This document shows, one piece after another, positions 1 to 64,000 of a stretch of DNA of 64,000 nt; the first letter of the stretch is position 1, and the number at the start of each line of letters is the position of its first letter. The position numbers were made by a program, and so were the translations under genes. The notes under the pieces are model-generated. The model was given only the letters and a program-made list of their open reading frames with translations, did not search any database and was not told the DNA's origin. The stretch comes from Dehalococcoidia bacterium (GTDB taxonomy: Bacteria; Chloroflexota; Dehalococcoidia; Plut-88900). The stretch is taken from the NCBI GenBank assembly GCA_965249275.1, contig CBDFLQ010000005.1, positions 640,001 through 704,000 on the forward strand, in the 5' to 3' direction.

Positions 1-444
1 GACGAGGGCTTCAAGCCGGGGTTCGAAGGGGAGTGGTTCGATCCGGGCAAGGACTTCTTCCGGGAGCGAATCGTCTGGGATGGCCTTGGGGTATTTGGGG
101 TAGAAGCGCCGGGTGTAGATGCCGACGGGGAGATTGTCGATGTTGGGGAAGACCCAGGCCCGTATGCCTAGGGACTCGTAGGCTTGCGCTACGCCGTAGA
201 CGTTCTCCTCGGTAATCGGGGAGTAGAGGTGATCGATGATTGCGGCGTTGCCGGCGCTCAGGTTCTCCAAGCCACAGGCCAAGGCGCAGGCGATTTGCTC
301 AGGGGCAGAGAGCCTGCCGACATTGGACGCCAGTCGGTAGGCAATCCAGATATCAAAGGGAGCAGAAGCTACCGAGCCTTTGAACGGCATCGAGTGGCTG
401 TGGGTGTGAGCGTTGACGAATACTGGGAAGGTGTTGTCTGGCAA
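1..444 (-). CDS. Amidohydrolase-family (MTA/SAH deaminase-like) protein, 5' part; runs off the window start
   Basis: Not in the ORF track. My translation from TTG at 444 is LPDNTFPVFVNAHTHSHSMPFKG...ENLSAGNAAIIDH, with an HxH metal motif; open to base 1; purine-rich RBS upstream. Confidence 0.75.
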   Translation of the reverse strand, partial: MPDNTFPVFVNAHTHSHSMPFKGSVASAPFDIWIAYRLASNVGRLSAPEQIACALACGLENLSAGNAAIIDHLYSPITEENVYGVAQAYESLGIRAWVFPNIDNLPVGIYTRRFYPKYPKAIPDDSLPEEVLARIEPLPFEPRLEALV

Positions 445-511
445 GGGTTTCTCTCCCAAGGCGGTAAAAAAAATTATAGCATGGGGAGAATGGCCTAAAG
501 GGAGGGGCGGG

Positions 512-2572
512 TCAACTAATCTCGATTATGAGGTTGCCGTGGGCGTCGATGGTGGCGGAGCTGTCGGGGTAGACGACGGTGGTGGTGTCCAGCTGCTGAA
601 CGATGGAAGGGCCTTGCAGCACGGCTCCCGCGCCGAGGGCGTCACGGTCGTAGATTGGGGTGTCGGTGAGGCCGCCGGATTCGGGGAAGTAGGCTTTGCG
701 GGTAGTCCGGGGAGAAGGCTCACCCTGAGACGTTACCAGCTCCGGACCACCCGGCATACGCCCAGGCGCCTGAGACAGGACAACGCGTAACGTTACTAGT
801 TCTACAAGATCATCCGAGTCCCGGTGGCCGTAGACCCTTTCGTGGAGGGTGTGGAAGTCCTCGATGACTTGGGCTATGGCTTTATCGTCCACATCCTTGC
901 CCTCGATGGAGACCTCTAATTCGTAGGACTGGCCTACGTAGCGCACCTCCACGGACTTGGCCGTAATTACCGGGCGTCCGGGGACTGCGTCCCTGTCCAT
1001 CTGGGAGCGGCAGGCGGCTTCCAGAGCATCGAAAGCCATTTGCAGTTCTGCAGAGACGGCTTCGACGGCCTTAACACGGAAAGTGCGGGCCCTTTCATGC
1101 TCCAGGTTGGCAACAAGGAGCCCAAATGCTGAGAGAACGCCCGGGTTTAGTGGGACCAGGACCTTGCCGGTGTTGGTCTGCTGTGCCAGCCGACCCGCGT
1201 GCACGGGCCCCGCGCCCCCGAGGGCTACCAGGGAGAAGTTGCGGGGGTCATAGCCGCGGAAGACGGAGACCAGGCGGACTTCGTCGGCCATGTGGTTGTT
1301 GACTATGGTGTGGATGCCATGGGCGGCGTCGAGTACGTCGATGCCGAGGGGTCCAGCGATGTTGGTTTGGACTGCCTCTTCCGCCTTTTCCACCGACAAC
1401 TTCATGGAACCGCCGGCGAAGTAGCCGGGGTCTAGGTATCCGAGGAGGAGGCTGGCGTCGGTGACGGTAGGCTCGGTGCCGCCCATATTGTAGGCAGCTG
1501 GGCCGGGCGAGGCGCCCGCGCTCCGGGGTCCGACCCTCAAGGCTCCGCTGCCGTCCACCCACGCTATGCTGCCGCCACCCGCCCCGATGGTATTGATATC
1601 GAGCATTGGCTGGCGCAGAGGGTACTTTGCGATCTTGCCCTCGTTGGAGAGGACGGGCTTGCCCTTGTCCACCAGGGAGATGTCGCAGCTGGTGCCGCCC
1701 ATGTCGAGGGTGATTAGGTCGGTAAGATCGCTGAGCTTGCCGGCGTGGACGCCACCGATTACCCCGGCTGCAGGCCCCGAAAGGACTGTGGATACGGTGT
1801 TGGATAGGATGGTTTCGTCACTGGTGATGCCGCCGCGGGAGTGGATGATGTGGAGCCGGGCCTTGACGCCGCTTTCGGAGAGGGAGTCCCGGACTTGCTG
1901 GATGTAGCGTTCAAGCACGGGCCTGAGATAGGCGTCGAAGGCGGTTAGGCAGAGGCGCTCGTATTCCCGGAACCGGGGGTCGAGCTCGGAGGATAGGGAG
2001 ATCCTGAGACCGGGATGGGCATTGAGGATGATGTCCCGGGTACGCTCTTCGTGGGCGGCGTTGGCGAAAGAGAATAGGTAGCAGACGGCTATGGCTTCGA
2101 CATCGTGCTCGGTTACTAGGGTCTCGACGGCCGTGGCAACATCGGCTTCGTTGAGAGGAACGTCGACGCCGCCATTGGCGTAGATACGCTCCTCGATACC
2201 AAATATCCTGCGGCGAGGGGCGAGGAAGACCGGGGTCTCGGGCTCGATGAAGACGTCGTACATGTCGGAACGCTTCTGGCGCCCGATGGTCAGGACGTCC
2301 TCGAAACCCTTGGTGGTAAGGATGCCGATGGTCGAGCCACGGGCCTCCAGGATGGCGTTGGTGCCGATGGTCGTGCCGTGTGCAATGCGGGATACGTCGG
2401 CGAAGGAGGCGGAGGCCAGGCGTCGGACGCTGTCCGCGCCCTTCATAAAGCCGTCGACGAGCCTGGGGGGGGTCGAGTGGACCTTGGTGTACTGCAACTC
2501 ACCCGATTTGTTGTCCAGGGACACTACATCCGTGAAGGTGCCGCCGATGTCGATGCCGATGGTTATGGACAT
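512..2572 (-). CDS. Hydantoinase/oxoprolinase alpha subunit (HyuA-like)
   Basis: GIDIGGTFTD, HGTT, SGPAAG, DMGGTS and GAGGGS motifs; 686 aa. Confidence 0.92.
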   Translation of the reverse strand: MSITIGIDIGGTFTDVVSLDNKSGELQYTKVHSTPPRLVDGFMKGADSVRRLASASFADVSRIAHGTTIGTNAILEARGSTIGILTTKGFEDVLTIGRQKRSDMYDVFIEPETPVFLAPRRRIFGIEERIYANGGVDVPLNEADVATAVETLVTEHDVEAIAVCYLFSFANAAHEERTRDIILNAHPGLRISLSSELDPRFREYERLCLTAFDAYLRPVLERYIQQVRDSLSESGVKARLHIIHSRGGITSDETILSNTVSTVLSGPAAGVIGGVHAGKLSDLTDLITLDMGGTSCDISLVDKGKPVLSNEGKIAKYPLRQPMLDINTIGAGGGSIAWVDGSGALRVGPRSAGASPGPAAYNMGGTEPTVTDASLLLGYLDPGYFAGGSMKLSVEKAEEAVQTNIAGPLGIDVLDAAHGIHTIVNNHMADEVRLVSVFRGYDPRNFSLVALGGAGPVHAGRLAQQTNTGKVLVPLNPGVLSAFGLLVANLEHERARTFRVKAVEAVSAELQMAFDALEAACRSQMDRDAVPGRPVITAKSVEVRYVGQSYELEVSIEGKDVDDKAIAQVIEDFHTLHERVYGHRDSDDLVELVTLRVVLSQAPGRMPGGPELVTSQGEPSPRTTRKAYFPESGGLTDTPIYDRDALGAGAVLQGPSIVQQLDTTTVVYPDSSATIDAHGNLIIEIS

Positions 2573-2598
2573 AAGTGGAAGAGTATGGACTGAGAGGG

Positions 2599-3726
2599 TT
2601 AGTTAAGGAATCCGTAGAGGCGGCCGGTGTTTTCGCAGATCACTTTACGGCGGGCGTTTTCGTCTTTAAGGCCCTTCAGGCTGAACTCGATGGTCTCGAG
2701 GGAGTCGGGCCATACACAGTCGTTGTGGGGGTAGTCGTTGCCCCACAGGACGTTATCTTCGCCGACCAGTGAAAGGATATCTCCGGCGATTCCTTCTTTC
2801 TGGAAGGTGGAGAAGCCTTGTCTGTACCAGTAGGCACTGGGCTTCATGCTCAGGCTCTTGATGCCTTCACTTTCGTGGTCCATGCGGTCTATGACGTAGG
2901 GAATCCAGCCGATACCCGCTTCGCCGAGGACGAACTTGAAATCGGGGAACCTATCGCAAGCCCCCGACATGATGATGCTGCTCAGGTGCTCGATGCCGTC
3001 CAGCTGGGCCATGGTGAGCAGGACGGTCCAATAGGCGTCGAAGTACTCCTTTTCCTTGGGTTCCTTAGCCTTGGGCAAGTTTTCGAGGAGGTGAAAGGAG
3101 AGCGGCATATTACATTCCACCGAGGCCTCCCACAGGACATCCCAGTCTGTGTAGAAGATAGGAATGGAGGCGAGGCCGGCGCGGAGCTCGGCGCCCTTGA
3201 GGCCCAGGCCCGCGGCCCTTCTGAGCTCATCGGCGGCGGCCTGGGGATTGTGGTGGGGCAGGCAGGCCAAACAGGCCAGCCGTTCCGGATTGTGGCTGGC
3301 GAAGGAGGCGGCCCAGTCGTTGTAGATGCTATATACGAGGGAGCGGGCCTCCATGTCACGGATCTGATCGGGGCCGAAAGCCATGCCGTAGATCACCTCA
3401 GCGTCGATGCCGTCCAGGTCCTGGTCCTTGACTCTGAGTTCGGGGTTGGAGGGGTGGTAGATGCCTCGGCGGGAGTCCGCGGAGAAGCCGACTTCTTCCA
3501 GCCGCTGCTCCCTGTGGAAACCGGCGGGATTTGTCCAGGACTCTGCCCTAAACACTCCCACGGGGGTCATGATCTTGCCGTTGGCCTTCCACACGGGACC
3601 CGAGGATGCGTCCTCTACGTGGGGCATCTTGTCCTTCCACTGAGCCGGTGCGTTGTCCACAAAGAGGTCGTGTGGGAGCCAGTTAAGGTCAACATGCCCG
3701 TCGCCGGATATTATGTTGTAGGTCAT
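2599..3726 (-). CDS. Amidohydrolase_2 family protein
   Basis: ISGDGH at the N-terminus, EAGIGW, WGNDYPH. Start moved to ATG 3726 (MTYNII), which has a GGGAGG RBS. Confidence 0.88.
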   Translation of the reverse strand: MTYNIISGDGHVDLNWLPHDLFVDNAPAQWKDKMPHVEDASSGPVWKANGKIMTPVGVFRAESWTNPAGFHREQRLEEVGFSADSRRGIYHPSNPELRVKDQDLDGIDAEVIYGMAFGPDQIRDMEARSLVYSIYNDWAASFASHNPERLACLACLPHHNPQAAADELRRAAGLGLKGAELRAGLASIPIFYTDWDVLWEASVECNMPLSFHLLENLPKAKEPKEKEYFDAYWTVLLTMAQLDGIEHLSSIIMSGACDRFPDFKFVLGEAGIGWIPYVIDRMDHESEGIKSLSMKPSAYWYRQGFSTFQKEGIAGDILSLVGEDNVLWGNDYPHNDCVWPDSLETIEFSLKGLKDENARRKVICENTGRLYGFLN

Positions 3727-4156
3727 CTCTTCCCTCCCGTGTAAACCCTGCTTCATCAGACAACCGGACATGCGAAACCTCGGCACCTTGCCGCGGGCGT
3801 TCCGAGGCGGGATTTACTCTAGCACGCAGCGATTGGGCGTCGCAAGGGAATGTACATTTAGTTGTTGGGGTGGGGGTTGGGTTATGGGCTAGCGGGCGGC
3901 CTCCTTTGGGGCATAGGGTGGGACAACGGAAGGGGCCGCTCCAGATTGATGATCCGGTTGGGCCGACGGGCCGGGGTTTTTGATTGATGTGCGGACTCAG
4001 GCATGAACTTTGATTGTTTTTAGGGAAATTCGTTTTTGGGGAAGGCATGGGCTAGTAGGCGGCGCCTTTCGTGGATGGGGGGAGGTGGGGCAACCAGCCT
4101 CGATGGGATATTGAGTTGTAGCAAGGATTTGTGGGTTCATGTCTGTTCTGGAAGGG

Positions 4157-4819
4157 CAGGCGATGGAAGGTCCGGGACTAGAAACCAGGCCGTGGGTTGC
4201 TGCCGAGCCGTCGGCGCCGGGCTGGATTATCCCCACATGTTGTCGGCTGCGGTCAGGGTTGTGTGGGGCAGATCCCTCCGTGAGCGGCACTTGACCGGAC
4301 CGCTGACGGGGAAGATGCCGCCTTAGGCGGACTTTCATAACCGGCGTCCCGGTGCATCCGCCGGATAGACGGATGGCAGGGACGGCGGGACAAACAAGGC
4401 ACGAGGGCCTTGCTAAACCGGGGGTCGGTTGACCTACCGGGAAAACCGGCGCGCAATGGGCCGGGGTAAACGCACCCGATGATGGGGGGCGTTGAATCGG
4501 CAGGGGCGTCGTTGGACGGGGCCTGCCGAGCATAGTCTGTGGATCTTCCATCGCCTGGGTTGCGGGGGAAGGTGAGCCGAGGCCTTTGGTATGAGGAGAT
4601 GGCGGCTTTCGCTTGAGCCGAGGGGCGGCGCTTGGGCCGCCCTTTGGGATGGGCTGGGACGTTGAGTCCTCGGGGCCGGGGATGGGCTTCCCCCTGGGTT
4701 GTGGTTCCTCCTTAGGGTTTAGGGTGAGTGACGAGCTAGTCGGGGGTGAATATAGTACAAGTGTTTTGCTTTAGTCAAGGGGTTCGTGTCACTTTTTGCC
4801 AAGTGGGATCACCCTCACC
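4157..4819. ncRNA. Putative structured non-coding element, copy A (IR-closed multi-hairpin domain 4157-4557 plus conserved leader/promoter 4557-4819)
   Basis: AGGCGATGGAAGGTCC (4158-4173) pairs with GGATCTTCCATCGCCT (4541-4556); many internal hairpins; the flank is homologous to 25557-25832; no conserved ORF. Confidence 0.55.
4749..4778 (-). promoter_or_regulatory. sigma70-type promoter with overlapping LexA-like box
   Basis: Minus strand TTGACT-18-TATATT with AAAC-ACTT-GTAC in the spacer; conserved in copy B. Confidence 0.55.
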
Positions 4820-5152
4820 CTAGCCCTCTCCCATCAGAGGGAGAGGGGACAGGACGCCCCGCCCTCTCCGCCTCCGGGGATGGATTCCGGCTCGGCGGGG
4901 GGTGCGCCTTCAGGAGGGATGGGTTCCTGCCTCCGCAGGAATGACGGGGGAGTGGGGGGTGGGTGGGTGGGAGGCGATCACGTGGTACTGCTCCTATGCG
5001 GGCACCCCCCCGCTCATACTTCGAGAGCCTCCCGCCTCGGCGGATCTTCGACAGCACGATCGGGCCCGCCCGGGCCGTGGATTCGCGCCTGAGGCGTACC
5101 CTCCAGAGGCGAGTGGGGCACTTGCAGCCCGATCGGAGTCTGGAATGACGGG
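4809..5152 (+). repeat. Cluster of REP-like palindromes carrying micro-insertions
   Basis: CCCTCACCCTAGCCCTCTCCC..GGGAGAGGGG (R1), CTTCGA..CTCAGCACGA (R2) and GGATTCC..GGAATGAC (R3) types recur throughout the window. Confidence 0.8.
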
Positions 5153-5211
5153 AGGGAGGGGGTGATATATTATGGGCAGGTACTGGCGAACGCATAGTTG
5201 GAGGGGAAATT

Positions 5212-6339
5212 ATGGCGGACTACAGGGTTATCTCATCGGACAATCACATAGTGGAGCCGCCTAACTTGTGGCTTGATAGGATGGAACCGGGGTTCCGGGA
5301 CCAGGCCCCGGCCATGCGGGATACGGAGAAAGGGCCGTTCTGGTTTGTAGAAGACAAGCCGACCTTCAACGTCACAAGCATGGCGAGCCAGGCCGGGAAG
5401 CGGTTTGAGGACGCCGAATCGCTGCAGACCGTGGATGCCTGGGAGAATGCGAGGCCAGGGGCCTACATCCCGGAAGAGGCCATTAAGGACATGGACTTCG
5501 ACGGGATAGACGTCGGGATCGTATATCCGAGCCTGACCATATTCCTGTACGCGTTCGTGGAGGGGAGCGAACTGCTCTCGGCGATACTGCGGGCTTACAA
5601 CGGTTTCGCGGCGGATTACTGCCAGGCCCAGCCGCGTAGGTTGAAGGGAATCGCCACGATAAACATTGACGACGTGTCGGTCGGGGTAGAGGAACTGAAG
5701 CGGTGCGCGAAACTCGGTTTTGTAGGCGCGGCTATACCGGAATACATGGCGGCGCGACCTTACTTCGATGAAGCTAACGAGCCGTTATGGGCCACCGCCC
5801 AGGACCTGGGGATGCCGCTGGGACTGCATATCTCGACGGCGAGGATCCAGGCGGGGCGAGGGTGGGACCGAGAGCTGGACGCCTTCAACTTCTCCACCCT
5901 GATGCTGGACAATGCCGACTTCTGGGTGAGGGTATCGCTGACGGAGATGATATTAAGCGGCGTGTTCGAACGCTACCCCAATCTGAGGGTCGGGGTTGCG
6001 GAGCACGAGCTCAACTGGGTGCCCTACTGGATAGAGCGGATGGACTACAGCTACAGCGAACGGGCGGCGGGACGCGAGGGGTTCCAGCTGAAGAACGGAA
6101 TGGTGCCGAGCGACGTGTTTCACTCCAACTGCTTTGTCGATTTCCAGGAGGACGCCCTGGGCATCACCCACCGGGACATCATAGGGGTGGACAACATAAT
6201 GTGGGGATCCGACTACCCCCACACAGAGGGCACGTTCCCCAAGTCACGGGAGTTTATCGAGAACACGCTGGCGGACTGCACGCAGGAAGAGAAAGAGAAG
6301 ATAGTAGCGGGCAACGCGGCGCGGATCTACAAGGTCTAG
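5212..6339 (+). CDS. Amidohydrolase_2 family protein
   Basis: ISSDNH, SGVFERYP, WGSDYPH motifs; GGAGG RBS. Confidence 0.9.
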   Translation: MADYRVISSDNHIVEPPNLWLDRMEPGFRDQAPAMRDTEKGPFWFVEDKPTFNVTSMASQAGKRFEDAESLQTVDAWENARPGAYIPEEAIKDMDFDGIDVGIVYPSLTIFLYAFVEGSELLSAILRAYNGFAADYCQAQPRRLKGIATINIDDVSVGVEELKRCAKLGFVGAAIPEYMAARPYFDEANEPLWATAQDLGMPLGLHISTARIQAGRGWDRELDAFNFSTLMLDNADFWVRVSLTEMILSGVFERYPNLRVGVAEHELNWVPYWIERMDYSYSERAAGREGFQLKNGMVPSDVFHSNCFVDFQEDALGITHRDIIGVDNIMWGSDYPHTEGTFPKSREFIENTLADCTQEEKEKIVAGNAARIYKV

Positions 6340-6394
6340 CGGGTCTCTCAGCATACACGGGGCGGGCAAGGGGGAGGAGAGTACCCCACCCATT

Positions 6395-6466
6395 CCGCTC
6401 TAAAGACCCTTCGACTCAGCTCAGGGCGAGCGGAATTCCCGACCCTTGGACAAGCTGGAATGACGG
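6395..6466 (+). repeat. REP-like composite (R2+R3) between convergent genes
   Basis: CCCTTCGACTCAGCTCAGGGCGAGCGG followed by ATTCC...GGAATGAC. Confidence 0.7.
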
Positions 6467-6475
6467 AGAGGCAGT

Positions 6476-7621
6476 CTAGCGGGTAGCTTCCTCGATATCG
6501 GTCAGCGAAAGCTCAATGCCGAATCCCGGCGCGTCGGAGGGTACCAACATGCCGTCTTTGGGGAATACCATCCCGGGATTTGTGCGGTAGCCGTCATTCT
6601 GCGGCTCACCGGGGGCGGTGATGATGAGGCACTCGGCCCAGGTGGCGCTGGGCATGGCGTAGGCAAGGTGTTGGCCGTAGGAGTCGCCGCCGGCTAGGTG
6701 GGGCATGACCTGTATCCCTGCGGCCTCGGCGAGGTGGCATATTTTGACAGAGGCGGTCATACCTCCCACGTAGCGGATGTCGGGCTGCATGATGTCGACA
6801 AGGTGCATTGCAGCGGCGGCGGAAAAGGGGGCGAGCATATACCAGCGCTCTCCAGAGGCAAGGGTCTGCCACGGGAGCCGCTTTCTCACCGAGCGGTATC
6901 CCTGAAGGTCTTCCGGGAGCAGGTAGTCCTCAATCCATTTTAGCCTGTAGGGGCGCAGCCTCTCGGCGAGACGGACGATGAAGTCCTGGTCGGACTCGAC
7001 GCCGTAGCAATCGAGCATAAGGTCCCGGTCGGGGCCGAGGAGGTCGCGGGCGGCGGCGATTATCTCTTCGGTCTCTCCGATAATGGCGGGGTCATGGGTG
7101 TCGGTGGCTGGAAGGCCGATCTTGGCGGCTCGGAAGCCGAGCTCCTTGAACCACTCGATGTCGGCGCCGGTGGCGTAGCAGAAGAGAGCATCTTTGGCCG
7201 GGCCACCGAGAAGCTCGTAGACGGGTCTGCCGAGCAGCTTGCCCTTGAGGTCCCAGAGGGCGAGGTCCACGGCGCTGATGGCGTACCCAGCGAGGCCGGC
7301 GGCGCTGTAGTGGACGGAGGAGTCGACCATCATGGTCCATAGCCTCTCGGTGGCCATGCAGTTTTGGCCCTTCAGGAAGGCTGCGTAATGGTCGTTGATG
7401 ATGGAGGCGACGGGGCCGGCGTTGCTGGTCATTCCCAGGCCCCAGGTTCCGTCCTCTGCGGTGACGACGCAGGCGACGTGTCCCCAGGGCGGGAACCGGT
7501 CGGGGGCCCAGACCCCGCCCCTGGTGGACATTTCATGATACCAGTCGGCCTTGGGAGTCTCGGGGCCGGTTAGGACCCTGTCGTTGGTTATCGAGGCTGC
7601 GTGGACAGATTTGATTTTCAT
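6476..7621 (-). CDS. Mandelate racemase/enolase superfamily, L-rhamnonate dehydratase-like
   Basis: SAVDLALWDLKGK, PVYELLGG, MLDC/WIED/GERW metal ligands, PGFGIE. Confidence 0.85.
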   Translation of the reverse strand: MKIKSVHAASITNDRVLTGPETPKADWYHEMSTRGGVWAPDRFPPWGHVACVVTAEDGTWGLGMTSNAGPVASIINDHYAAFLKGQNCMATERLWTMMVDSSVHYSAAGLAGYAISAVDLALWDLKGKLLGRPVYELLGGPAKDALFCYATGADIEWFKELGFRAAKIGLPATDTHDPAIIGETEEIIAAARDLLGPDRDLMLDCYGVESDQDFIVRLAERLRPYRLKWIEDYLLPEDLQGYRSVRKRLPWQTLASGERWYMLAPFSAAAAMHLVDIMQPDIRYVGGMTASVKICHLAEAAGIQVMPHLAGGDSYGQHLAYAMPSATWAECLIITAPGEPQNDGYRTNPGMVFPKDGMLVPSDAPGFGIELSLTDIEEATR

Positions 7622-7719
7622 GGGTGGGTCGCTTTCAGCTATGTCTTTCAGAGGGTGATTCGCGAGTCGCCCCTACGTGGGGGTCATTCTATGCGTTCGT
7701 CGCTCGAGATACCGAATTC

Positions 7720-7777
7720 ACCCTCACTCTCCTCGGCGAGTCTTAGACCCTAGCCCTCTCCTGTCAAGGGAGAGGGG
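7720..7777 (+). repeat. R1 REP-like palindrome interrupted by a 21-bp insertion (7728-7748)
   Basis: CCCTCAC[TCTCCTCGGCGAGTCTTAGAC]CCTAGCCCTCTC..GGGAGAGGGG. Confidence 0.7.
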
Positions 7778-7823
7778 ATAAGAGTACGCCACTGATCGCT
7801 GTGGAATTGGGTGAAATAAGAGC

Positions 7824-9044
7824 TTAGAGGAGGAGGCTGGAGGGTTTTTCCAGGTAGCTTTTGATTTCGTTGACGAACTGAGCGGCCTCTGCGCCGTTGA
7901 CGACGCGGTGGTCGGCGGAGATTGTGCACTGCATGATATCGGCGATGGTGATCTGGCCGTCCCGGACGACTGGCTGTTTCGTCACGCTTCCCACGGCGAT
8001 GCTGGCGCTCTGCTTGGGGTTGATGATGGCGATGAAGCTATCGATCTGGAACATGCCAAGGTTGCTTATGGCAATGGTGGCCTCGGTGTACTCCTGGGGC
8101 TTGAGGACGCCATTGCGGGCTCGGGTGCTAAGGTCCCGGCTGGCCGCCGAGATATCTTTCAGGCTCTTGCCTCTGCAGTCGAGTATCGCGGGGGCGATGA
8201 GGCCGTCTTCCAGAGCTATGGCGACGCCTATGTTGAGGGATGGGTTGTGCTTTATTTTGCCGTCGGCGTAGTGGGAGTTGAAGGCAGGGAACTTGGCGAG
8301 AGCAAGGGCGGAGGCCTTGATAATAAGGTCGTTGACGGTGAGGCGGGCCTCGCCGGCCCAGAGCTCGTTAAGTTCCTCGCGGAGGGTCATGGCGCGGGTC
8401 ATGTCTATGCTTGCGGTGACGTAGAAGTGGGGCATCTCCTGCTTGCTCTGGGTCATGCGTCGGGCTATGGTCTGACGCATCTTTGAGAGCTCGCTGACAT
8501 CCGCCACTGCTGACGGCGCGGGGGCCGGGGCCTGGTCTGCCTCGGCGGCGGCGAGGACGTCCTCCTTGGTGATTCTGCCTTTGGGCCCCGTGCCTGTGAC
8601 CGTGGAGAGGTCTACGCCCTTCTCCTCGGCTATGCGTTTTGCCAAGGGGGATACGAGAATGCGGTCACCCTTGGAGGGGGCGGGGGGAGTGGGGGTGGGC
8701 TCAGAAATAACCGATGCAGGCGTGGCTGCGGTGGAGGGGGTGGGAGAGTCACCCTCACCCTGACCCTCTCCCGTCGAGGGAGAGGGGATTTGAGGGAGGT
8801 CTTCGTCGGCGGAGGCGATGATGCCAATGATCTGGCCGACGGGTACGGTGATGCCTTCCGTGACTACGATACGACGCAGGAGACCGGAGGCGAAGGACTC
8901 GACTTCTACGGTAGCCTTGTCGGTCTCTATCTCGACGATGGGTTCGCCCCTGTCGACGTTATCGCCTTCCGCCTTGAGCCAGCGGACGACGGTGCCCTCC
9001 TCCATATCGAAGCCCATCTGGGGCATTATTACGTCGGTGGCCAA
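7824..9044 (-). CDS. pdhC: Dihydrolipoamide acetyltransferase E2
   Basis: Lipoyl ETDKA, E3-binding GTGPKGRI, catalytic DHRVVNG; follows pdhAB. Confidence 0.92.
   Translation of the reverse strand: MATDVIMPQMGFDMEEGTVVRWLKAEGDNVDRGEPIVEIETDKATVEVESFASGLLRRIVVTEGITVPVGQIIGIIASADEDLPQIPSPSTGEGQGEGDSPTPSTAATPASVISEPTPTPPAPSKGDRILVSPLAKRIAEEKGVDLSTVTGTGPKGRITKEDVLAAAEADQAPAPAPSAVADVSELSKMRQTIARRMTQSKQEMPHFYVTASIDMTRAMTLREELNELWAGEARLTVNDLIIKASALALAKFPAFNSHYADGKIKHNPSLNIGVAIALEDGLIAPAILDCRGKSLKDISAASRDLSTRARNGVLKPQEYTEATIAISNLGMFQIDSFIAIINPKQSASIAVGSVTKQPVVRDGQITIADIMQCTISADHRVVNGAEAAQFVNEIKSYLEKPSSLLL
8752..8787 (+). repeat. R1 REP-like palindrome located in frame within the pdhC linker
   Basis: CCCTCACCCTGACCCTCTCCCGTCGAGGGAGAGGGG closely matches the intergenic copies at ~4812 and ~39783; translated as PSPSTGEGQGEG. 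Confidence 0.8.
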
Positions 9045-9100
9045 TGGTCTGCCTCCTATGAAATCTAGGCGATTGCTGATACGTAGAAAGGCGCGAAAAG

Positions 9101-10075
9101 CTAGAAAAGGCGGTGGACAGCCTCGATGACTCGGGCGTCGCTGGGCATAGCGGCCTGCTCCAGGGAACGGGCGTAAGGCATGGGAATATCGAGAGAGGCG
9201 ACCCTTTGAACGGGGGCATCAAGGTATTCGAGGACGTTTTCCATGATAAGGGCGGAGACCTCTGCGCCGATGCCCATGGGCTTCCAGCCTTCCTCGACGA
9301 CGACGGCCCTGCTGGTCTTTTTCACCGACTCGACAATCGTATCGGTGTCCATGGGTCGGAGGCTGCGGAGGTCTACGACCTCGGCTTCTATGCCCTCCTC
9401 GGACAGCTTCTCGGCGGCGTCCAGGGAGACCCTGGTCATCCGGGAGTAGGTGATGATAGTGACGTCCGAGCCCTCGCGTTTGATGTCGGCCTTGCCGAAG
9501 GGGATGGTGAAGTCGGGGTCTTCGGGGACTTCGCCTCGGGACCCGTATAGGAGGGAGTGCTCTATGAACATAACGGTGTTCGGGTCACGGTAGGCGGTCC
9601 TGAAAAGGCCTATGGCGTCGGCGGGGGTGGAGGGTGCGACTACGCGGAGACCGGGGACGTGGGCGTACCAGCCCTCGAGGCTCTGGGAGTGGGAGGCGGC
9701 AAGCTGGTTGCCACCACCGCTGACGGTGCGGATGACAAGAGGCACGGTGACCTGACCGCCGGACATATAGTGGAGCTTGGCGGCGCTGTTAACGATCTGG
9801 TCGATGGCAAGCAGGCTGAAGTTGATGGTCATTAGCTCGACGATGGGGCGGGAGCCTCCCATTGCAGCGCCGATACCCGCGCCCACTATCACTGATTCGG
9901 ATATGGGCGTGTCCTTGATCCTCTCTCGGCCGTATTTGTCCAGGAAGCCCTTGGTGACGGCGTAGGCCCCTTCATAGGTGCCGATATCCTCGCCCATCAA
10001 GAAGGCGCGGGGGTCGTTGTCCAGAGTCTCCTTGAGGACCCGGCTGATGGCTTTCCTGTAAGTGATTGATGCCAT
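9101..10075 (-). CDS. pdhB: Pyruvate dehydrogenase E1 beta
   Basis: GEDIG, DTPISE, HSQSLE, DLRSLRP motifs. Confidence 0.93.
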   Translation of the reverse strand: MASITYRKAISRVLKETLDNDPRAFLMGEDIGTYEGAYAVTKGFLDKYGRERIKDTPISESVIVGAGIGAAMGGSRPIVELMTINFSLLAIDQIVNSAAKLHYMSGGQVTVPLVIRTVSGGGNQLAASHSQSLEGWYAHVPGLRVVAPSTPADAIGLFRTAYRDPNTVMFIEHSLLYGSRGEVPEDPDFTIPFGKADIKREGSDVTIITYSRMTRVSLDAAEKLSEEGIEAEVVDLRSLRPMDTDTIVESVKKTSRAVVVEEGWKPMGIGAEVSALIMENVLEYLDAPVQRVASLDIPMPYARSLEQAAMPSDARVIEAVHRLF

Positions 10076-10087
10076 GTCGGTGGGTGT

Positions 10088-11068
10088 CTAGGCGTATACG
10101 TCGTCGGAGATGGATTCGTAGGGAAGGACGGGGCTTTCGTCGGCGAAGCGGACTGCGTCCTCAATAACTTCGTCGGCCTCGGCTTCAAGGGCCTTCATTT
10201 CCGTTTCGTCCAGCAGGCCAAGCTCTTCCATGTGGCGTTTCATGCGGACAATGGGGCCCTTGTTGCGCCACTCCTCTTCCTCGGTCTTTTTGCGGTAGAC
10301 CATGGGGTCGGCCATTGAGTGGCCTCGGAAGCGGTAGGAGATCGCCTCAATGAAAGTGGGTCCCTGGCCCTTGCGGGCCCGGTCGACGGCCTCCCTGGTC
10401 GCTTCCATCACCTCGAAGACGTCCATGCCGTCGATCTTGCCGGGGGTGTTGATGCCGTAGACGGGGGCGAAGCGGAAGATATCGGTGCCGGCGAAGGTGT
10501 CGGAGATGGGAGAGCCCATGCCATAGCCGTTGTTTTCGCAGAAGAAGACGACGGGCAGGTTCCAGAGGGCGGCGAGGTTGAGGGACTCGTGGAACTCGCC
10601 CTCGTTGACTGCGCCGTCGCCGAAGAAGCAGAGGGTCACACTATCCTTGCCCTGCTGCTGGGCAGCGAGGCCGAGGCCCACGGCGATGGGCATCATGCCG
10701 CCGACTATGGCGTAGCCCCCCAGAAAGCCTCGTTCGGCGTCGAACAGGTGCATGGAGCCGCCCTTGCCCTTGCTGGTGCCGGTGGAACGACCGAAGAGCT
10801 CGGCCATTATGCGCCGGGGCTCGATGCCCCGGGCGAGGGCGTGGCCGTGCTCCCGGTAGTGGCTGACTATGTAGTCCTGGGGTTTCAGAGTGGAAATCGA
10901 GCCTACGGCCATGGCCTCTTCGCCAATATACAGGTGCAGAAATCCGCCGATTTTGCCTCTCATGTACATTTCTGCGGCCTTCTCCTCAAATCTGCGGATG
11001 AGCAACATCTGTTTGAGGAGGTCCGTATACTGCCATTTTTCCATGATGGGCTTGCTGAGTACTTTCAT
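10088..11068 (-). CDS. pdhA: Pyruvate dehydrogenase E1 alpha
   Basis: GFLHLYIGEEA, GGSMH, GDGA..N TPP motif, YRFRGHSMAD. Confidence 0.95.
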   Translation of the reverse strand: MKVLSKPIMEKWQYTDLLKQMLLIRRFEEKAAEMYMRGKIGGFLHLYIGEEAMAVGSISTLKPQDYIVSHYREHGHALARGIEPRRIMAELFGRSTGTSKGKGGSMHLFDAERGFLGGYAIVGGMMPIAVGLGLAAQQQGKDSVTLCFFGDGAVNEGEFHESLNLAALWNLPVVFFCENNGYGMGSPISDTFAGTDIFRFAPVYGINTPGKIDGMDVFEVMEATREAVDRARKGQGPTFIEAISYRFRGHSMADPMVYRKKTEEEEWRNKGPIVRMKRHMEELGLLDETEMKALEAEADEVIEDAVRFADESPVLPYESISDDVYA

Positions 11069-11086
11069 GGCCTGCTCCGCGTCCCG

Positions 11087-12466
11087 CTACATGTGAATAG
11101 CCTGGCCCATTGCTGCCAGTGCTGCTTCCTTAAGGGCTTCGGAAAGGGTGGGGTGGGGGTGAACCGCGAGGCCGATATCCTCGACCGTAGCATCGAGGGC
11201 CTGGGCCACCGACACCTCTCCCAAAAGCTCCGTAACCTCCGGCCCGATCATATGGGCTCCAAGTATCTCGCCGTACTCTGCCCCGGCGACGACTTTTACG
11301 AACCCCTCCCTGTCACCCAGTCCCAGGGCTTTTCCGCTGGCCATAAAGGGGAACTTGCCGACTTTCACGTCGAGGCCGCGCTCTCGGGCCTGGGCTTCGG
11401 TAATGCCGACGCTGGCGACCTGGGGTTGGCAGTAGGTTGCCCTGGGTATGTTTTCAGAGACCAGCTTGGTTGTTGGGAGGCCGGCGATGGTCTCGACGGC
11501 GATGTGACCCTGGGCGAAGGCCGTGTGGGCGAGGAGAGGAGCACCGGTGACGTCTCCTACGGCGAATACATTAGAAAGATTGGTGCGCATCACGTCGTCG
11601 ACCGCGATGAAGCCGTTTCGCATCTCAATGCCAAGCTCCGGCAGGCCAGTGCCCGCAATGTTGCCCTCCAGCCCTACGGCAACGAGAACTTTGTCGCAGA
11701 CGACCTGGGAGGTGTCGGGGCCAGTGGATACCGTGAGGGTGCCTACGCCGTTGGTGAAATCTGAGGCCTCGACACGGGAGCCGGTCATGATATTGATGCC
11801 CTGTTTCTGGAAGGACTTTTCGAGGGTTTCGCTGATCTCAGGATCCTCGTTGGGGAGGAGGTGGGGCAGGAGCTCGATGATGGTAACCTCGCAGCCGTAG
11901 GTGGACCAGAGATATGCGAACTCGGCGCCCGCGGCGCCGCCCCCGACAATGGCCGTGCGTCCGGGAAGCTGCTTCATCGCAAGGGCTACGCGGGTGGTGA
12001 TGATACGTTCGCCGTCAACGGGGAGCGGTGGCAAACCTTTGTTGAGAGCACCGGTGGCAACGATGATGTTCCCGGCTTCGATCTCTTCCTGGCCGTCGAC
12101 CAATACGCGGCCGGGGGCAGGAATCGAGGCCATTCCGGGGATAACATCGATGCCGTAGCGCTTCATAAGGGACTTCAGGCCGCCTACCAGTCTCTTCACC
12201 ACCTGGCGGCTGCGGTCGACGGCCTTGCCGTAATCGACGGTGAGGTTGTCGAAGGAGATGCCGAACTCGTTGGCTCGGTGGAAGAGAGAAAGGACCTCGG
12301 CGTTGCGTAGGAGGGCCTTGCTGGGTATGCAGCCCCAGTTCAGGCACAGGCCCCCGACCTCTTCCTTTTCGACTATGGCCGCGCGGAGACCGAGCTGGGC
12401 CCCGCGGATGGCGGCCACATAGCCCCCCGGGCCCCCACCAATGACGACTATGTCATAACTTTTCAT
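11087..12466 (-). CDS. lpdA: Dihydrolipoamide dehydrogenase E3
   Basis: GGGPGG, GGLCLNWGCIP redox disulfide, HPHPTLSE. Confidence 0.96.
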   Translation of the reverse strand: MKSYDIVVIGGGPGGYVAAIRGAQLGLRAAIVEKEEVGGLCLNWGCIPSKALLRNAEVLSLFHRANEFGISFDNLTVDYGKAVDRSRQVVKRLVGGLKSLMKRYGIDVIPGMASIPAPGRVLVDGQEEIEAGNIIVATGALNKGLPPLPVDGERIITTRVALAMKQLPGRTAIVGGGAAGAEFAYLWSTYGCEVTIIELLPHLLPNEDPEISETLEKSFQKQGINIMTGSRVEASDFTNGVGTLTVSTGPDTSQVVCDKVLVAVGLEGNIAGTGLPELGIEMRNGFIAVDDVMRTNLSNVFAVGDVTGAPLLAHTAFAQGHIAVETIAGLPTTKLVSENIPRATYCQPQVASVGITEAQARERGLDVKVGKFPFMASGKALGLGDREGFVKVVAGAEYGEILGAHMIGPEVTELLGEVSVAQALDATVEDIGLAVHPHPTLSEALKEAALAAMGQAIHM

Positions 12467-12482
12467 GCTTACAGGATACTAC

Positions 12483-13361
12483 CTAGACCTGCTCGTGAGC
12501 GTGGTAGGAGCTGCGGACCAAGGGGCCGGACTCCACGTGACGGAAACCCATCCTCCGGCCTTCTTCCTTCAGCTCGGCGAACTCCTCGGGGGTGTAGTAG
12601 CGAGATATGGGGAGGTGCGACTCGGAGGGGCGGAGGTACTGGCCTATGGTGAGGATGTCGCAGCCGACGTCATGCAGGTCGTGCATGGACTGCAGCACCT
12701 CTTCAACCTCTTCCCCAACACCCATCATCATGCCGGATTTGGTCAGCTTATCCGGCGACTTGATCTTGGCCCTCTCCAGTAGCTGCAACGATCTTTCGTA
12801 TGTGGCCCGGGAGCGGACAACCTTCTGGAGACGGGCGACGGTCTCGATGTTGTGATTTAGGATATCGGGTCCGGCGCCGAGGACCGTGTCCAGGCTGGAC
12901 TCGGAGCCGCCAAAGTCGGGTATAAGCACCTCGATACGGGTTTCGGGATTGCGCAACCTAGTCCTGGTAATCACCTCGCCGAATGCAGAGGCGCCGCCGT
13001 CGGGCAGATCGTCCCGGGCCACGGAGGTAATGACGACGTGGGAGAGGTTCATCTTCTCGACGGCTCGGGCGACGCGCTCGGGCTCCAGGGGGTCGTTCCA
13101 AGTGGGCTTGCCGCTGGTTACGGCGCAGAAGCGGCAAGCTCGGGTGCAGACGTCACCGAGGATCATGAAAGTAGCGGTGCGGTTCTGCCAGCATTCGAAG
13201 ATGTTGGGGCAGTTGGCCTCCTCACAGACCGTGTTGAGGGTCATCTTCCGCATCAATGACTTCAACTCCAGGTAGTTGGGGCCAGTCTTGAGGCGGACCT
13301 TCAGCCACGGGGGGCGTCGGGAGGGTGGGGAGGATTTTGTGGAGATAGTTGTAGGGCCCAT
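12483..13361 (-). CDS. lipA: Lipoyl synthase
   Basis: [20 protein letters not shown] and RSSY motifs. Start uncertain (ORF open to 13415). Confidence 0.95.
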
Positions 13362-13622
13362 ATCTAAATTATTCGCAGGCCAAATACCAGGGGACACTCC
13401 GAGCACATTATACACTTTCGGCCCGTAGGCAAATTTATGCCTATTGCCATCCCCCCCTGCACCCCAGCCCCGGGCCTATTTGCCCATTCATGTCCCAGTG
13501 TGAACGGGGAAGGGAATCAAATCAGGTTGCGGGGGAGTCGGGGGTGGGGTGCAGAAATGAGCTCTTAATGCCCTGTAGTTGAGCCCCATAACTTTAGAAG
13601 CTAGTGCGTTACTGATATGTAA

Positions 13623-13644
13623 TAGCAATAATGATTCATTGCTA
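13623..13644. promoter_or_regulatory. AT-rich inverted repeat, candidate Fur-family (Zur) operator
   Basis: TAGCAAT-AATGATTC-ATTGCTA just upstream of the promoter of the metal ABC operon. Confidence 0.5.
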
Positions 13645-13679
13645 CTGCTACCCTGACTGCCACTGGTCATTGGTACGAC

Positions 13680-13708
13680 TTGACAAGAGTTTCAGGTGAT
13701 TTTATGAT
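13680..13708 (+). promoter_or_regulatory. sigma70 promoter of the znu-like operon
   Basis: TTGACA-17-TATGAT. Confidence 0.7.
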
Positions 13709-13781
13709 GTCGTACAAGCTAAGTCGATCACCCTTAAATGACTGACTAAAGATACTGAATATCAAGTGAGACGCACCGCAC

Positions 13782-14981
13782 ATGATATTACATGCCAATA
13801 AATTTCAGCTGCCAGCTATTGCTCTGACGCTAGTCTTGGCGGGCATCTTGGCAATTGTGGTGGTCGCAGGTTGCTCGGGTGGGGATGGCACGGACGGTGG
13901 GGGAGAGTCAGATGTGGTCCAGGTGGTCACTACTATCAGCTTCATAGCAGACTGGGCGGAGAACGTGGGTGGTGACCGGGTGGAGGTGTTCAGCCTGGTA
14001 CCGACCGGCGCCGACCCCCACGGGTTTCAGCCCGGGGCCAGGGACGTTGCCAAGATCGCGGATGCCGATATCGTATTCAGTGTCGGGCTCAGTCTTGAAG
14101 GATCCTGGTTGAGGGAACTGTTGGAGAATGCGGCTCGGGACCCTTCCACCATCATTGAACTCAGCGACGCCATAGAGCCCATTGAGTTTGCTGAATCTCA
14201 CAAGGAAGACGTGGAGCTTCTTGAGCACATTGGTGAGGCCGTTCATGAGGTGGAAGAAGGGGAACTCACGCCCGATGCCGCTATCGAAGAGATAAAGGGT
14301 CTGCTCACTGCTGCCGATGAGGAAGAAGAGACCGCGATGGTCCAGGCAATAATTGATCAGGTGGATGGCGGCGCGATGGACCCCGCAGATGGCATCGAGG
14401 AGATCGAACACCTTCTTTCCGAAGGAGAGGATGAGCACGAGGGCCACGGGCATGGTGTAGAGGACCCGCACTTCTGGTTCGACCCGCTCCGGGTGAAGCT
14501 GGCAGTTAACGAAATCACAGCCCGTCTCTCAGTCCTGGACCCTGATGGCGCTGATGGCTATGTAGCAAACGCTTCCGAATACAACGCTCAGTTGGACGAG
14601 CTGGACGAATGGACGCAAGATCAGGTTGCTTCCATTCCTGATTCCCAAAGGTTCCTTGTGACCTCCCACGACAGCTTCGGATACTTCGCAGAGAGGTACG
14701 GGTTCGAAGTGGTGGGGGTTATTCTGTCCACGACCACGGAAGTGGAGCCGTCGGCGGAGCACCTCACGGAACTTGTTGAAGTGGTGGAGAAGTACAACGT
14801 ACCGGCGGTGTTCGGAGAGGCGACAGTAAGCGAGCGGCTAGCCACATCCATCGCCGAAGAGTCGGGGGCGGAGCTCATATGGCTCTATTCCGGGTCTCTC
14901 GGGGTAGATGGGAGCGGGGCAGAGACTTACCTGGACATGATGCGGACGAATGTCGAGCGCATAGTCAGGGCTCTCAAGTAA
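13782..14981 (+). CDS. Zn/Mn ABC transporter substrate-binding lipoprotein (ZnuA/TroA family)
   Basis: Lipobox VAGC, DPH, DPHFWFDP, TSHDSFGY; long acidic/His-rich insert. Confidence 0.92.
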   Translation: MILHANKFQLPAIALTLVLAGILAIVVVAGCSGGDGTDGGGESDVVQVVTTISFIADWAENVGGDRVEVFSLVPTGADPHGFQPGARDVAKIADADIVFSVGLSLEGSWLRELLENAARDPSTIIELSDAIEPIEFAESHKEDVELLEHIGEAVHEVEEGELTPDAAIEEIKGLLTAADEEEETAMVQAIIDQVDGGAMDPADGIEEIEHLLSEGEDEHEGHGHGVEDPHFWFDPLRVKLAVNEITARLSVLDPDGADGYVANASEYNAQLDELDEWTQDQVASIPDSQRFLVTSHDSFGYFAERYGFEVVGVILSTTTEVEPSAEHLTELVEVVEKYNVPAVFGEATVSERLATSIAEESGAELIWLYSGSLGVDGSGAETYLDMMRTNVERIVRALK

Positions 14982-15021
14982 GCGTCGGCAGTATAAAGGC
15001 AACGACAAGGCAGGACGGCAG

Positions 15022-15789
15022 ATGGTAAAGACAGTTAATGATCCGGGCATAAGCATGGAAGACGTGACAGTGCTGCGCGGCGGCCACACTGCGTTGACTG
15101 AGGTCACATTCTCCGTGGGGCCGGGCACTCTGATGGGGGTTCTGGGGCCCAATGGCGCGGGCAAGAGCACCCTGTTCGAGGCCATAGTCGGCCTGCTGCC
15201 CCTTAGTAAAGGCACGGTGAAACTTCACGGCTCCGCCACCGAAAAGGCTGGAGTGTCCTACGTGCCACAGCGAGACAAGATCAACTGGCAGTTTCCCGCC
15301 ACTGTCCAGGACGTGGTGACCATGGGGCGAGGCTGGAATATCGGGTGGTTCAGGCAGCCTGGGAAACAGGACCGTGAGATAGTACGCGATTGCCTGGACC
15401 GGGTAGACCTGTGGGACAAGCGCAAATCTCTCGTCACCGAGCTATCCGGGGGGCAGCGGCAGCGGGTCTTTATAGCTCGGGCCCTGGCACAGGAGGCCAG
15501 CATAATCCTGCTGGACGAGGCCTTTAGCGGGGTAGACGTCGGGGCGCAGGAGGGGATTATCGAGGTGCTCCAGACCCTTCGGGACGAGGGTAGGGTAGTT
15601 TTACTGGCAACCCACGACCTCACCAATATGGCCCAACGCTTCGATCAGATTCTATGCATCAATCACCACGTTTGCGCCCAAGGCCCGCCCGATGTGGCGT
15701 TCACGCCAGAGGTCCTTGAAGAGCTTTATGGCTCTCACGGCATCGAGTTTGCCGTCAACCACTTCGACCCAACACTCGGGGGCGGGTGA
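15022..15789 (+). CDS. Metal ABC transporter ATP-binding protein (ZnuC-like)
   Basis: GPNGAGKS, YVPQR, LSGGQRQR, THDL. Confidence 0.93.
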   Translation: MVKTVNDPGISMEDVTVLRGGHTALTEVTFSVGPGTLMGVLGPNGAGKSTLFEAIVGLLPLSKGTVKLHGSATEKAGVSYVPQRDKINWQFPATVQDVVTMGRGWNIGWFRQPGKQDREIVRDCLDRVDLWDKRKSLVTELSGGQRQRVFIARALAQEASIILLDEAFSGVDVGAQEGIIEVLQTLRDEGRVVLLATHDLTNMAQRFDQILCINHHVCAQGPPDVAFTPEVLEELYGSHGIEFAVNHFDPTLGGG

Positions 15790-16616
15790 TGGACTACATA
15801 TTCGGGCCTTTCGAATACAGCTTCATGGTGCGGGCGCTGATTGTGTCCGTGCTCGTGGGGGTGATGTGCCCGATCCTGGGGGCCTACGTCATCACCAGGG
15901 GACGCTCCTTCATGGGCGACGCCCTGGCGCACTCCGTGCTGCCCGCGATGGTGGTCGCCTTCCTGCTCGGTATCAGTCCTTTCTTCGCAGCAGTGCCGGC
16001 GGGAATTTTGATTGCACTGTTGATGGGGGCAGTGAGCCGGCGCACGGGGGTCAGCGAGGACACATCGATCGGAATAATTTTCGCGGGCATGTTCGCGCTG
16101 GGACTGGTGATGCTTTCCAGGGCGACGAATATCAACGTTGACATAGAGGACCTGCTTCTCGGACAAGTTCTCGGGGTTTCACAGACGGACGTATATGTGT
16201 CGCTGGGCCTGACGGCCCTTGTGTTGGTGGGTCTTTACGCGTTTCACCGACAGCTGGTCTACACGACGTTCGACGCGGTGGGTGCGGCGGTGGTTGGAAT
16301 AAAGACCCGGTTTATCGAATACGTGCTCTTAGCCCTTCTAGCTCTAGTTATTGTTATCGGAATACAGGCGGCGGGAATCGTGCTGGTGATGGCGATGCTG
16401 ATCACGCCTGCGGCGGCTGGGTACTTGCTGGCGAGACGGTTTGTCGGGGTGATGGTCATAGGGGCGGTTATTGGAGCGTTATCGGCGATAGCGGGTCTTT
16501 ACCTTTCCTACTACGCTGATCTGCCCTCGGGCCCGGCCATGGCACTGGTAGCGACAGGATTCTTCGCTGTAGCAGCAGTTGTAAAGAAGGGCATATTCGC
16601 CAAGTCTGGAGGTTGA
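15786..16616 (+). CDS. Metal ABC transporter permease (ZnuB-like)
   Basis: GDALAH motif, LPSGP, hydrophobic. Confidence 0.92.
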   Translation: MMDYIFGPFEYSFMVRALIVSVLVGVMCPILGAYVITRGRSFMGDALAHSVLPAMVVAFLLGISPFFAAVPAGILIALLMGAVSRRTGVSEDTSIGIIFAGMFALGLVMLSRATNINVDIEDLLLGQVLGVSQTDVYVSLGLTALVLVGLYAFHRQLVYTTFDAVGAAVVGIKTRFIEYVLLALLALVIVIGIQAAGIVLVMAMLITPAAAGYLLARRFVGVMVIGAVIGALSAIAGLYLSYYADLPSGPAMALVATGFFAVAAVVKKGIFAKSGG

Positions 16617-16827
16617 GACTGACATCTTGGGCACCCGGACAATCTAGGCCTGGGGCAAGATGTACAGCTTAGGATCGAGTGGAGACTGCCAATCCTCCAT
16701 AAGTATGGTACAAGGTATAGAAAACCATGCCAAAGGACAGCCTCACGCTGGTGCGGTCCTACCGTTGCGGTAATAAACTTAAGCTATTGCGGTTCCTGCG
16801 AAAAAGGTTACGGGAATCCGTGCGCAA

Positions 16828-17853
16828 TTAAATCGGGAGCCACTTCCTTCTACGCGTCTTGGAGCGCACCTTGGATACCGGATGGTCCTCGTGGTGGTCT
16901 TCCTTGCATCCTACGACTGATTCCTCCATCTGCACGGTAGCATGGGTGATGCCGAAGTTATCGTGCGCCAAGTCTTTGATCCGCCTCAACAGGCCGTCCC
17001 TGTCTCCGGGGTAGGCAGGATCGACAAGCACGTGGGCGGTGAATGCCACCATTCCTGATGTGATAGTCCAGACGTGAACATCGTGGATCAGGGTCACGCC
17101 CTCAAATTCTTCGATGTCGCTGCAGAGCTTGTAGACATCCAGGTGCTCGGGGGCGGCTTCGAGCAGCACGTTAACTATCCTGGCGATCAGGCCCCGGGTG
17201 CCGTTCAGGATCAGGGCGACAATGACGATGCTGATGATCGGGTCGGCGATGGTCCATCCGAATCCCATTATCAAGGCTGCGGAAATCACTACGCCCACCG
17301 AGCCGAGCAGGTCTGCCAGAACATGCTGGAAAGCCCCCTCAACGTTCAGGCTGTGCCCCGATGCCCGCTGAAGCATCCAGGCGGCTACGACGTTGACCGC
17401 AAGACCCCCCAGCCCTACGTAGAGCACGAGAGGCCCCTGCACCTCCAAGTGTCCGGCACTCAGTTCGTGGAACCGGTGGTACGCCTCCACGCATATCCAG
17501 GCGGCAATCAGCCACAGGCCGATCACGTTGGCCAATGCGGCGAGGACCTCTGCCCTGTAGTAGCCGAAAGTACGGGTGGCCGATGAAGCCCGCTCGCCGA
17601 TCCACATGGCTACCAGGGCCAAGACTATAGATAGCGCATCGGTGAGCATGTGGCCGGCGTCGGCGAGAAGGGCGAGGCTGCCGGAGAGGATGCCGCCGAC
17701 CACCTCGGCGACCATGTAGCTGGAAATCAGGGTAAGGGCAAGGGCCAGGCTGCGGCGGCTGGCGCCCCGCAACTCGGCGGCATGGTCATGGCCGGCGTGA
17801 TCATCGTGGTCGTGACCGGCGTGGGAGTCATGGTCGTGTTCTTTTTCCGACAT
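16828..17853 (-). CDS. Cation diffusion facilitator (CzcD/ZitB-like) with His-rich N-terminus
   Basis: LLADAGHMLTD, TFGYYRAE, HVLAD, HDVHVW. Start set at MSEKEH, which has an RBS. Confidence 0.92.
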   Translation of the reverse strand: MSEKEHDHDSHAGHDHDDHAGHDHAAELRGASRRSLALALTLISSYMVAEVVGGILSGSLALLADAGHMLTDALSIVLALVAMWIGERASSATRTFGYYRAEVLAALANVIGLWLIAAWICVEAYHRFHELSAGHLEVQGPLVLYVGLGGLAVNVVAAWMLQRASGHSLNVEGAFQHVLADLLGSVGVVISAALIMGFGWTIADPIISIVIVALILNGTRGLIARIVNVLLEAAPEHLDVYKLCSDIEEFEGVTLIHDVHVWTITSGMVAFTAHVLVDPAYPGDRDGLLRRIKDLAHDNFGITHATVQMEESVVGCKEDHHEDHPVSKVRSKTRRRKWLPI

Positions 17854-18015
17854 AGTGTCTCCCCCAGTTGGCGTCATGTTAGCTTGATATGCATAGCCTG
17901 TCCACACGGAATCCCTATTACCCATTTACATCTATTTCTTTGGTATAATCCCCACTCGATGGACATTCCCCGTAATAAGCTAGTTTCCGGAAGGAAAGGG
18001 GAGAATATACCTGTT

Positions 18016-19086
18016 ATGAGCAAATACAAAGTGCTTTTAGGAATTCTGGGACTTGCCCTTGTGTTGGCAGTTGCAGTCGCTTGTGGCGGCGGGGACTCTG
18101 AGACGACGTCGGGTGAAAGGCTTGCCGCGGTGCAGGACCGGGGCAATGTGATATGCGCGAGCAGGAACGACGTGCCCGGATACGGGTACCTTGACGAGGC
18201 CGGAAACAACGTTGGATTCGACATAGACCTGTGCCGGGCCTTAGCGGCGGCGGTCCTGGGCGATCCCAACGCATTCGAGATCCGGCTGATAACCGCGGCG
18301 GAACGGGGCCCGACGATCCAGTCCGGCGAAGTGGACATGCTCGTGCGGACCGTTACCTGGACCACCTCCCGTGACGCTAGCTGGGGTAACTACGTTCAGA
18401 CGATGTTCTACGACGGCCAGGGGTTCATGGTCCCGAAGGCCTTGGGAATCTCAAGCGCCCTGGAGCTCAAGGACACAAGTGTTTGCGTGACGCAGGGTAC
18501 TACTACGGAGTTGAACCTTCAGGACTTCTCCAACCAGAACAACCTGAACATTACTCCTCTTACCTTTGAGGACACCGACGCTGTCCTAGCCGCCTACGAG
18601 AACGGTCAATGTGATTCCTTTACAAATGACAACTCTCAGTTGGCCGCGCTGGGCACGGCATTGTCGGACCGGGACGCTCACACAATTCTCCCTGAGACTA
18701 TCTCGGAAGAGCCCCTAGGGCCTGTTGTTCCTCACGGCGATGACCAATGGTTCGACATTGTAAAGACCGTCATGGGCATCCTGATCTACTCCGAAGCCTA
18801 CGGCGTAGATTCCGGCAACGTGCCCACCGCGATCACGGGCGACACCAAGGTTGACCGACTGTTTGGTCTGGAGGGATCCTTCGGACAGGACGTACTGGGC
18901 CTCAAGAAAACGGCAGCCCAGGACGTGATTAGATCTGTTGGAAACTACGGCGAGATTTACGAACGCAATTTGGGACCTGGCGGGATAAACCTGCCGAGGG
19001 AGAACGGACGAAACGCACTTTGGGCCGACGCCCCGTGCACGGATTGCCCAAAGGGAGGTCAGATCTACGCAGCGCCGCTGCGTTAG
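18016..19086 (+). CDS. General L-amino acid ABC transporter substrate-binding lipoprotein (AapJ/BztA-like)
   Basis: Lipobox AVAC, GFDIDLCRA, TWTTSRD, GTTTE, GNYGEIY. True start MSKYK, not 17650. Confidence 0.9.
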   Translation: MSKYKVLLGILGLALVLAVAVACGGGDSETTSGERLAAVQDRGNVICASRNDVPGYGYLDEAGNNVGFDIDLCRALAAAVLGDPNAFEIRLITAAERGPTIQSGEVDMLVRTVTWTTSRDASWGNYVQTMFYDGQGFMVPKALGISSALELKDTSVCVTQGTTTELNLQDFSNQNNLNITPLTFEDTDAVLAAYENGQCDSFTNDNSQLAALGTALSDRDAHTILPETISEEPLGPVVPHGDDQWFDIVKTVMGILIYSEAYGVDSGNVPTAITGDTKVDRLFGLEGSFGQDVLGLKKTAAQDVIRSVGNYGEIYERNLGPGGINLPRENGRNALWADAPCTDCPKGGQIYAAPLR

Positions 19087-19116
19087 TGCCCCACTGGACT
19101 TAAACTGAAGCTATCA

Positions 19117-19149
19117 GAGGGGCGGCCAAGCAAATGCTGGCCGCCCCTC
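19117..19149 (+). terminator. GC-rich intercistronic hairpin after the SBP gene (mRNA-stabilising or partial terminator)
   Basis: GAGGGGCGGCCA / TGGCCGCCCCTC 12-bp stem; no U-tract. Confidence 0.5.
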
Positions 19150-19224
19150 ACTGCATTTAGGCATGCACAAGTTATGGGTTTGCAATAGAATCGGCCTGAC
19201 ACCGGGCCCGCTAATTGGCAGAAT

Positions 19225-20424
19225 TTGATTACATCACGGCTTCCTAACATCACTTATAAGGGCATACCGGTCTGGCGGCACGCCCAGGTAATCCAGTGGG
19301 TCGCACAGATCGTTTCGGGGATCCTGGTGGTTGTCCTGGTCGTATGGTTCTTTGCGAATATAGCGAACGCGATACGGGACCGGGACATACCTTTTGGCTT
19401 TGGATTTCTGGGACGGGCGTACCAGACTCCCATAGGTCAGCATTTCCTGCCTTTTGAGTCGTCTGATTCGTTCCTCTATGCGATGGTTGTTGGGGCGACG
19501 AATACGATTTTCGTCTCGGTGATAGGGGTAATTGCGGCGACGGCGCTTGGGGTATTCATTGGCGTGTCTCGCCTATCCGGCAACTGGCTGGTATCGAAAA
19601 TCGCCCTGGTCTATATCGAATTCTTCCGCAACGTGCCGCTTCTGATTCAGCTTTTCTTCTGGTTTTACATAGTGTTGGCGTTGCCACCCGTGAGAGAGGG
19701 TTATGTTATAGCCGACCGGTTGTACTTGAACAATGCTGGGGTGTCCGTACCCATTCCAACCGGGGACGGGGTAGCTCAGGGACTGATTTGGCTAGTATCT
19801 GCGGCTGTGGCCATAGCTGTGGGCGTGCTGGCGCACAAAGCAATGGCCAGGCGGGAAGAACAGACAGGGTCAACGTCCTATCCAATTTTGACAGGTGTGG
19901 GTTCTACCGTTCTGGTTGGCCTTGTTGGGTGGTTCATCATCACGGCGATAAACGGAGGATTCCCACTTACCATTACGACGCCGGCTCCGCATGGGACTTT
20001 TGGGAGGCTAGAGGGTGGCTTCGAACTATCGGGTGGACTGATGGCCTTGCTGCTCGGACTGGTGATGTACACTGCGGCATTCATTGCAGAGATCGTGAGG
20101 GCGGGGATACAGTCGGTGGGGAAGGGGCAGACGGAGGCTTCACGGTCCTTGGGACTATCGGGGATGGGGACTATAAGAAGCGTAACCTTTCCCCAAGCTC
20201 TCCGAGTCATTGTGCCTCCGACCATCAGCCAGTATTTGAATCTGACTAAGAACAGCAGCCTTGCGGCGGCGATCGGCTACAGCGAACTCACGAACGTGGC
20301 CAAGACGATGACGCAGACGGCGCCTGCGGTGTCGATATTCATATTGGTGATGGCGGCCTATCTTGCCATGAGCTTGACCTACTCTCTGATAGGGAACTTC
20401 TATAACCGGCGGATAGCCTTTTGA
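19225..20424 (+). CDS. Amino acid ABC permease (AapQ-like)
   Basis: YIEFFRNVPLL, AEIVRAGI..GQTEA, KNSSL. Confidence 0.92.
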   Translation: MITSRLPNITYKGIPVWRHAQVIQWVAQIVSGILVVVLVVWFFANIANAIRDRDIPFGFGFLGRAYQTPIGQHFLPFESSDSFLYAMVVGATNTIFVSVIGVIAATALGVFIGVSRLSGNWLVSKIALVYIEFFRNVPLLIQLFFWFYIVLALPPVREGYVIADRLYLNNAGVSVPIPTGDGVAQGLIWLVSAAVAIAVGVLAHKAMARREEQTGSTSYPILTGVGSTVLVGLVGWFIITAINGGFPLTITTPAPHGTFGRLEGGFELSGGLMALLLGLVMYTAAFIAEIVRAGIQSVGKGQTEASRSLGLSGMGTIRSVTFPQALRVIVPPTISQYLNLTKNSSLAAAIGYSELTNVAKTMTQTAPAVSIFILVMAAYLAMSLTYSLIGNFYNRRIAF

Positions 20425-20451
20425 AGAAGACGTGTGACATAAAGCAGCGAG

Positions 20452-21702
20452 ATGGCAACGAACTCTAATTTAGGTGGTCCGCCGTCTCTGCCTCCGCCTC
20501 TATTGAATAGAGGGGTGGTGGGATGGGCGCGCGAAAACCTCTTCAGCGCGTGGTACCACGCGCTGTTGACAGTAGTGACCGCCTGCCTGGTGCTCACAGG
20601 CCTATGGTATGGGCTGGGCTGGATCTTGCTGGATGCACAGTGGGGAGTGATACCGACCCTAGGGGGGCGGCTCGTCATCGGCCCGTACAACATCGAAGCG
20701 GCGTGTGAAGGGCAAAACTGCTTCTGGAGACCTCAGGCCGGCCTAATGCTGGTCATGATGCTGGCCGGGTTGGCATGGGCAACTGCAGGAGGAGGACTGA
20801 CGAAGCGAATCGTAATCATTGTGACTACCGCGCTGGTGGTATTCGCGTTCTTGCCTTATAACCTGGACCGGTTGGACCTCGATGTCCGGTTGCTTCTCCT
20901 GGCCAATGTGCCTGCAGTGGCAATCGGGTGGGCACTGGGTCGGTACACGCGTCTGGGGACATCGAAGGGAATCATCTTACTCGGCATTGCCTTCTTCGCG
21001 CTCATCCTGATTCTGTTCCGAGGAGTGCCGGGCATACCGGGGCTTCAGCCTGTCTCTGTAATCTATTGGGGCGGAATGATGCTGAACCTGCTGCTTGCGG
21101 TGGTGGGTATAGTGTTCAGTTTTCCGATAGGGATAGCGCTGGCGCTGGGTCGGCGGTCGAAGCTACCCGTGGTAAAGATTATCTGCGTGGCGTTCATAGA
21201 GGTTTTTCGGGGCGTGCCGCTAATAACGCTGTTGTTCATGTCGCAGGTGCTGGTGCCGTTGGCCTTCCCCCAGGACTTTCCTGTAAACAGCCTATTGCGT
21301 GCCGCTATTATCATTACGTTGTTCAGTTCGGCTTACACTGCCGAGAACATACGGGGCGGACTACAGGCACTGCACCCAGGCCAGGCGGAAGCGGCGAGGG
21401 CGTTGGGCCTTGCAAGCTGGCAGACGATGATTTCCATTTCCCTGCCACAGGCCATCCGGAACGTGATACCTGCGATTGTCGGGCAGTTCATCGCCCTGTT
21501 CAAGGACACGACACTGGTCACGATAATAGGGATGTTAGACATACTGGAGTTCAGCAGGGCGTTCATACAGGGGAACCCGCAATACTTATCAAACCAAAAA
21601 GAGCTGTTTGTATTCCTAGCCTTCTCATTTTGGATATTCACATTCGGGATGTCCTACGTTAGCCGCCATGTCGAACGGCATCTAGGCGTGGGAGAGAATT
21701 AG
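20452..21702 (+). CDS. Amino acid ABC permease (AapM-like)
   Basis: LALGRRS, RGVPLI, AENIRGGL..GQAEAA, FKDTTL. Confidence 0.92.
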   Translation: MATNSNLGGPPSLPPPLLNRGVVGWARENLFSAWYHALLTVVTACLVLTGLWYGLGWILLDAQWGVIPTLGGRLVIGPYNIEAACEGQNCFWRPQAGLMLVMMLAGLAWATAGGGLTKRIVIIVTTALVVFAFLPYNLDRLDLDVRLLLLANVPAVAIGWALGRYTRLGTSKGIILLGIAFFALILILFRGVPGIPGLQPVSVIYWGGMMLNLLLAVVGIVFSFPIGIALALGRRSKLPVVKIICVAFIEVFRGVPLITLLFMSQVLVPLAFPQDFPVNSLLRAAIIITLFSSAYTAENIRGGLQALHPGQAEAARALGLASWQTMISISLPQAIRNVIPAIVGQFIALFKDTTLVTIIGMLDILEFSRAFIQGNPQYLSNQKELFVFLAFSFWIFTFGMSYVSRHVERHLGVGEN

Positions 21703-21726
21703 GCGAGAGATAGTCGAGGGTTGGAT

Positions 21727-22485
21727 ATGACTTCCACAGAAAGCAAGAACAGCTCCGAGGACATAATCATCTGCCGAGACGTGCATAAGTGGTACGGGGA
21801 GTTCCACGCGCTACGGGGGGTGACGACGACGATCAAGAAAGGGGAGGTTGTGGTGGTGTTCGGGCCATCGGGGTCAGGGAAATCGACGTTCATCCGCACA
21901 ATCAACAGGCTGGAGGAGCATCAAAGGGGACAGATAATAGTCGACGGCATTGAGATGTCGGACGACGTGCGTAATATCGACGCCATTCGCCGGGACGTGG
22001 GGATGGTGTTCCAGTCTTTCAACCTGTTTCCGCACCTGACAATCATGCAGAACATAACCCTGGCCCCGACTAAAGTTCGAAAGTTACCGGCGTCGGAGGC
22101 GGAAAAGATCGCGATGGAGCTGTTGGAGAGGGTCGGGATCCCGGACCAGGCAGACAAGTACCCCAAGGAGTTATCTGGAGGGCAGCAGCAGCGGGTGGCG
22201 ATAGCTCGGGCCCTGGCTATGAAGCCGAACATCATGCTGTTCGACGAGCCGACGTCGGCGCTGGACCCGGAGATGATCAAGGAAGTGCTTGACGTGATGA
22301 AGGAGCTGGCGGAGTCGGGGATGACGATGATTGTCGTGTCCCACGAAATGGGCTTTGCGCGAGAGGTGGCGAACCGGATGATGATGTTCGACGAGGGGAT
22401 GATCGTGGAGGAAGGGACGCCACATCAAATCTTCGAAGATCCGCAGAGCGACCGGACTAAGCTTTTCTTGTCGCAGATTCTCTAG
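21727..22485 (+). CDS. Amino acid ABC ATP-binding protein (AapP/GlnQ-like)
   Basis: [28 protein letters not shown]. Confidence 0.95.
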
Positions 22486-22542
22486 CAGCTTCAATCTGTC
22501 CTATAATAAACAGGTGTACGCTGACCGCAGGAGCATCTTGTC

Positions 22543-22830
22543 GTGACCCAAGCCGAACCTAGAGTATGGACTGTAACTGAGGCCAAAGCCCGTCTGTCGG
22601 AGATCCTGCGCCTTTCCGAAGAGGAGGGGCCGCAACGTATTGGGACGCGGAAGTCCTTCGTAGTTGTTCCCGAGAGTGTATGGCAGGGTCACGATTCTCC
22701 TCCCAAGGCTGACGCCTTGCCGCGCAAGCCTCTTGGACAGTGGCTTGTTGAAAACCTGCCTTGCGGGGTCGAACTCGAACTTCCTAACCGTAAGGAAACT
22801 GGCCGGCCGATTCCCTTTGTAGACTACTAA
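22543..22830 (+). CDS. Phd/YefM-type antitoxin
   Basis: WTVTEAKARLSEIL..GPQRI; coupled to the PIN gene by TAATG. Confidence 0.82.
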   Translation: MTQAEPRVWTVTEAKARLSEILRLSEEEGPQRIGTRKSFVVVPESVWQGHDSPPKADALPRKPLGQWLVENLPCGVELELPNRKETGRPIPFVDY

Positions 22831-23249
22831 TGAGCGGATACCTCCTGGACACAAATGTTGTGTCTGAGGTGATACGAGTTGTTCCGAACCCTAGTGTGTA
22901 CACATTTTTCGTTGAGCAAGACGACCTATGGCTATCATCCGTTGTCATCCACGAACTTGAGTATGGAGTGCAGCGCTTGGCGGAGGGTCGGCGGAGGACA
23001 GATCTGCGTGCAAATCTATCTCATCTGACAACCGAATACGGAAATCGGATCTTGACATTGGATCGCGATGGGGCGGAATTGGCAGCGAGATTTAGGGTGG
23101 ATTCTGAGCGATCCGGCTACGCCCTCGGCTTGGCGGATGCGTTGATTGCCGGCATTGCCAAGGCCAACGACCTGATAGTCGCAACCAGAAATGTGTCTGA
23201 TTTCCGATCGATCGACATCGAAGTCTTCAATCCTTGGGAGACTTCTTAG
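22830..23249 (+). CDS. VapC PIN-domain toxin
   Basis: LLDTNVVSE, DALIA, ATRNVSDF, NPW. Confidence 0.92.
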   Translation: MSGYLLDTNVVSEVIRVVPNPSVYTFFVEQDDLWLSSVVIHELEYGVQRLAEGRRRTDLRANLSHLTTEYGNRILTLDRDGAELAARFRVDSERSGYALGLADALIAGIAKANDLIVATRNVSDFRSIDIEVFNPWETS

Positions 23250-24285
23250 TCAGCCTCGCTCTTGCTAGCCGAGCTCCTTCCACCATAGCCCTCAATTTAC
23301 TCCTGGCTGATGAGCCGCTTATTGGAACGAGCCCGCAGTCGGGGGCGGCTTTCAGTTTTTCTGCGGGATGGCACTCGGCCGCTTCCAGGAGTCGGTTGGC
23401 TATTCGATCCGCATCTTCCACCTCTTCCGACGTGTTGGTTATGCACCCGAAGAGCACCGTCTTCGATGGGCACAGAGCCAGGAGATCCACGGAGAGAAAC
23501 GGGGCCTCGAATTCCAGGGCTAGCTGATTTATTGAAGAGCGCTCGAGGGCCGGGAGGATAGTCGGGTAGCTAGGCACTATGGGGCGGGGGACTCCGGGAA
23601 GGGGGTAGCTGTAGCACACGTGCACTGCGGTTTGAGCGTTCACCCCGTGTGCTGACCTGTCCAGGGCCTCGATACCCCAGGCAAGGACTTTATCCGGGTA
23701 TCGGCTGAAGACAGGTTCGTCGAACTGGATCACCGATGCGCCCTCCAACGCCAGGGCTTTCGCCTCCATGTGCAGTGCATCAGCGACGGCTATAGCCATG
23801 GATTCTTCGTTGCCGTAGAACTCGTCGAGGATGGAATCGCAGACGGTCATCGGGCCGGGGAGGGTTACCTTGACTGGTGTGCGAGAGTGTTTAATCGTGA
23901 AGCGCAGGTCATCGACCAGCATGGGGCCCGGCCAGGTGACGGGGCCGGTGCATCGGCCCACCTGGGCCAAGCGTCTGCCGCCTCTTACCCACTTCTCCCC
24001 AAATGTTTCGTAGTCGAACCCGTTTAGCCTTCGCACCACGTAGCTCAGGTAGGACTCGCGTCTCTGCTCGCCGTCGGTTATCTCGTCAAGACTGGCTGAC
24101 TCTTGCATCCCGATGGCAAGCCTAACGGCGTCGTCATGCGCCTCCCGAAGCTCTTTCCCAGAATAGGCCCACGTACCACCCTTTCCGTGCAGCCCTTTCA
24201 CTTCCGTAGAAAAGCCGGAAGAATCATAAAGCCAAGGCGGTTTAGGAAGGCTGCCAATGACAGTGGTCTGAAAGGGGATACTCAT
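23227..24285 (-). CDS. Cobalamin-independent methionine synthase II family (single-barrel MetE-like)
   Basis: TTVIGSLPKP, TDGEQRR, QFDEP, Zn ligands HVC/E/PDCG. Confidence 0.88.
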   Translation of the reverse strand: MSIPFQTTVIGSLPKPPWLYDSSGFSTEVKGLHGKGGTWAYSGKELREAHDDAVRLAIGMQESASLDEITDGEQRRESYLSYVVRRLNGFDYETFGEKWVRGGRRLAQVGRCTGPVTWPGPMLVDDLRFTIKHSRTPVKVTLPGPMTVCDSILDEFYGNEESMAIAVADALHMEAKALALEGASVIQFDEPVFSRYPDKVLAWGIEALDRSAHGVNAQTAVHVCYSYPLPGVPRPIVPSYPTILPALERSSINQLALEFEAPFLSVDLLALCPSKTVLFGCITNTSEEVEDADRIANRLLEAAECHPAEKLKAAPDCGLVPISGSSARSKLRAMVEGARLARARLTKKSPKD

Positions 24286-24369
24286 GCCGGCGAATATATC
24301 ACAGGGACGCAGTGGACCGGGCCTGCTTTGCCGGAGGGGACGAGGCTATAATTTGGGCGGAGACACGTA

Positions 24370-25083
24370 ATGAGAGACAAGGACGAAATACGGAAGGACG
24401 TTTGGCAGTCGATGAGGGACGCCGGTGTTGCTGCGTTTCCGGGGGCTGTGGGTCGGATACCAAACTTCACGGGCTCGGGGCGAGCACATCTGCAGCTTGC
24501 CGAGTTGGATGTGTGGAAGAACGCCCAGGTGATCAAGTCGAACCCCGACCTGCCGCAGAGGCCACTGAGAAGGCTCGCTCTGGAGCAGGGTAAGACCGTC
24601 TACATGGCCGTGCCCCGGCTCACGCAGGAAAAATGCTTTGTTGAGCTGGACCCGGCGCGTATCAGTGACTACCGGTTGGCGAGCAGCATCAAGGGCGCAG
24701 CACAGCTGGGCAGGTTGGTACACCCTGACGAGATGCGACCAATTGACCTGATTGTCTGCGGGTCGGTGGCGGTGAACAGGGAAGGGGCTCGGTTGGGGAA
24801 GGGAGGCGGGTTTTCGGACCTTGAATACGCTGTTGCCCTGACCCTCGGCCTGATATCTAAGAGTACGCCGATAGTCACTACCGTTCATCCTGTACAGCTT
24901 TTGTCGGAAGAGCTGCCCATGACTCCACACGACATATCTCTCGACTATATTGGCACGCCGGAGGAGTTGGTACGCTGTGATGGGGAGTTCCACAGACCCT
25001 TGGGGATCATTTGGGAGGACCTCGGAGAGAAACTGGACGAGGTGCCCATTCTTCAGGCACTGCGGGCAAGGGAGTTCAGGTAG
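24370..25083 (+). CDS. 5-formyltetrahydrofolate cyclo-ligase (MTHFS/MTHFSD-like)
   Basis: GRIPNF, GSVAV..GARLGKGGGFSDLEY, HD..LD. Confidence 0.88.
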   Translation: MRDKDEIRKDVWQSMRDAGVAAFPGAVGRIPNFTGSGRAHLQLAELDVWKNAQVIKSNPDLPQRPLRRLALEQGKTVYMAVPRLTQEKCFVELDPARISDYRLASSIKGAAQLGRLVHPDEMRPIDLIVCGSVAVNREGARLGKGGGFSDLEYAVALTLGLISKSTPIVTTVHPVQLLSEELPMTPHDISLDYIGTPEELVRCDGEFHRPLGIIWEDLGEKLDEVPILQALRAREFR

Positions 25084-25200
25084 TCTGCCTACGTCGCCCC
25101 TACGGGCTTGGGGTTATTAAGTCCTCCTGAGGCGGACCCTCCAAAGGCGGATGTTCCATCTTCGATTGGGGTTTGGGGGTTTGGTTTGGTTGTTGGGGGG

Positions 25201-25832
25201 TAGGCGATGGAAGGTCCGAGACTCGTGTGCGGGGAGGCGGGAGGCCAGCCTGCGATGACCCCACGTGTCTCTTAGCTAGGCGGACGAGGTGAGTGGGGTG
25301 TTCTCGTCCACAAGACGCTTGGCTCGACCATTCGGAGGAATGGGAGCACGAACCCGCTGCCGTCGTCTACCGAACGGAACTCTCGGATGGTGACGACGGT
25401 GGAGTCCCATAAGGGCTCGATGGCCCTTAGCAAGCCCTGCATAGGCGGGCTGTTATATTTCGCTGGGCTATGCGCATAGCGTTGACTCGAACACTCCGGG
25501 TGAATGGTGCGTCGAGTAGGCTGGTCCCGCACGCCTACATGTTGCTTAGAGTTGATGGACCTTCCATCGCCTGATGGTTGGGGGGGGGTGAGCCGGGGCC
25601 TTTAGGTGAGGAGATGGCGGCTTTCGCTTGAGCCTGGGAGCGGCTAACGCCGCTCTTTGGGATGGGCTGGGACGTTGAGTCCTCGGGGGCCGGGGATGGT
25701 GTTCCCCCTGGGTTGTGGTTCCTCCTTGGCCTTGGGGTGGGTAACTGGCCAGTCGGGGGTGAATATAGTACATGTGTTTTGCTTTGGTCAAGGGGTTCGT
25801 GTCACATTTTGCCAAGTGGAATCACCCTCACC
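25201..25832. ncRNA. Putative structured non-coding element, copy B (IR-closed domain 25202-25572 plus conserved leader/promoter)
   Basis: Perfect 16-bp IR AGGCGATGGAAGGTCC / GGACCTTCCATCGCCT; serial hairpins; flank homologous to 4541-4819. Confidence 0.55.
25762..25791 (-). promoter_or_regulatory. sigma70-type promoter with overlapping LexA-like box
   Basis: Minus strand TTGACC-18-TATATT containing AAAC-ACAT-GTAC. Confidence 0.55.
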
Positions 25833-25877
25833 AGCCTCAGGGATATATTGAGTCCCGCCCACCCGCCCTGTTTTATT

Positions 25878-25918
25878 GACATATCAGCCATGTTGCCCTG
25901 CAACATGGCTGATATGTC
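25878..25918. repeat. Perfect 19-bp inverted repeat with a 3-nt loop
   Basis: GACATATCAGCCATGTTGC-CCT-GCAACATGGCTGATATGTC. Confidence 0.9.
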
Positions 25919-26037
25919 GTTACCAAGGGGGAGGGGAAGGAAGGCGAGGAATGGTGTGAGAGGGCAAGTCCTAGATTCCTCGCGGGGCGTCGGAATGGTG
26001 GGGAGAGGGGGTTGGGTGGAGAGGTTGAGGGTGGCCG

Positions 26038-26378
26038 CGACGGATTGGCATAACGGGGTCGCCACCCCTCTCGACCCTTCGACGGTGCTCAGGGTGAGCG
26101 GCCCCACCCCAGGGATGGATTCCGGCTCTCGGCGGCCGGAATGACGGGAGAGAAAGGGGTATGGGGCTTTCTAGGGACGCGACGGATTGGCAGTGCGGGG
26201 CCGCCCCCCCGCTCGACCCTTCGACGGTGCTCCCGCCTCGGCGGATCTACGACAGGATGAGCGGCCCCTCTCCAAGGATGGATTCACGCCTCGGCGCACG
26301 CCACAGGCGCACCCTCCCGAGGCGGACGTTCCGCTTGCAGCATCTTCGACCGGCTCTCGGGGGCCGGAATGACGGGGG
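26038..26378 (+). repeat. Two tandem R2+R3 composite repeats: first empty, second with four micro-insertions
   Basis: GACGGATTGGCA..CCCTTCGACGGTGCTCAGGGTGAGCGGCCCC..GGATTCCGGCTCTCGG..GCCGGAATGAC present twice. Confidence 0.85.
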
Positions 26379-26492
26379 GAGGGGGTGGGGTTTATGGAAA
26401 GGTCTTAGTGTGTGGACGCCCTCAAGGGGGTATAATATTCTCGCTCCATAGTTCAAGGTTTCCAATTCACCCTTGACCACATATACAAACTT

Positions 26493-27602
26493 ATGGAACG
26501 CCCGATTTTCAAAGCACCCGGCACGCCAGTTGAAGAGCTGGACACGCCTGCCCTGATAATTGATCTCGATGCTCTGGACCAGAACATTGAGACGGTACAT
26601 TCCTTCTTTCGGGGGCAGGAAGCGGGGCTGAGGCCCCACGTCGAGGCGCACCGTTGTCCGGCAATAGCGAGCCTGCAATTGGCCTCGGAGGGGACGGTGG
26701 GGGGGATATCCGTCAACACGGTCGGACTGGCAGAGCATTTCGCCAACGCCGGTATCAAAGACATTTTCGTGGCCAACCCGATAGTAACCGGGCTGAAGAT
26801 CGAGAGGTTGTGCCGGCTGGCGCGACGCGCCTCGATAACCGTATTCGTGGATAACGCACGGAATGCCGAGGCCATCTCCAGCGCTGCATCGTCTCTCGGT
26901 GTCACCATTCGGGCGGTTGTGGGCATAGACACCGGTCTGCACGTCTGCGGAGTCGAGCCGGGGCACGCGGCACTCGACATTGCCCAGGCTGTTGAGCGGC
27001 TTGAGGGCCTTGCATTTGCCGGGTTTGCTACCTACGAGGGTCGGCTTTCATCCAATGACCCTGGCCAGCTAGCCGAGAAATCTCGGGACGTTGCCTCGAT
27101 GTTGGTTGATACCAAGAGGATGGCGGAGGGGTCGGGGCTGAACGTAGAGGTCCTTTCGGCGGGCGGGACGCATAATTACGAGATCATGGGCGCTGTCCCG
27201 GGCATCACCGAGGTTTGTGCGGGGGCCTACGCCCTGCTGGATTGCCGGTACGTGCCCCAACGACCCGAGCTCAGACCCGCGGCCCGGATCATGGCCACGG
27301 TAACCAGCCGCCCGGAGCCGGGCCTGGCCATAACTGACACCGGTCAGAAGGCGGTGGGAGCCGACACGGGCCTCGCCGCTTTGGATGTCGAGGTCAACGC
27401 AACCCTTAAATCGCTCAGCGCCGAGCACGGCAGCCTTACGCTCCACGATGATGAGGCTGAAAAGTTGCATATGGGCGACCACGTCTGGCTTGTCCCATCG
27501 GATATCGGGACGTGCGCGAACCTGTACGACTACATGCACGCGGTGAGGAACGGTAGACTGGAGACGGTCTGGCAGATCACGGGCCGAGGGCTTTACAGGT
27601 AA
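26493..27602 (+). CDS. D-threonine aldolase/DSD1-like fold-type III protein lacking the canonical PLP lysine
   Basis: LDTPALIIDL, DTGLHVCGV, SAGGT, DTGQK, LSAEHG; RPHVEAHR where the family has RPHxKTHK. Confidence 0.82.
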   Translation: MERPIFKAPGTPVEELDTPALIIDLDALDQNIETVHSFFRGQEAGLRPHVEAHRCPAIASLQLASEGTVGGISVNTVGLAEHFANAGIKDIFVANPIVTGLKIERLCRLARRASITVFVDNARNAEAISSAASSLGVTIRAVVGIDTGLHVCGVEPGHAALDIAQAVERLEGLAFAGFATYEGRLSSNDPGQLAEKSRDVASMLVDTKRMAEGSGLNVEVLSAGGTHNYEIMGAVPGITEVCAGAYALLDCRYVPQRPELRPAARIMATVTSRPEPGLAITDTGQKAVGADTGLAALDVEVNATLKSLSAEHGSLTLHDDEAEKLHMGDHVWLVPSDIGTCANLYDYMHAVRNGRLETVWQITGRGLYR

Positions 27603-27626
27603 GCCCTGGCCTCACGGAGGTATATC

Positions 27627-28727
27627 TTGGAGAACTACAGACCCGCGGTAGGCACTTCGATTCAAGAGCTCGACACGCCATGCCTTCTGATCGATATGGA
27701 GGCCCTGGAGCATAACTACCGCTTCGTTGCCGAGACCTACAAGGACTCCCAGTGCAAGATGCGGGCCCACGTGAAGAACACCAAGAGCCCGATCGTGGCA
27801 CATTTGCAGATCCGGGAGGGTGGCACGGTCGGTGGGGTCTGCACGGCCAAGGTTGCCGAGGCGGAGGTTATGACGGAAGGCGGAATAGAAGATATTCTCA
27901 TTCCGAACCAGGTGATCACCGATGACAAGATCACCCGCCTGTGCTCCGTAGCCGAACGGGCCAAGGTTACGGTTGGAATAGATAACGCGGAGAACGTTCG
28001 GAATCTATCTCGGATAGCCTCCGAGCGGGGCGTCAACATCGGGGTGGTGATTGAAGTCGACACGTCGATGGGACGGGCAGGTATACGGAACAAGGAGCAG
28101 GGCGTCGAGCTGGCCAAGCTTGCCCACTCGCTGCCGGGGGTCGATTTCAAGGGAGTGATGAGTCACCAGACCCTGGACGGCTCACCCGACAGGGAGACCC
28201 GCTACATCTGGGGCCGCAAATACATCCAGCAGTGCCTCGACGTGAAGGATGCGATAGAAGCCGAGGGCATTCCCGTAGAGGTTGTGTCATCGGGGGAGAC
28301 CTTCACCATCGACGTTGCCGCCACCATTCCCGGCGTCACGGAGGTCGAAGGGGGTACGTATGCCCTGATGTCCCACAACTTCGACTATATGGACGACCTT
28401 CGCTACGCTGCAAAAATCCTGTGCACGGTTGTCAGCGCTCCGAGACCCGGGATAGTCGTGGCGGATGTCGGGTCACGGGCGCTTGCTTCGCCGGGAGGAG
28501 TCAAGCCCTTCGTCGAAGACATGCCGTATCTGACTGCTGAAGCACTGCACGAGGAGCACATAGTCTTCAAGTGCGACGGAGGCCCGACGCCGGAGGTCGG
28601 GGATAAGTTGGCGCTCATCAGCGGGCAGCAGGACATGTTGACCAATCGCTGGGACCAGTACGTCGCCGTGCGGGATGGCTCAGTGGAAGCCGTCTGGGAC
28701 ATCACGGCCAGAGGCTGCCACAACTAG
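27627..28727 (+). CDS. D-threonine aldolase/DSD1-like PLP enzyme
   Basis: LDTPCLLID, RAHVKNTK (Lys kept), EVDTSMGRAG, EEH; TTG start with GGAGG. Confidence 0.85.
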   Translation: MENYRPAVGTSIQELDTPCLLIDMEALEHNYRFVAETYKDSQCKMRAHVKNTKSPIVAHLQIREGGTVGGVCTAKVAEAEVMTEGGIEDILIPNQVITDDKITRLCSVAERAKVTVGIDNAENVRNLSRIASERGVNIGVVIEVDTSMGRAGIRNKEQGVELAKLAHSLPGVDFKGVMSHQTLDGSPDRETRYIWGRKYIQQCLDVKDAIEAEGIPVEVVSSGETFTIDVAATIPGVTEVEGGTYALMSHNFDYMDDLRYAAKILCTVVSAPRPGIVVADVGSRALASPGGVKPFVEDMPYLTAEALHEEHIVFKCDGGPTPEVGDKLALISGQQDMLTNRWDQYVAVRDGSVEAVWDITARGCHN

Positions 28728-28731
28728 CACG

Positions 28732-29634
28732 GTGTGGTTCAAGGGAAACATACACACCCACACCACCCGGTCCGACGGTGACTCCGAGCCCGAAGTCGCC
28801 GTGGACTGGTACCGGCGAAACGGCTACGACTTCCTGGTACTGACCGACCATAACCACGTGACGCTTTTAGAGCACGGGACCGGAGCGGCGCAGGGGCCTT
28901 TGATGATCCCCGGTGAAGAGGTCTCTGTGGAGCTGAACCGTGGGGAGACATCGATTCACCTGGGTGCGATTGGGATCAGGAGTTACATGGAGCCCGTGGA
29001 CGCCGGTGATATCGTCCCGACCCTGCAGGCCAACATCGATGCCGTCCACGCAGCCGGTGGAATCGTCTCCCTGAACCATCCCAACTACACCTGGGCATTC
29101 GACGACCGGCACATAGTGCAGGTCTCGGGGGCGAATCTGCTGGAGATATTCAACGGTAATAACGTACTCAACAACTATGGGGGTGGAGGACGCCCGGGCT
29201 GTGAGGAGATCTGGGACATGGTGCTCACCGCCGGCCGTCCCATATTCGGCGTAGCGGTGGATGATTCCCACCACTTTCAGGGTGACTTCAAGCCGAGCCT
29301 GGCCAATCCGGGCAGAGGGTGGGTGATAGTCGATGCACCAGCGCTGGAGCGGGACGCTGTAGTGGAAGCCCTGGAGGCGGGGACGTTCTATTCCTCCACG
29401 GGTGTTGTGCTGGACGAGTTGGTCATCACCCCGGACAGAATTGAGGTTGCAATCTGCCAAGAGTGGCACATGGCCTACGACACCGAGTTTGTCACGCGGG
29501 GCGGACGAGTGCTGGACCGTGAGTACGGGCTCCGGGCTTCCTACGACGTGCGGGGAGACGAGGGATACGTTAGGGCTCGGGTGCTTGGCTCAGACGGGTC
29601 TCGGGCCTGGACGCAGCCTCTCTTTCTGCCATAG
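28732..29634 (+). CDS. PHP-domain metallohydrolase (CehA/McbA-like)
   Basis: WFKGNIHTHTTRSDG, TDHN, GEE, NHP, DDSH, AWTQP. GTG start is probable (ORF open to 28675). Confidence 0.85.
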   Translation: MWFKGNIHTHTTRSDGDSEPEVAVDWYRRNGYDFLVLTDHNHVTLLEHGTGAAQGPLMIPGEEVSVELNRGETSIHLGAIGIRSYMEPVDAGDIVPTLQANIDAVHAAGGIVSLNHPNYTWAFDDRHIVQVSGANLLEIFNGNNVLNNYGGGGRPGCEEIWDMVLTAGRPIFGVAVDDSHHFQGDFKPSLANPGRGWVIVDAPALERDAVVEALEAGTFYSSTGVVLDELVITPDRIEVAICQEWHMAYDTEFVTRGGRVLDREYGLRASYDVRGDEGYVRARVLGSDGSRAWTQPLFLP

Positions 29635-29878
29635 CCGCAATTTTCTGCGGAACATGCTCCCTCCTCAATTTGACAGTTTTGTTCTATCAGTATAATAATT
29701 GACTTGGAGGCGCTCCTTTGTCGGACGAGTTAGTCCTGCGCGGAGCCAAGTCCATAGTCCCGGCGTTCCACGATAACCGCAAATAACGAGACCCGATTGC
29801 CGACCAATGTGGAACTTTGCCGGACAACCCCGTTAGTTGCCTTTGTATCCTGTATCCTTCTATGACCTGTAGAGTCCC

Positions 29879-31225
29879 ATGCAAACCCTGAACATCGAAA
29901 GAAAAGTTTCCGCCCGAATCCCCACTCCCGTCGCCGAGTTCAGGCTCTTCTATTACTCGAACAACCTGGACGACAAGGAGCATGTCGCTCTAGTCACGGG
30001 TGACGTCACCGATGGGAAAGATGTGCTGGTACGCGTCCACTCCGAGTGCTTTACCGGAGACGTCCTTGGTTCCATGCGCTGCGATTGCGGCAGCCAGCTC
30101 AACCTTTCGATTCAGCGCATAGCGGCAGAGGGGCAGGGTGTGGTCCTTTATCTGCGCCAGGAAGGCCGCGGTATCGGGCTTCTGGAAAAGCTAAAGGCTT
30201 ACAACCTGCAGGACGTGGGCTACGATACTGTCGACGCCAACATCCTCCTGGGTCATGTCGCCGACCTGCGCGATTACGAAGTCGCAGCGCTCATTCTGAA
30301 GGACATCGGCGTCAAGTCCGTACGGGTGCTCACCAATAATCCCTCAAAGATCGACGGGTTGAAGAAGTTCGGTATCGAGGTGTCCTCCAGGGAGGCCCTT
30401 CAGCCGCGTATCACCGTTGAAAACAAGGATTACATAGAGACCAAGGCTTCGCGTCTCGGCCATCTCCTGGACCTGCCGTCCTTGCCGAAGCAGATGGAGT
30501 CGGGGGCCAATGGGACATCTCACACACCTCGCGAGACGAAGAGACGCAACGCTGAGTCGGGTCTTCCGTCGGTGACCCTGTCCTACGCCCAGAGCCTCGA
30601 CGGCTGCATCGCCGTCAAGCCGGGCAGTCCAATCCGCCTCAGCAGTCCCGAGTCGGAGGCGATGACCCACAGCGTTCGGGGTGTCCACGATGCCATATTG
30701 GTCGGCATCGGGACCGTACTAGCGGATGACCCGGGGTTAACGGTCAGGCTTGCTAAAGGGGTACAACCCCAACCCGTAATCCTGGACAGCAAGCTGAGGT
30801 TTCCAATTGATGCCCAACTCCTTGGCGGCAGCAACCTGCGACCCTGGATCGCAACTACAGAGCAGGCATCTACAGATAGGATAAAGGCCCTGGAGGAAGC
30901 AGGGGCCCGCGTCCTGTGCATTCCGTCCAACAGCAGGGGTTGGGTCGATTTGCCTGCCCTTCTGGCCCTCCTTGCCAGTGAGTCTGTCGGTAGCGTCATG
31001 GTGGAAGGAGGGGCTCGGGTCATCACCAGCTTCTTCACCGAGCGGCTGGTAGACCACGTGGTGCTCACCGTCGCGCCTGTTGTTTTGGGCGGCATGAGGG
31101 CGGTCAAGCCAATGGAAGGCGCCTACCCCGAGTTCCCCAGGCTAGCCAACACTGGCTACAAGAAGGTGGGCGACGACATGGTCATCTGGGGAGACCCTGT
31201 CTGGGACCGTCCCCTCGAGGGATGA
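29879..31225 (+). CDS. GTP cyclohydrolase II fused to a RibD-C pyrimidine reductase domain
   Basis: RVHSECFTGD..RCDC, QEGRGIGL, TNNP; then AQSLDG, VGIGTVLADDP, VEGG. Confidence 0.92.
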   Translation: MQTLNIERKVSARIPTPVAEFRLFYYSNNLDDKEHVALVTGDVTDGKDVLVRVHSECFTGDVLGSMRCDCGSQLNLSIQRIAAEGQGVVLYLRQEGRGIGLLEKLKAYNLQDVGYDTVDANILLGHVADLRDYEVAALILKDIGVKSVRVLTNNPSKIDGLKKFGIEVSSREALQPRITVENKDYIETKASRLGHLLDLPSLPKQMESGANGTSHTPRETKRRNAESGLPSVTLSYAQSLDGCIAVKPGSPIRLSSPESEAMTHSVRGVHDAILVGIGTVLADDPGLTVRLAKGVQPQPVILDSKLRFPIDAQLLGGSNLRPWIATTEQASTDRIKALEEAGARVLCIPSNSRGWVDLPALLALLASESVGSVMVEGGARVITSFFTERLVDHVVLTVAPVVLGGMRAVKPMEGAYPEFPRLANTGYKKVGDDMVIWGDPVWDRPLEG

Positions 31226-31229
31226 CCCC

Positions 31230-32249
31230 ATGTCCCACGCCGCCCTAGTTTTCGCTGCCCCATACCGCGTCGAGGTCCAACGCTCCGTTCTCGGAACCCC
31301 TGGCCCCGGCGAGGCGTTAGTCAAGACCCTAGTCTCGGCTATCAGCTCGGGCACGGAGATGCTCTTGTATCGGGGCCAAATGCCCGGCGAGATGGCGGTT
31401 GATGAGTCCATAGCGGCTTTGAACGGGACTTTTCAGTATCCAATCAAGTACGGCTATGCGGCGGTCGGGAGGGTGGAAGAAGTGGGGTCAGGCGAGGTGG
31501 GTGTCGGGCCGGGGGACGTGGTGTTCTCGTTCCGTCCCCATGAAAGCAGTTTTATCTCTCCAACAGCAGAATTGATAAAGGCTCCTGATGGCATTTCGGC
31601 TGAGGATGCTGTGTTTCTGCCCACCATGGAGACTGCCGTGAACCTCGTGATGGACGGCCAGCCTTCCGTCGGGGAGCAGGTGGCGGTATTCGGGCAGGGG
31701 GTGGTCGGGCTTCTGGTCACGGCGCTCCTTTCGGAAATGCCCCTGGCCAGCCTAGTGACGGTAGACCAGCACGAGAGGCGCAGACGGGAGTCGTTAGCCT
31801 TGGGAGCGACTGCAAGCCTCACGCCAGATGACTCGGGTCTCATGCACGCGCTTCAGGGGAGCCGGGACTACAGGGGCGCCGACCTATCATTTGAGCTTTC
31901 GGGTAACCCCGCTGCCTTGGACCAAGCGGTTAAGACTGCCGGGTACAACGGACGGATAGTCGTCGGGTCATGGTATGGGACCAAGGAATCTCGGCTGGAC
32001 CTAGGGGGGCGATTTCACAGAGACCGCATCAGGCTCATCAGCAGCCAGGTCAGCACGATCGCTCCCGAGTGGTCGGGGAGGTGGTCCAAGGCGCGCCGAT
32101 TCGATCTTGCATGGTCGATGATAGAGAAGCTGCGTCCGTCCCGGCTCGTGTCTCACACATTCCCACTCAACGACGCCGGGGCTGCCTACGAACTGCTGGA
32201 CCGGGACCCGGCCAACGCCCTTCAAGTCCTATTTACCTACGATATCTGA
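31230..32249 (+). CDS. Zinc-binding (MDR) dehydrogenase-like protein
   Basis: SAISSGTE, YGYA, GQGVVG, GSWYG, SSQV. Confidence 0.85.
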   Translation: MSHAALVFAAPYRVEVQRSVLGTPGPGEALVKTLVSAISSGTEMLLYRGQMPGEMAVDESIAALNGTFQYPIKYGYAAVGRVEEVGSGEVGVGPGDVVFSFRPHESSFISPTAELIKAPDGISAEDAVFLPTMETAVNLVMDGQPSVGEQVAVFGQGVVGLLVTALLSEMPLASLVTVDQHERRRRESLALGATASLTPDDSGLMHALQGSRDYRGADLSFELSGNPAALDQAVKTAGYNGRIVVGSWYGTKESRLDLGGRFHRDRIRLISSQVSTIAPEWSGRWSKARRFDLAWSMIEKLRPSRLVSHTFPLNDAGAAYELLDRDPANALQVLFTYDI

Positions 32250-32271
32250 TTCCCGCACGGGAGGAGCACCA

Positions 32272-32649
32272 ATGTACACCGTATCGGTCAAACGGGACTT
32301 TATAGCCCAGCACTACCTGGTGGGTGGGGACTGGGGGCCCGAAAATGACCTCAACTCTCATCACTTTGAAATAGAGGTGCTTCTAGAGGGGCCTGAGCTG
32401 GACGAGCACGGATTCCTGGTCGACATCGTGGACATTGAGACTAACCTGGAAGACCTGGTTGACCGCTACGAAGACCACACGCTGAACAGCTTTGACGAGT
32501 TCGAGGGCCTTAACCCGAGCATTGAGCACTTTTCGCGTATTGCTTGCCAGTCTCTCGCCGGCTCAATCAAGACCGCGGGCCTCGCCACCATCACCGTCAA
32601 GATGTACGAAGACGCCGACGCCTGGGCATCCTACCGGCTCGAGCTCTAA
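32272..32649 (+). CDS. PTPS/QueD-fold (COG0720) protein, non-QueD subtype
   Basis: FIAQH, SHHF, GFLVDI, DHTLN, NPSIE, YE; lacks the QueD CxxxHGH motif. Confidence 0.85.
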   Translation: MYTVSVKRDFIAQHYLVGGDWGPENDLNSHHFEIEVLLEGPELDEHGFLVDIVDIETNLEDLVDRYEDHTLNSFDEFEGLNPSIEHFSRIACQSLAGSIKTAGLATITVKMYEDADAWASYRLEL

Positions 32650-33713
32650 TGCACATCGGCCTGGTCGTTTATGGCGACCTGTCTACCGTGTCGGGCGGAT
32701 TCCTGTACGACCGGAAGCTGGTGGAATATCTGCGGGAGTCGGGGGACGAGGTGGAGATTATCTCGCTGCCCTGGCACGGGTACCCACGTCTGCTGGCGCA
32801 TAATTTCTCGCGTAGTTTGCGCAGGAAAATCGACGGGTTGGGGTTAGACTTGCTTTTGCAGGATGAGCTTAACCATCCCTCGCTGTTTCGGCTGAACGGG
32901 GCTCTTCGGGGTCTCCCCATCGTGTCAATCGTCCATCATCTGCGGTCCAAAGAGGCCCATTCCCGTTGGGCAATGCCTGTCTACCGGTGGGCCGAGACCC
33001 GCTACCTTTCCTCGGTGGACGCCTTTGTATTCAACAGCCGAACGACCAGGGCTGACGTCGCCAATGCGATTGGCAGACTAAAGACCAATGTCATTGCCTA
33101 TCCGGGAGGCGACCGGCTGAATCCGGCCATCACGCCCCTGAATGTCATAGAACGAGACAGCGCTGCCGGTCCTCTTCGCCTCCTGTTCCTTGGTAACCTG
33201 ATACAGCGCAAGGGGCTCCACACCCTGGTATCAGCGCTAGCTATATCGGGACCCGGGTGGCGTCTCGACGTGGTGGGGCCGGACGCTGATCGTAAATATG
33301 CCTCCAAGGTCAGGGCACTGGTCTCCGAGAAGAGCCTGTCCAACAGGATTACTTTCAGGGGTGCACTGGATGACGAGGCCCTGGCAGAAGTGTTTCGGGA
33401 ATGCCACGTCCTGGCCGTCCCGTCCACCTACGAAGGGTTCGGAATCGTCTACATGGAAGGGATGGGGTTCGGGCTCCCGGCTCTAGCGACGACTTCCGGA
33501 GCTGCGGTTGAGACCATCCAGCACGGTCATAACGGCTTCCTCATCGCACCCGGTGACATAGCGGGGCTTTCCCAGCACGTAACTCGACTGATCCAGGACC
33601 GGACCCTGCTGGCCGAAATGGGACAGACGGCCCTGAACACCTACGCCGCTCACCCGACTTGGCAGCAAAGTACAGAGACCATCCGCCGTTTCCTACTGAA
33701 AATCGCCCGCTGA
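32649..33713 (+). CDS. Glycosyltransferase family 4
   Basis: SGGFLYD, RKG, EGFGIVYMEG; ATG overlaps the upstream TAA. Confidence 0.88.
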   Translation: MHIGLVVYGDLSTVSGGFLYDRKLVEYLRESGDEVEIISLPWHGYPRLLAHNFSRSLRRKIDGLGLDLLLQDELNHPSLFRLNGALRGLPIVSIVHHLRSKEAHSRWAMPVYRWAETRYLSSVDAFVFNSRTTRADVANAIGRLKTNVIAYPGGDRLNPAITPLNVIERDSAAGPLRLLFLGNLIQRKGLHTLVSALAISGPGWRLDVVGPDADRKYASKVRALVSEKSLSNRITFRGALDDEALAEVFRECHVLAVPSTYEGFGIVYMEGMGFGLPALATTSGAAVETIQHGHNGFLIAPGDIAGLSQHVTRLIQDRTLLAEMGQTALNTYAAHPTWQQSTETIRRFLLKIAR

Positions 33714-33723
33714 GAATTGCGCT

Positions 33724-34644
33724 GTGCCCAATCCCGGAACTGCTGACTACCACCGATATTTGGCGGCCAAGAAGTCCATTGACGACAGGTCTCTCAACCC
33801 ACGGGTTTGGGACTCGCTGGCCCGTGCGCTCCCCGGCACCCGCCCGACGGACGTGTTGGAATTGGGCGCGGGTATCGGTTCGATGGTGCAGAGGGTAATC
33901 GAACGGGGGCTGTTAACGGAATGCCGATACAGAGCCGTTGATTTGGAACCTGGGAACGTGGCGGAGGCTATGCTGAGGTTGCCATCCTGGGCTCGAGAGT
34001 GGGGCCTCTCTGTTGAAGAGTTGGGGGAGGGGGGGCTGCGGTTCTCGGGGGTGGGGACCTTGATGGACCTATCATTCGAAGCGGCCAATGTCGTTGATGT
34101 TCTTAAGAGGCCTGACATCAGCGGGGTCTACGATCTGGTGATAGCCCAGGCGTTTCTCGACCTCGTGGACCTGGGTAGCGTCTTGCCGTTGATCGGTGCG
34201 TCACTCAGGCCTGGGGGACTAATCTACCTCTGCATAAATTTCGACGGGGGCACCATCTTTGATCCGATTATCGATGCTGAGTTGGATGCTCGGGTAGAAG
34301 CCCTCTACCACCGAACGATGGATGAGCGCGTGAGCGACGCCAAACCCTCGGGGGACAGCCGTACGGGGCGGAGGCTTTTCTCGGGGCTGAGAAGAATCGG
34401 AGCGCAGGTGCTGGACGCGGGCCCATCCGACTGGGTGGTGTACCCCACAGCTGACGGCTATGCCGGGGACGGCGATGTTTTTCTACACGCGATCATCGAT
34501 ACCGTACAGGGCGCACTCGAGTCCAGCGAAGAGCTTAGTCGAGAAACTCTAGCTGAGTGGAGCCGAGTGCGGCACGCGCAGGTTGAGGCTCGGGAGCTGG
34601 TGTATATAGCTCACCAACTGGATGTGTTGGCGCGCGTTTCGTGA
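33724..34644 (+). CDS. Class I SAM-dependent methyltransferase
   Basis: VLELGAGIG, AFLDL, LRPGG, SDW. Confidence 0.85.
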   Translation: MPNPGTADYHRYLAAKKSIDDRSLNPRVWDSLARALPGTRPTDVLELGAGIGSMVQRVIERGLLTECRYRAVDLEPGNVAEAMLRLPSWAREWGLSVEELGEGGLRFSGVGTLMDLSFEAANVVDVLKRPDISGVYDLVIAQAFLDLVDLGSVLPLIGASLRPGGLIYLCINFDGGTIFDPIIDAELDARVEALYHRTMDERVSDAKPSGDSRTGRRLFSGLRRIGAQVLDAGPSDWVVYPTADGYAGDGDVFLHAIIDTVQGALESSEELSRETLAEWSRVRHAQVEARELVYIAHQLDVLARVS

Positions 34645-34723
34645 CCTTATTTGCTTTTTCGCCAAGATTCATTTGCGGAACTGCCTACTTAGACTAATTG
34701 GCCGGTTGCAATAGCCTTCCGCC

Positions 34724-34768
34724 GCCCCCCCGCTCATACTTCGAGAACCTCAGCACGAGCGGCCCCTC
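34724..34768 (+). repeat. R2 REP-like repeat (empty allele)
   Basis: CCGCTCATACTTCGAGAACCTCAGCACGAGCGGCCCC. Confidence 0.7.
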
Positions 34769-34869
34769 CCGCGGACCGGTGAGATACGAAAAGGTTCTCT
34801 ATGGAACGGGTAGAATGGTTGCCGCGGAGGCAAGGCAAAATTCCGTTGCCCCAGAGATGAGGTCATTCT

Positions 34870-35661
34870 ATAGATATAGCGGTTGAAATAGTTCTTGGGG
34901 CGGGGCTGGGGTTTGCAGTCGGGGTGACGGGGGTGGGTGGGGCGGCGCTGGCGGTCCCGAGCCTCGTGTTCTTCCTCGGCTTCTCCACGGTGGAAGCCAT
35001 AGCCACGACGTTTCCGTTTACCGCCGCCGTTAAGCTGGCGGGTTTTGCCCAGCACAGCAAGCAGGGCACATTTCACTATCGTATAGGGGCTGCACTGCTT
35101 TTGGGTGGTGTTCCGGGGGCCGTGGTTGGGGTGGCACTTCTTTCGAGACTCTTCGCAGAATATGGTGATTCGCTGGAGGTGTGGGTGAACCTCTGCATCG
35201 GGTTGCTGGTGCTCATAGGGGCTGCTCTTCTGGTCGTACAGATAAGGCTGAAACGCAGGAGCGTGGAGCAGCAAGGAAATGGGTTGAGCCCGAAGAAATG
35301 GTTGGCGGGGTCGGGGGTGGGGGGTGCACTGGGCCTGATCATGGGCGCAACCTCGGTGGGGGCGGGCACGCTGATGACCGCGCCCGTGCTGCTGATATTC
35401 CGCATCTCTGCGGACAAGGTGGTGGGTACGACGATTGGGGTGTCGCTGGTGCTGATGGTAATCGGGACGCTGGGGTATCTGAGCCAGGACCTAGTGGGCT
35501 GGAGTACGGTCCTGTTCCTGAGCATCGGGGCAGTGCCTGCAGTGATAGTCGGGAGCAGGCTCACGACCCGAATCCCCGAAAGGGTGCTCATCGCGGCACT
35601 TACGGCCATGATGCTGACGGCGTCCGGGAGCCTCCTGGCGAAGGCGGCCCTGGGGTTCTGA
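34870..35661 (+). CDS. TauE/SafE (TSUP) family membrane protein
   Basis: GVTGVGG and GATSVGAG half-repeats. N-terminal helix extends to ATA 34870, with a GAGGT RBS. Confidence 0.82.
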   Translation: MDIAVEIVLGAGLGFAVGVTGVGGAALAVPSLVFFLGFSTVEAIATTFPFTAAVKLAGFAQHSKQGTFHYRIGAALLLGGVPGAVVGVALLSRLFAEYGDSLEVWVNLCIGLLVLIGAALLVVQIRLKRRSVEQQGNGLSPKKWLAGSGVGGALGLIMGATSVGAGTLMTAPVLLIFRISADKVVGTTIGVSLVLMVIGTLGYLSQDLVGWSTVLFLSIGAVPAVIVGSRLTTRIPERVLIAALTAMMLTASGSLLAKAALGF

Positions 35662-35736
35662 AGCACGGGCCACAGTTGACACCAGGCCGCCATCTCAATA
35701 TGTTTTGACCCACACCTATTTCCCGAGGAGTTAGCC

Positions 35737-36927
35737 ATGACTAAAGAGCAGATCACCGCCGAAGGCATCTATTCTACCGAGGCCCTAAAGTTCGCTCATG
35801 GGATCAAGTCAGGCAATGTCCTATACACCTCTGGGATTGTGGCTCGGGGGCCGGACGGCGAGATCGTGGGCAAGGGAGACGTCGAGGCCCAGGCACACCA
35901 GGTATATCAGAACCTGGAGGCGATACTGGCGGCCGCCGGGGCCACGTGGAACGACGTGGTCAAGTACAACACCTACCTTGCCAACCCCGAGGACAGGCAG
36001 AAGGCGCGGGAGGTGCATTTCCAGTATTTGCCCTACTACCAGAGAGCAGGGGCCACTGTATCCATGCCTCTGCTCCTCTCCGACTTGCTTATAGAGGTCG
36101 ACCTGATCGCCTATATCGGCCAGCCGAAGTTCAGCCTCAGCAACGTGCCGGACACCTTCGTGCCTCTGGGCTCTCCTCATTCCGTCCGGGTTGGGGACAC
36201 TATCTACGTTACCGGTCAGCAGCCGATTGCAGGGAAGCAACCTGTACTATCGGGCGGTAAGCTCGGGAACGTCGCGTCCCATGAAGCGGAAACCATTGGC
36301 AAAGGTGATTTCGTTGCGCAGGCCGAGGCTGTCTACAAGAACTTCGACAACATCCTCAAGGCCAACGGGGCCGATTGGACGAACGTGGTATGGAGCCACG
36401 GATACGTCACCCGGCACGACGTGATCAACGACTACCGGGATGTCCGTTACCGCTACCACCGTTCCGGCCAAGTGGCTGCGACGTCGGTGGTGTGCGGCCT
36501 TGTAGGGCCTGAGTGGATGATCGAGTCGGAGATCATAGCGTCGATGGCGCCGCGTGAGTCTTTCACGGTGCCTGGGGTCTCGGTGTCACCGGGTGTGGCC
36601 CACGCTGTGAGGGCGGGAAACACTCTCTACGTTCAGGGACAGGTAGGCAGGAACTCGCAGGACGAAACGGTGGGCGCAGGGGACTTCGACGCCCAGGCTG
36701 CCCAAGTCTACAAGAACCTTGACGATATTCTGAGGGGAGTCGGGGTTTCCTGGGACAAGGTGGTGCGCATCAAGTCTTACCTGGTAGACCGGGCCCACGG
36801 CCCGGCGGTCAGGAGGGTGAGGGACCGATACCTGAAACCCGGGGCCTACACCAGCACGACCGTGGTCGCGGGTTTCTTCAAGCCCGAATACATGCTGGAA
36901 GTGGAAGCGGTGGCCGTCCTCGACTAG
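35737..36927 (+). CDS. Protein with three tandem Rid/YjgF domains
   Basis: Three repeats of G..LY..G..G.GD..AQ...VY.N...IL......W..VV...E.E/D. Confidence 0.88.
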   Translation: MTKEQITAEGIYSTEALKFAHGIKSGNVLYTSGIVARGPDGEIVGKGDVEAQAHQVYQNLEAILAAAGATWNDVVKYNTYLANPEDRQKAREVHFQYLPYYQRAGATVSMPLLLSDLLIEVDLIAYIGQPKFSLSNVPDTFVPLGSPHSVRVGDTIYVTGQQPIAGKQPVLSGGKLGNVASHEAETIGKGDFVAQAEAVYKNFDNILKANGADWTNVVWSHGYVTRHDVINDYRDVRYRYHRSGQVAATSVVCGLVGPEWMIESEIIASMAPRESFTVPGVSVSPGVAHAVRAGNTLYVQGQVGRNSQDETVGAGDFDAQAAQVYKNLDDILRGVGVSWDKVVRIKSYLVDRAHGPAVRRVRDRYLKPGAYTSTTVVAGFFKPEYMLEVEAVAVLD

Positions 36928-36931
36928 CCCG

Positions 36932-37348
36932 CTAGCAGTTTGTCAGGGGGCTGTGAAGCGAACCCACCGAGTCGGGGGAGATGACCACTACGCGTCGCTC
37001 CTCGCCGGGCTGGTGGAAGGGGTACTCGTCCAGGCCGAGGTATTTCTTGGCAAGCTTGTCGATGTGCTTGCCCTCGTGATCGGGTTTGATCTCGGTGACC
37101 CGGCCCCGGACAAAGACGGCTTCGTAGGGCTTGTCCTGGCCGATAATCGAGACTGCGACACGGGGGTCTCTGCGAAAGTTTTTGACCTTGATCGTCGTCT
37201 CGTCGCAGTTGATCACTATGTCGTTTCCTACAGCCTCGCACCATACGGCGGATGCCTGGGGCGATCCGTCCCGCATGAGGGAAGTGACGTGGGCGAAGTT
37301 CTTGCCCTGGAATAATTCTCGTGCGTCATCCGGTAGGTTTACAGTCAA
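36932..37348 (-). CDS. PPOX-class F420-dependent oxidoreductase
   Basis: NFAH..DGSPQ..VW, K.KN..RDPRV, LAKKY; TTG start with GGAGG. Confidence 0.85.
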   Translation of the reverse strand: MTVNLPDDARELFQGKNFAHVTSLMRDGSPQASAVWCEAVGNDIVINCDETTIKVKNFRRDPRVAVSIIGQDKPYEAVFVRGRVTEIKPDHEGKHIDKLAKKYLGLDEYPFHQPGEERRVVVISPDSVGSLHSPLTNC

Positions 37349-37398
37349 TTTTGCTCCTCCATGTATAGGTCTTTACGTGAGTGTTCTAAAAGCAGGAT

Positions 37399-37456
37399 CA
37401 CCCTCACCCTAGCCCTCACGCCTCAGCGCATCTGCGACTCATTGAGGGAGAGGGGA
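37399..37456 (+). repeat. R1 REP-like palindrome with a 21-bp insertion (37418-37438)
   Basis: CCCTCACCCTAGCCCTC[ACGCCTCAGCGCATCTGCGAC]TC..GAGGGAGAGGGG. Confidence 0.75.
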
Positions 37457-37511
37457 CAAGACGGCTTTTATAGTCACCGTTGGCAGGGATAACTGTTGGT
37501 CTCATGTAGGA

Positions 37512-38702
37512 TTAGTGCAGGCCGATTTCTTTGAACAGCCACGCTGAGGCCAGCGACTTGCCTTCCCGGAAGCGGCGTAGCGAGAATATAGACATGTCCA
37601 CGAGGGTCGTGCGGCCCGTGGTGACTAGCTCTGCCATCAGGTCTCCGGCCACCGGGCCTTGCTGCATACCCAGTCCGCTCCAGCCGACCATGTTGTAGAA
37701 CCCTCCGACCTCCTCGCTTTCCTCGAAGATGGGGGAGTCATCGGGCGTGATGTCATATGCGCAGGAGTAGCCGCCCCGGTGCGTTGCCTTCTCCAGCGTC
37801 GGCAGGGCCTGAGATCCTTCTATACGGTGCCGGTCTACAAGTTCCGGTGCAGCGTCTTCGGGCATAGTGTCGGGGTCCACCATCTCTGCATCATCCCGGA
37901 TTTCCAGCGTGTTCAGTACGTTGATGAGGTTGCCGGGTTCGCACCTGAAGATGTAGTCGCTGCGTCCGTCGTGGAAGATGGGTCTGAACTCGGGCATGGA
38001 CCAATGCCTCTGGTATATGACGCCCTGGCCCCGAGTCGGGGTGATCGGGATGTCGATACCCACCATCCGCCCGATAGCCGGGCCCCAGATCCCCGCAGCA
38101 TTTATCACGACAGGGGCCGAAATGTTCCCCTTGTCGGTCTCCACCGACTGTACGCGCCCACCCGAAAGCCCGATTCCAGTTACCTTGGTCTCCTCGTTCA
38201 CCTGCACTCCCTGTTCTCTGGCGCGAGCCGCGAACGCCTCCGTCACGCCTCCCGGGTTTGAGTAACCGGCGTCGGGGAAATAAACGATCGGACCCAGGGC
38301 CTCGGTGTTCAGGCCGGGGACCATCTCGGCTAGCTGGTCGGGATCGAGGTACTCGCTCCGCATTCCGACTTTGCCGGTTAGCGCTACCATTTCCTGCATT
38401 AGGGTCCTGTTGGACTCGGGTTCGGCCCAGACCCGGCCCACGTTGCGGAACTGGCCGCCGCCACCAATGATCTCGTCGAAATTCAGGTATATTTTCGAGG
38501 ACTCGTGGATGATTTTTACGGTCTCCTCCACGCCGTGATAGGGACGTAGGTTGGCCAGGGAGCGGCCGGTCGGGCCGGAGGCGAGGTATCGTTGTTCGAC
38601 GAGGACGACGTCCGTGACGCCGCGTTTCGCAAGGTGATACGCGGTGCTGGCGCCCATCACACCCCCGCCTATTATCATGACCTCTGCCGTGCTTTTTACC
38701 AT
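37512..38702 (-). CDS. FAD-dependent oxidoreductase (DAO/sarcosine oxidase beta-like)
   Basis: GGGVMG, GPTGRS, NAAGIW, TPD, GWSGLG. Confidence 0.88.
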   Translation of the reverse strand: MVKSTAEVMIIGGGVMGASTAYHLAKRGVTDVVLVEQRYLASGPTGRSLANLRPYHGVEETVKIIHESSKIYLNFDEIIGGGGQFRNVGRVWAEPESNRTLMQEMVALTGKVGMRSEYLDPDQLAEMVPGLNTEALGPIVYFPDAGYSNPGGVTEAFAARAREQGVQVNEETKVTGIGLSGGRVQSVETDKGNISAPVVINAAGIWGPAIGRMVGIDIPITPTRGQGVIYQRHWSMPEFRPIFHDGRSDYIFRCEPGNLINVLNTLEIRDDAEMVDPDTMPEDAAPELVDRHRIEGSQALPTLEKATHRGGYSCAYDITPDDSPIFEESEEVGGFYNMVGWSGLGMQQGPVAGDLMAELVTTGRTTLVDMSIFSLRRFREGKSLASAWLFKEIGLH

Positions 38703-38851
38703 GAACCAGTCCTTCCCTTATAGCCGTGGAAAGCCGGACTAGAATATATGCCGCCGCGTCCGAGCGTCAACACAGATCGTAGCTTGACGGGGGAGGTGGG
38801 CAAAACCCACAATTACCAGTCAAGTCGCCAAAACCACAGAAGGAGCCTGTC

Positions 38852-39763
38852 ATGGAAGAAGCACACGAGTCCCTGGTCTACGTCAATGGAGAGCTTGTTC
38901 CGGCAAGCCAGGCTTCCGTATCGGTATTCGACAGGGGCTTCCGATGGGGAGATGGCGTCTACGAGATGGCCCGCACCTTCAGCGGCAAGATCTGGAAGCT
39001 GCGCGACCACCTGGACCGACTCTACTGGTCACTCCAGTACACGAGAATCGACCCGCGCATCGACATAGACGCCTTGGAGGCTGCGACTCATGAGCTGGTG
39101 GAGACCAACTTCCAGAGGTCGGGGCCGGAGGACGTGGGGGTGACCCACATAATCAGTCGGGGAGTCGTGGAGCCGACTCGGCAGGCGGAGCTAGAGGCAA
39201 CTGTCGTAATCTACACCGAGCCTCTGGCCTTTGCGATGTACGCCAAGTGGTACCGTGACGGTATCAGGATGATCACACCGGCGACTCGCCGCACGCCGCC
39301 TCAGAGCCTTTCCCCTAAGGCAAAGATATCCAACAAGATGAACCACATGGTCGCCGATTTCGAGGCGAAGGCGATCGATCCAGAGGCCCTGCCCCTGATG
39401 CTGGACTACGACGGCAACGTGGCCGAAAGCAGTGGCGCGAATTTTCTATTCCTGCGTAAGGACACGATTTACATACCCAACCGCAGGCACGTGCTGGGGG
39501 GGATTACGATGGACTCGGTGCTGGAGATAGCCTCGACACTCGGGTTCAAGACGGAGGAGGGAGACTACACACCCTTCGACGTATACAAGGCTGACGAAGC
39601 GTTTATAACCACGACTCCCAGCCACATATCCCCCGTGGTGTCCCTAAACGGGATTAAGATCGGGGCTGGGGTGCCGGGGCCCGCGTTCCAGCAGATCACC
39701 CAGGCCTGGAGCGACATTGTGGGGATTGACATCGTGGACCAGGCAATGGCGTATGTGAGGTAG
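38852..39763 (+). CDS. Aminotransferase class IV (IlvE/PabC-like)
   Basis: DRGFRWGDGVYE, HLDRL, K, E..GAN, LGGIT, ADEAF. Confidence 0.9.
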   Translation: MEEAHESLVYVNGELVPASQASVSVFDRGFRWGDGVYEMARTFSGKIWKLRDHLDRLYWSLQYTRIDPRIDIDALEAATHELVETNFQRSGPEDVGVTHIISRGVVEPTRQAELEATVVIYTEPLAFAMYAKWYRDGIRMITPATRRTPPQSLSPKAKISNKMNHMVADFEAKAIDPEALPLMLDYDGNVAESSGANFLFLRKDTIYIPNRRHVLGGITMDSVLEIASTLGFKTEEGDYTPFDVYKADEAFITTTPSHISPVVSLNGIKIGAGVPGPAFQQITQAWSDIVGIDIVDQAMAYVR

Positions 39764-39781
39764 GGGGTAGGGGTCGTAGTC

Positions 39782-39850
39782 ACCCTCACCCTAGCCCTCT
39801 CCCATCGAGAGAGAGGGTACTAGACTCCCCCAGACGCCGGGAATGACGGG
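39782..39850 (+). repeat. R1+R3 REP-like composite between convergent genes
   Basis: CCCTCACCCTAGCCCTCTCCCATCGAGAGAGAGGG then ..GGGAATGAC. Confidence 0.78.
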
Positions 39851-39858
39851 GGGAGGCG

Positions 39859-40959
39859 TTAGGAGAGGAGCTTGGTGAGGGCGTATTGGCCGAGGTGGCG
39901 GTTTTCCTCAATGGTGTCGGGGTTGATGTCGGAGTTGTAGGCGATGAGGGGGATATCGCGTTCGTGGATGGAGGCGTGGGAACGGAGGCCGGGGCGCATT
40001 TCGATCTGGGTCGGGTCACCGAAGACGAAGTTCTTCTCGGCGTTGACGAAGATGTTGCCAAGCCTTCCTGGGTGGAGGCGGTATTCGAGCACGGCTTCGT
40101 CGTGGCTGAAGGCGCTGTGGACGCCAGGGGTCTCGCGGAGGATGGCCAGGGCCTCGGCCGCGTGTTTATCGTCCAGGTATACGAAGGTGCATCCCCCCAA
40201 GTTGGAGTGCTGAAGGACGTAGCGGTCCTTGATTATGGGCACGGGGTTGGAACCTATGCCGCGGGCTGCGAGGATGCTTTTCAGATCTACCATATGATCC
40301 TTGGCAGACATGCCGTGGTCGGCGGTCAGGAGGAGGGTGACATCAGGGTGGTTGGAAAGAAGCTCTCCAATTGTGTCGTCGAGGATGGTCATGTGGCGTT
40401 GGGACTCGGGGTGATCGGGGGGAAAGGTGTGCATCGCGTAGTCGGTAGTAGCGATGTAGACGACGTCGAAGGGGCTCTTGGACATTAAGTGGTCGGCGGC
40501 CTGGACTATCCAGCCGTTGACTTCGAGGGAGTAGATGGGGGGTGGGGGGCCGAGAACGGATACTGCCTCGTCCAGGGGCTGCTCCGAGGAGAAGCCGACG
40601 GTGGCGTGAGCCCCGATGAGGGTGCGGAGCTTGTCCTTGGAAGAAACCATCAGGGTGCGCTTGCCGAGCGATGAGGCCTTCTGGAAGAGGGTCTCGGCGA
40701 GGATGAAGTCGGCGGACTCCATATAGGTCTCAAGGCCGGTGTCGGTGTCGAGCCAATAGTTGCAGTTGATGCCGTGGGACTCGGGATAGAGTCCGGTGAC
40801 GAGGGAGACGTTGTTGACGTTGGTGACGGACGGCATCATGGAGCGGCCGATTTTCAGGAAACCCTTGGCGCATACCTCGTCGATGTTCGGGGTCTTGCAA
40901 GCCTGGAGGTACTCGGGGTCAAAGCCGTCGATGATGATAATTACTATAGGGTTGTCCAT
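39859..40959 (-). CDS. Alkaline phosphatase superfamily, phosphonoacetate hydrolase (PhnA)-like
   Basis: IDG, PSVTNVNN, TTDYAMH, TADHGM, LRSH. Confidence 0.82.
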   Translation of the reverse strand: MDNPIVIIIIDGFDPEYLQACKTPNIDEVCAKGFLKIGRSMMPSVTNVNNVSLVTGLYPESHGINCNYWLDTDTGLETYMESADFILAETLFQKASSLGKRTLMVSSKDKLRTLIGAHATVGFSSEQPLDEAVSVLGPPPPIYSLEVNGWIVQAADHLMSKSPFDVVYIATTDYAMHTFPPDHPESQRHMTILDDTIGELLSNHPDVTLLLTADHGMSAKDHMVDLKSILAARGIGSNPVPIIKDRYVLQHSNLGGCTFVYLDDKHAAEALAILRETPGVHSAFSHDEAVLEYRLHPGRLGNIFVNAEKNFVFGDPTQIEMRPGLRSHASIHERDIPLIAYNSDINPDTIEENRHLGQYALTKLLS

Positions 40960-41024
40960 GGGGGAATCGTAGCACAAGTGGGTATGGGCTACGACATCAG
41001 CTGGATGTAATCAGTTTTGGGAGA

Positions 41025-41426
41025 TTATCCGACGGGAGATTTGGCCTGGGTGGATGGAGTCTCGAGGTTGGCGGGCGAGGTCTCCTCTTCGGAGTCGGGG
41101 TGAGGGGATTTCTCGGTGGGCATGGGACGAATGACGACCTGCATGCCCAAGGCTCGGGTGAGGCGCATTATGGTGGCGAAGCTGGGGTTGCCGTTGGGCG
41201 AGAGGGTTTTATAAAGGCCGGCCCTGCTCATGCCGACCTGTTGAGCGAGTCCGCTCATGTTTTGGGCTCGGGTAACGTCTTGCAAGGAAGCTCGTATGAC
41301 GTTGCCGTCGCCGGGGTCCTCTTCAGAGCAGGCTTCAACATAGAGTCGGGCGTATTCTATGTCCTTGAGACGTTTGGTAGGATCCCAATATGTGTATCCG
41401 TCCGGTAACTTCACATTTACCCCCAT
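41025..41426 (-). CDS. Addiction module antidote, HTH (HI1420-like)
   Basis: MSGLAQQVGMSRAGLYKTLSPNGNPSF. Confidence 0.87.
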   Translation of the reverse strand: MGVNVKLPDGYTYWDPTKRLKDIEYARLYVEACSEEDPGDGNVIRASLQDVTRAQNMSGLAQQVGMSRAGLYKTLSPNGNPSFATIMRLTRALGMQVVIRPMPTEKSPHPDSEEETSPANLETPSTQAKSPVG

Positions 41427-41713
41427 TCTCTAGCCAATTGGCGTGCACGTTCTATATCTCGGCGTTGGCTGGACTTATCGCCACCACAAAGTAGCACGAT
41501 GATATTTGGGCCGTTTCGGATGAAGTAAAGACGATAGCCGAGTCCGTAGTGGATGCGTAGCTCAAAAACACCGTTGCCTACGGCCCGCGTGTCGCCCAAG
41601 TTGCCTTCGGCCACACTCCTCATGCGTGCGTCAATCTTTAATTTGGCAGTGGTATCTCTAAGCCTGCTAAACCACCCAGTAAATGTATTGCTTTCAATAA
41701 TCTGGAAGGTCAT
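41417..41713 (-). CDS. Addiction module killer, RelE/ParE family (HI1419-like)
   Basis: GNLGD..VG.GV.ELRIHYG.GYRLY, LLCGGDKSSQ. Confidence 0.9.
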   Translation of the reverse strand: MTFQIIESNTFTGWFSRLRDTTAKLKIDARMRSVAEGNLGDTRAVGNGVFELRIHYGLGYRLYFIRNGPNIIVLLCGGDKSSQRRDIERARQLAREWG

Positions 41714-41800
41714 ATGTACCAACACGCATTGTAAACTATAGTGGACACTTCGTCAAAATGAAATACAAGGGGTAGGGGTGGGGTGTGGTAACATTCGGGC

Positions 41801-44800
41801 ATGGGAACAGGTGTGTTTCATCCGGTTGTAAAGGCATGGTTCGAGGAGAAGTTTGAGGGGCCGACGGAGGCTCAGGCGCAGGGTTGGGAGTCGATAGCGC
41901 AAGGGAAGCACACGCTGATCTCGGCGCCGACGGGGTCGGGTAAGACGCTGGCTGCATTCCTGAAGTGCATCGACGACCTGATCTGGGAAGGGCTGGACTC
42001 GAGGCTGGAGGACGTGACGCAGATAGTGTACGTCTCCCCGTTGAAGGCGCTTTCCAATGACATCGAAAGGAATCTGGCGGGACCGCTTTCGGAGATAACG
42101 GCGAAAGCGGAGGAGATGGGGATAGCGGCGCCGGAGATCCGCGTGGGGCTGAGGACGGGGGACACGAAGGCCTCACAACGGCAGAGCATGGCCAAGAGGC
42201 CGCCGCATATCCTGATCACCACACCCGAGTCGCTGTACATCCTGTTGACTTCCAAGAGCGGGAGGCAGGGGTTGATGGGGGTGAAGACATTAATCATCGA
42301 CGAGATTCACGCGGTGGCTGACGACAAAAGAGGATCACACCTGAGTCTTTCGATGGAGCGGCTGTGTGCGCTGGCCGAGGGCCCGGTGACCAGGATCGGG
42401 CTGTCTGCGACACAGAGGCCGATAGAAGAGGTGGCGAGGTTCCTGGTCGGTAACGCTCATATTGATGAGAAGAGGAATCCCGACTGCTTGATAGTGAATG
42501 CCGGGCACGCCCGGAAGATCGATCTGGCTATCGAGATGCCGGGTTCGGAGTTGGGGCCGATTGCGAGCCACGAGCTGTGGGCGGAGACGCTGGACAGGGT
42601 GGTGGAACTGGCCGAGAGGCACGAGACTACGCTGGTCTTCGTCAACACGCGTCGGTTGGTGGAAAGAGTGGCGCATCAGCTAACGGAGCGGCTCGGGGAA
42701 GAGGCGATAGCGGCCCACCATGGCAGTATGTCGCGGGAGAGGCGGTTCCAGACGGAGCAAGCCTTGAAAACGGGCAAGACGAAGATATGCGTGGCCACAG
42801 CCTCTCTGGAATTGGGCATCGACGTGGGGCTGGTGGAACTGGTCTGTCAGATAGGGTCGCCGCGGTCTATCGGGTTGCTTATGCAAAGGGTGGGGCGCTC
42901 CGGGCACACGATCAAGGGAACGCCCAAGGGTCGGATGTTCCCGTTGACCCGGGACGAGTTGGTGGAGTGCATCGCCCTGGCTCGAGCCGTGCGTCGACAG
43001 AACCTGGACACCCTGTCAATCCCGCCTTGGCCGCTGGACGTGCTAGCCCAGCAGATAGTAGCCGGATGCGTGGCGGAGGACTGGGATGAAGATGAACTCT
43101 TTGAGATGCTCCGCAAAGCCTATCCTTACCGGGACTTGCCGAGGGAGAAGTACGACGAGGTGGTGAAGATGTTGGCCGAGGGTGTGGCCCCGAGGGAGGG
43201 CAGGAGGACGGCGCACCTGCATCGGGATGGGGTGGCGGGCAAGTTGAAGAGTAGGAGAGGGGCTCGGATACCGGCATTGACGAGCGGGGGGGCGATCCCA
43301 GACACCGCCGACTACGACGTCGTGGCAGACCCCGAAGGTGTTTTCGTAGGGACGGTCAATGAAGACTTCGCAATAGAGAGTATGGCCGGCGACATATTCT
43401 TGCTGGGCAACACGCCGTGGCGTATCCGCAGGGTGGAGAGTGGGCGGGTACGGGTGGAGGATGCCCAAGGCCTGCCGCCATCGATTCCTTTCTGGTTGGG
43501 GGAAGCGCCGGGTCGGACGTGGGAGCTTTCGGAGGAGATTACGGAACTGCGCAGCGGAATCGAGGAGCGGCTGGGAGACAATGGCAAGGCAGAAGGCTGG
43601 GTGACGGAGGAGTCAGGGGTGGGAGGGGAGGCGGCTCGGCAAGTGGTCGAATACTTAGATGAGGGGAGGCGGGTGCTGGGGGGCGTACCCTCGGGGAACA
43701 AGATATATGCCGAGCGGTTCTTCGACGAGTCGGGTGGGACGCAAGTGGTGATACATTCGCCGCTCGGGGCGCGGGTGAATCGGGCCTGGGGGATGGCGCT
43801 GCGGAAGCAGATATGCCGCAGCTTCGACTTCGAGCTTCAGGCGGCGGCGACGGATGATGGAATCAACTTCTCGTTGGGGCCGAATTTGTCGTTCCCCCTG
43901 GAGGAGCTGTTCAGCTATCTGAGCACCAAGAACGTCGAGAAGGTATTGACGCAGGCGGCGTTGCAGGCGCCCCTGTTCCAGACTAGATGGCGTTGGAACG
44001 CTACGCGGGCCTTAGCTATCATCAAGTTCTCCGGTGGAAAGAAGGTGCCGGCTCCGCTGGTGCGGATGAGGTCCGACGACCTTTTGGCGTCGGTGTTTCC
44101 AGCGCAGGTGCAGTGTCAGGACAACGCGCCGACAGCCGATATCGAGGTGCCGGACCACCCGCTGGTATTCGAGACGGTGCGGGACTGCCTGACCGAGGCT
44201 ATGGACCTGGAAGGGCTGACCCGGCTGCTGGGAGACATAGAGCGAGGAGCGGTGGAGGTGTTCGCACGGGACACGCCTCAGCCCTCGGTGTTTTCCCACC
44301 AGATATTGAACGCTATGCCCTACGCCTTTCTGGACGACGCCCCGCTGGAGGAGCGGAGGTCCAGGGCGGTATCGTTGAGGCGGGCGCTGCCGGAGGACTC
44401 CCGGGACCTGGGCTCCCTGGACCCGGAGGCGATAGCTGCGGCGGTTGAGGATGCGTGGCCACCGGCCCGTGACGCCGACGAGATGCACGACCTGCTATTG
44501 AGCGTCGGGCCGATCTCGGATGGTGAGATAGCGGTGAGGTATGGAGATGGGGATGGCGGAGTCGTTAAGGAGTGGTTGGAAGAGCTATTGGAATCGGGGA
44601 GGGTGACGACGTTTCGGAGGGCGGACGGGTCTCGGGCGTGGGTGGCAGTCGAGACGGTACGGGAAGTGATGCCCGCATACCCGGAAGCGGAACTGCATCC
44701 AATACCACCGGAACGTTTCCTGAGCGACACGGAGGCAGATCCCGGAGAGGCGGCGGTGAGGTTGGTCAGGGGCCGTACAGAGGTCTCAGGGCCTCAGACT

Positions 44801-46024
44801 GCCGAGGAGATCGGGGAGATGCTGGCACTGCCGGAGGGGACTGTTAGGGCAGCCTTGGCGCAACTGGAATCGGAGGGACAGGTATTGAGGGGGTCGTTCA
44901 GGCCGGGTGCCATCGTGGAGGAATACTGCGACAGGCGTATCCTGGCCCGGATACACCGGGCGACTGTATCGAGGCTGAGGCGGGAGATCGAGCCGGTTTC
45001 GGAGTCGGTGTTCATGCTGTTCCTGCTGCGCTGGCAGCACGTGGAGCCGGACAGGATGTTGAGTGGGGAGTCGGGGTTGATCGAGGTTATCGAGCAGCTG
45101 CAGGGATTCGAGGCGGCGGCGGGAGCTTGGGAACCGCATTTGCTGAAGGCCCGGGTGGCGGGTTACGAGCCTTCGATGCTGGATGACCTGTGCTTTGGGG
45201 GGGAGGTGGTGTGGGGCCGGATGACACAACGCAGGCATATGCCCGATCAGCCTATATCCAAGGTGGGACTAACGAGGAACGGGCCGATAACGCTGGGGCT
45301 TCGGGAAAACCTAGATTGGCTGGTGGACCCGACTCCCGAGGATGATGAGGGGTTGGGTGGCGCGGCTCGGGATATCCTGAACGTCCTCACGAAGCGCGGG
45401 GCCTCATTCCAGTCCGACATTGCCAAGCTGAGCAAGCGGCTGCCTTCGGAGGTGAAGGACGGTCTGTGGCAACTGGTGGCGGCGGGCCGGGCCACGGCGG
45501 ACGGATTCACGCCCCTGCGGCATGTGAACAATGGCCCGCCCCCGAGTATGCGCCGCAGCACCCGATTGCGAAGGAGGGCGAGGAATCGGCCTTCGACGAC
45601 CCGTTGGTCCCTGCTGCAACCCTTGGGAGATGGCGAGACGTCTGCAACGGAGAGGGCGTTCCAACTGCTCCGGCGTTATGGGGTGGTGTTCTACGAGATG
45701 CTGGCCCGGGAGCCGATGGCGCCGACGTGGCGAGAGCTAGTGAGAATATACCGGCAGGCCGAGGCTCAGGGGAAGATCAGGGGAGGCAGGTTCATTTCGG
45801 GGCACGTGGGGGAGCAGTTTGCGCTACCGGAGGCTATCGAGATGCTGCGGTCGACGCGGAAGCAGGAGGGGTCGGGACGGTATGTACAGGTGTCGGCGTG
45901 CGATCCGTTGAACCTGGTGGGGATTATCAGCCCCGGGGCCCGGGTGCCGGCGGCGATGGGAAACCTAGTGGTGTACCAGAACGGGGTTGCAGTGGCGTCG
46001 GTGGAGGGGGGACAGGTTGAATGA
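41801..46024 (+). CDS. lhr: Lhr-family large DEAH helicase
   Basis: APTGSGKT, TTPES, DEIH, LSAT, QRVGRSGH, C-terminal LLRRYG/RGGRF region; 1407 aa. Confidence 0.9.
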   Translation: MGTGVFHPVVKAWFEEKFEGPTEAQAQGWESIAQGKHTLISAPTGSGKTLAAFLKCIDDLIWEGLDSRLEDVTQIVYVSPLKALSNDIERNLAGPLSEITAKAEEMGIAAPEIRVGLRTGDTKASQRQSMAKRPPHILITTPESLYILLTSKSGRQGLMGVKTLIIDEIHAVADDKRGSHLSLSMERLCALAEGPVTRIGLSATQRPIEEVARFLVGNAHIDEKRNPDCLIVNAGHARKIDLAIEMPGSELGPIASHELWAETLDRVVELAERHETTLVFVNTRRLVERVAHQLTERLGEEAIAAHHGSMSRERRFQTEQALKTGKTKICVATASLELGIDVGLVELVCQIGSPRSIGLLMQRVGRSGHTIKGTPKGRMFPLTRDELVECIALARAVRRQNLDTLSIPPWPLDVLAQQIVAGCVAEDWDEDELFEMLRKAYPYRDLPREKYDEVVKMLAEGVAPREGRRTAHLHRDGVAGKLKSRRGARIPALTSGGAIPDTADYDVVADPEGVFVGTVNEDFAIESMAGDIFLLGNTPWRIRRVESGRVRVEDAQGLPPSIPFWLGEAPGRTWELSEEITELRSGIEERLGDNGKAEGWVTEESGVGGEAARQVVEYLDEGRRVLGGVPSGNKIYAERFFDESGGTQVVIHSPLGARVNRAWGMALRKQICRSFDFELQAAATDDGINFSLGPNLSFPLEELFSYLSTKNVEKVLTQAALQAPLFQTRWRWNATRALAIIKFSGGKKVPAPLVRMRSDDLLASVFPAQVQCQDNAPTADIEVPDHPLVFETVRDCLTEAMDLEGLTRLLGDIERGAVEVFARDTPQPSVFSHQILNAMPYAFLDDAPLEERRSRAVSLRRALPEDSRDLGSLDPEAIAAAVEDAWPPARDADEMHDLLLSVGPISDGEIAVRYGDGDGGVVKEWLEELLESGRVTTFRRADGSRAWVAVETVREVMPAYPEAELHPIPPERFLSDTEADPGEAAVRLVRGRTEVSGPQTAEEIGEMLALPEGTVRAALAQLESEGQVLRGSFRPGAIVEEYCDRRILARIHRATVSRLRREIEPVSESVFMLFLLRWQHVEPDRMLSGESGLIEVIEQLQGFEAAAGAWEPHLLKARVAGYEPSMLDDLCFGGEVVWGRMTQRRHMPDQPISKVGLTRNGPITLGLRENLDWLVDPTPEDDEGLGGAARDILNVLTKRGASFQSDIAKLSKRLPSEVKDGLWQLVAAGRATADGFTPLRHVNNGPPPSMRRSTRLRRRARNRPSTTRWSLLQPLGDGETSATERAFQLLRRYGVVFYEMLAREPMAPTWRELVRIYRQAEAQGKIRGGRFISGHVGEQFALPEAIEMLRSTRKQEGSGRYVQVSACDPLNLVGIISPGARVPAAMGNLVVYQNGVAVASVEGGQVE

Positions 46025-46154
46025 GAGGTCGGCATTGCCTCGGAGTGCGAAGTTGGAGGTTCTGGGGATGTCGGCGGCTGGGAGGTCAGGGTCGGAGGAT
46101 GCGCGGGGTGGGGTAGGGATGGGCGCGGGTGTAGATAGGCGAGACGACGCTTGA

Positions 46155-46401
46155 GATTCCTCGCGGGGCCTCGGAATGACAGGGGTGAAGGGGCTCGGTT
46201 GGGAATCAGGACTACCACGACGGATTAGCTGTCTGGGGCCGCCCCCCGCTCGACCCTTCGAGTGCCTCAGGGTGAGCGGCTCCGCCTCGAGGATGGATTC
46301 ACGCCTCGGCACACTCCAAAGGCGCATCCTCCTTAGGCGGCCGTTAGGCTTGCAGCATCTTCGACCGGCTCTCGGCGGCCGGAATGATCCGCCTAAGGCG
46401 G
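46155..46401 (+). repeat. R3+R2+R3 composite with a triple nested micro-insertion (46301-46365)
   Basis: Same architecture as 26179-26378. Confidence 0.82.
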
Positions 46402-46446
46402 ACAGGCTCCCCTCGGGAGTGGTAGGGAAAGGGTGTACGGAAGCGG

Positions 46447-47157
46447 CTAGGCGTCCATCCTGAGCGTCCGGGCTTCTTTGCCTTCGCCCATCTTGTAGAC
46501 GGCGGAGTACATGTTCCACCACATGTTACGGCCTTCAAGGGCTGCGCGTCGTACGGAGGCCTTTTGCTCGGGGGTGGTGGCATGAGCGGCGGCGGTGCTC
46601 CAGCCGGTTTCTGCGTGGACCTCGTCGGCGCCGACGTGGACGGCGAAGTATGAGGCTTGCGCTTCGGTGTAGCCGTATTTGTCGATGAGGCCCTTGGTGA
46701 CGCCGTCGCAGAACTCGGTGAACATATCCTCAATGCCCATCGATACGAAGCTGAGTGCTTCCACCCATCTGCCGCGCATGGCGTAGGCGGAGACGGTGTC
46801 GGGGTAGACCTTGGTCTCTGGGATCATGGGACGGGCGTCGACGTCGTCTTCCGAGAAACCGGCGGCGGCCCCGGCCCGGATGGCCAGCTCCCAGTGGGAA
46901 GGCACTTCAGGAGTGCCGGTCAGCTCACCGAAGAGGTTCTCGGCGAGTTCCATGCGGGTGTGCCTCGGGGCCTGGGGGATGATGAGCGAGAGGGAGGAGA
47001 TGCCCTCTTCCACGGTGTGCTTAAGTTGGGCGCAGAGCTCGGCGAGGGTGTTTGGCTTAAGGACACCGTTGACGAGGTCGATGTAGATGGGGTGGTTGAC
47101 GACGGCTTCGCTTTGGATTTCTTCTCTCAGGTCTGCCCAGAAGGTGTCGGTGGTCAT
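46447..47157 (-). CDS. Heme-oxygenase-like diiron protein (CADD/PqqC/TenA superfamily)
   Basis: HP, EN..GE......H, E, YF..H...D..H ligand pattern. Confidence 0.75.
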   Translation of the reverse strand: MTTDTFWADLREEIQSEAVVNHPIYIDLVNGVLKPNTLAELCAQLKHTVEEGISSLSLIIPQAPRHTRMELAENLFGELTGTPEVPSHWELAIRAGAAAGFSEDDVDARPMIPETKVYPDTVSAYAMRGRWVEALSFVSMGIEDMFTEFCDGVTKGLIDKYGYTEAQASYFAVHVGADEVHAETGWSTAAAHATTPEQKASVRRAALEGRNMWWNMYSAVYKMGEGKEARTLRMDA

Positions 47158-47304
47158 GGTGCATCTCCGTTGGGGGTGGTGTGGGGCGATTTTAGCATAA
47201 ACGCATAGGAGTCTTTGGGATCGAAAAGTCGGTTGGCTTAACTGATGCGGGTTGTCGCTCTGGATTCCCGTGTCGGGGCACGGGAATGACGGGATATGCG
47301 GGGT

Positions 47305-48507
47305 CTAGGTTTCTTGGGAGCGGGTGGGGATGATGATTAGGACCAGGGCGGAGGCCACGATGGTAATTCCGGAGAATACGAAAGTGGACTGTATTGATAT
47401 GTGGTCGGCGATGAGGCCGCCTATCACGGCTCCGAATGCGCCGATCGCCATGGACGCCGTATAGATCAGGCCGACGGATGTGCCGTGAACCCCGGGAGGC
47501 GACAGGTCAATGGCTGTGGCAACGAAAATTGGGAGGTAGGTGAAGGTGACCGCGGCGATGGCAATAATGGTAAGGAGCAGTTGAATCCCTGGGTCGGCGA
47601 AGGCGAGCGCCACGCAGAGGAGGCCGAAGATTGTCAGTTCAGGCACGAGCACCGACTTACGACCGAACCGGTCCGATACGAATCCCATGATCGGATGTGT
47701 TGCTATGCCGACGGTATGCAGGAGGGAGATGTACACGCCAACTTTGAAGGTCGAAAACTCGAGGTGTTCCCTCAGATATATCGGCAGGAAGGTTACCATG
47801 GCGTAGTCGCCCATGCTTACTACGCCGCACAGTACCAACACGGCTATTAGACGCCGGTTCTTGAACAGCGGTACAACGGCTGAGAAATATTCTTTGCTCG
47901 ATGTTGCGCCCCGCTGGCCTTTCATGCCTCGGAGAGCGAGCCATACGACAATCGCGGCGAGGGCGGCGGGGAAGAAGCTGTACTGGAGAAGCTGGGGCCA
48001 CAGGATGACTGAGAGTAGCCCTCCAGCCACCAAGGGGCCCAGCACCTCTCCCACACTGGCCCCTGCCCCGTGCATAGTGAGGGCCAAGCCTCTTCTTGCA
48101 GGGAAACGTGCGGATAGAGCGGCTATGGCCGTAGGGTGCCACATGGAAGTGCCCACGCCGACCAGGATCACAGCCAACGCTATAGCGTAGTACGTTTGCA
48201 GAGACCCGGAGGCCAGGTAGCCGAAGGCGACCAGCATAATAGCCGCCAGCAGTATCAGCGGCCGCTTGCTGCTGTAGCGGTCGGCGATGAAGCCGCCGGG
48301 CATTGCGGCAGCGCCGCTGCTGACGTCCCGGGACATGACGAGGGCCCCGGCGGCGAGGTTGCTAAGCCCCAACCCGACCTTGATCTCGGGAAAGACGACC
48401 GAAAAGGCAGCGCTGTACAGGTGTTTGAGCCCGTGGCCCGTGACCATGGTGAACGCTAGCAGTTTAGGGCCTGGTTCGCGAGTGGGGGGCTGGGTGGAGG
48501 GGTCCAT
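47305..48507 (-). CDS. MFS transporter
   Basis: About 12 hydrophobic segments, ADR, WHP, SDRFGRK. ATG 48507 has GGAGG. Confidence 0.9.
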   Translation of the reverse strand: MDPSTQPPTREPGPKLLAFTMVTGHGLKHLYSAAFSVVFPEIKVGLGLSNLAAGALVMSRDVSSGAAAMPGGFIADRYSSKRPLILLAAIMLVAFGYLASGSLQTYYAIALAVILVGVGTSMWHPTAIAALSARFPARRGLALTMHGAGASVGEVLGPLVAGGLLSVILWPQLLQYSFFPAALAAIVVWLALRGMKGQRGATSSKEYFSAVVPLFKNRRLIAVLVLCGVVSMGDYAMVTFLPIYLREHLEFSTFKVGVYISLLHTVGIATHPIMGFVSDRFGRKSVLVPELTIFGLLCVALAFADPGIQLLLTIIAIAAVTFTYLPIFVATAIDLSPPGVHGTSVGLIYTASMAIGAFGAVIGGLIADHISIQSTFVFSGITIVASALVLIIIPTRSQET

Positions 48508-48548
48508 CGTCAACACCTCCGTTTAAGGAGGTATAGAGCCTCCGTTCA

Positions 48549-49772
48549 CTATGCGCGGGCTATGGGCGCGGATTCCGTGTTGTCGCGGGTTGGGACGAAG
48601 ATCAGCAGGAATGCGGCGGCTATGACGACTATGCCGGCGAAGATAAAGGTCGACGGGAGGGAGACTTCGTCGGCGAGGAGGCCGCCGAGGATCGCACCGA
48701 TACCTCCGAATAACATGGAACCGGTGTAGACGAGGGCCACGGAAGTGCCGTGGACGCCGGGGGGAGAGAGGTCTATGGCGTAGGCGACGAAGATGTGGTG
48801 GAAAGTGAACATGACTGCGCCGATAGCGATGATGGTCAGGATTAGTTGAGGGCCCTCGGAGGCGTAGGCGAGGGCGATGCAGAGGAGTCCGAAGAAAATC
48901 ATGCCTGGGACAAGGGCGATCTTTCGGCCGTACTTGTCGGAAATGTACCCCATAAGGGGGTGTGTAACTATGCCTATGGCGTTCAAGAGCGAGGCATAGA
49001 TACCGACCTCTAAAGAAGAAAACCCGAGGTCTTCGCTCAGATAGATTGGGACGAAGGTTGTGATGACGTGATTGCTCATAGAGCGAAAGCCCGAGAGGAC
49101 GATCACGGCGATAAAGGCCCGGTTCTTGAGCAGAACGCCGGAGGTGGCGAAATACTCCTTGAGGGAGGTGACACCCTGCTGGCCCTTGAGATTCCTGAGA
49201 GCAAACCACACCAATACGGCGGCGAGGGCTGCGGGGATGAAACTGAGTTGAAAGAGTTGGGGCCAGGAGATGAGCAGAAGCAAGGCGCCGGCTATGAGAG
49301 GTCCGAGGATCTCGCCTGCGGACCCTCCCGACCCGTGGAGGGAGATTGCAAAACCAATCCTGGTTGGGAATCGGGCCGACAGGGAAGCGATGGCGGAGGG
49401 ATGCCAGAGGGATACGCCGATGCCGAAAAGGACGATGGAAATGGCGACAGCGAAATATCTCTCCACAGCACCGGCTGCGAGGTAGCCAACAGCTATAAAG
49501 GCCAAGGAAATGGTGAGGATTATGGCCCACTTGCCGCTGAAGCGGTCGGCGAGGAAGCCGGAGGGCATTGTGGAGACCCCGGCAGAGACGTCTCGTGCAG
49601 TGACCAGGGCGCCGGCGGCGAGATTGGACAGCATGAGGCTGGCCTTGATCTCCGGGAGGACGATCATGAAGGCGGCGGCGTAGAGGTGCTTGAGCCCGTG
49701 GCCGGCTACCGTGGTTGTGGCAAGGAGAGTGCGGCCCTCGTTTGACGATTGGGGGGTAGTAGGAGAGTCCAT
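48549..49772 (-). CDS. MFS transporter (paralog of the downstream gene)
   Basis: GHGLKHLY shared with the paralog. Start MDSPTT at 49772; the longer ORF overlaps the true 3' end of the carboxyltransferase. Confidence 0.88.
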   Translation of the reverse strand: MDSPTTPQSSNEGRTLLATTTVAGHGLKHLYAAAFMIVLPEIKASLMLSNLAAGALVTARDVSAGVSTMPSGFLADRFSGKWAIILTISLAFIAVGYLAAGAVERYFAVAISIVLFGIGVSLWHPSAIASLSARFPTRIGFAISLHGSGGSAGEILGPLIAGALLLLISWPQLFQLSFIPAALAAVLVWFALRNLKGQQGVTSLKEYFATSGVLLKNRAFIAVIVLSGFRSMSNHVITTFVPIYLSEDLGFSSLEVGIYASLLNAIGIVTHPLMGYISDKYGRKIALVPGMIFFGLLCIALAYASEGPQLILTIIAIGAVMFTFHHIFVAYAIDLSPPGVHGTSVALVYTGSMLFGGIGAILGGLLADEVSLPSTFIFAGIVVIAAAFLLIFVPTRDNTESAPIARA

Positions 49773-49776
49773 AGAG

Positions 49777-51385
49777 TTAGAGGCGGGCTCCGTACCTGGG
49801 GTTGGGGCCGAGGGTTTGCTTGACAACACCCTGTGCGGCCTTGAGGAATCGGATGATGATGCCGCGGGTCTCGGTAGGGTCAATCATCTCCTCGACGCCG
49901 AAGGCCTCGGCGGTCTTCCAGGGGGATGCGGCCTTGGCGCATTCGGTTCTCGACCTCGGCGACTAGGGCAGCGGGGTGGCCGGAGGCCTGGATCCGGCGT
50001 CGGTGGGCTGAAAAGACGCCGCCCTCGATGGGGATGCCTACGAACTCGGCAGTGGGCCAAGCGAGGCGGAGGTTCAGCCGGCTGGCGTTGCCCGTAGCGA
50101 GGCCGGCCATGCCGTAGCACTTGTGCAGATAGATCGTGACCATGGGGACGTTTGCCTCAAGGAGGGCCTGGAGGGCGCGCATCCCTTTGCGGAGAGTACC
50201 ATCCCTCTCGGCGTCGAGGCCGATCATGAAACCGGGGATGTCTACGAAGTAGACCATTGGGATGTGGAAGGTGTCGCAGAACTCTATGAAGCGGGTCTTC
50301 TTCTCGGAGCCCGGGCCGTCTAGGGCGCCGCCGAGGTGCATGGGGTTGTTGGCGAGAATGCCGACGGGGTAGCCTCCGAAACGGGCGAAGCCGCATACGA
50401 AGGCCGGAGCGCGGTGGCCTCCGATTTCGAAGAAGGAGCCGCGGTCGGCGATGACCTTGATGATGTCACGTATGTCGTAGGCGGCTTTTGGGTCCTCGGG
50501 CATAATTTCGAGGAGGACCTCGTCCTGGCGGTCGGGGGGATCATCGGTGGGTACGTAGGGGGGCATCTCCCAGACGTTCTGCGGGAGGTAGCTGAGGACG
50601 GTCTTGATCTGGCGAATGGCGTCGGCGTCATCTTCGGCGATGTTATCCACGACACCGGAGATGACTGCGTGGACCTCGGCTCCGCCCAACTCGAACTTGT
50701 CGATGCGGTGACCCAGGGCCCGCTCGACGAGGGGAGGGCCACCGGCGAAGATGCAGGCGGCCCTGGTCATTACACTGAAGTGGGAGACCACGAGTCGGGC
50801 TCCGGTGACCCCTGCGCAGGCGCCCATGGCTGCAGCCATTACCGGGACCTCTCCCATTAGTTTGTAGGTAGGATCGATACTGATGCCGCTGACGAGGGGA
50901 GGGGAGCCCGCGTGAGCTTCCCAGCCGACACCGCCTCCGACGCCTTCCATGAGCATTACAAGGGGGATGCGGTATTCGTGGGCGAGATCCTCAACGAAAC
51001 CAGCCATGCCGCCCTTGAGCCGGTCATGGTGGATCTCAAGTACACCGCCTTCGACGGTGAAGTCCTCTCCGCCTACGGCAACGTCCCGGCCATTGACCTG
51101 GCCGAGACCCATAACGTAGCCGGAAGCGGTGGGCGGAAGGCGGTTGCCGTCGGGGTCGAAACGATCATGGACGGCAACGGTACCGACTTCGAGGAAGGAA
51201 CCGGGGTCTGTGATGTGGCCGATACGCTCTCGGATGGTCCAGCGACCTGCGGCACGTTGCCGGGCGATGGTCTCAGGGCCGCCGAGCTTTAGAGCGCGCT
51301 CCCGGGCCTCGACGAGCTTGGTTCGGGCGGTTTCCCATGTGAAAGCAGACGTTGGCGGCTCCGTGGGTTGGGTGGTTGAGTCCAT
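49777..51385 (-). pseudogene. Acyl-CoA carboxylase carboxyltransferase, copy 2, with a +1 frameshift at ~49937
   Basis: CGC-C-AAG versus paralog CGT-AAG. The shifted frame continues KAASPWKTAEAFGVEEMIDP..YGARL to TAA at 49777. May be a sequencing error. Confidence 0.8.
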
Positions 51386-51388
51386 AGG

Positions 51389-52963
51389 TTAGAGGCGGGC
51401 TCCGTATCTGGGATTGGGGCCGAGGGTTTGTTTGACAACACCCTGTGCGGCTTTGAGGAAGCGGATGATGATGCCGCGGGTCTCGGTCGGGTCGATCATC
51501 TCCTCTACGCCGAAGGCTTCGGCGGTCTTCCATGGGGATGCGGCCTTACGCATGCGGTCCTCAATCTGGGCGATATAGGCGGCGGGGTCGTCTGATGCCT
51601 GGATCTGGCGTCGGTGGGCTGAAAAGACGCCGCCTTCAATAGGCATGTCTCCCCACTCGGCGGTGGGCCATGCGAGGCGGAGATTCAGTCGGCTGGCGTT
51701 GCCCGTGGCGAGGCCGGCCATGCCGTAGCACTTGTGCAGATAGACCGAGACCATGGGAACGTTGGCGTCGTGAAGGGCCTGGAGGGCGCGCATCCCTTTG
51801 CGGAGGGTGCCCTCCCTCTCGGCGTCGGGACCGATCATGAAGCCGGGGACGTCTACGAAGTAGATCATGGGCATGTGGAAGGTGTCGCAGAAGTCTATGA
51901 AGCGGGTCTTCTTCTCGGAGCCCGGGCCGTCGAGGGCGCCGCCGAGGTGCATGGGATTGTTGGCGAGAATGCCGACGGGGTAGCCTCCGAAACGGGCGAA
52001 GCCGCATACGAAGGCCGGGGCGCGGTGGCCGCCGATTTCGAAGAAGGAGCCGCGGTCGGCAACGACCTCGATGATGTCCCGTACGTCGAAGGCGGCCTTT
52101 TGGTCCTCGGGCATGATTTCGAGGAGGACCTCATCCTGGCGGTCAGGGGGGTCGTCGGTGGGGACGTAGGGGGGCATCTCCCAGACGTTTTGGGGGAGGT
52201 AGCTGAGAACGGTCTTGATCTGGCGTATGGCGTCGGCGTCGTCCTCGGCGATGTTATCCACGACACCGGAGATGACTGCGTGGACCTCGGCCCCGCCCAG
52301 CTCGAACTTGTCGATACGGTGACCCAAGGCCCGCTCGACGAGTGGAGGGCCGCCGGCGAAGATGCAGGCGGCCTTGGTCATGACGCTGAAGTGGGAGACG
52401 GCGAGTCGGGCGCCGGTGACACCCGCGCAGGCGCCCATGGCTGCGGCCATTACTGGGACCTCTCCCATTAGCTTGTAGGAAACGTCGATTTTGTGGCCGC
52501 TGACAAGGGGAGCGTGGCCCTGGTGCGCCTCCCAGCCAACACCGCCTCCGACGCCTTCCATAAGCATGACAAGGGGGATGCGGTATTCGTGGGCGAACTC
52601 TTCAATGAAGCCGGCCATACCGCCCTTGAGTCGATCATGTTGGGTGTCAATCACACCGCCTTCGACGGTGAAGTCCTCTCCGCCGACAGCCACGTCCCGG
52701 CCATCAATCTGGCCGAGACCCATAACGTAGCCGGATGCGGTGTCCGGAAGGCGGTTGCCGTCGGGGTCGAAGCGCTCATGGACGGCTACGGTGCCGACTT
52801 CGAGGAAGGAACGGGGGTCGGTGATGTGGTCGATACGCTCGCGGATGGTCCAGCGTCCAGCGGCGCGCTGGCGGGCGACGGAATCGGGGCCGCCGAGTTG
52901 TAGAGCGCGCTCCCGTGCCTCGACGAGCTTGGTTCGGGCGGCTTCCCATGTGAATCCGGCCAT
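51389..52963 (-). CDS. Acyl-CoA carboxylase carboxyltransferase (PccB/MccB-like), copy 1
   Basis: DFTVEGG, GGPPLV, LGG..H..SG, DVPGFMIG, IDP.ETR; GGAG RBS. Confidence 0.9.
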   Translation of the reverse strand: MAGFTWEAARTKLVEARERALQLGGPDSVARQRAAGRWTIRERIDHITDPRSFLEVGTVAVHERFDPDGNRLPDTASGYVMGLGQIDGRDVAVGGEDFTVEGGVIDTQHDRLKGGMAGFIEEFAHEYRIPLVMLMEGVGGGVGWEAHQGHAPLVSGHKIDVSYKLMGEVPVMAAAMGACAGVTGARLAVSHFSVMTKAACIFAGGPPLVERALGHRIDKFELGGAEVHAVISGVVDNIAEDDADAIRQIKTVLSYLPQNVWEMPPYVPTDDPPDRQDEVLLEIMPEDQKAAFDVRDIIEVVADRGSFFEIGGHRAPAFVCGFARFGGYPVGILANNPMHLGGALDGPGSEKKTRFIDFCDTFHMPMIYFVDVPGFMIGPDAEREGTLRKGMRALQALHDANVPMVSVYLHKCYGMAGLATGNASRLNLRLAWPTAEWGDMPIEGGVFSAHRRQIQASDDPAAYIAQIEDRMRKAASPWKTAEAFGVEEMIDPTETRGIIIRFLKAAQGVVKQTLGPNPRYGARL

Positions 52964-53059
52964 AGGTCGCTCCTTGGGTGAGGGGTGGGGCTATGGTAAT
53001 GGGAAGGGCGAGGGGTTTTCAATAGGGGAGGGGAAGTCGGGATCACCCTCACTCTTCGA

Positions 53060-53179
53060 GAGGCCTTTGCGTAACTCCCAAAGCGGGACCCAATTGGGTA
53101 TTTTATTTATGCTAGTCAATTGTAAATTCTCGACCCTGGATTTCCGTGCAAACGGGAATGACAGTTATGCAAAGGTCTC
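53060..53179. mobile_element. 120-bp MITE with IS5-group-like terminal inverted repeats, inserted in an R1 REP
   Basis: GAGGCCTTTGCGTAAC / GTTATGCAAAGGTCTC, flanked by the two halves of an R1 palindrome. Confidence 0.7.
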
Positions 53180-53229
53180 GTCGAGGGAGAGGGGATAAAA
53201 CCCATTCCCCAGACCCAGGCAACCACGAG

Positions 53230-53561
53230 GAGCCTGTCTCAAAAGCTGGGGGTGGGGGTATGAGAGAGTACACCGGGGTAGGTTAGAGACTGAGTGTGGA
53301 GGTGCTAGAGATGCCACTTCGCCCGATGGGCCGATAGCAGATGTGGGTGATGCCTTCGACCCTGGATGAGATGGCTCTGAAGGACCATCCTGTGCGGTTA
53401 GTGGTGGCGTTCGTCGAGGCACTGGACCGGGAGGACTGGGTAGAGATGGGAGTTGACATCAACGTAGGTCAGACGGGAACGTCGGCATACCATCGCATGG
53501 CATTGTTGGGGGTGTGGGGTACGGATTCACGACAGGGGTTAGGTCGAGCCGCAAGCTGGAG
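53230..53561 (+). pseudogene. IS1182-family transposase N-terminal remnant with probable left end
   Basis: GAGCCTGTCTCAAAA; GGAGGT then ATG 53311; in-frame TAG at 53335; P.TLDE...DHP.R...AYH..; frameshift at ~53518 into YGFTTGVRSSRKLE. Confidence 0.8.
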
Positions 53562-53592
53562 GGGGCGGGGGGTGTTGGGGACGGCCCTACAA

Positions 53593-53690
53593 GAGTTTCC
53601 GGCACCGCCAGCCTCACCTGAGCCCCGGTCTACAACCGCCGCTGGGGAGAGGAGGACAGCGACTGTCGGATATTTACGTACAACACTTCG
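53593..53690 (+). repeat. Direct repeat 1 flanking the SMT-like gene
   Basis: GAGTTTCC..GCCTCACCTGAGCC..CTACAAC..GGAGAGGA..CTGTCGGATATTTACG..AACACTTCG. Confidence 0.85.
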
Positions 53691-54743
53691 CTAAAGGGGT
53701 TTGCGAGCCAGGAAGCAGTACAATGGCGTGAAGATTCCGGCCCTGCCGCCCGCGACACAGGCGTTCGCGGTCCGATCAAGCAGTCCGACCACATCCGTAG
53801 AGCCTTTCGGGAACACTCTCAGCGCCTCGGCCAGCCTGGATGCCCCGATGAACACCTTGCGGCCGAGGGGGGTCCTACGGAGACCGTTGTTCAGGGTCCT
53901 GCGCCGCGTCTCCATGGGCTGATACCACGGCGTGATCAGAATGTTCTCATCAATGGCCCGGTTCTTCCCCTCGACGACAGAAAATCCAACCTTTTCGAGG
54001 GCTCGGTTCACCTCGCTCATGGCCGCGATATCCTTGAGCGCGATGCCATGCATCAGGTCCCGCTTGATAGCCCGGTGACGATTATCGTTGGGGTCGAACT
54101 TGTCCGTCATGCACATTTCCTGACCCCAAAAGAGGGCTCCGGGTTTCAGCACGCGGTATATCTCGGCGAACGCTCCCGCCTTGTCCGGCGCATGGCAGGT
54201 CGATTCGATAGCGTAGGCGCGGTCGAACGTGCCGTCCGCGATGGCGCCCATGTCCATGAAGCTGCAAGCAAGGTAGTCGACCATGTGGTCGAGACCCGCC
54301 TCGGAGGTCAACGATTTTGCCTTGTCCAGCTGGATTTCATTGCTGTTGACCCCGAGGACCCTGACACCGGACTCACGGACGACATTGCGCATCGGGCCGC
54401 CGATCCCGCAACCGACATCGACCACCGTCATCCCCTCGCGCAGTTCCAGCTTGGCTATCATGAGTCGCTGATGCCGGATCTTGGAGTCTTCCACGCTCTC
54501 CTGGGGCGACAGCGGAGCGAAGTGCAGGGATTCGCCCCAACCGAACACCATGAACTCGCTGCAGAGGTCGTAGTATTCCTTGACGGTTGCGACGTGGTCG
54601 TAGGCCTTGGCGTCGGCATCATTGGCAGACGCTCTATCGAGCCATCCATCGAAGTGCTGCACGCGACCGGCGACGTTCGACCCACGGTACGCGGCCTTCA
54701 GCCCATTGGATAGTTTGCGAAGTTGCATGGCAGCGTTTCTCAT
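53691..54743 (-). CDS. Sterol 24-C-methyltransferase (ERG6/SMT)-like protein
   Basis: [45 protein letters not shown]. Start at 54743 or 54728. Confidence 0.85.
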
Positions 54744-54808
54744 AAAACATATAGTACTAGTTTCAGTGAATGTTGGAAACGCCACGAGGTTTCATTACGC
54801 CGCGAGAG

Positions 54809-54917
54809 GAGTTTCCCCACCGCCACCACCTCCACCGGCCTCACCTGAGCCTCGGCCTACAACAACCATTGCGGAGAGGATGACAGGCGCTGTCGGATAT
54901 TTACGGATAACACTTCG
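54809..54917 (+). repeat. Direct repeat 2 flanking the SMT-like gene
   Basis: Diverged copy of 53593-53690 with a short extra CCA-rich stretch. Confidence 0.85.
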
Positions 54918-54987
54918 GTTGATTGACATTGGGAATGGTGTACAAATATCATCGCGTCTGCTCTCCGCGAGGATTTGGCATTCGTAT

Positions 54988-56238
54988 ATGAAGAACTATT
55001 CTTTCCTAAATCTGATACGCAACTCGTTCAGCCACCACGAGAACTGGCCTCGGGTGTGGCGCAGCCCTCAGCCTAAGGAGCGCTACGACGTTGTAATCGT
55101 GGGCGCCGGAGGGCACGGGCTGGCCACGGCCTACTACCTGGCCAAGAATCACGGAATTACGGATGTGGCGGTGGTGGAGAAGGGCTATCTGGGGGGCGGG
55201 AGTGTCGGGAGGAACACGACGATAGTCCGGTCCAACTACCTGTGGGACGAGACTTCCTTCCTCTACGAGCACGCTATGAAGCTGTGGGAGGGCCTGAGCC
55301 AGGAGTTGAACTTCAACCTGATGTTCAGCCAGCGGGGAGTGCTTAACCTGTGCCACAACCTGCAGGAGCTTCGGGACACGGCGCGGAGGGTCAACTCCAA
55401 TAAACTCAACGGTATCGACGCCGAGCTTCTGGATACGCGCCAGGTTGCTGAGCTGGTGCCGGTCCTCAACACGTCGCCGGACATACGGTATCCCGTGCTG
55501 GGGGCCTCCTACCAGAAGAGGGGAGGGACGGCACGTCATGACGCGGTGGCCTGGGGGTACGCACGGGCGGCGGACGACCGCGGGGTCGACATCATCCAGA
55601 ACTGCGAAGTTACGGGGATTCAGGTCACCAATGGAGAGGTCACGGCGGTCGATACGACTCGGGGTGTGATAAAGGCTGGGAAGGTGGCCCTGGCCGTGGC
55701 GGGCAACACCACCGTTCTCGCCGACATGGCGGGTATCCGGCTTCCCATATCCACGCACCCTTTGCAGGCCCTGGTCTCGGAGCCGATCAAGCCGATTATC
55801 GACAGCGTTGTGATGTCCAACGCCGTACACGCCTATGTCAGCCAGACCGACAAGGGGGAACTGATCATCGGGGCGGGAATCGACTCCTATAGCGGCTACG
55901 GGATGAGGGGCAGCTATTCCGTCGTGGAGGAGACCGTTGAGGCTGTGGTGGAGATGTTCCCGATATTCAGCCGATTGCGGCTTCTGAGACACTGGGGTGG
56001 GGCGGTGGACATCTGCCCCGACGCCAGCCCGATTATCGGGAAGACTCCGGTCAGGGGACTGTACGTCAACTGTGGTTGGGGCACGGGCGGATTCAAGTCG
56101 ACGCCGGGGTCGGGGTGGGTATACGCGCACACGATCGCTCAGGACCAGCCCCACGAGCTAAACGCCCCGTTTACGCTGGACAGGTTCGTCACGGGAGAGC
56201 TTATCGACGAGCACGGGGCGGCAGCGGTGGCGCACTGA
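54988..56238 (+). CDS. soxB: Sarcosine oxidase beta subunit
   Basis: [41 protein letters not shown]. True start MKNYS. Confidence 0.95.
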
Positions 56239-56254
56239 GAATCGGGACACGATC

Positions 56255-56551
56255 ATGTTTTACATAGAATGCCCATATTGCGGACCCCGGGAAGAGACCG
56301 AGTTCTCCTATGGTGGAGAGGCGCACATAGCTCGGCCCATGACCCCGAACGAGCTTTCCGACGAGGAATGGAGTCACTACCTGTTTGGGCAGACCAACAC
56401 CAGCGGTCTCTACCGCGAAAGATGGATGCACAGCGCCGGGTGCCGGCGCTGGTTCAATGCGGAGAGGGATACGGTCAGCTACGTAATCAAGTCGGTGTAC
56501 AAGACGGGTGAACAGCCGCCGGGAGGGCAGGAGCAAGATGGCTCGCAATAA
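56255..56551 (+). CDS. soxD: Sarcosine oxidase delta subunit
   Basis: CPYCG.R...EF, H..GC..W...RDT. Confidence 0.93.
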   Translation: MFYIECPYCGPREETEFSYGGEAHIARPMTPNELSDEEWSHYLFGQTNTSGLYRERWMHSAGCRRWFNAERDTVSYVIKSVYKTGEQPPGGQEQDGSQ

Positions 56552-59500
56552 GCCTCAACCCTTCCGCCTTGACAGCGGGGGCCGCGTCAACAGAGACAAG
56601 CCGCTGAGCTTCGTTTTCAATGGGCGCACTTACCGAGGTTACGAGGGCGACACTGCGGCGTCGGCGCTGCTGGCCAATGGAGTGCACCTCGTCGGGCGGA
56701 GCTTCAAGTATCACCGGCCTCGGGGGATCGTGGGGGCGGGGCTGGAGGAGCCGAACGCACTGCTGCAGGCCGGCACGGGAGCGCGCACAACTCCCAACCT
56801 CCGGGCTACGGAGGTGCAACTCTCCGATGGCATGGTACTGAAGAGCGTGAACTGCTGGCCCAGTGTGAATCATGACTTCGCCGCCATTAACAGCAAGCTG
56901 ACCCGATTCCTGCCTCCCGGCTTCTATTACAAGACATTCATGTGGCCCCGCAGTATGTGGAAGACATATGAAGGGGTCATTCGCAAGGCGGCGGGACTCG
57001 GGGAGTCTCCTAGGGCCCCGGACCCCGACAAATACGACCGAATGAACGCTCATTGCGACGTTCTGATTGCCGGGGGAGGGCCGTCGGGCCTCGCGGCGGC
57101 GCTGGAGGCGGGGGCGACGGGGGCTCGGGTCATATTGGCCGACGACGGGACCGAGTTTGGTGGGAGCCTCTTGTCTTCTCGGCGCACCATTGAAGGCTTG
57201 CCCGCCTTAGACTGGGTTAAGGATGCGGTGCGTAGGCTTTCGGAGATGGCGGAAGTGAAGTTGATGCCTCGGAGCTCGGTATTCGGGTACTACGACCACA
57301 ACTTTCTCACGATTGCTCAGTCCTTTACGCCGGAGGAAGCTGCCTCCCACCCCCACCACCCCAACCAGCGCATATGGCGGGTGCGGACCAAGAAAGTCGT
57401 TATCGCTGCGGGTGCTTTCGAGAGGCCGTTGATATTTCCCAACAACGACGTGCCTGGGGTGATGCTGGCGTCAGCGGTGTCGAGCTATATCAACCGTTAT
57501 GCGGTCCTGCCGGGGCGCAGGGCTGTGCTCTTCACGAACAACGACAGTGGATACCGCACCGCCCTGGACCTGGCCGACGCGGGCGCGGAAATCAGGGCGG
57601 TGGTAGACCTCCGGCCCAATCCCCAAGGTGCATTACCTGCCCTCGTTAGGGACAAGGGAATCCATGTTATTGGAAGCCATGCCATTGTGGATGTTAAGGG
57701 TGTGAAGAAGGTGAAGGGTGTGGCGATCATGGACTTGGACCAGAGGGGCACGGGAGTGCGGGGGAATGCGAAGACCTTAGACTGTGATCTACTTGCGGTT
57801 TCCGGGGGGTGGAACCCGACGGTACACCTTCACTCACAGTCGGGTGGAAAGGCCCGGTTCGACGAGAAACTGGGAGCGTTCGTGCCGGGTGAATCGGTGC
57901 AAGAGGAGAGGAGCGTTGGGGCGTGTGCGGGTGCTTTCGACCTGGCATCGTGCATTGGGGGTGGGCTGACTGCGGGTGTGGGGGCGGCTCGGGAGGCGGG
58001 TTTCGGGGATGGTGTTGTGCAGACCCCGCTCCCGGCAACTGATGACGTGACGGAAGAGCCTCCCAAGACCGTTTGGTTGGCGCCTTCCCGCAAAGACCCG
58101 GTCCATGAACACAAGCAGTTCATCGATCTGCAGGAGGACGTGAGTGCGGGTGACGTGGTACTGGCCGCAAATGAAGGTTATGACTCGGTGCCGCTTCTGA
58201 ACCGATACACGACTCTCGGGTTTGGGACGGACCAGGGGAAGCTGGGCAACGTAATCGGGATGGGGGTGCTGGCCGACCACCTGGGGAAGGACATTACCGA
58301 AGTAGGGAGCGTTACGTTCCGGCAGCCCTATGCGCCGGTGACCTTCGGGGCGATTGCGGGCGGGGAAGTGGGGGAGATGCTCGACCCGGTGAGGAAGACG
58401 GCGATTCATCCCTGGCACGTGGCTCACGGGGCACTGTTTGAGAACGTTGGACAGTGGAAGAGGCCGTGGTATTACCCGAAACCTGGGGAGTCGATGCAGG
58501 ATGTGTTGAACCGGGAATGCCTCGCCGCTCGGCATGCCGTGGCTATATTGGACCAGTCGACGCTGGGAAAGATCGACGTTCGGGGGCCGGACGCGGCGGA
58601 ATTCCTGAACAGGGTCTATTCCAACAACTGGCTGAAGCTCGGGGAGGGCCGGGCGCGATATGGGCTGATGCTCGGGGAGGATGGGATGGTGATGGACGAC
58701 GGCGTCTCCGCCCGTATATCCCCCGGACGCTTTCATATGTTCACCACTACCGGTGGTGCGGCCAACGTCATGTCCTGGCTGGAACAGTGGCAGCAGACCG
58801 AATGGCCAGAACTGCAGGTATATCTCACTTCCGTCACCGATCAGTGGTCTACGATGTCGGTTGTCGGGCCGAGGGCCCGGGACACGGTGGCCAAGATATG
58901 CAACGACATTGAATTTTCGCATGAGGCTTTCCCGTTCCTGTCGTTCAGAGAAGGAACCGTGGCCGGGGTCCCGGCCCGGGTGTTCCGCATCAGCTTCAGC
59001 GGCGAGCTCACGTTCGAGATAAACGTGCCCGCGGACTACGGGCTCCACGTCTGGGAGTCGGTGATGGAGGCGGGGGCGGAGTTCGGGATCACGCCCTATG
59101 GCACTGAGACGATGCACATTCTCCGAGCGGAAAAGGCGTTCATAATCGTCGGGCAGGACACGGACGGGACGGTGACGCCGTCGGACCTTGGGCTGGACTG
59201 GCTGGCGTCGAACCGGAAGGACTTTTTGGGTAAGAGGTCGCTGTCCCGGCCGGACATTGTGAGAAAGGACCGGAAGCAACTGGTTGGGTTGAAATCGGAG
59301 TATCCGGTCAGGGTGATACCGGACGGGGCCCAGATAGTGGATGATCCTCGGGGCCCGATCCCCATCAAGATGATAGGGCACGTGACTTCGAGCTATTACA
59401 GCGCAACTCTTGGACATCCGGTTGCTTTGGCGCTGGTAAAGGGAGGCAAAGCTCGAATAGGGCAGCGGGTGTACATACCGCTCCACGACGGCAATTCGAT

Positions 59501-59561
59501 AACGGCGAGAGTAACCAATCCTGTGTTCTACGACCCGAAGAACGAGCGGCAGAATGTCTAG
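56538..59561 (+). CDS. soxA: Sarcosine oxidase alpha subunit
   Basis: RSFKYHRPRG, GFYYKTF, DQGKLGN, GcvT-like C-terminus. Start MARNK. Confidence 0.95.
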   Translation: MARNKPQPFRLDSGGRVNRDKPLSFVFNGRTYRGYEGDTAASALLANGVHLVGRSFKYHRPRGIVGAGLEEPNALLQAGTGARTTPNLRATEVQLSDGMVLKSVNCWPSVNHDFAAINSKLTRFLPPGFYYKTFMWPRSMWKTYEGVIRKAAGLGESPRAPDPDKYDRMNAHCDVLIAGGGPSGLAAALEAGATGARVILADDGTEFGGSLLSSRRTIEGLPALDWVKDAVRRLSEMAEVKLMPRSSVFGYYDHNFLTIAQSFTPEEAASHPHHPNQRIWRVRTKKVVIAAGAFERPLIFPNNDVPGVMLASAVSSYINRYAVLPGRRAVLFTNNDSGYRTALDLADAGAEIRAVVDLRPNPQGALPALVRDKGIHVIGSHAIVDVKGVKKVKGVAIMDLDQRGTGVRGNAKTLDCDLLAVSGGWNPTVHLHSQSGGKARFDEKLGAFVPGESVQEERSVGACAGAFDLASCIGGGLTAGVGAAREAGFGDGVVQTPLPATDDVTEEPPKTVWLAPSRKDPVHEHKQFIDLQEDVSAGDVVLAANEGYDSVPLLNRYTTLGFGTDQGKLGNVIGMGVLADHLGKDITEVGSVTFRQPYAPVTFGAIAGGEVGEMLDPVRKTAIHPWHVAHGALFENVGQWKRPWYYPKPGESMQDVLNRECLAARHAVAILDQSTLGKIDVRGPDAAEFLNRVYSNNWLKLGEGRARYGLMLGEDGMVMDDGVSARISPGRFHMFTTTGGAANVMSWLEQWQQTEWPELQVYLTSVTDQWSTMSVVGPRARDTVAKICNDIEFSHEAFPFLSFREGTVAGVPARVFRISFSGELTFEINVPADYGLHVWESVMEAGAEFGITPYGTETMHILRAEKAFIIVGQDTDGTVTPSDLGLDWLASNRKDFLGKRSLSRPDIVRKDRKQLVGLKSEYPVRVIPDGAQIVDDPRGPIPIKMIGHVTSSYYSATLGHPVALALVKGGKARIGQRVYIPLHDGNSITARVTNPVFYDPKNERQNV

Positions 59562-60174
59562 CGAATCCAGCGAAATGCGCCGGAGCTCTCCACTGGTGGA
59601 GTTCCTTGCCGAGCACCCACCCGTTGAGGCCGACGAATCGCGGGGCGTCGAGATGGAGGAGCGGGCGTTCTGGGGGCACGTCAACTTGCGAGGAGATGGG
59701 ACCGACGAGGCGTTTCAGGCCGGAGTCGAGAGTGTTGTCGGGGCGCGGGCGCCGATTGAGCCCAACACGGTGTCGAGGGTCGGGGATACGTTAATTGTAT
59801 GGCTGGGGCCTGACGAATGGCTGGTTGTCTCACCGCCCGACATCAAGGATGGTCTTTCTGCCAAGCTGGAAGAGGCGTTGTCCGGGCTTCATGCCTCGGT
59901 CAACGATATTTCGGGTGGTCAGACGATCATCAGGCTGCGCGGGGCACGGGCGCGGGACCTGCTGAACAAGGGATGCCCGTTGGACCTCCATCCTCGGGCG
60001 TTCGGGGTCGGGCAGTGCGCCCAGAGCCACATAGCCAAGTCCAATGCCCTTATCATTCAAGTTGACGATAGGCCGACCTACGACGTTGTGGTGCGGCGCA
60101 GCTTCGCTGACTACCTGGCCCGATGGTTTAACCACGCGGGCTTGGAATACGACATCGCGGTCGTTACCAGCTAG
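59554..60174 (+). CDS. soxG: Sarcosine oxidase gamma subunit
   Basis: WLGPDEW, KGCPLDLH, VRRSFADY. Confidence 0.93.
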   Translation: MSSESSEMRRSSPLVEFLAEHPPVEADESRGVEMEERAFWGHVNLRGDGTDEAFQAGVESVVGARAPIEPNTVSRVGDTLIVWLGPDEWLVVSPPDIKDGLSAKLEEALSGLHASVNDISGGQTIIRLRGARARDLLNKGCPLDLHPRAFGVGQCAQSHIAKSNALIIQVDDRPTYDVVVRRSFADYLARWFNHAGLEYDIAVVTS

Positions 60175-60200
60175 AAAAGCGAGTAGGGGCAACGGCCCGC

Positions 60201-61061
60201 ATGAAGATTATCAACATCCTCTCCACCCGACCCACCCTCTCGTTCGAGTTCTTCCCTCCCAAGACACCCGCCGGAGTGACCTCTCTCTACAGGACAATTA
60301 AGAACCTCAAACGCTTCTCGCCCGACTTCGTGTCGATGACTTACGGGGCGGGTGGATCGACGAAGGCCATGACTGAGGAGCTGGCGCTGCGGATCAAGGA
60401 AGAGGAGCGGCTGCTGGTCATGGCCCACGTTACCTGCTCTGCCCAGACCCGAGTTGAGGTACACGAAGTCCTGGCTCGATACGAGGCCGGGGGTATCGAT
60501 AACGTGATTGCACTGCGCGGCGATCCGCCTCGGGGGCAGGATGCTTTCTCGCCCGTTGAGAACGGGTTTCCACACGCGACCGACCTGCTCAGGCACATAC
60601 GCAGCAACTTCGACTTTGGTCTCGCTGCGGCGTGCTACCCGGAAGGCCATCCGGAGGCCTCGGACCTTCGCACGGACATTGAGTATGTGAAGCGTAAGGT
60701 GGACGAGGGGGCTGAGTACCTGATAACCCAGCTGTTCTTCGATAACTCGGACTTCTACCGATTTTTGGAGATGGCGCGGGGGTCGGGAATAGGGGTCCCG
60801 GTGATTGCCGGGGTGCTGCCGATCCTTACCGGTGCTCAGATACGCCGTTTCACGGCGTTGTGTGGCTCAGCGATACCGCGGGACGTCGATGATCGGCTGG
60901 ACGCACTGGGTGAGGATGATGATGCGGTGCGGGAGATGGGGATCGAGTTGGCCACTGCCCAAATTGCTGATTTGAAGGCTAACGGGGTGGAAGGGATTCA
61001 CTTCTACGCACTGAATCGGGGGTATTCGATTACGAAGATATTGGAGAATTTGGGGGAGTAG
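60201..61061 (+). CDS. metF: 5,10-methylenetetrahydrofolate reductase
   Basis: SFEFFPPK, TYGAGG, LRGDPP, YPEGHPE, ITQLFF, HFYALN. Confidence 0.95.
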   Translation: MKIINILSTRPTLSFEFFPPKTPAGVTSLYRTIKNLKRFSPDFVSMTYGAGGSTKAMTEELALRIKEEERLLVMAHVTCSAQTRVEVHEVLARYEAGGIDNVIALRGDPPRGQDAFSPVENGFPHATDLLRHIRSNFDFGLAAACYPEGHPEASDLRTDIEYVKRKVDEGAEYLITQLFFDNSDFYRFLEMARGSGIGVPVIAGVLPILTGAQIRRFTALCGSAIPRDVDDRLDALGEDDDAVREMGIELATAQIADLKANGVEGIHFYALNRGYSITKILENLGE

Positions 61062-61089
61062 GGGTTTAGGGGGCGCGTGAGTGGGCAAG

Positions 61090-61368
61090 TCCTAGATTCC
61101 TCGCGGGGCCGCGGAATGACAGTAATATAACCTTGGCTGTGGAAGAGGAGCCATGTGTCACAGTGAACGGGGATGGATGGGATGGATCCTGGCTCGGGGG
61201 CCGAGGTGATGGAAAAGGCGCGAGGGGCGGGGGGTGGGGTGGTAGTTGGGACAAGGGCGTGACGGATTGGCAGTCCGGGACCTCCCTCCGCTCGACCCTT
61301 CGACGGTGCTCAGGGTGAGCGGCCCCACGCCGCCCTGGAATGAAAGTTTTCCTGCGCGGGAATGATGG
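61090..61368 (+). repeat. R3 and R2 REP-like repeats
   Basis: AGATTCCTCGCGGGGCCGCGGAATGAC; GACGGATTGGCAGT..CCCTTCGACGGTGCTCAGGGTGAGCGGCCCC. Confidence 0.75.
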
Positions 61369-61422
61369 GGTGAGTGGTGAGTGGTGAGTGGTGGGGAATA
61401 TTCTCATCGAAGAGGACCCTCA

Positions 61423-61647
61423 TTAGAAGGTCGGTTTGACCAGACTCTCCCTCTCGCTATCCAGTACAGCTTCCACCTGCGACCTTTTGACACTGGGGAA
61501 CCACTCCAAGAACTCACCAATCGACGCGCCATCCTTGAGGTTTTCGAAGAGGGCGGATACCGGCACCCTTGTACCTCGAAACACCCAGATGCCCCCCATC
61601 CTCTCAGGGTCTCGTTCCACGACGCTGCTAGTCTCCCATACTGTCAT
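61423..61647 (-). CDS. DUF433 domain protein (putative antitoxin)
   Basis: DPERMGG..VFRGTRVPV, EFLEWFP. Confidence 0.87.
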   Translation of the reverse strand: MTVWETSSVVERDPERMGGIWVFRGTRVPVSALFENLKDGASIGEFLEWFPSVKRSQVEAVLDSERESLVKPTF

Positions 61648-61769
61648 GACTTGTACTGCCCTTCCCAGTGCCTATAAACGACGTTGGCTTGTCCGTAAGT
61701 TGTAAACATTATATCTCGGAGGCGGCACTGACTGAATTATTTGGGTGGTGGTGGTTGGGGCAAGCGCGT

Positions 61770-61900
61770 GACGGAATGGCAGTCCGGGGCCTCCTCCCCC
61801 CGCTCGACCCTTCGACGGTGCTCAGGGTGAGCGGCCCCTCGCTGGGGATGGATTTACGCCTGAGGCGCACTTGCAGCCCGATCGGGGGCATGGATGACGG
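61770..61900 (+). repeat. R2+R3 composite with a single 22-bp insertion (61856-61877)
   Basis: GGATTT[ACGCCTGAGGCGCACTTGCAGC]CCGATCGG..ATGAC. Confidence 0.78.
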
Positions 61901-61918
61901 AGAGGGGGTGGGATTGGG

Positions 61919-63067
61919 CTAGCCGGTGGGGTGGAGGCGTTTGGCGGTGTGGCGTAAGGATTCTGCGAATTGGGAGACCTGCCATCGGCGCACTTCGGGG
62001 GCGTGCATTTCTTCGTCGAGTGTTGAGGGGTTGCGAGCCAGTCTGTCCAGGCTGTCGGCGGGCCATATGAGTGACTGGTCCAGTGACAACTCTTTTGCCT
62101 GAGCTGAGCGCCAGACTTTGAGTTGTTTGAGGTTGGCCATCTGCTCGTGGGATGGCCTCGGGGGGGAGGGTTTTCGGAAGGCGCGCCGGTCCACGGGTTC
62201 AGACGCAATGCCCTTGGCCACCGCCTTGGCTATTGCTTTGCCGTACCGACGCACCCCGAATTGTCCGATTCCCGAGATGCTCTTGAGGTCGGCATTCGGG
62301 TCCTGGGCTATCGCCGCCAGGGCTTGGTCTGGCATGACGCGGAATGTCGGGCGACCCAGCTTGAGCGCCGCAGACTCACGGAAAACGGCCAGCTCACGTA
62401 GTATCGCCAAGCCCCTGCCGTCCAGCCCTGAGTTTCCCTTGATGGATATGAAGGCTCTCTGTGGTTCGTCGGGAGGGGAGTAGCGCACATCCTCGAAGCG
62501 ACGGCACTCCTCTTCGACCCATTGGCTGCGCCCGAGGGCATCGGTGCGGCGGACGAGCTCGTCCGTAAGCCTTTTTAGGTGCAACACGTCGGAAGCGGCG
62601 TATTCCAGGGCCTCATCGGACAGGGGTCTTAGGCCCCAGTCGGCGCGCTGGAGGCGTTTGTGCTTGGCCAGCTTGAGGCCGATGACCTCCTCGGCGACGT
62701 TGCCTAGACCCAGCTTCTCCAGCCCGAGAAACCTTGCCCCGATGGAGGTATCGTAGAGATTGACGATGGTGAGGCCCCATTCCCTGTCGAGCGTACGGAT
62801 GTCGTTATCTCCGCTGTGGAGGATCTTCTTTATCGAAGGGTCATGGAGAATGCGGCCGAGGAGTTCGGCAGTATCGACGGCAAGGGGGTCGACCAGGTAG
62901 CAGCCGGTGTCGGTGGCCATCTGGACGAGGCAGACGCGTTCGGGATAGCGGAAGAAGCCGTTGGACTCGGTGTCGACGCTGACGAAGGGGCTGCGAAGTA
63001 TATCGTTGGTGATGCGTTGCAGGGCGTCGGGGTCTGCGACGTACTCAATATCGGGCCTGGATGGCAT
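61919..63067 (-). CDS. rnd: Ribonuclease D (DEDDy exonuclease plus HRDC)
   Basis: VDTE, H...DI, YDT, DW..RPL, YAASDV. Confidence 0.88.
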   Translation of the reverse strand: MPSRPDIEYVADPDALQRITNDILRSPFVSVDTESNGFFRYPERVCLVQMATDTGCYLVDPLAVDTAELLGRILHDPSIKKILHSGDNDIRTLDREWGLTIVNLYDTSIGARFLGLEKLGLGNVAEEVIGLKLAKHKRLQRADWGLRPLSDEALEYAASDVLHLKRLTDELVRRTDALGRSQWVEEECRRFEDVRYSPPDEPQRAFISIKGNSGLDGRGLAILRELAVFRESAALKLGRPTFRVMPDQALAAIAQDPNADLKSISGIGQFGVRRYGKAIAKAVAKGIASEPVDRRAFRKPSPPRPSHEQMANLKQLKVWRSAQAKELSLDQSLIWPADSLDRLARNPSTLDEEMHAPEVRRWQVSQFAESLRHTAKRLHPTG

Positions 63068-63185
63068 ACTTAAATTCTAGGGCATGGGGCAAGCCCCCGT
63101 TTATTCCCTTTCCAGAACTACGATTTGGGTCGGGGTGAGGGGGCCATTGTTATAATCTGAATGCCTAACCCCCGGAGGTGTAATC

Positions 63186-64000
63186 CTGGCCCGCGATATC
63201 CATACTTCTCTCTTCTACCGTTTGGGCCGTTGGACCTACAGATACCGCTGGCTGGTCATTGTGTTTTGGGTGGTTGTGCTTGCCGGGGTCGGGGTGCTAG
63301 CGCCGAGAGTTGGGACGGTGCTTACGTCGGGGTTTGGGGAGCAGGATACCGAGGCTCGGCAGGCTTTCCAGATCCTCGAAGAGGAAGGCATCCTCAACGA
63401 GGCCGTAATCATCCTGGTCTTGTCCCACGATAGCCTCACCGTACAAGACCTCGTCTATGAAGCACAAGCCCAGACCGTTCTCTCCGCAGTGGGCCGTTAT
63501 CAGGGTGTAGCCAGGGTCGACAGCTTCTTCGCGACGGGCAACACGAACCTGGTCTCACCCGATGGGCGAACCACCTTCGCCATTGCCGGATTGGACATTC
63601 CATTGGATGACGTGCTCGACGAGGTGCCGAAAATCCGGGACTCGATTCCTGATGTCGAACTGGATGTTTGGGTAACCGGGGGCTCGGCGATCTTTTCGGA
63701 CATCAACGAGTACACGGGCCGGGACCTCAGGCGCGCGGAAATCATCACCTTCCCGGTGGTGGCGCTGGTCCTCCTGCTCATCTTCAGGACAGTGGTCTCG
63801 GTAGCTGCGCCCATAGCCATCGGGGCGATGGGACTCGGGATCACGTTGGCGGTTATCTACTTGCTGGGACTCGTGACTCCGATGTCGGTCTTTGCGATGA
63901 ACACGGCGACTCTGCTGGGGGTAGGCGCTGCCATAGACTACTCGTTGTTGATGGTGAGCAGGTACCGGGAGGAGCTGTCGGATAGAGGTGTGGAGGAAAG
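63186..64000 (+). CDS. MMPL/RND family transporter, 5' part; runs off the window end
   Basis: Not in the ORF track. My translation gives ..FYRLGRWTYRYRWLV..LVSPDGRT..VTGG..DLRRAE..FRT..GVGAAIDYSLLMVSRYREE. GGAGGT then CTG. Confidence 0.88.
   Translation, partial: MARDIHTSLFYRLGRWTYRYRWLVIVFWVVVLAGVGVLAPRVGTVLTSGFGEQDTEARQAFQILEEEGILNEAVIILVLSHDSLTVQDLVYEAQAQTVLSAVGRYQGVARVDSFFATGNTNLVSPDGRTTFAIAGLDIPLDDVLDEVPKIRDSIPDVELDVWVTGGSAIFSDINEYTGRDLRRAEIITFPVVALVLLLIFRTVVSVAAPIAIGAMGLGITLAVIYLLGLVTPMSVFAMNTATLLGVGAAIDYSLLMVSRYREELSDRGVEE

Follow-up and report, generated by a model that had tools for sequence, protein, structure and literature searches.

ORF-less transposons with a helix-closed interior and an inward promoter, inserted beside host -35 hexamers in a Dehalococcoidia genus

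Results

The window analyzed here, a 64,000-nt stretch of DNA, holds two copies, A and B, of a dispersed, multi-copy family. On the evidence of its sequence, the element is a non-autonomous transposon with terminal inverted repeats (TIRs) and exact targeting of the -35 side of host promoters, and copy A, old and worn at its ends, belongs to this ORF-less DNA transposon family. We consider it probable that the elements were moved in trans by an rve-type transposase, and that a structured transcript made from them acts in cis.

Copy A and its relatives

A first-pass annotation had singled out the inverted-repeat arms and hairpins at window positions 4158-4556, and both are genuine; the arms occur more often than chance would have it and the fold beats shuffled sequence (see below). 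The 16-nt arm AGGCGATGGAAGGTCC matches the window at 4158-4173 (plus strand), 4541-4556 (minus strand, one mismatch), 25202-25217 (plus) and 25557-25572 (minus). These four matches compare with 0.08 expected, a count of four was reached in none of 100 shuffles, and the arms form two inverted pairs, 4158/4541 in copy A and 25202/25557 in copy B.

The description of a two-copy family bounded by this inverted repeat did not survive a search of the genome. Using copy A and its flanks as the query, we found 47 matches in the window's own genome (G000; 2.9 Mb, 7 contigs, 87 % complete), and a scan for the 11-nt core of the arms gave 64 pairs, 59 of which are spaced by 310-544 nt and constitute helix-closed domains. 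The repeated unit extends beyond the closing helix by ~240 nt on one side and by 50-110 nt on the other. A module that we call M1 lies on one fixed side of the domain in 54 of the 59 cases, followed in all by a second module, M2, which exists in three versions.

The copies in G000 fall into 10 subfamilies (13, 12, 10, 6, 5, 4, 4, 2, 2 and 1 copies), whose interiors differ strongly from each other. Copies A and B had been called unalignable inside apart from shared helices; they do belong to separate subfamilies (0 and 6, respectively), but they have motifs in common, namely GGTCCGGGACT after the arm, CCCCAC/GTGGGG, GACGGYGG and a GGGCTCGATGGCCC-type hairpin. Mosaics of 20-40-nt palindromic units, the REP/BIME type of repeat, do not describe the family; its unit is 737-870 nt long with a fixed module order, and true REP-like hairpins sit beside the element.

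Searching the relatives found the family in 8/8 other genomes of the genus and in 0/3 sister genera. Elsewhere in the class there were four matches, each covering just a 24-26-nt REP piece. A pattern scan of genome contigs returned at least 80 loci, every listed one from a 'MAG: Dehalococcoidia bacterium' record, and among the matches listed the arms were found in 78 of 80 loci. Within G000, the best pair of copies is 95.7 % identical and the median identity to the best partner is 91 %, while copies of the resident insertion sequence (IS) are nearly identical, and for these reasons we regard the family as old. Since no copy pair exceeds 95.7 % identity, there is no sign of recent movement.

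Copy A itself is worn at both ends (Table 1). It has lost its IRR module, with a left boundary at ~4090, and the outer part of its IRL, with an end at ~4796-4804 where a REP-like hairpin abuts. Because it retains neither outer repeat nor a recognizable target duplication, its membership in the family rests on homology to complete copies. Its neighbors, like those of copy B, are ordinary metabolic genes: two divergent Amidohydro_2 genes flank copy A, and a 5-FTHF cyclo-ligase gene and a D-Ser-dehydratase-like gene flank copy B.

Table 1. Features of copy A, and the location of copy B, in window coordinates
Feature	Position	Strand	Remarks
3′ tail of the RNA sense, terminal motif ATATTGAGTTG	4090..4157	-	C/A-rich on -, G/T-rich on +; outer inverted-repeat module (IRR/'M0') absent in copy A; boundary based on homology to G005, which ends at ~4086-4090, and on the subfamily-0 alignment
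Closing helix, 5′ arm (on + strand)	4158..4173	.	
Helix-closed multi-hairpin domain, subfamily 0	4158..4556	.	z -8.4 and -6.7
Closing helix, 3′ arm (on + strand)	4541..4556	.	one G.T pair with the 5′ arm
Module M1, common to all subfamilies	4557..4713	-	invariant blocks GAGGAGATGGC, GCTTGWGCC, GGGATGGGCT, CGTTGAGTCCTC
M1 hairpin	4620-4645		stem sequence varies between copies, pairing kept
AAGGAGG (CCTCCTT on +), Shine-Dalgarno-like	4707..4713	-	~35 nt past the predicted start
Short palindrome/hairpin GACGAGCTAGTC	4730..4741	-	just past the predicted start
Predicted sigma-70-type promoter, TTGACT, 18 nt, TATATT	4749..4778	-	leftward into the element; 10/12 consensus matches
GTGTCAC(T)n, inner part of the left terminal repeat, end of copy A	4786..4800	-	outer ~20 nt gone
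REP-like hairpin abutting the end of copy A	4805-4853		
Copy B, subfamily 6	25114..25815	-	arms 25202-25217, 25557-25572; promoter 25762-25791

Transposon ends, target duplications and empty sites

Apart from copies with nested inserts, complete members of the family are 737-870 nt long, and they contain no transposase ORF. They run from TGATCCCGTTCACATAGAGGGGTGACA (IRL) to ...GTCACTAATCTACCGAACGAGTACA (IRR), with 5′-TG...CA-3′ termini. The family's consensus ends, TGATCCCGTTCACATAGAGGGGTGACA and TGTACTCGTTCGGTAGATTAGTGACAC, are imperfect terminal inverted repeats of ~27 bp that have TG, CGTTC, TAGA and GTGACA in common; when aligned without gaps, they match at 13/27 positions, a score reached by 297 of 5000 shuffles. 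T precedes the IRL in 16/16 copies, and A starts all 24 listed IRR flanks. A solo left end lies upstream of groES. An identical 5-nt direct repeat stands just outside the TG...CA termini in 8 of the 14 IRL-IRR pairs of G000. Counted over 7 nt, the identity between the two flanks is 4-7 of 7 in 22/24 pairs, compared to mostly 1-3 of 7 in a shifted control.

Related species retain the empty sites. At locus L200, a 737-nt element is absent from G003, where the two flank matches overlap by 7 nt, and is also absent from G001, where a 27-nt gap separates them. At locus L201, a 779-nt element is absent from both G003 and G001 (flank overlaps of 12 and 4 nt, respectively). The empty-site flanks at these two loci join over the duplication. 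The site of copy B is empty in G001, G003 and G008, with 76-128 nt between the two genes, and is occupied by a different subfamily in G005. The site of copy A is filled in G002; the element is absent from it in G005 and G003, and in G001 another subfamily lies ~240 nt away. Presence and absence at orthologous sites differ among species of one genus.

These observations bear on the suggestion that copy A belongs to a large structured RNA or ssDNA family. The domain is real, heavily paired and non-coding, and its long-range helix is conserved, but it is not a free-standing RNA locus; it forms the inner part of a mobile unit that is present in many copies, has terminal inverted repeats, is flanked by target duplications and has empty counterpart sites in sister species.

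Insertion beside host promoters

The IRR module occurs 23 times in G000, always within an element. In ~22 of these 23 cases, as read from listings, a TTGNNN-type hexamer follows the IRR end at a fixed offset, with TTGACA, TTGACC and TTGATA among the hexamers. Six other genomes contribute, among the matches listed, a further 26 IRR ends with the same arrangement, and ~17 of their hexamers start with TTG. Some 17-18 nt beyond the hexamer stands TAnnnT; of 24 IRL-IRR pairs, 20 have it at the distance expected of a -10 hexamer, and the spacers between the two hexamers are all different. The 5-bp duplication at the IRR directly abuts the -35 hexamer of a host promoter that is unique to each site. 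The orientation is fixed: the host promoter and the inward promoter of the element read in one direction.

A co-directional gene lies downstream of 38 of 57 copies, usually 30-400 nt away. These 38 genes include those for aminoacyl-tRNA synthetases, def, asd, ribF, lgt, uvrA, fumarase and oxidoreductases; they are unrelated in function, and we therefore rule out a regulon. At copy A, the RNA sense faces the left Amidohydro_2 gene, which starts ~300 nt beyond the element. Genes of the Amidohydro_2 family make up 6 of the 38, and the family may simply be common in this genome.

The inward promoter and its predicted transcript

A promoter scan of the minus strand identified TTGACT-18-TATATT at 4778-4749 in copy A and TTGACC-18-TATATT at 25791-25762 in copy B. 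From its place just inside the IRL, this inward promoter reads across the entire interior in the direction of the host promoter. It is kept in 57 of the 58 copies in G000 and, among the matches listed from other genomes, in 63 of 78. Its -35 hexamer is TTGAC[C/T/A] in 55/57 copies and its -10 hexamer is mostly TATATT or TATTAT. The distance from the promoter to the closing helix is also narrow (median 188 nt, range 179-254), across a spacer that comes in three unrelated versions.

The RNA predicted for copy A comes from the minus strand and starts at ~4742. It begins with a short covarying palindrome, for which other copies have GATTGGCCAATC, GGCTGGCCAGCC, GGTCTAGACC or GTTCGAAC at the place of 4730..4741, and continues with AAGGAGG. 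This Shine-Dalgarno-like motif is found in 53/58 copies in G000 and in 77/78 elsewhere (among the matches listed), and no start codon stands behind it. At the other end, the tail has an average composition over all copies of 42 % C, 36 % A, 12 % G and 10 % T.

The element family is probably transcribed. RNA libraries of three studies contain contigs, 88-99 % alike, that cover positions 4159-4674; these contigs are strand-blind and are no proof of transcription. One of them, 505 nt long, extends over 4159-4624. Three libraries have a gap in contig cover at 4702-4783, which we set aside, as gaps of this kind prove nothing.

The interior domain has no coding signature and no Rfam match. Indels of 1 and 2 nt are common, no reading frame is conserved, and variable sites are distributed 39/29/37 by codon position. 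Pfam gave no match at E<=1 to four ORFs from copy A. An arm does hold an ATG, and a frame of ~131 codons is open on the C-rich strand in 7 of 13 subfamily-0 copies; we ruled out a coding reading, given that other subfamilies stop at 4-90 codons, with no codon periodicity and no Pfam match. Nor did copy A lend support to a terminase origin. A search of the whole window against Rfam 15 at gathering score gave 0 matches, positions 3700-5000 at E<=10 gave nothing relevant, and 9 other copies at E<=0.5 gave only sub-threshold miRNA-like hairpins. No covariance-model match was obtained to RNase P, tmRNA, 6S, group I/II introns, HEARO, OLE, GOLLD, ROOL or others, in agreement with the first-pass remark that hallmarks of RNase P, tmRNA, 6S and group I/II introns are missing. 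A full-text literature search gave, in its listings and the starts of abstracts, no description of the element family.

Folding, covariation and strand

The domain folds far better than shuffled sequence on either strand. Copy A (4157-4557) has a folding free energy of -217.7 kcal/mol on the plus strand (z -8.4) and -186.1 kcal/mol on the minus strand (z -6.7), and in each case 0/100 dinucleotide shuffles reached the value. We aligned 27 subfamily-0 domains from 5 genomes to obtain a consensus fold. The inner helices proposed from copy A by eye (CCCCACA/TGTGGGG, CGTCCC/GGGACG around CATCCG/CGGATG, AAGG/CCTT and CGGCAG/CTGCCG) are all part of it. The plus-strand consensus has 113 pairs and -151 kcal/mol; 98.6 % of its 3036 cells are paired, and sliding the partners lowers pairing to 30-46 %. 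The minus-strand consensus has 101 pairs and -114 kcal/mol, with 98.2 % paired.

Double changes occur on the plus strand in 5 pairs (17 cells); in 500 shuffles, this number of cells was never reached and this number of pairs was reached 7 times. On the minus strand, 4 pairs, with 16 cells, have changed on both sides. With double changes in so few pairs, covariation within the subfamily is modest. Covariation between clades is clearer and is found in the closing helix, where, across 137 copies, positions 13-15 switch from A-T/C-G/G-C to G-C/T-A/C-G. The earlier phrase 'structure conserved without sequence' is an overstatement, as positions 2-12 of the helix are invariant, positions 13-15 are the only ones that covary, and just 5/113 pairs of the subfamily-0 interior have double changes. 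In the M1 hairpin at 4620-4645 we read at least 6 stem versions by eye; a fold from the global M1 alignment was poor, and lineage signal drowned out the pairwise covariation within the module.

Conservation between species can be measured at the orthologous copy A in G000 and G002, where, at this one locus, identity is 97.0 % in tail and domain, 96.3 % in the adjacent coding sequence and 91.0 % in the intergenic flank.

The promoter favors the minus strand as the RNA strand, yet the plus strand folds better (consensus -151 versus -114 kcal/mol). Wobble pairs do not decide the matter and show no preference for the promoter's strand. In helices predicted on both strands, G.T and A.C occupy 14 and 7 cells, respectively; in the union of helices the counts are 66 and 38, a comparison biased by the larger plus-strand prediction; and the closing helix has, over 137 copies, 43 G.T, 52 A.C and 66 other mismatches. 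Position 17 of the closing helix is G.T, T.G or C-G, and therefore pairs on the plus strand only.

Candidate mobilizers

We now turn to the enzyme that may have moved the elements. Genes for rve transposases are present in 9/9 genomes, with 22 in G000. A resident 1045-bp IS encodes a 329-aa rve transposase, terminates in TG...CA and is flanked by a GGAAT duplication. Between the two ends of this IS and the element's IRR, 17 and 16 of 27 positions match, scores reached by 2 and 8 of 5000 shuffles, respectively. The IRL is unlike the IS ends, with 11-12 of 27 positions. An 'IS481-like' mobilizer finds no confirmation beyond this one-sided similarity.

A search with IRL and IRR patterns in 9 genomes found no autonomous copy, in the sense of a pair that encloses only a transposase gene. 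All IRL-IRR pairs in these genomes span 739-995 nt, except one of 2076 nt in G002, inside which an IS with a 438-aa rve gene is nested. Mobilization in trans by an rve enzyme is what we infer. The earlier statement that no transposase is adjacent holds true within the window, but the element belongs to a kind that is moved in trans.

Seven of the 22 rve genes of G000 lie within 1.4 kb of an element. We ruled out both IS families as parts of the element, since each has ends of its own and its insertion sites are REP-like repeats, which pile up at the element's promoter end. Reverse transcriptase (RVT_1, PF00078) is present in 3/9 genomes and absent from 6/9, including the copy-rich G000, G001, G002 and G005, and the TnpB-type domain PF07282 is over the cut-off in only 1/9 genomes, which is not G000.

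Discussion

According to the explanation that we favor, the elements would owe their movement to an rve-type DDE transposase acting in trans. Our candidate is the resident 1045-bp IS (329-aa transposase), which agrees with the element in its TG...CA termini and 5-bp duplication and whose ends resemble the IRR. The inward promoter would produce an RNA of ~650 nt from the minus strand of the window, ordered as a small hairpin, AAGGAGG, M1, the domain and a C-rich, G-poor tail that stops just before the host promoter. The folded RNA would most likely act in cis, as a stable, self-limiting leader. Such a leader may allow a strong promoter to adjoin a host promoter, and may tune or insulate the neighboring gene. 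The weakest step is the last one, in which selection at each locus would keep promoter and fold long after transposition had ended. Counting against a role in cis, only 38/57 copies have a co-directional downstream gene, and those genes are functionally unrelated.

Alternatively, the elements may have been domesticated as genes for trans-acting structured RNAs, so that ~60 RNAs of 10 types serve the cell as scaffolds, sponges or protein partners. The transposon origin would then be history, and cellular service would explain why promoter and fold are kept. We think this unlikely. It would account for copies that are old (best pair 95.7 %, median 91 %), yet retain the promoter in 57/58 cases and 98.6 % of pairs intact, for an orthologous domain as conserved as coding sequence, and for a family that is found in all 8 congeners and whose copy A domain is covered by RNA-library contigs. 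However, selection on ~60 redundant copies is hard to sustain, there is no known partner gene, presence and absence vary between close species, and the interior is strongly different between subfamilies; gene conversion could also keep copies alike.

Rather than passive cargo, the transcript could also be one component of the machinery that places the element exactly at -35 hexamers, in an RNA-scaffolded or RNA-assisted form of promoter-targeted DNA transposition, or the family could amount to ~60 cis-acting leader RNAs found genus-wide, which would couple a strong upstream promoter to host promoters; we regard this pair of roles as doubtful. If either role were true, the element would represent a kind of bacterial mobile regulatory RNA so far undescribed.

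A function of the fold in DNA, as a single-stranded or cruciform intermediate in transposition or replication with the RNA incidental, strikes us as quite improbable. Both strands do fold far better than shuffles, the symmetric mismatches of the closing helix (G.T 43, A.C 52, other 66) fit mutation without RNA-type wobble selection, and a protein could bind the 11-bp core that is conserved in the arms. In contrast, TG...CA termini, terminal repeats and a duplication of 5 bp are indicative of a DDE enzyme that cuts or copies double-stranded DNA, for which no fold of 400 nt is needed; the arms are set back from the ends by 50-250 nt; and conservation extends to the promoter and to its fixed distance from the helix.

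A mobile element that depends on its RNA as a guide or scaffold of insertion, comparable to omega-RNA, bridge RNA, group II introns or retrons, is very improbable, even though the transcript would span nearly the whole element, target choice is unusually exact and the conserved fold is large: RVT_1 is absent from 6/9 genomes including G000, no TnpB-type domain is over the cut-off in 8/9, Rfam matches neither HEARO nor group II introns nor any other family, those systems are not known to have target duplications or terminal repeats, and the variable parts track the subfamily, not the copy or target.

If the favored reading, with mobilization in trans and a leader acting in cis, is true, a bacterial DNA transposon can choose the site directly upstream of a -35 hexamer, to be compared with Ty3 and Tf1 in yeasts, and an element keeps a 400-nt helix-closed RNA fold together with its own promoter over species-level divergence. 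Approximately 1.5 % of a small symbiont genome would consist of such units beside the promoters of housekeeping and catabolic genes; with this share and this location, they may shape the expression of dozens of genes. The family also offers >130 natural sequence variants for solving a new large RNA fold.

Comparison with known systems

MITEs and mobile insertion cassettes, including the promoter-bearing Correia elements of Neisseria, lack a transposase, have TIRs and a target duplication, and are moved in trans. MITEs occur as many dispersed intergenic copies, and can carry promoters and be transcribed. MITEs are the subject of PMC5896051, PMC3184786 and PMC6382973. The element resembles them in having no transposase gene, TIRs, a target duplication and many dispersed intergenic copies. 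It is unlike them in being larger, in its internal 310-544-nt helix-closed domain with 10 subfamilies, in a conserved closing helix distinct from the terminal repeat, in a strong promoter that points inward, and in an insertion register that is fixed at 5 bp from the -35 hexamer, always with the same orientation.

The resident 1045-bp IS, which stands here for the IS481/IS3-type insertion sequences with rve transposases, shares with the element its TG...CA ends, a 5-bp duplication and ~27-bp repeats that resemble the IRR. In contrast to the element, its copies are nearly identical and insert into REP-like repeats, not beside -35 hexamers; the element's IRL is dissimilar to the IS ends, and no transposase lies inside the element.

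Among structured RNAs, the HEARO/omega-RNA of IS200/IS605 elements, including ORF-less copies, are likewise multi-copy, borne on mobile elements and a few hundred nucleotides long. Here, however, there is no Rfam match, no TnpB-type PF07282 in most genomes and no copy-specific guide segment. IS200/IS605 elements are not known to carry TIRs or to duplicate their target. The fold is similar in size and complexity to OLE, GOLLD, ROOL and raiA, but these are single- or few-copy genes without transposon ends, and Rfam gives no match to them here.

In its choice of site, the element can be compared with eukaryotic retroelements that tether themselves to transcription factors, such as Ty3, which inserts at Pol III starts, and Tf1, which inserts at Pol II promoters. 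It would share with Ty3 and Tf1 a safe-haven strategy and a fixed insertion place just upstream of promoters; unlike them, it is a DNA element, and the promoter feature beside which it stands is a bacterial -35 hexamer.

Solo left ends and the element's promoter

A perfect solo copy of the element's left end lies outside the window in the same genome, G000 (C6:928804-928830, minus strand). It is followed first by CAACCCC, next by TTGCGA-N17-TAAAAT and a CIRCE-like inverted repeat, and last by a groES-like ORF. A deletion running from the element's own -35 to that of the host would produce precisely this layout. Partnerless solo left ends likewise occur in two other genomes of the genus, G002 (3404961) and G005 (142171).

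In some element copies, a REP mosaic of 330-450 nt lies between the outer left end and GTGACA(C/T), the motif directly upstream of the element's own -35. Other repeats thus seem to use the element's own promoter as an insertion site.

Features in the window and in related element copies of the same genome (G000)
Feature	Location	Strand	Remark
Amidohydro_2 gene	window 2599-3786	-	flanks copy A, divergent
Amidohydro_2 gene	window 5212-6339	+	flanks copy A, divergent
Element copies, REP mosaic inside left end	C6:733581; C6:525713		outside window
REP-like repeats	window 4805-4853, 7737-7783, 8747-8793, 39778-39824; also 26033-26372, 46137-46387, 61077-61911		
REP-like family, hairpin type			CACCCTCACCCTAGCCCTCTCCC..GGGAGAGGGG
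REP-like family, unit type			GACGGATTGGCAG..CGCTCGACCCTTCGACGG..CTCAGGGTGAGCGG

Repeats, insertion sequences and neighboring genes

The window's REP-like repeats comprise at least two families; REP-like mosaics adjoin the element's promoter end, and the empty sites of the sister species are without these repeats. On G000 contigs C5-C7, outside the window, near-identical copies of two IS families are inserted in these same REP-like repeats (for example, C7:510076-511035): a 1045-bp IS at ...CGGAAT|GACGG..., and an IS of ~1320 bp, encoding a 401-aa rve transposase, within CCCTCTCCC hairpins. A third IS, with a 438-aa rve protein, is nested in an element in G002 and adjoins several elements in G005.

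Around copy A, one of the two element copies in the window, several TGATTG/CAATCA words (window 3930-4030) separate it from the Amidohydro_2 gene start; the Amidohydro_2 family accounts for 6 of the 38 genes downstream of elements in G000. Elsewhere, direct repeats of families D1, D2 and D5 (window 48251-51848; 160-300 nt long, spaced 1265-1612 nt apart, 71-94 % identical) are probably tandem paralogous genes.

Follow-up and report, generated by a model that had tools for sequence, protein, structure and literature searches.

How the smallest mobile DNAs move, among them the small dispersed repeats (SDRs) and the CGTC-tagged REPs, has been an open question since 2008-2013. The locus described here raises it again: the 3' arm of a REP is split by 65 nt made of micro-units lying one inside the other, and a paralogous REP nearby lacks them. 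Is the unit a mobile element, and by what means would DNA of this size be cut out and joined in? The locus lies in a 64,000-nt stretch that was analysed as a whole (the window, G000:C5:640001-704000) and belongs to source genome G000 (2.9 Mb, 59% GC, 87% complete), the gene content of which points to Dehalococcoidia.

The triple nest and its empty counterpart

The triple nest (Table 1) belongs to a repeat island that is non-coding and flanked by ORFs 24370-25083 and 26493-27602. Deleting its 65 nt from the filled REP produces the paralogous empty REP (26115-26145) with one substitution. The original prediction of nested 21-, 22- and 22-bp units, controlled by an empty allele, was thus borne out, and all the sites that it listed are present. 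Sites and unit lengths stood as predicted; a boundary test shifted the outer and middle units by one base. The inner unit (26312-26333) splits the middle one between its two hairpins (offset 7), and the nesting records the order of events, as had been proposed. A further triple had been reported at 46301. It is indeed there, but as a copy of the same co-duplicated composite and not as an independent nest. The composite has four co-duplicated copies in G000, of which the two triples of the window are two; inner units with decayed tails are found at 5097 and 46327. Sister genomes G002 and G005 share the triple nest at the orthologous site. Since the four triples of G000 are copies of one composite that is shared in this way, the nest is old and does not testify to repeated triple events.

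Table 1. Units, host repeats and related features. Positions are those of the window unless a genome or locus is named.
Feature	Position	Strand	Remark
Triple nest of micro-units, 65 nt (21+22+22)	26285..26349	-	inside CGTC-type REP
Outer unit, 21 nt	26285-26296 plus 26341-26349 (+ strand coordinates)	-	boundary test
Middle unit, 22 nt	26297-26311 plus 26334-26340 (span 26297..26340)	-	inserted at offset 9 of outer unit
Innermost unit, intact, 22 nt	26312..26333	-	CG-GAA-CG mini-hairpin plus CGCC-N3-GGAG hairpin
Host CGTC-type REP (Ssn-related-motif type)	26278..26373	-	3' arm split by triple nest
Empty paralogous CGTC-type REP, internal control	26115..26147	-	hairpin z-score -2.7
Single 21-nt unit inside GIY-YIG-associated REP, type H3	26232..26252	-
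Empty H3-type REP, paralogue of filled copy 26207-26273	26065..26101	-	repeat families D3, D14
Double nest (22+22) at end of longer dispersed repeat	25122..25165	-
Second copy of triple composite	46300..46364	-	inner tail decayed; repeat family D8
Double nest in CGTC-type REP	5084..5127	-	inner unit decayed
Single 21-nt unit in H4-type REP	5031..5051	-
Single 21-nt unit, tail of DUF559-associated REP	7727..7747	-
Single 21-nt unit, arm of DUF559-associated REP	37417..37437	-
Single 22-nt unit in CGTC-type REP	61855..61876	-
tRNA-linked GIY-YIG cassette	L212 1400-1830 (G002), L200/L210 (G012), L239-L318		recurs in metagenomes

The 1.3-kb repeat island (25083-26400) is wholly missing at the orthologous site of sister genome G003. 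A longer dispersed repeat is represented in it at 25636-25832, with a paralogue at 4623-4819. An Rfam search returned nothing at the gathering score; six weak miRNA matches (25847-25947) score far below it, and none falls on a unit. Elsewhere in the genome, a near-identical pair of UvrC-size GIY-YIG genes was noted (C4:3001-6231 and C7:586651-589881), and the small contig C4 may partly duplicate C7 as a strain variant or through assembly redundancy.

Fold, insertion sites and distribution of the unit

Read on its minus strand, the unit consists of an ab-GNA-b'a' mini-hairpin followed by an x'y'-CGCY-N2/3-GG(C/A)G-yx hairpin. The two hairpins abut, and the ends of the unit meet. What the original prediction described as an 8-9-nt tail is actually a second hairpin, in a unit that folds on the minus strand. 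Geometrically, the linear unit would amount to a nicked dumbbell, with a four-way junction arising where a filled strand meets an empty one. The genome-wide motif scan that had been called for shows that the full unit stands in register in 204 of 2541 hairpin cores of G000, compared with 4-18 when the register is shifted and 3-10 in five block shuffles; 356 cores have the G.A at its fixed register, and the 204 that also have both mini-stem pairs are counted as strict units. With relaxed rules the count is 230, and all units are 21 or 22 nt long. The mini-stem occurs in five paired variants (TC/GA 99, CT/AG 39, TG/CA 27, CC/GG 26, CG/CG 6). The outer pairs of hairpin 2 covary, and G.T wobbles fit on the folding (minus) strand only. 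This strand is the more stable one in 202 of the 230 relaxed units, the opposite strand in 22. Single units fold no better than shuffles, presumably because the stability of GNA mini-hairpins is missed by standard energy models; the accessible portion of PMC13037366 makes this point and describes GCGNAGC-type mini-hairpins as unusually stable and nuclease-resistant as DNA and much weaker as RNA.

A motif-free scan for filled and empty alleles, in which the empty allele had to be seen at least twice, yielded 47 events at 21 nt and 35 at 22 nt, with 1 at 19 and 3 at 20. When the hairpin motif was required, there were 45 events at each of the two lengths; no other length up to 41 exceeded 6, and length 44 had 10. 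The peaks at 23-24 nt were set aside, consisting mostly of insertion-sequence ends and tandem repeats with a few 24-nt inserts of another kind. The 230 relaxed units occupy 139 distinct 5+5-base contexts (78 with an exact empty allele elsewhere), the commonest targets, in the top 45 contexts, being REP arms and tails. The length peaks and the number of contexts agree with the predicted fixed-length, ultra-short and non-autonomous element inserting into other repeats and into itself, and the units are not confined to a few co-duplicated composites. Self-insertion occurs at offsets 7 and 9 in G000, and a further site of self-insertion is found in G004 and G007.

The sole conserved junction base is the one preceding the unit, a purine in 225 of 230 cases. 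Like the last base of the unit, it can pair with x' (covariation over distinct contexts, p=0.07). A one-base target duplication was rejected by 15 to 0: at all the informative sites, defined as those where the base before the unit differs from the last base of the unit, the empty allele keeps the preceding base. The unit has no terminal inverted repeats either, and both absences had been predicted. The proposal that hairpins are targeted stood in part. Most hosts are palindromic repeats, but the idea that insertion always falls inside a stem was discarded, the junction lying in a predicted stem in 61 of 175 contexts, compared with 17-37% at neighbouring offsets.

Comparison of filled and empty sites between sister genomes, also suggested at the outset, was informative at one orthologous REP (the 26232-26252 site of the window): G000 and G002 carry a 21-nt unit there, and G005 carries a different, 22-nt unit at another site of the same REP. 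The public read data consist of assembled contigs only, mixed with paralogues, and are uninformative for current mobility. Among side observations, in-frame 21-nt units are present in genes read from their sequence as DnaE (two units), MnmG-like and ValRS-like (G000 C5:342507-346295, C5:719589-721658 and C7:674363-677185), and a separate family of 24-25-nt inserts sits in the tail of the DUF559-type REP (C5:16813, C5:334231, C5:391069, C6:274079, C7:219130 and C7:724341).

Counted with one pattern, the unit is present in nine of nine genomes of the genus at very uneven copy number (2-110) and has no copies in three other genera of the family. At least three copies were found in 10 of 151 genomes of the class, including G142, a member of another family with 60 units, most of them in tails of REPs of the same type. 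A scan of GTDB gave at least 121 stretches with matches. Among the matches listed, after removal of 11 Dehalococcoidia loci, ten recognised by title and one by inspection, the y'-y pair is formed in 73 of 115 contexts (about one third expected), and a purine precedes the unit in 65 of those 73. Many of the other matches are chance coding matches; convincing units were recognised by eye, among the matches listed, in Planctomycetota, Desulfobacterales, Acidobacteriota, Ignavibacteriae, Armatimonadota and Lentisphaeria. Some of these other-phylum units sit in short tandem repeats and some stand in tandem. Carriage by phages was dismissed, the viral collection giving three matches only.

These data bear on whether insertion took place at all. 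Filled and empty alleles, and nests as well, might be deletion or recombination products of one longer, much-duplicated ancestral composite. The four triples are after all co-duplicated, many units travel with their host repeat, and deletion remnants exist. Such an origin does not account for 139 distinct contexts in unrelated hosts, for an orthologous REP that carries differing units at separate sites, for the in-frame copies in DnaE, ValRS-like and MnmG-like genes, or for the presence of the unit in other phyla, within repeats that are unrelated; the occurrence across phyla also tells against fragments of one longer known repeat. We consider that the contexts, the orthologous REP and the other phyla have largely refuted this reading, which is hardly credible, and that the unit is almost certainly mobile.

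Strand polarity and candidate enzymes

Third-codon skew showed the folding strand to be the C-rich strand of the chromosome for 164 of 196 units of G000. The same holds for 73 of 74 units in 20 regions of sister genomes G004 and G007, regions that were picked around known unit clusters and not by skew. This polarity runs against the G-rich composition of the unit itself and has no link to transcription (53 vs 45). As a general rule the leading strand is G-rich, hence our use of "lagging-sense" for the folding strand. Unit orientation forms long chromosome blocks in four of four single-contig genomes; replichore counts based on dnaA are mixed (46:19, 38:34, 47:47, 11:24), as are those for marker genes.

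The host REPs are polarised likewise: 316:67 for the CGTC tag, 123:20 for H3, 76:2 for H4, 43:2 for the tail of the DUF559 type and 84:9 for the GGAATCT type. Polarity is absent from GTAG REPs (34:27) and from the end of the longer repeat (10:6), and it is reversed in a G-rich control (69:377). In CGTC hosts no unit was found on the opposite strand. Because empty CGTC hosts are themselves oriented 101:8, the polarity of the units is inseparable from that of their hosts and may be inherited from them. Five REP families associated with small GIY-YIG or DUF559 genes are strongly oriented by GC skew; this suggests that non-RAYT REPs spread in a common way, coupled to the fork. We regard it as probable that the unit acts as single-stranded DNA coupled to replication.

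Replication alone might suffice. In template switching at the fork, a stalled nascent strand would jump to another folded copy, copy the 21-22 nt bounded by its two hairpins and return, with host enzymes only, no dedicated enzyme and no free intermediate. The replication-linked polarity fits such a process, and no enzyme family common to all high-copy genomes emerged among the candidates searched. Tandem unit copies and remnants of 7, 9, 13 and 15 nt exist and show slippage on units. Against this, flanking homology amounts to no more than one purine, length and ends are base-precise across phyla, and a copy number varying between 2 and 110 within one genus is poorly explained by housekeeping enzymes. 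We judge template switching unlikely as the way in which the units spread.

A second possibility is that an HUH (Y1) transposase, of the IS200/IS605 or RAYT type, moved the units in trans by peel-and-paste and was later lost from most genomes. The units follow the IS200/IS605 pattern, as given in the available text of PMC5027513, in that they have hairpins on a single strand, insert 3' of a fixed base without duplicating the target and might form a circle junction; GTAG-type REPs in G000 suggest that a RAYT was once present, and there are Y1 genes in G142 and G134. However, Y1_Tnp was found in none of the six genus genomes searched (87-93% complete), including two single-contig ones with 94-110 units, and the HUH/RAYT-like enzyme of the original prediction found no support. 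Y1_Tnp does occur in two of five genomes outside the genus; the palindromes on either side of the G142 Y1 gene are of other kinds than the unit. The GTAG REPs of G000, as seen above, are unpolarised. Unit junctions lack the site between C and T at which TnpAREP cuts, according to the part of PMC3333891 available, and the active strand of IS200/IS605 is the lagging-strand template (PMC5027513, same portion), which by the usual skew rule would be the G-rich one, opposite to the strand seen for the units. An HUH enzyme thus seems distinctly unlikely.

Movement through an RNA copy and a reverse transcriptase has reportedly been proposed for the SDRs of Nostoc. Wobble pairs (G.T/G.U) would suit RNA as well as DNA, and priming at forks could produce strand polarity. 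For the units described here, however, RVT_1 matches are limited to three of nine genus genomes, two of them those with the lowest copy number, and were not found in six of seven high-copy genomes. Orientation shows no bias to transcription, and the search for a longer template locus produced none. GNA-type mini-hairpins, moreover, are far less stable as RNA in the account available from PMC13037366. Insertion from an RNA template, the other route originally envisaged, is therefore very improbable.

Attempts to find a cognate gene beside the units gave none by clustering of 1336 nearby ORFs. No nuclease gene was recognised by eye among 145 short ORFs next to units of G000, nor any nuclease among the Pfam matches of 126 (of 162) ORFs at 39 hand-picked loci of other genomes. 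Four-helix-bundle genes (PF05635) were eliminated, being present in none of the nine genus genomes. DUF559 was likewise rejected as driver, with strong matches in four of the nine, none in G001 or G004, and a REP of its own with which it pairs.

Within the genus, each host REP family flanks a gene of its own: small GIY-YIG genes stand between CGTC, GGAATCT-type or H3/H4 REPs, and DUF559 genes between copies of the CCCTCTCCC REP. One DUF559 endonuclease gene of G000 (C5:22222-22530, L004) has CCCTCTCCC-type REPs on both sides in a REPtron-like layout that recurs in several other Dehalococcoidia. Other subfamilies of small GIY-YIG genes, in metagenome loci L257-L316, are bracketed by distinct inverted repeats of their own, some of them inside integrase-like genes. 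As described in the accessible text of PMC11893778, the small GIY-YIG protein Ssn binds and cuts one strand of single-stranded DNA only, near CGTC-type hairpins, and its authors propose a REP/RAYT-like history; cutting is shown there, joining is not, and SsnA cuts upstream of its hairpin. The units differ in sitting in the 3' arm of the REP.

A second connection with this enzyme class is a cassette made of a tRNA gene, a small GIY-YIG gene and then a partial tRNA copy, in which the anticodon arm is replaced by CGCC-N2/3-GGCG, the second hairpin of the unit. In L212 the GIY-YIG gene encodes 88 aa (1498-1764). Of 80 metagenome loci, 23 have this hairpin within 150 nt downstream of the tRNA-linked GIY-YIG gene; the corresponding figure for gene bodies is 3 of 80. 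The full two-hairpin unit is present in only one of the 80, and the hairpin could be a passenger there. Close relatives of the protein occur in 4 of 10 class genomes with at least three units, as compared with 10 of 141 others (p=0.007, with related genomes that are not independent). Searches for the gene found none in four genomes that carry 46-110 units by one pattern (G000, G004, G007 and G142), and the GIY-YIG matches of G142 are UvrC only. Nor does the unit bracket the small GIY-YIG genes examined. Altogether, an Ssn-like small GIY-YIG protein is the best enzyme lead, and a tentative one, for the cutter of the unit.

The explanation that we prefer, with slightly less than even confidence, sees the unit as a non-autonomous micro-transposon, of the SDR kind, whose mobile form is single-stranded DNA. 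Both release and joining of the unit would take place at the replication fork, in DNA that is single-stranded or forms a flap, the strand used being probably that of lagging-strand sense. The GNA mini-hairpin would shield the free oligonucleotide, and a single purine would provide the homology for the four-way junction formed by the filled strand. Cutting would be carried out in trans by a small hairpin-recognising single-strand nuclease of the Ssn-like GIY-YIG class, which may come and go through horizontal transfer, and joining by host ligase. A wider proposal appears doubtful to us. It holds that 21-22-nt nicked-dumbbell elements form a cross-phylum class. Their excised form would be a nuclease-resistant oligonucleotide or a mini-circle, and a small GIY-YIG single-strand nuclease, together with host ligase, would insert it into DNA of lagging-strand sense by exchanging single strands at a four-way junction. 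A single fork-coupled system without a transposase, opposite in polarity to IS200/IS605, would then unite the SDRs of Nostoc, the SRM/CGTC REPs, the REPs linked to DUF559 and the GIY-YIG cassettes that split tRNAs. The unit family offers exact ends, a defined fold, a one-base junction rule, strand polarity and named candidate nucleases, all of which make the mechanism testable with short oligonucleotides. If true, the mechanism would provide a programmable, scar-free chemistry for single-strand insertion and supply essential proteins with 7-residue inserts.

Comparison with known systems

The literature searched contained no account of the unit, of its reading as a nicked dumbbell or of the strand polarity; Elhai 2008 itself may already cover the fold or similar families. 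MITEs are short, non-autonomous and dispersed and nest in other repeats, but they have terminal inverted repeats and a target-site duplication; the unit has neither and is several-fold shorter. With REP/REPIN-RAYT and IS200/IS605 systems, as presented in the available parts of PMC3116915, PMC3333891 and PMC5027513, the unit shares a single-strand hairpin substrate, the absence of target duplication and a link to replication. Unlike them, it has no GTAG foot and no cut site, whether between C and T or of the tetranucleotide type, and it is much shorter. Its strand polarity is probably opposite to that of IS200/IS605.

Ssn-related motifs (NTS/SRM, the CGTC-tagged REPs), which are reported without a transposase in the accessible text of PMC3733652, resemble the unit in being strand-specific hairpin repeats and are linked to small GIY-YIG genes (PMC11893778 and PMC3733652, in the portions available). 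An SRM, however, is a CGTC-tagged single hairpin flanking the ssn gene, whereas the unit is untagged, has two mini-hairpins and was not seen to flank a gene of its own. The host REPs at 26115-26147 and 26278-26373 appear to be of the SRM type. The unit is a parasite of SRMs, a form of parasitism of which no account was found in the available portions of the SRM literature (PMC11893778, PMC3733652). By feature tests, the unit is outside SDR5, MITEs, SRMs and RAYT-REPs.

The 21-nt SDRs of Nostocaceae were reportedly described by Elhai et al. in 2008, and self-nesting and compensatory structural changes are said to have been observed in them. Both SDRs and the unit are dispersed, multi-copy sequences of about 21 nt with a covarying fold, precise insertion into other repeats and into themselves, and no known enzyme. 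In the accessible descriptions (PMC4390886, PMC5861425, PMC13756078, PMC2884548), SDR5 is 21 nt long, inserts between bases 3 and 4 of HIP1 and has no known function, and SDRs are not found outside Nostocaceae. Our own inspection of Nostoc plasmid pNPUN01 (354,564 bp) revealed four HIP1-like sites that are split after the third base by a 21-nt insert. We infer these inserts to be SDR5; HIP1-split inserts were found only in Nostoc. All four inserts have a GNA mini-hairpin followed by a small second hairpin, with CGCC-GNA-GGC in three. The plasmid also has inserts of 18 and 25-26 nt beside HIP1 halves, again with a GNA mini-hairpin and a second hairpin (L166 15415 and 18397, L169, L172), which are probably other SDR families. 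SDR5 differs from the unit in sequence and register and in targeting HIP1 instead of REP arms. SDRs, moreover, are reported in Nostocaceae only, whereas the unit occurs in Dehalococcoidia and several other phyla, and for the unit the evidence favours DNA over RNA. Compared through citing descriptions and one Nostoc plasmid, the unit works like an SDR and is an element of the same kind.
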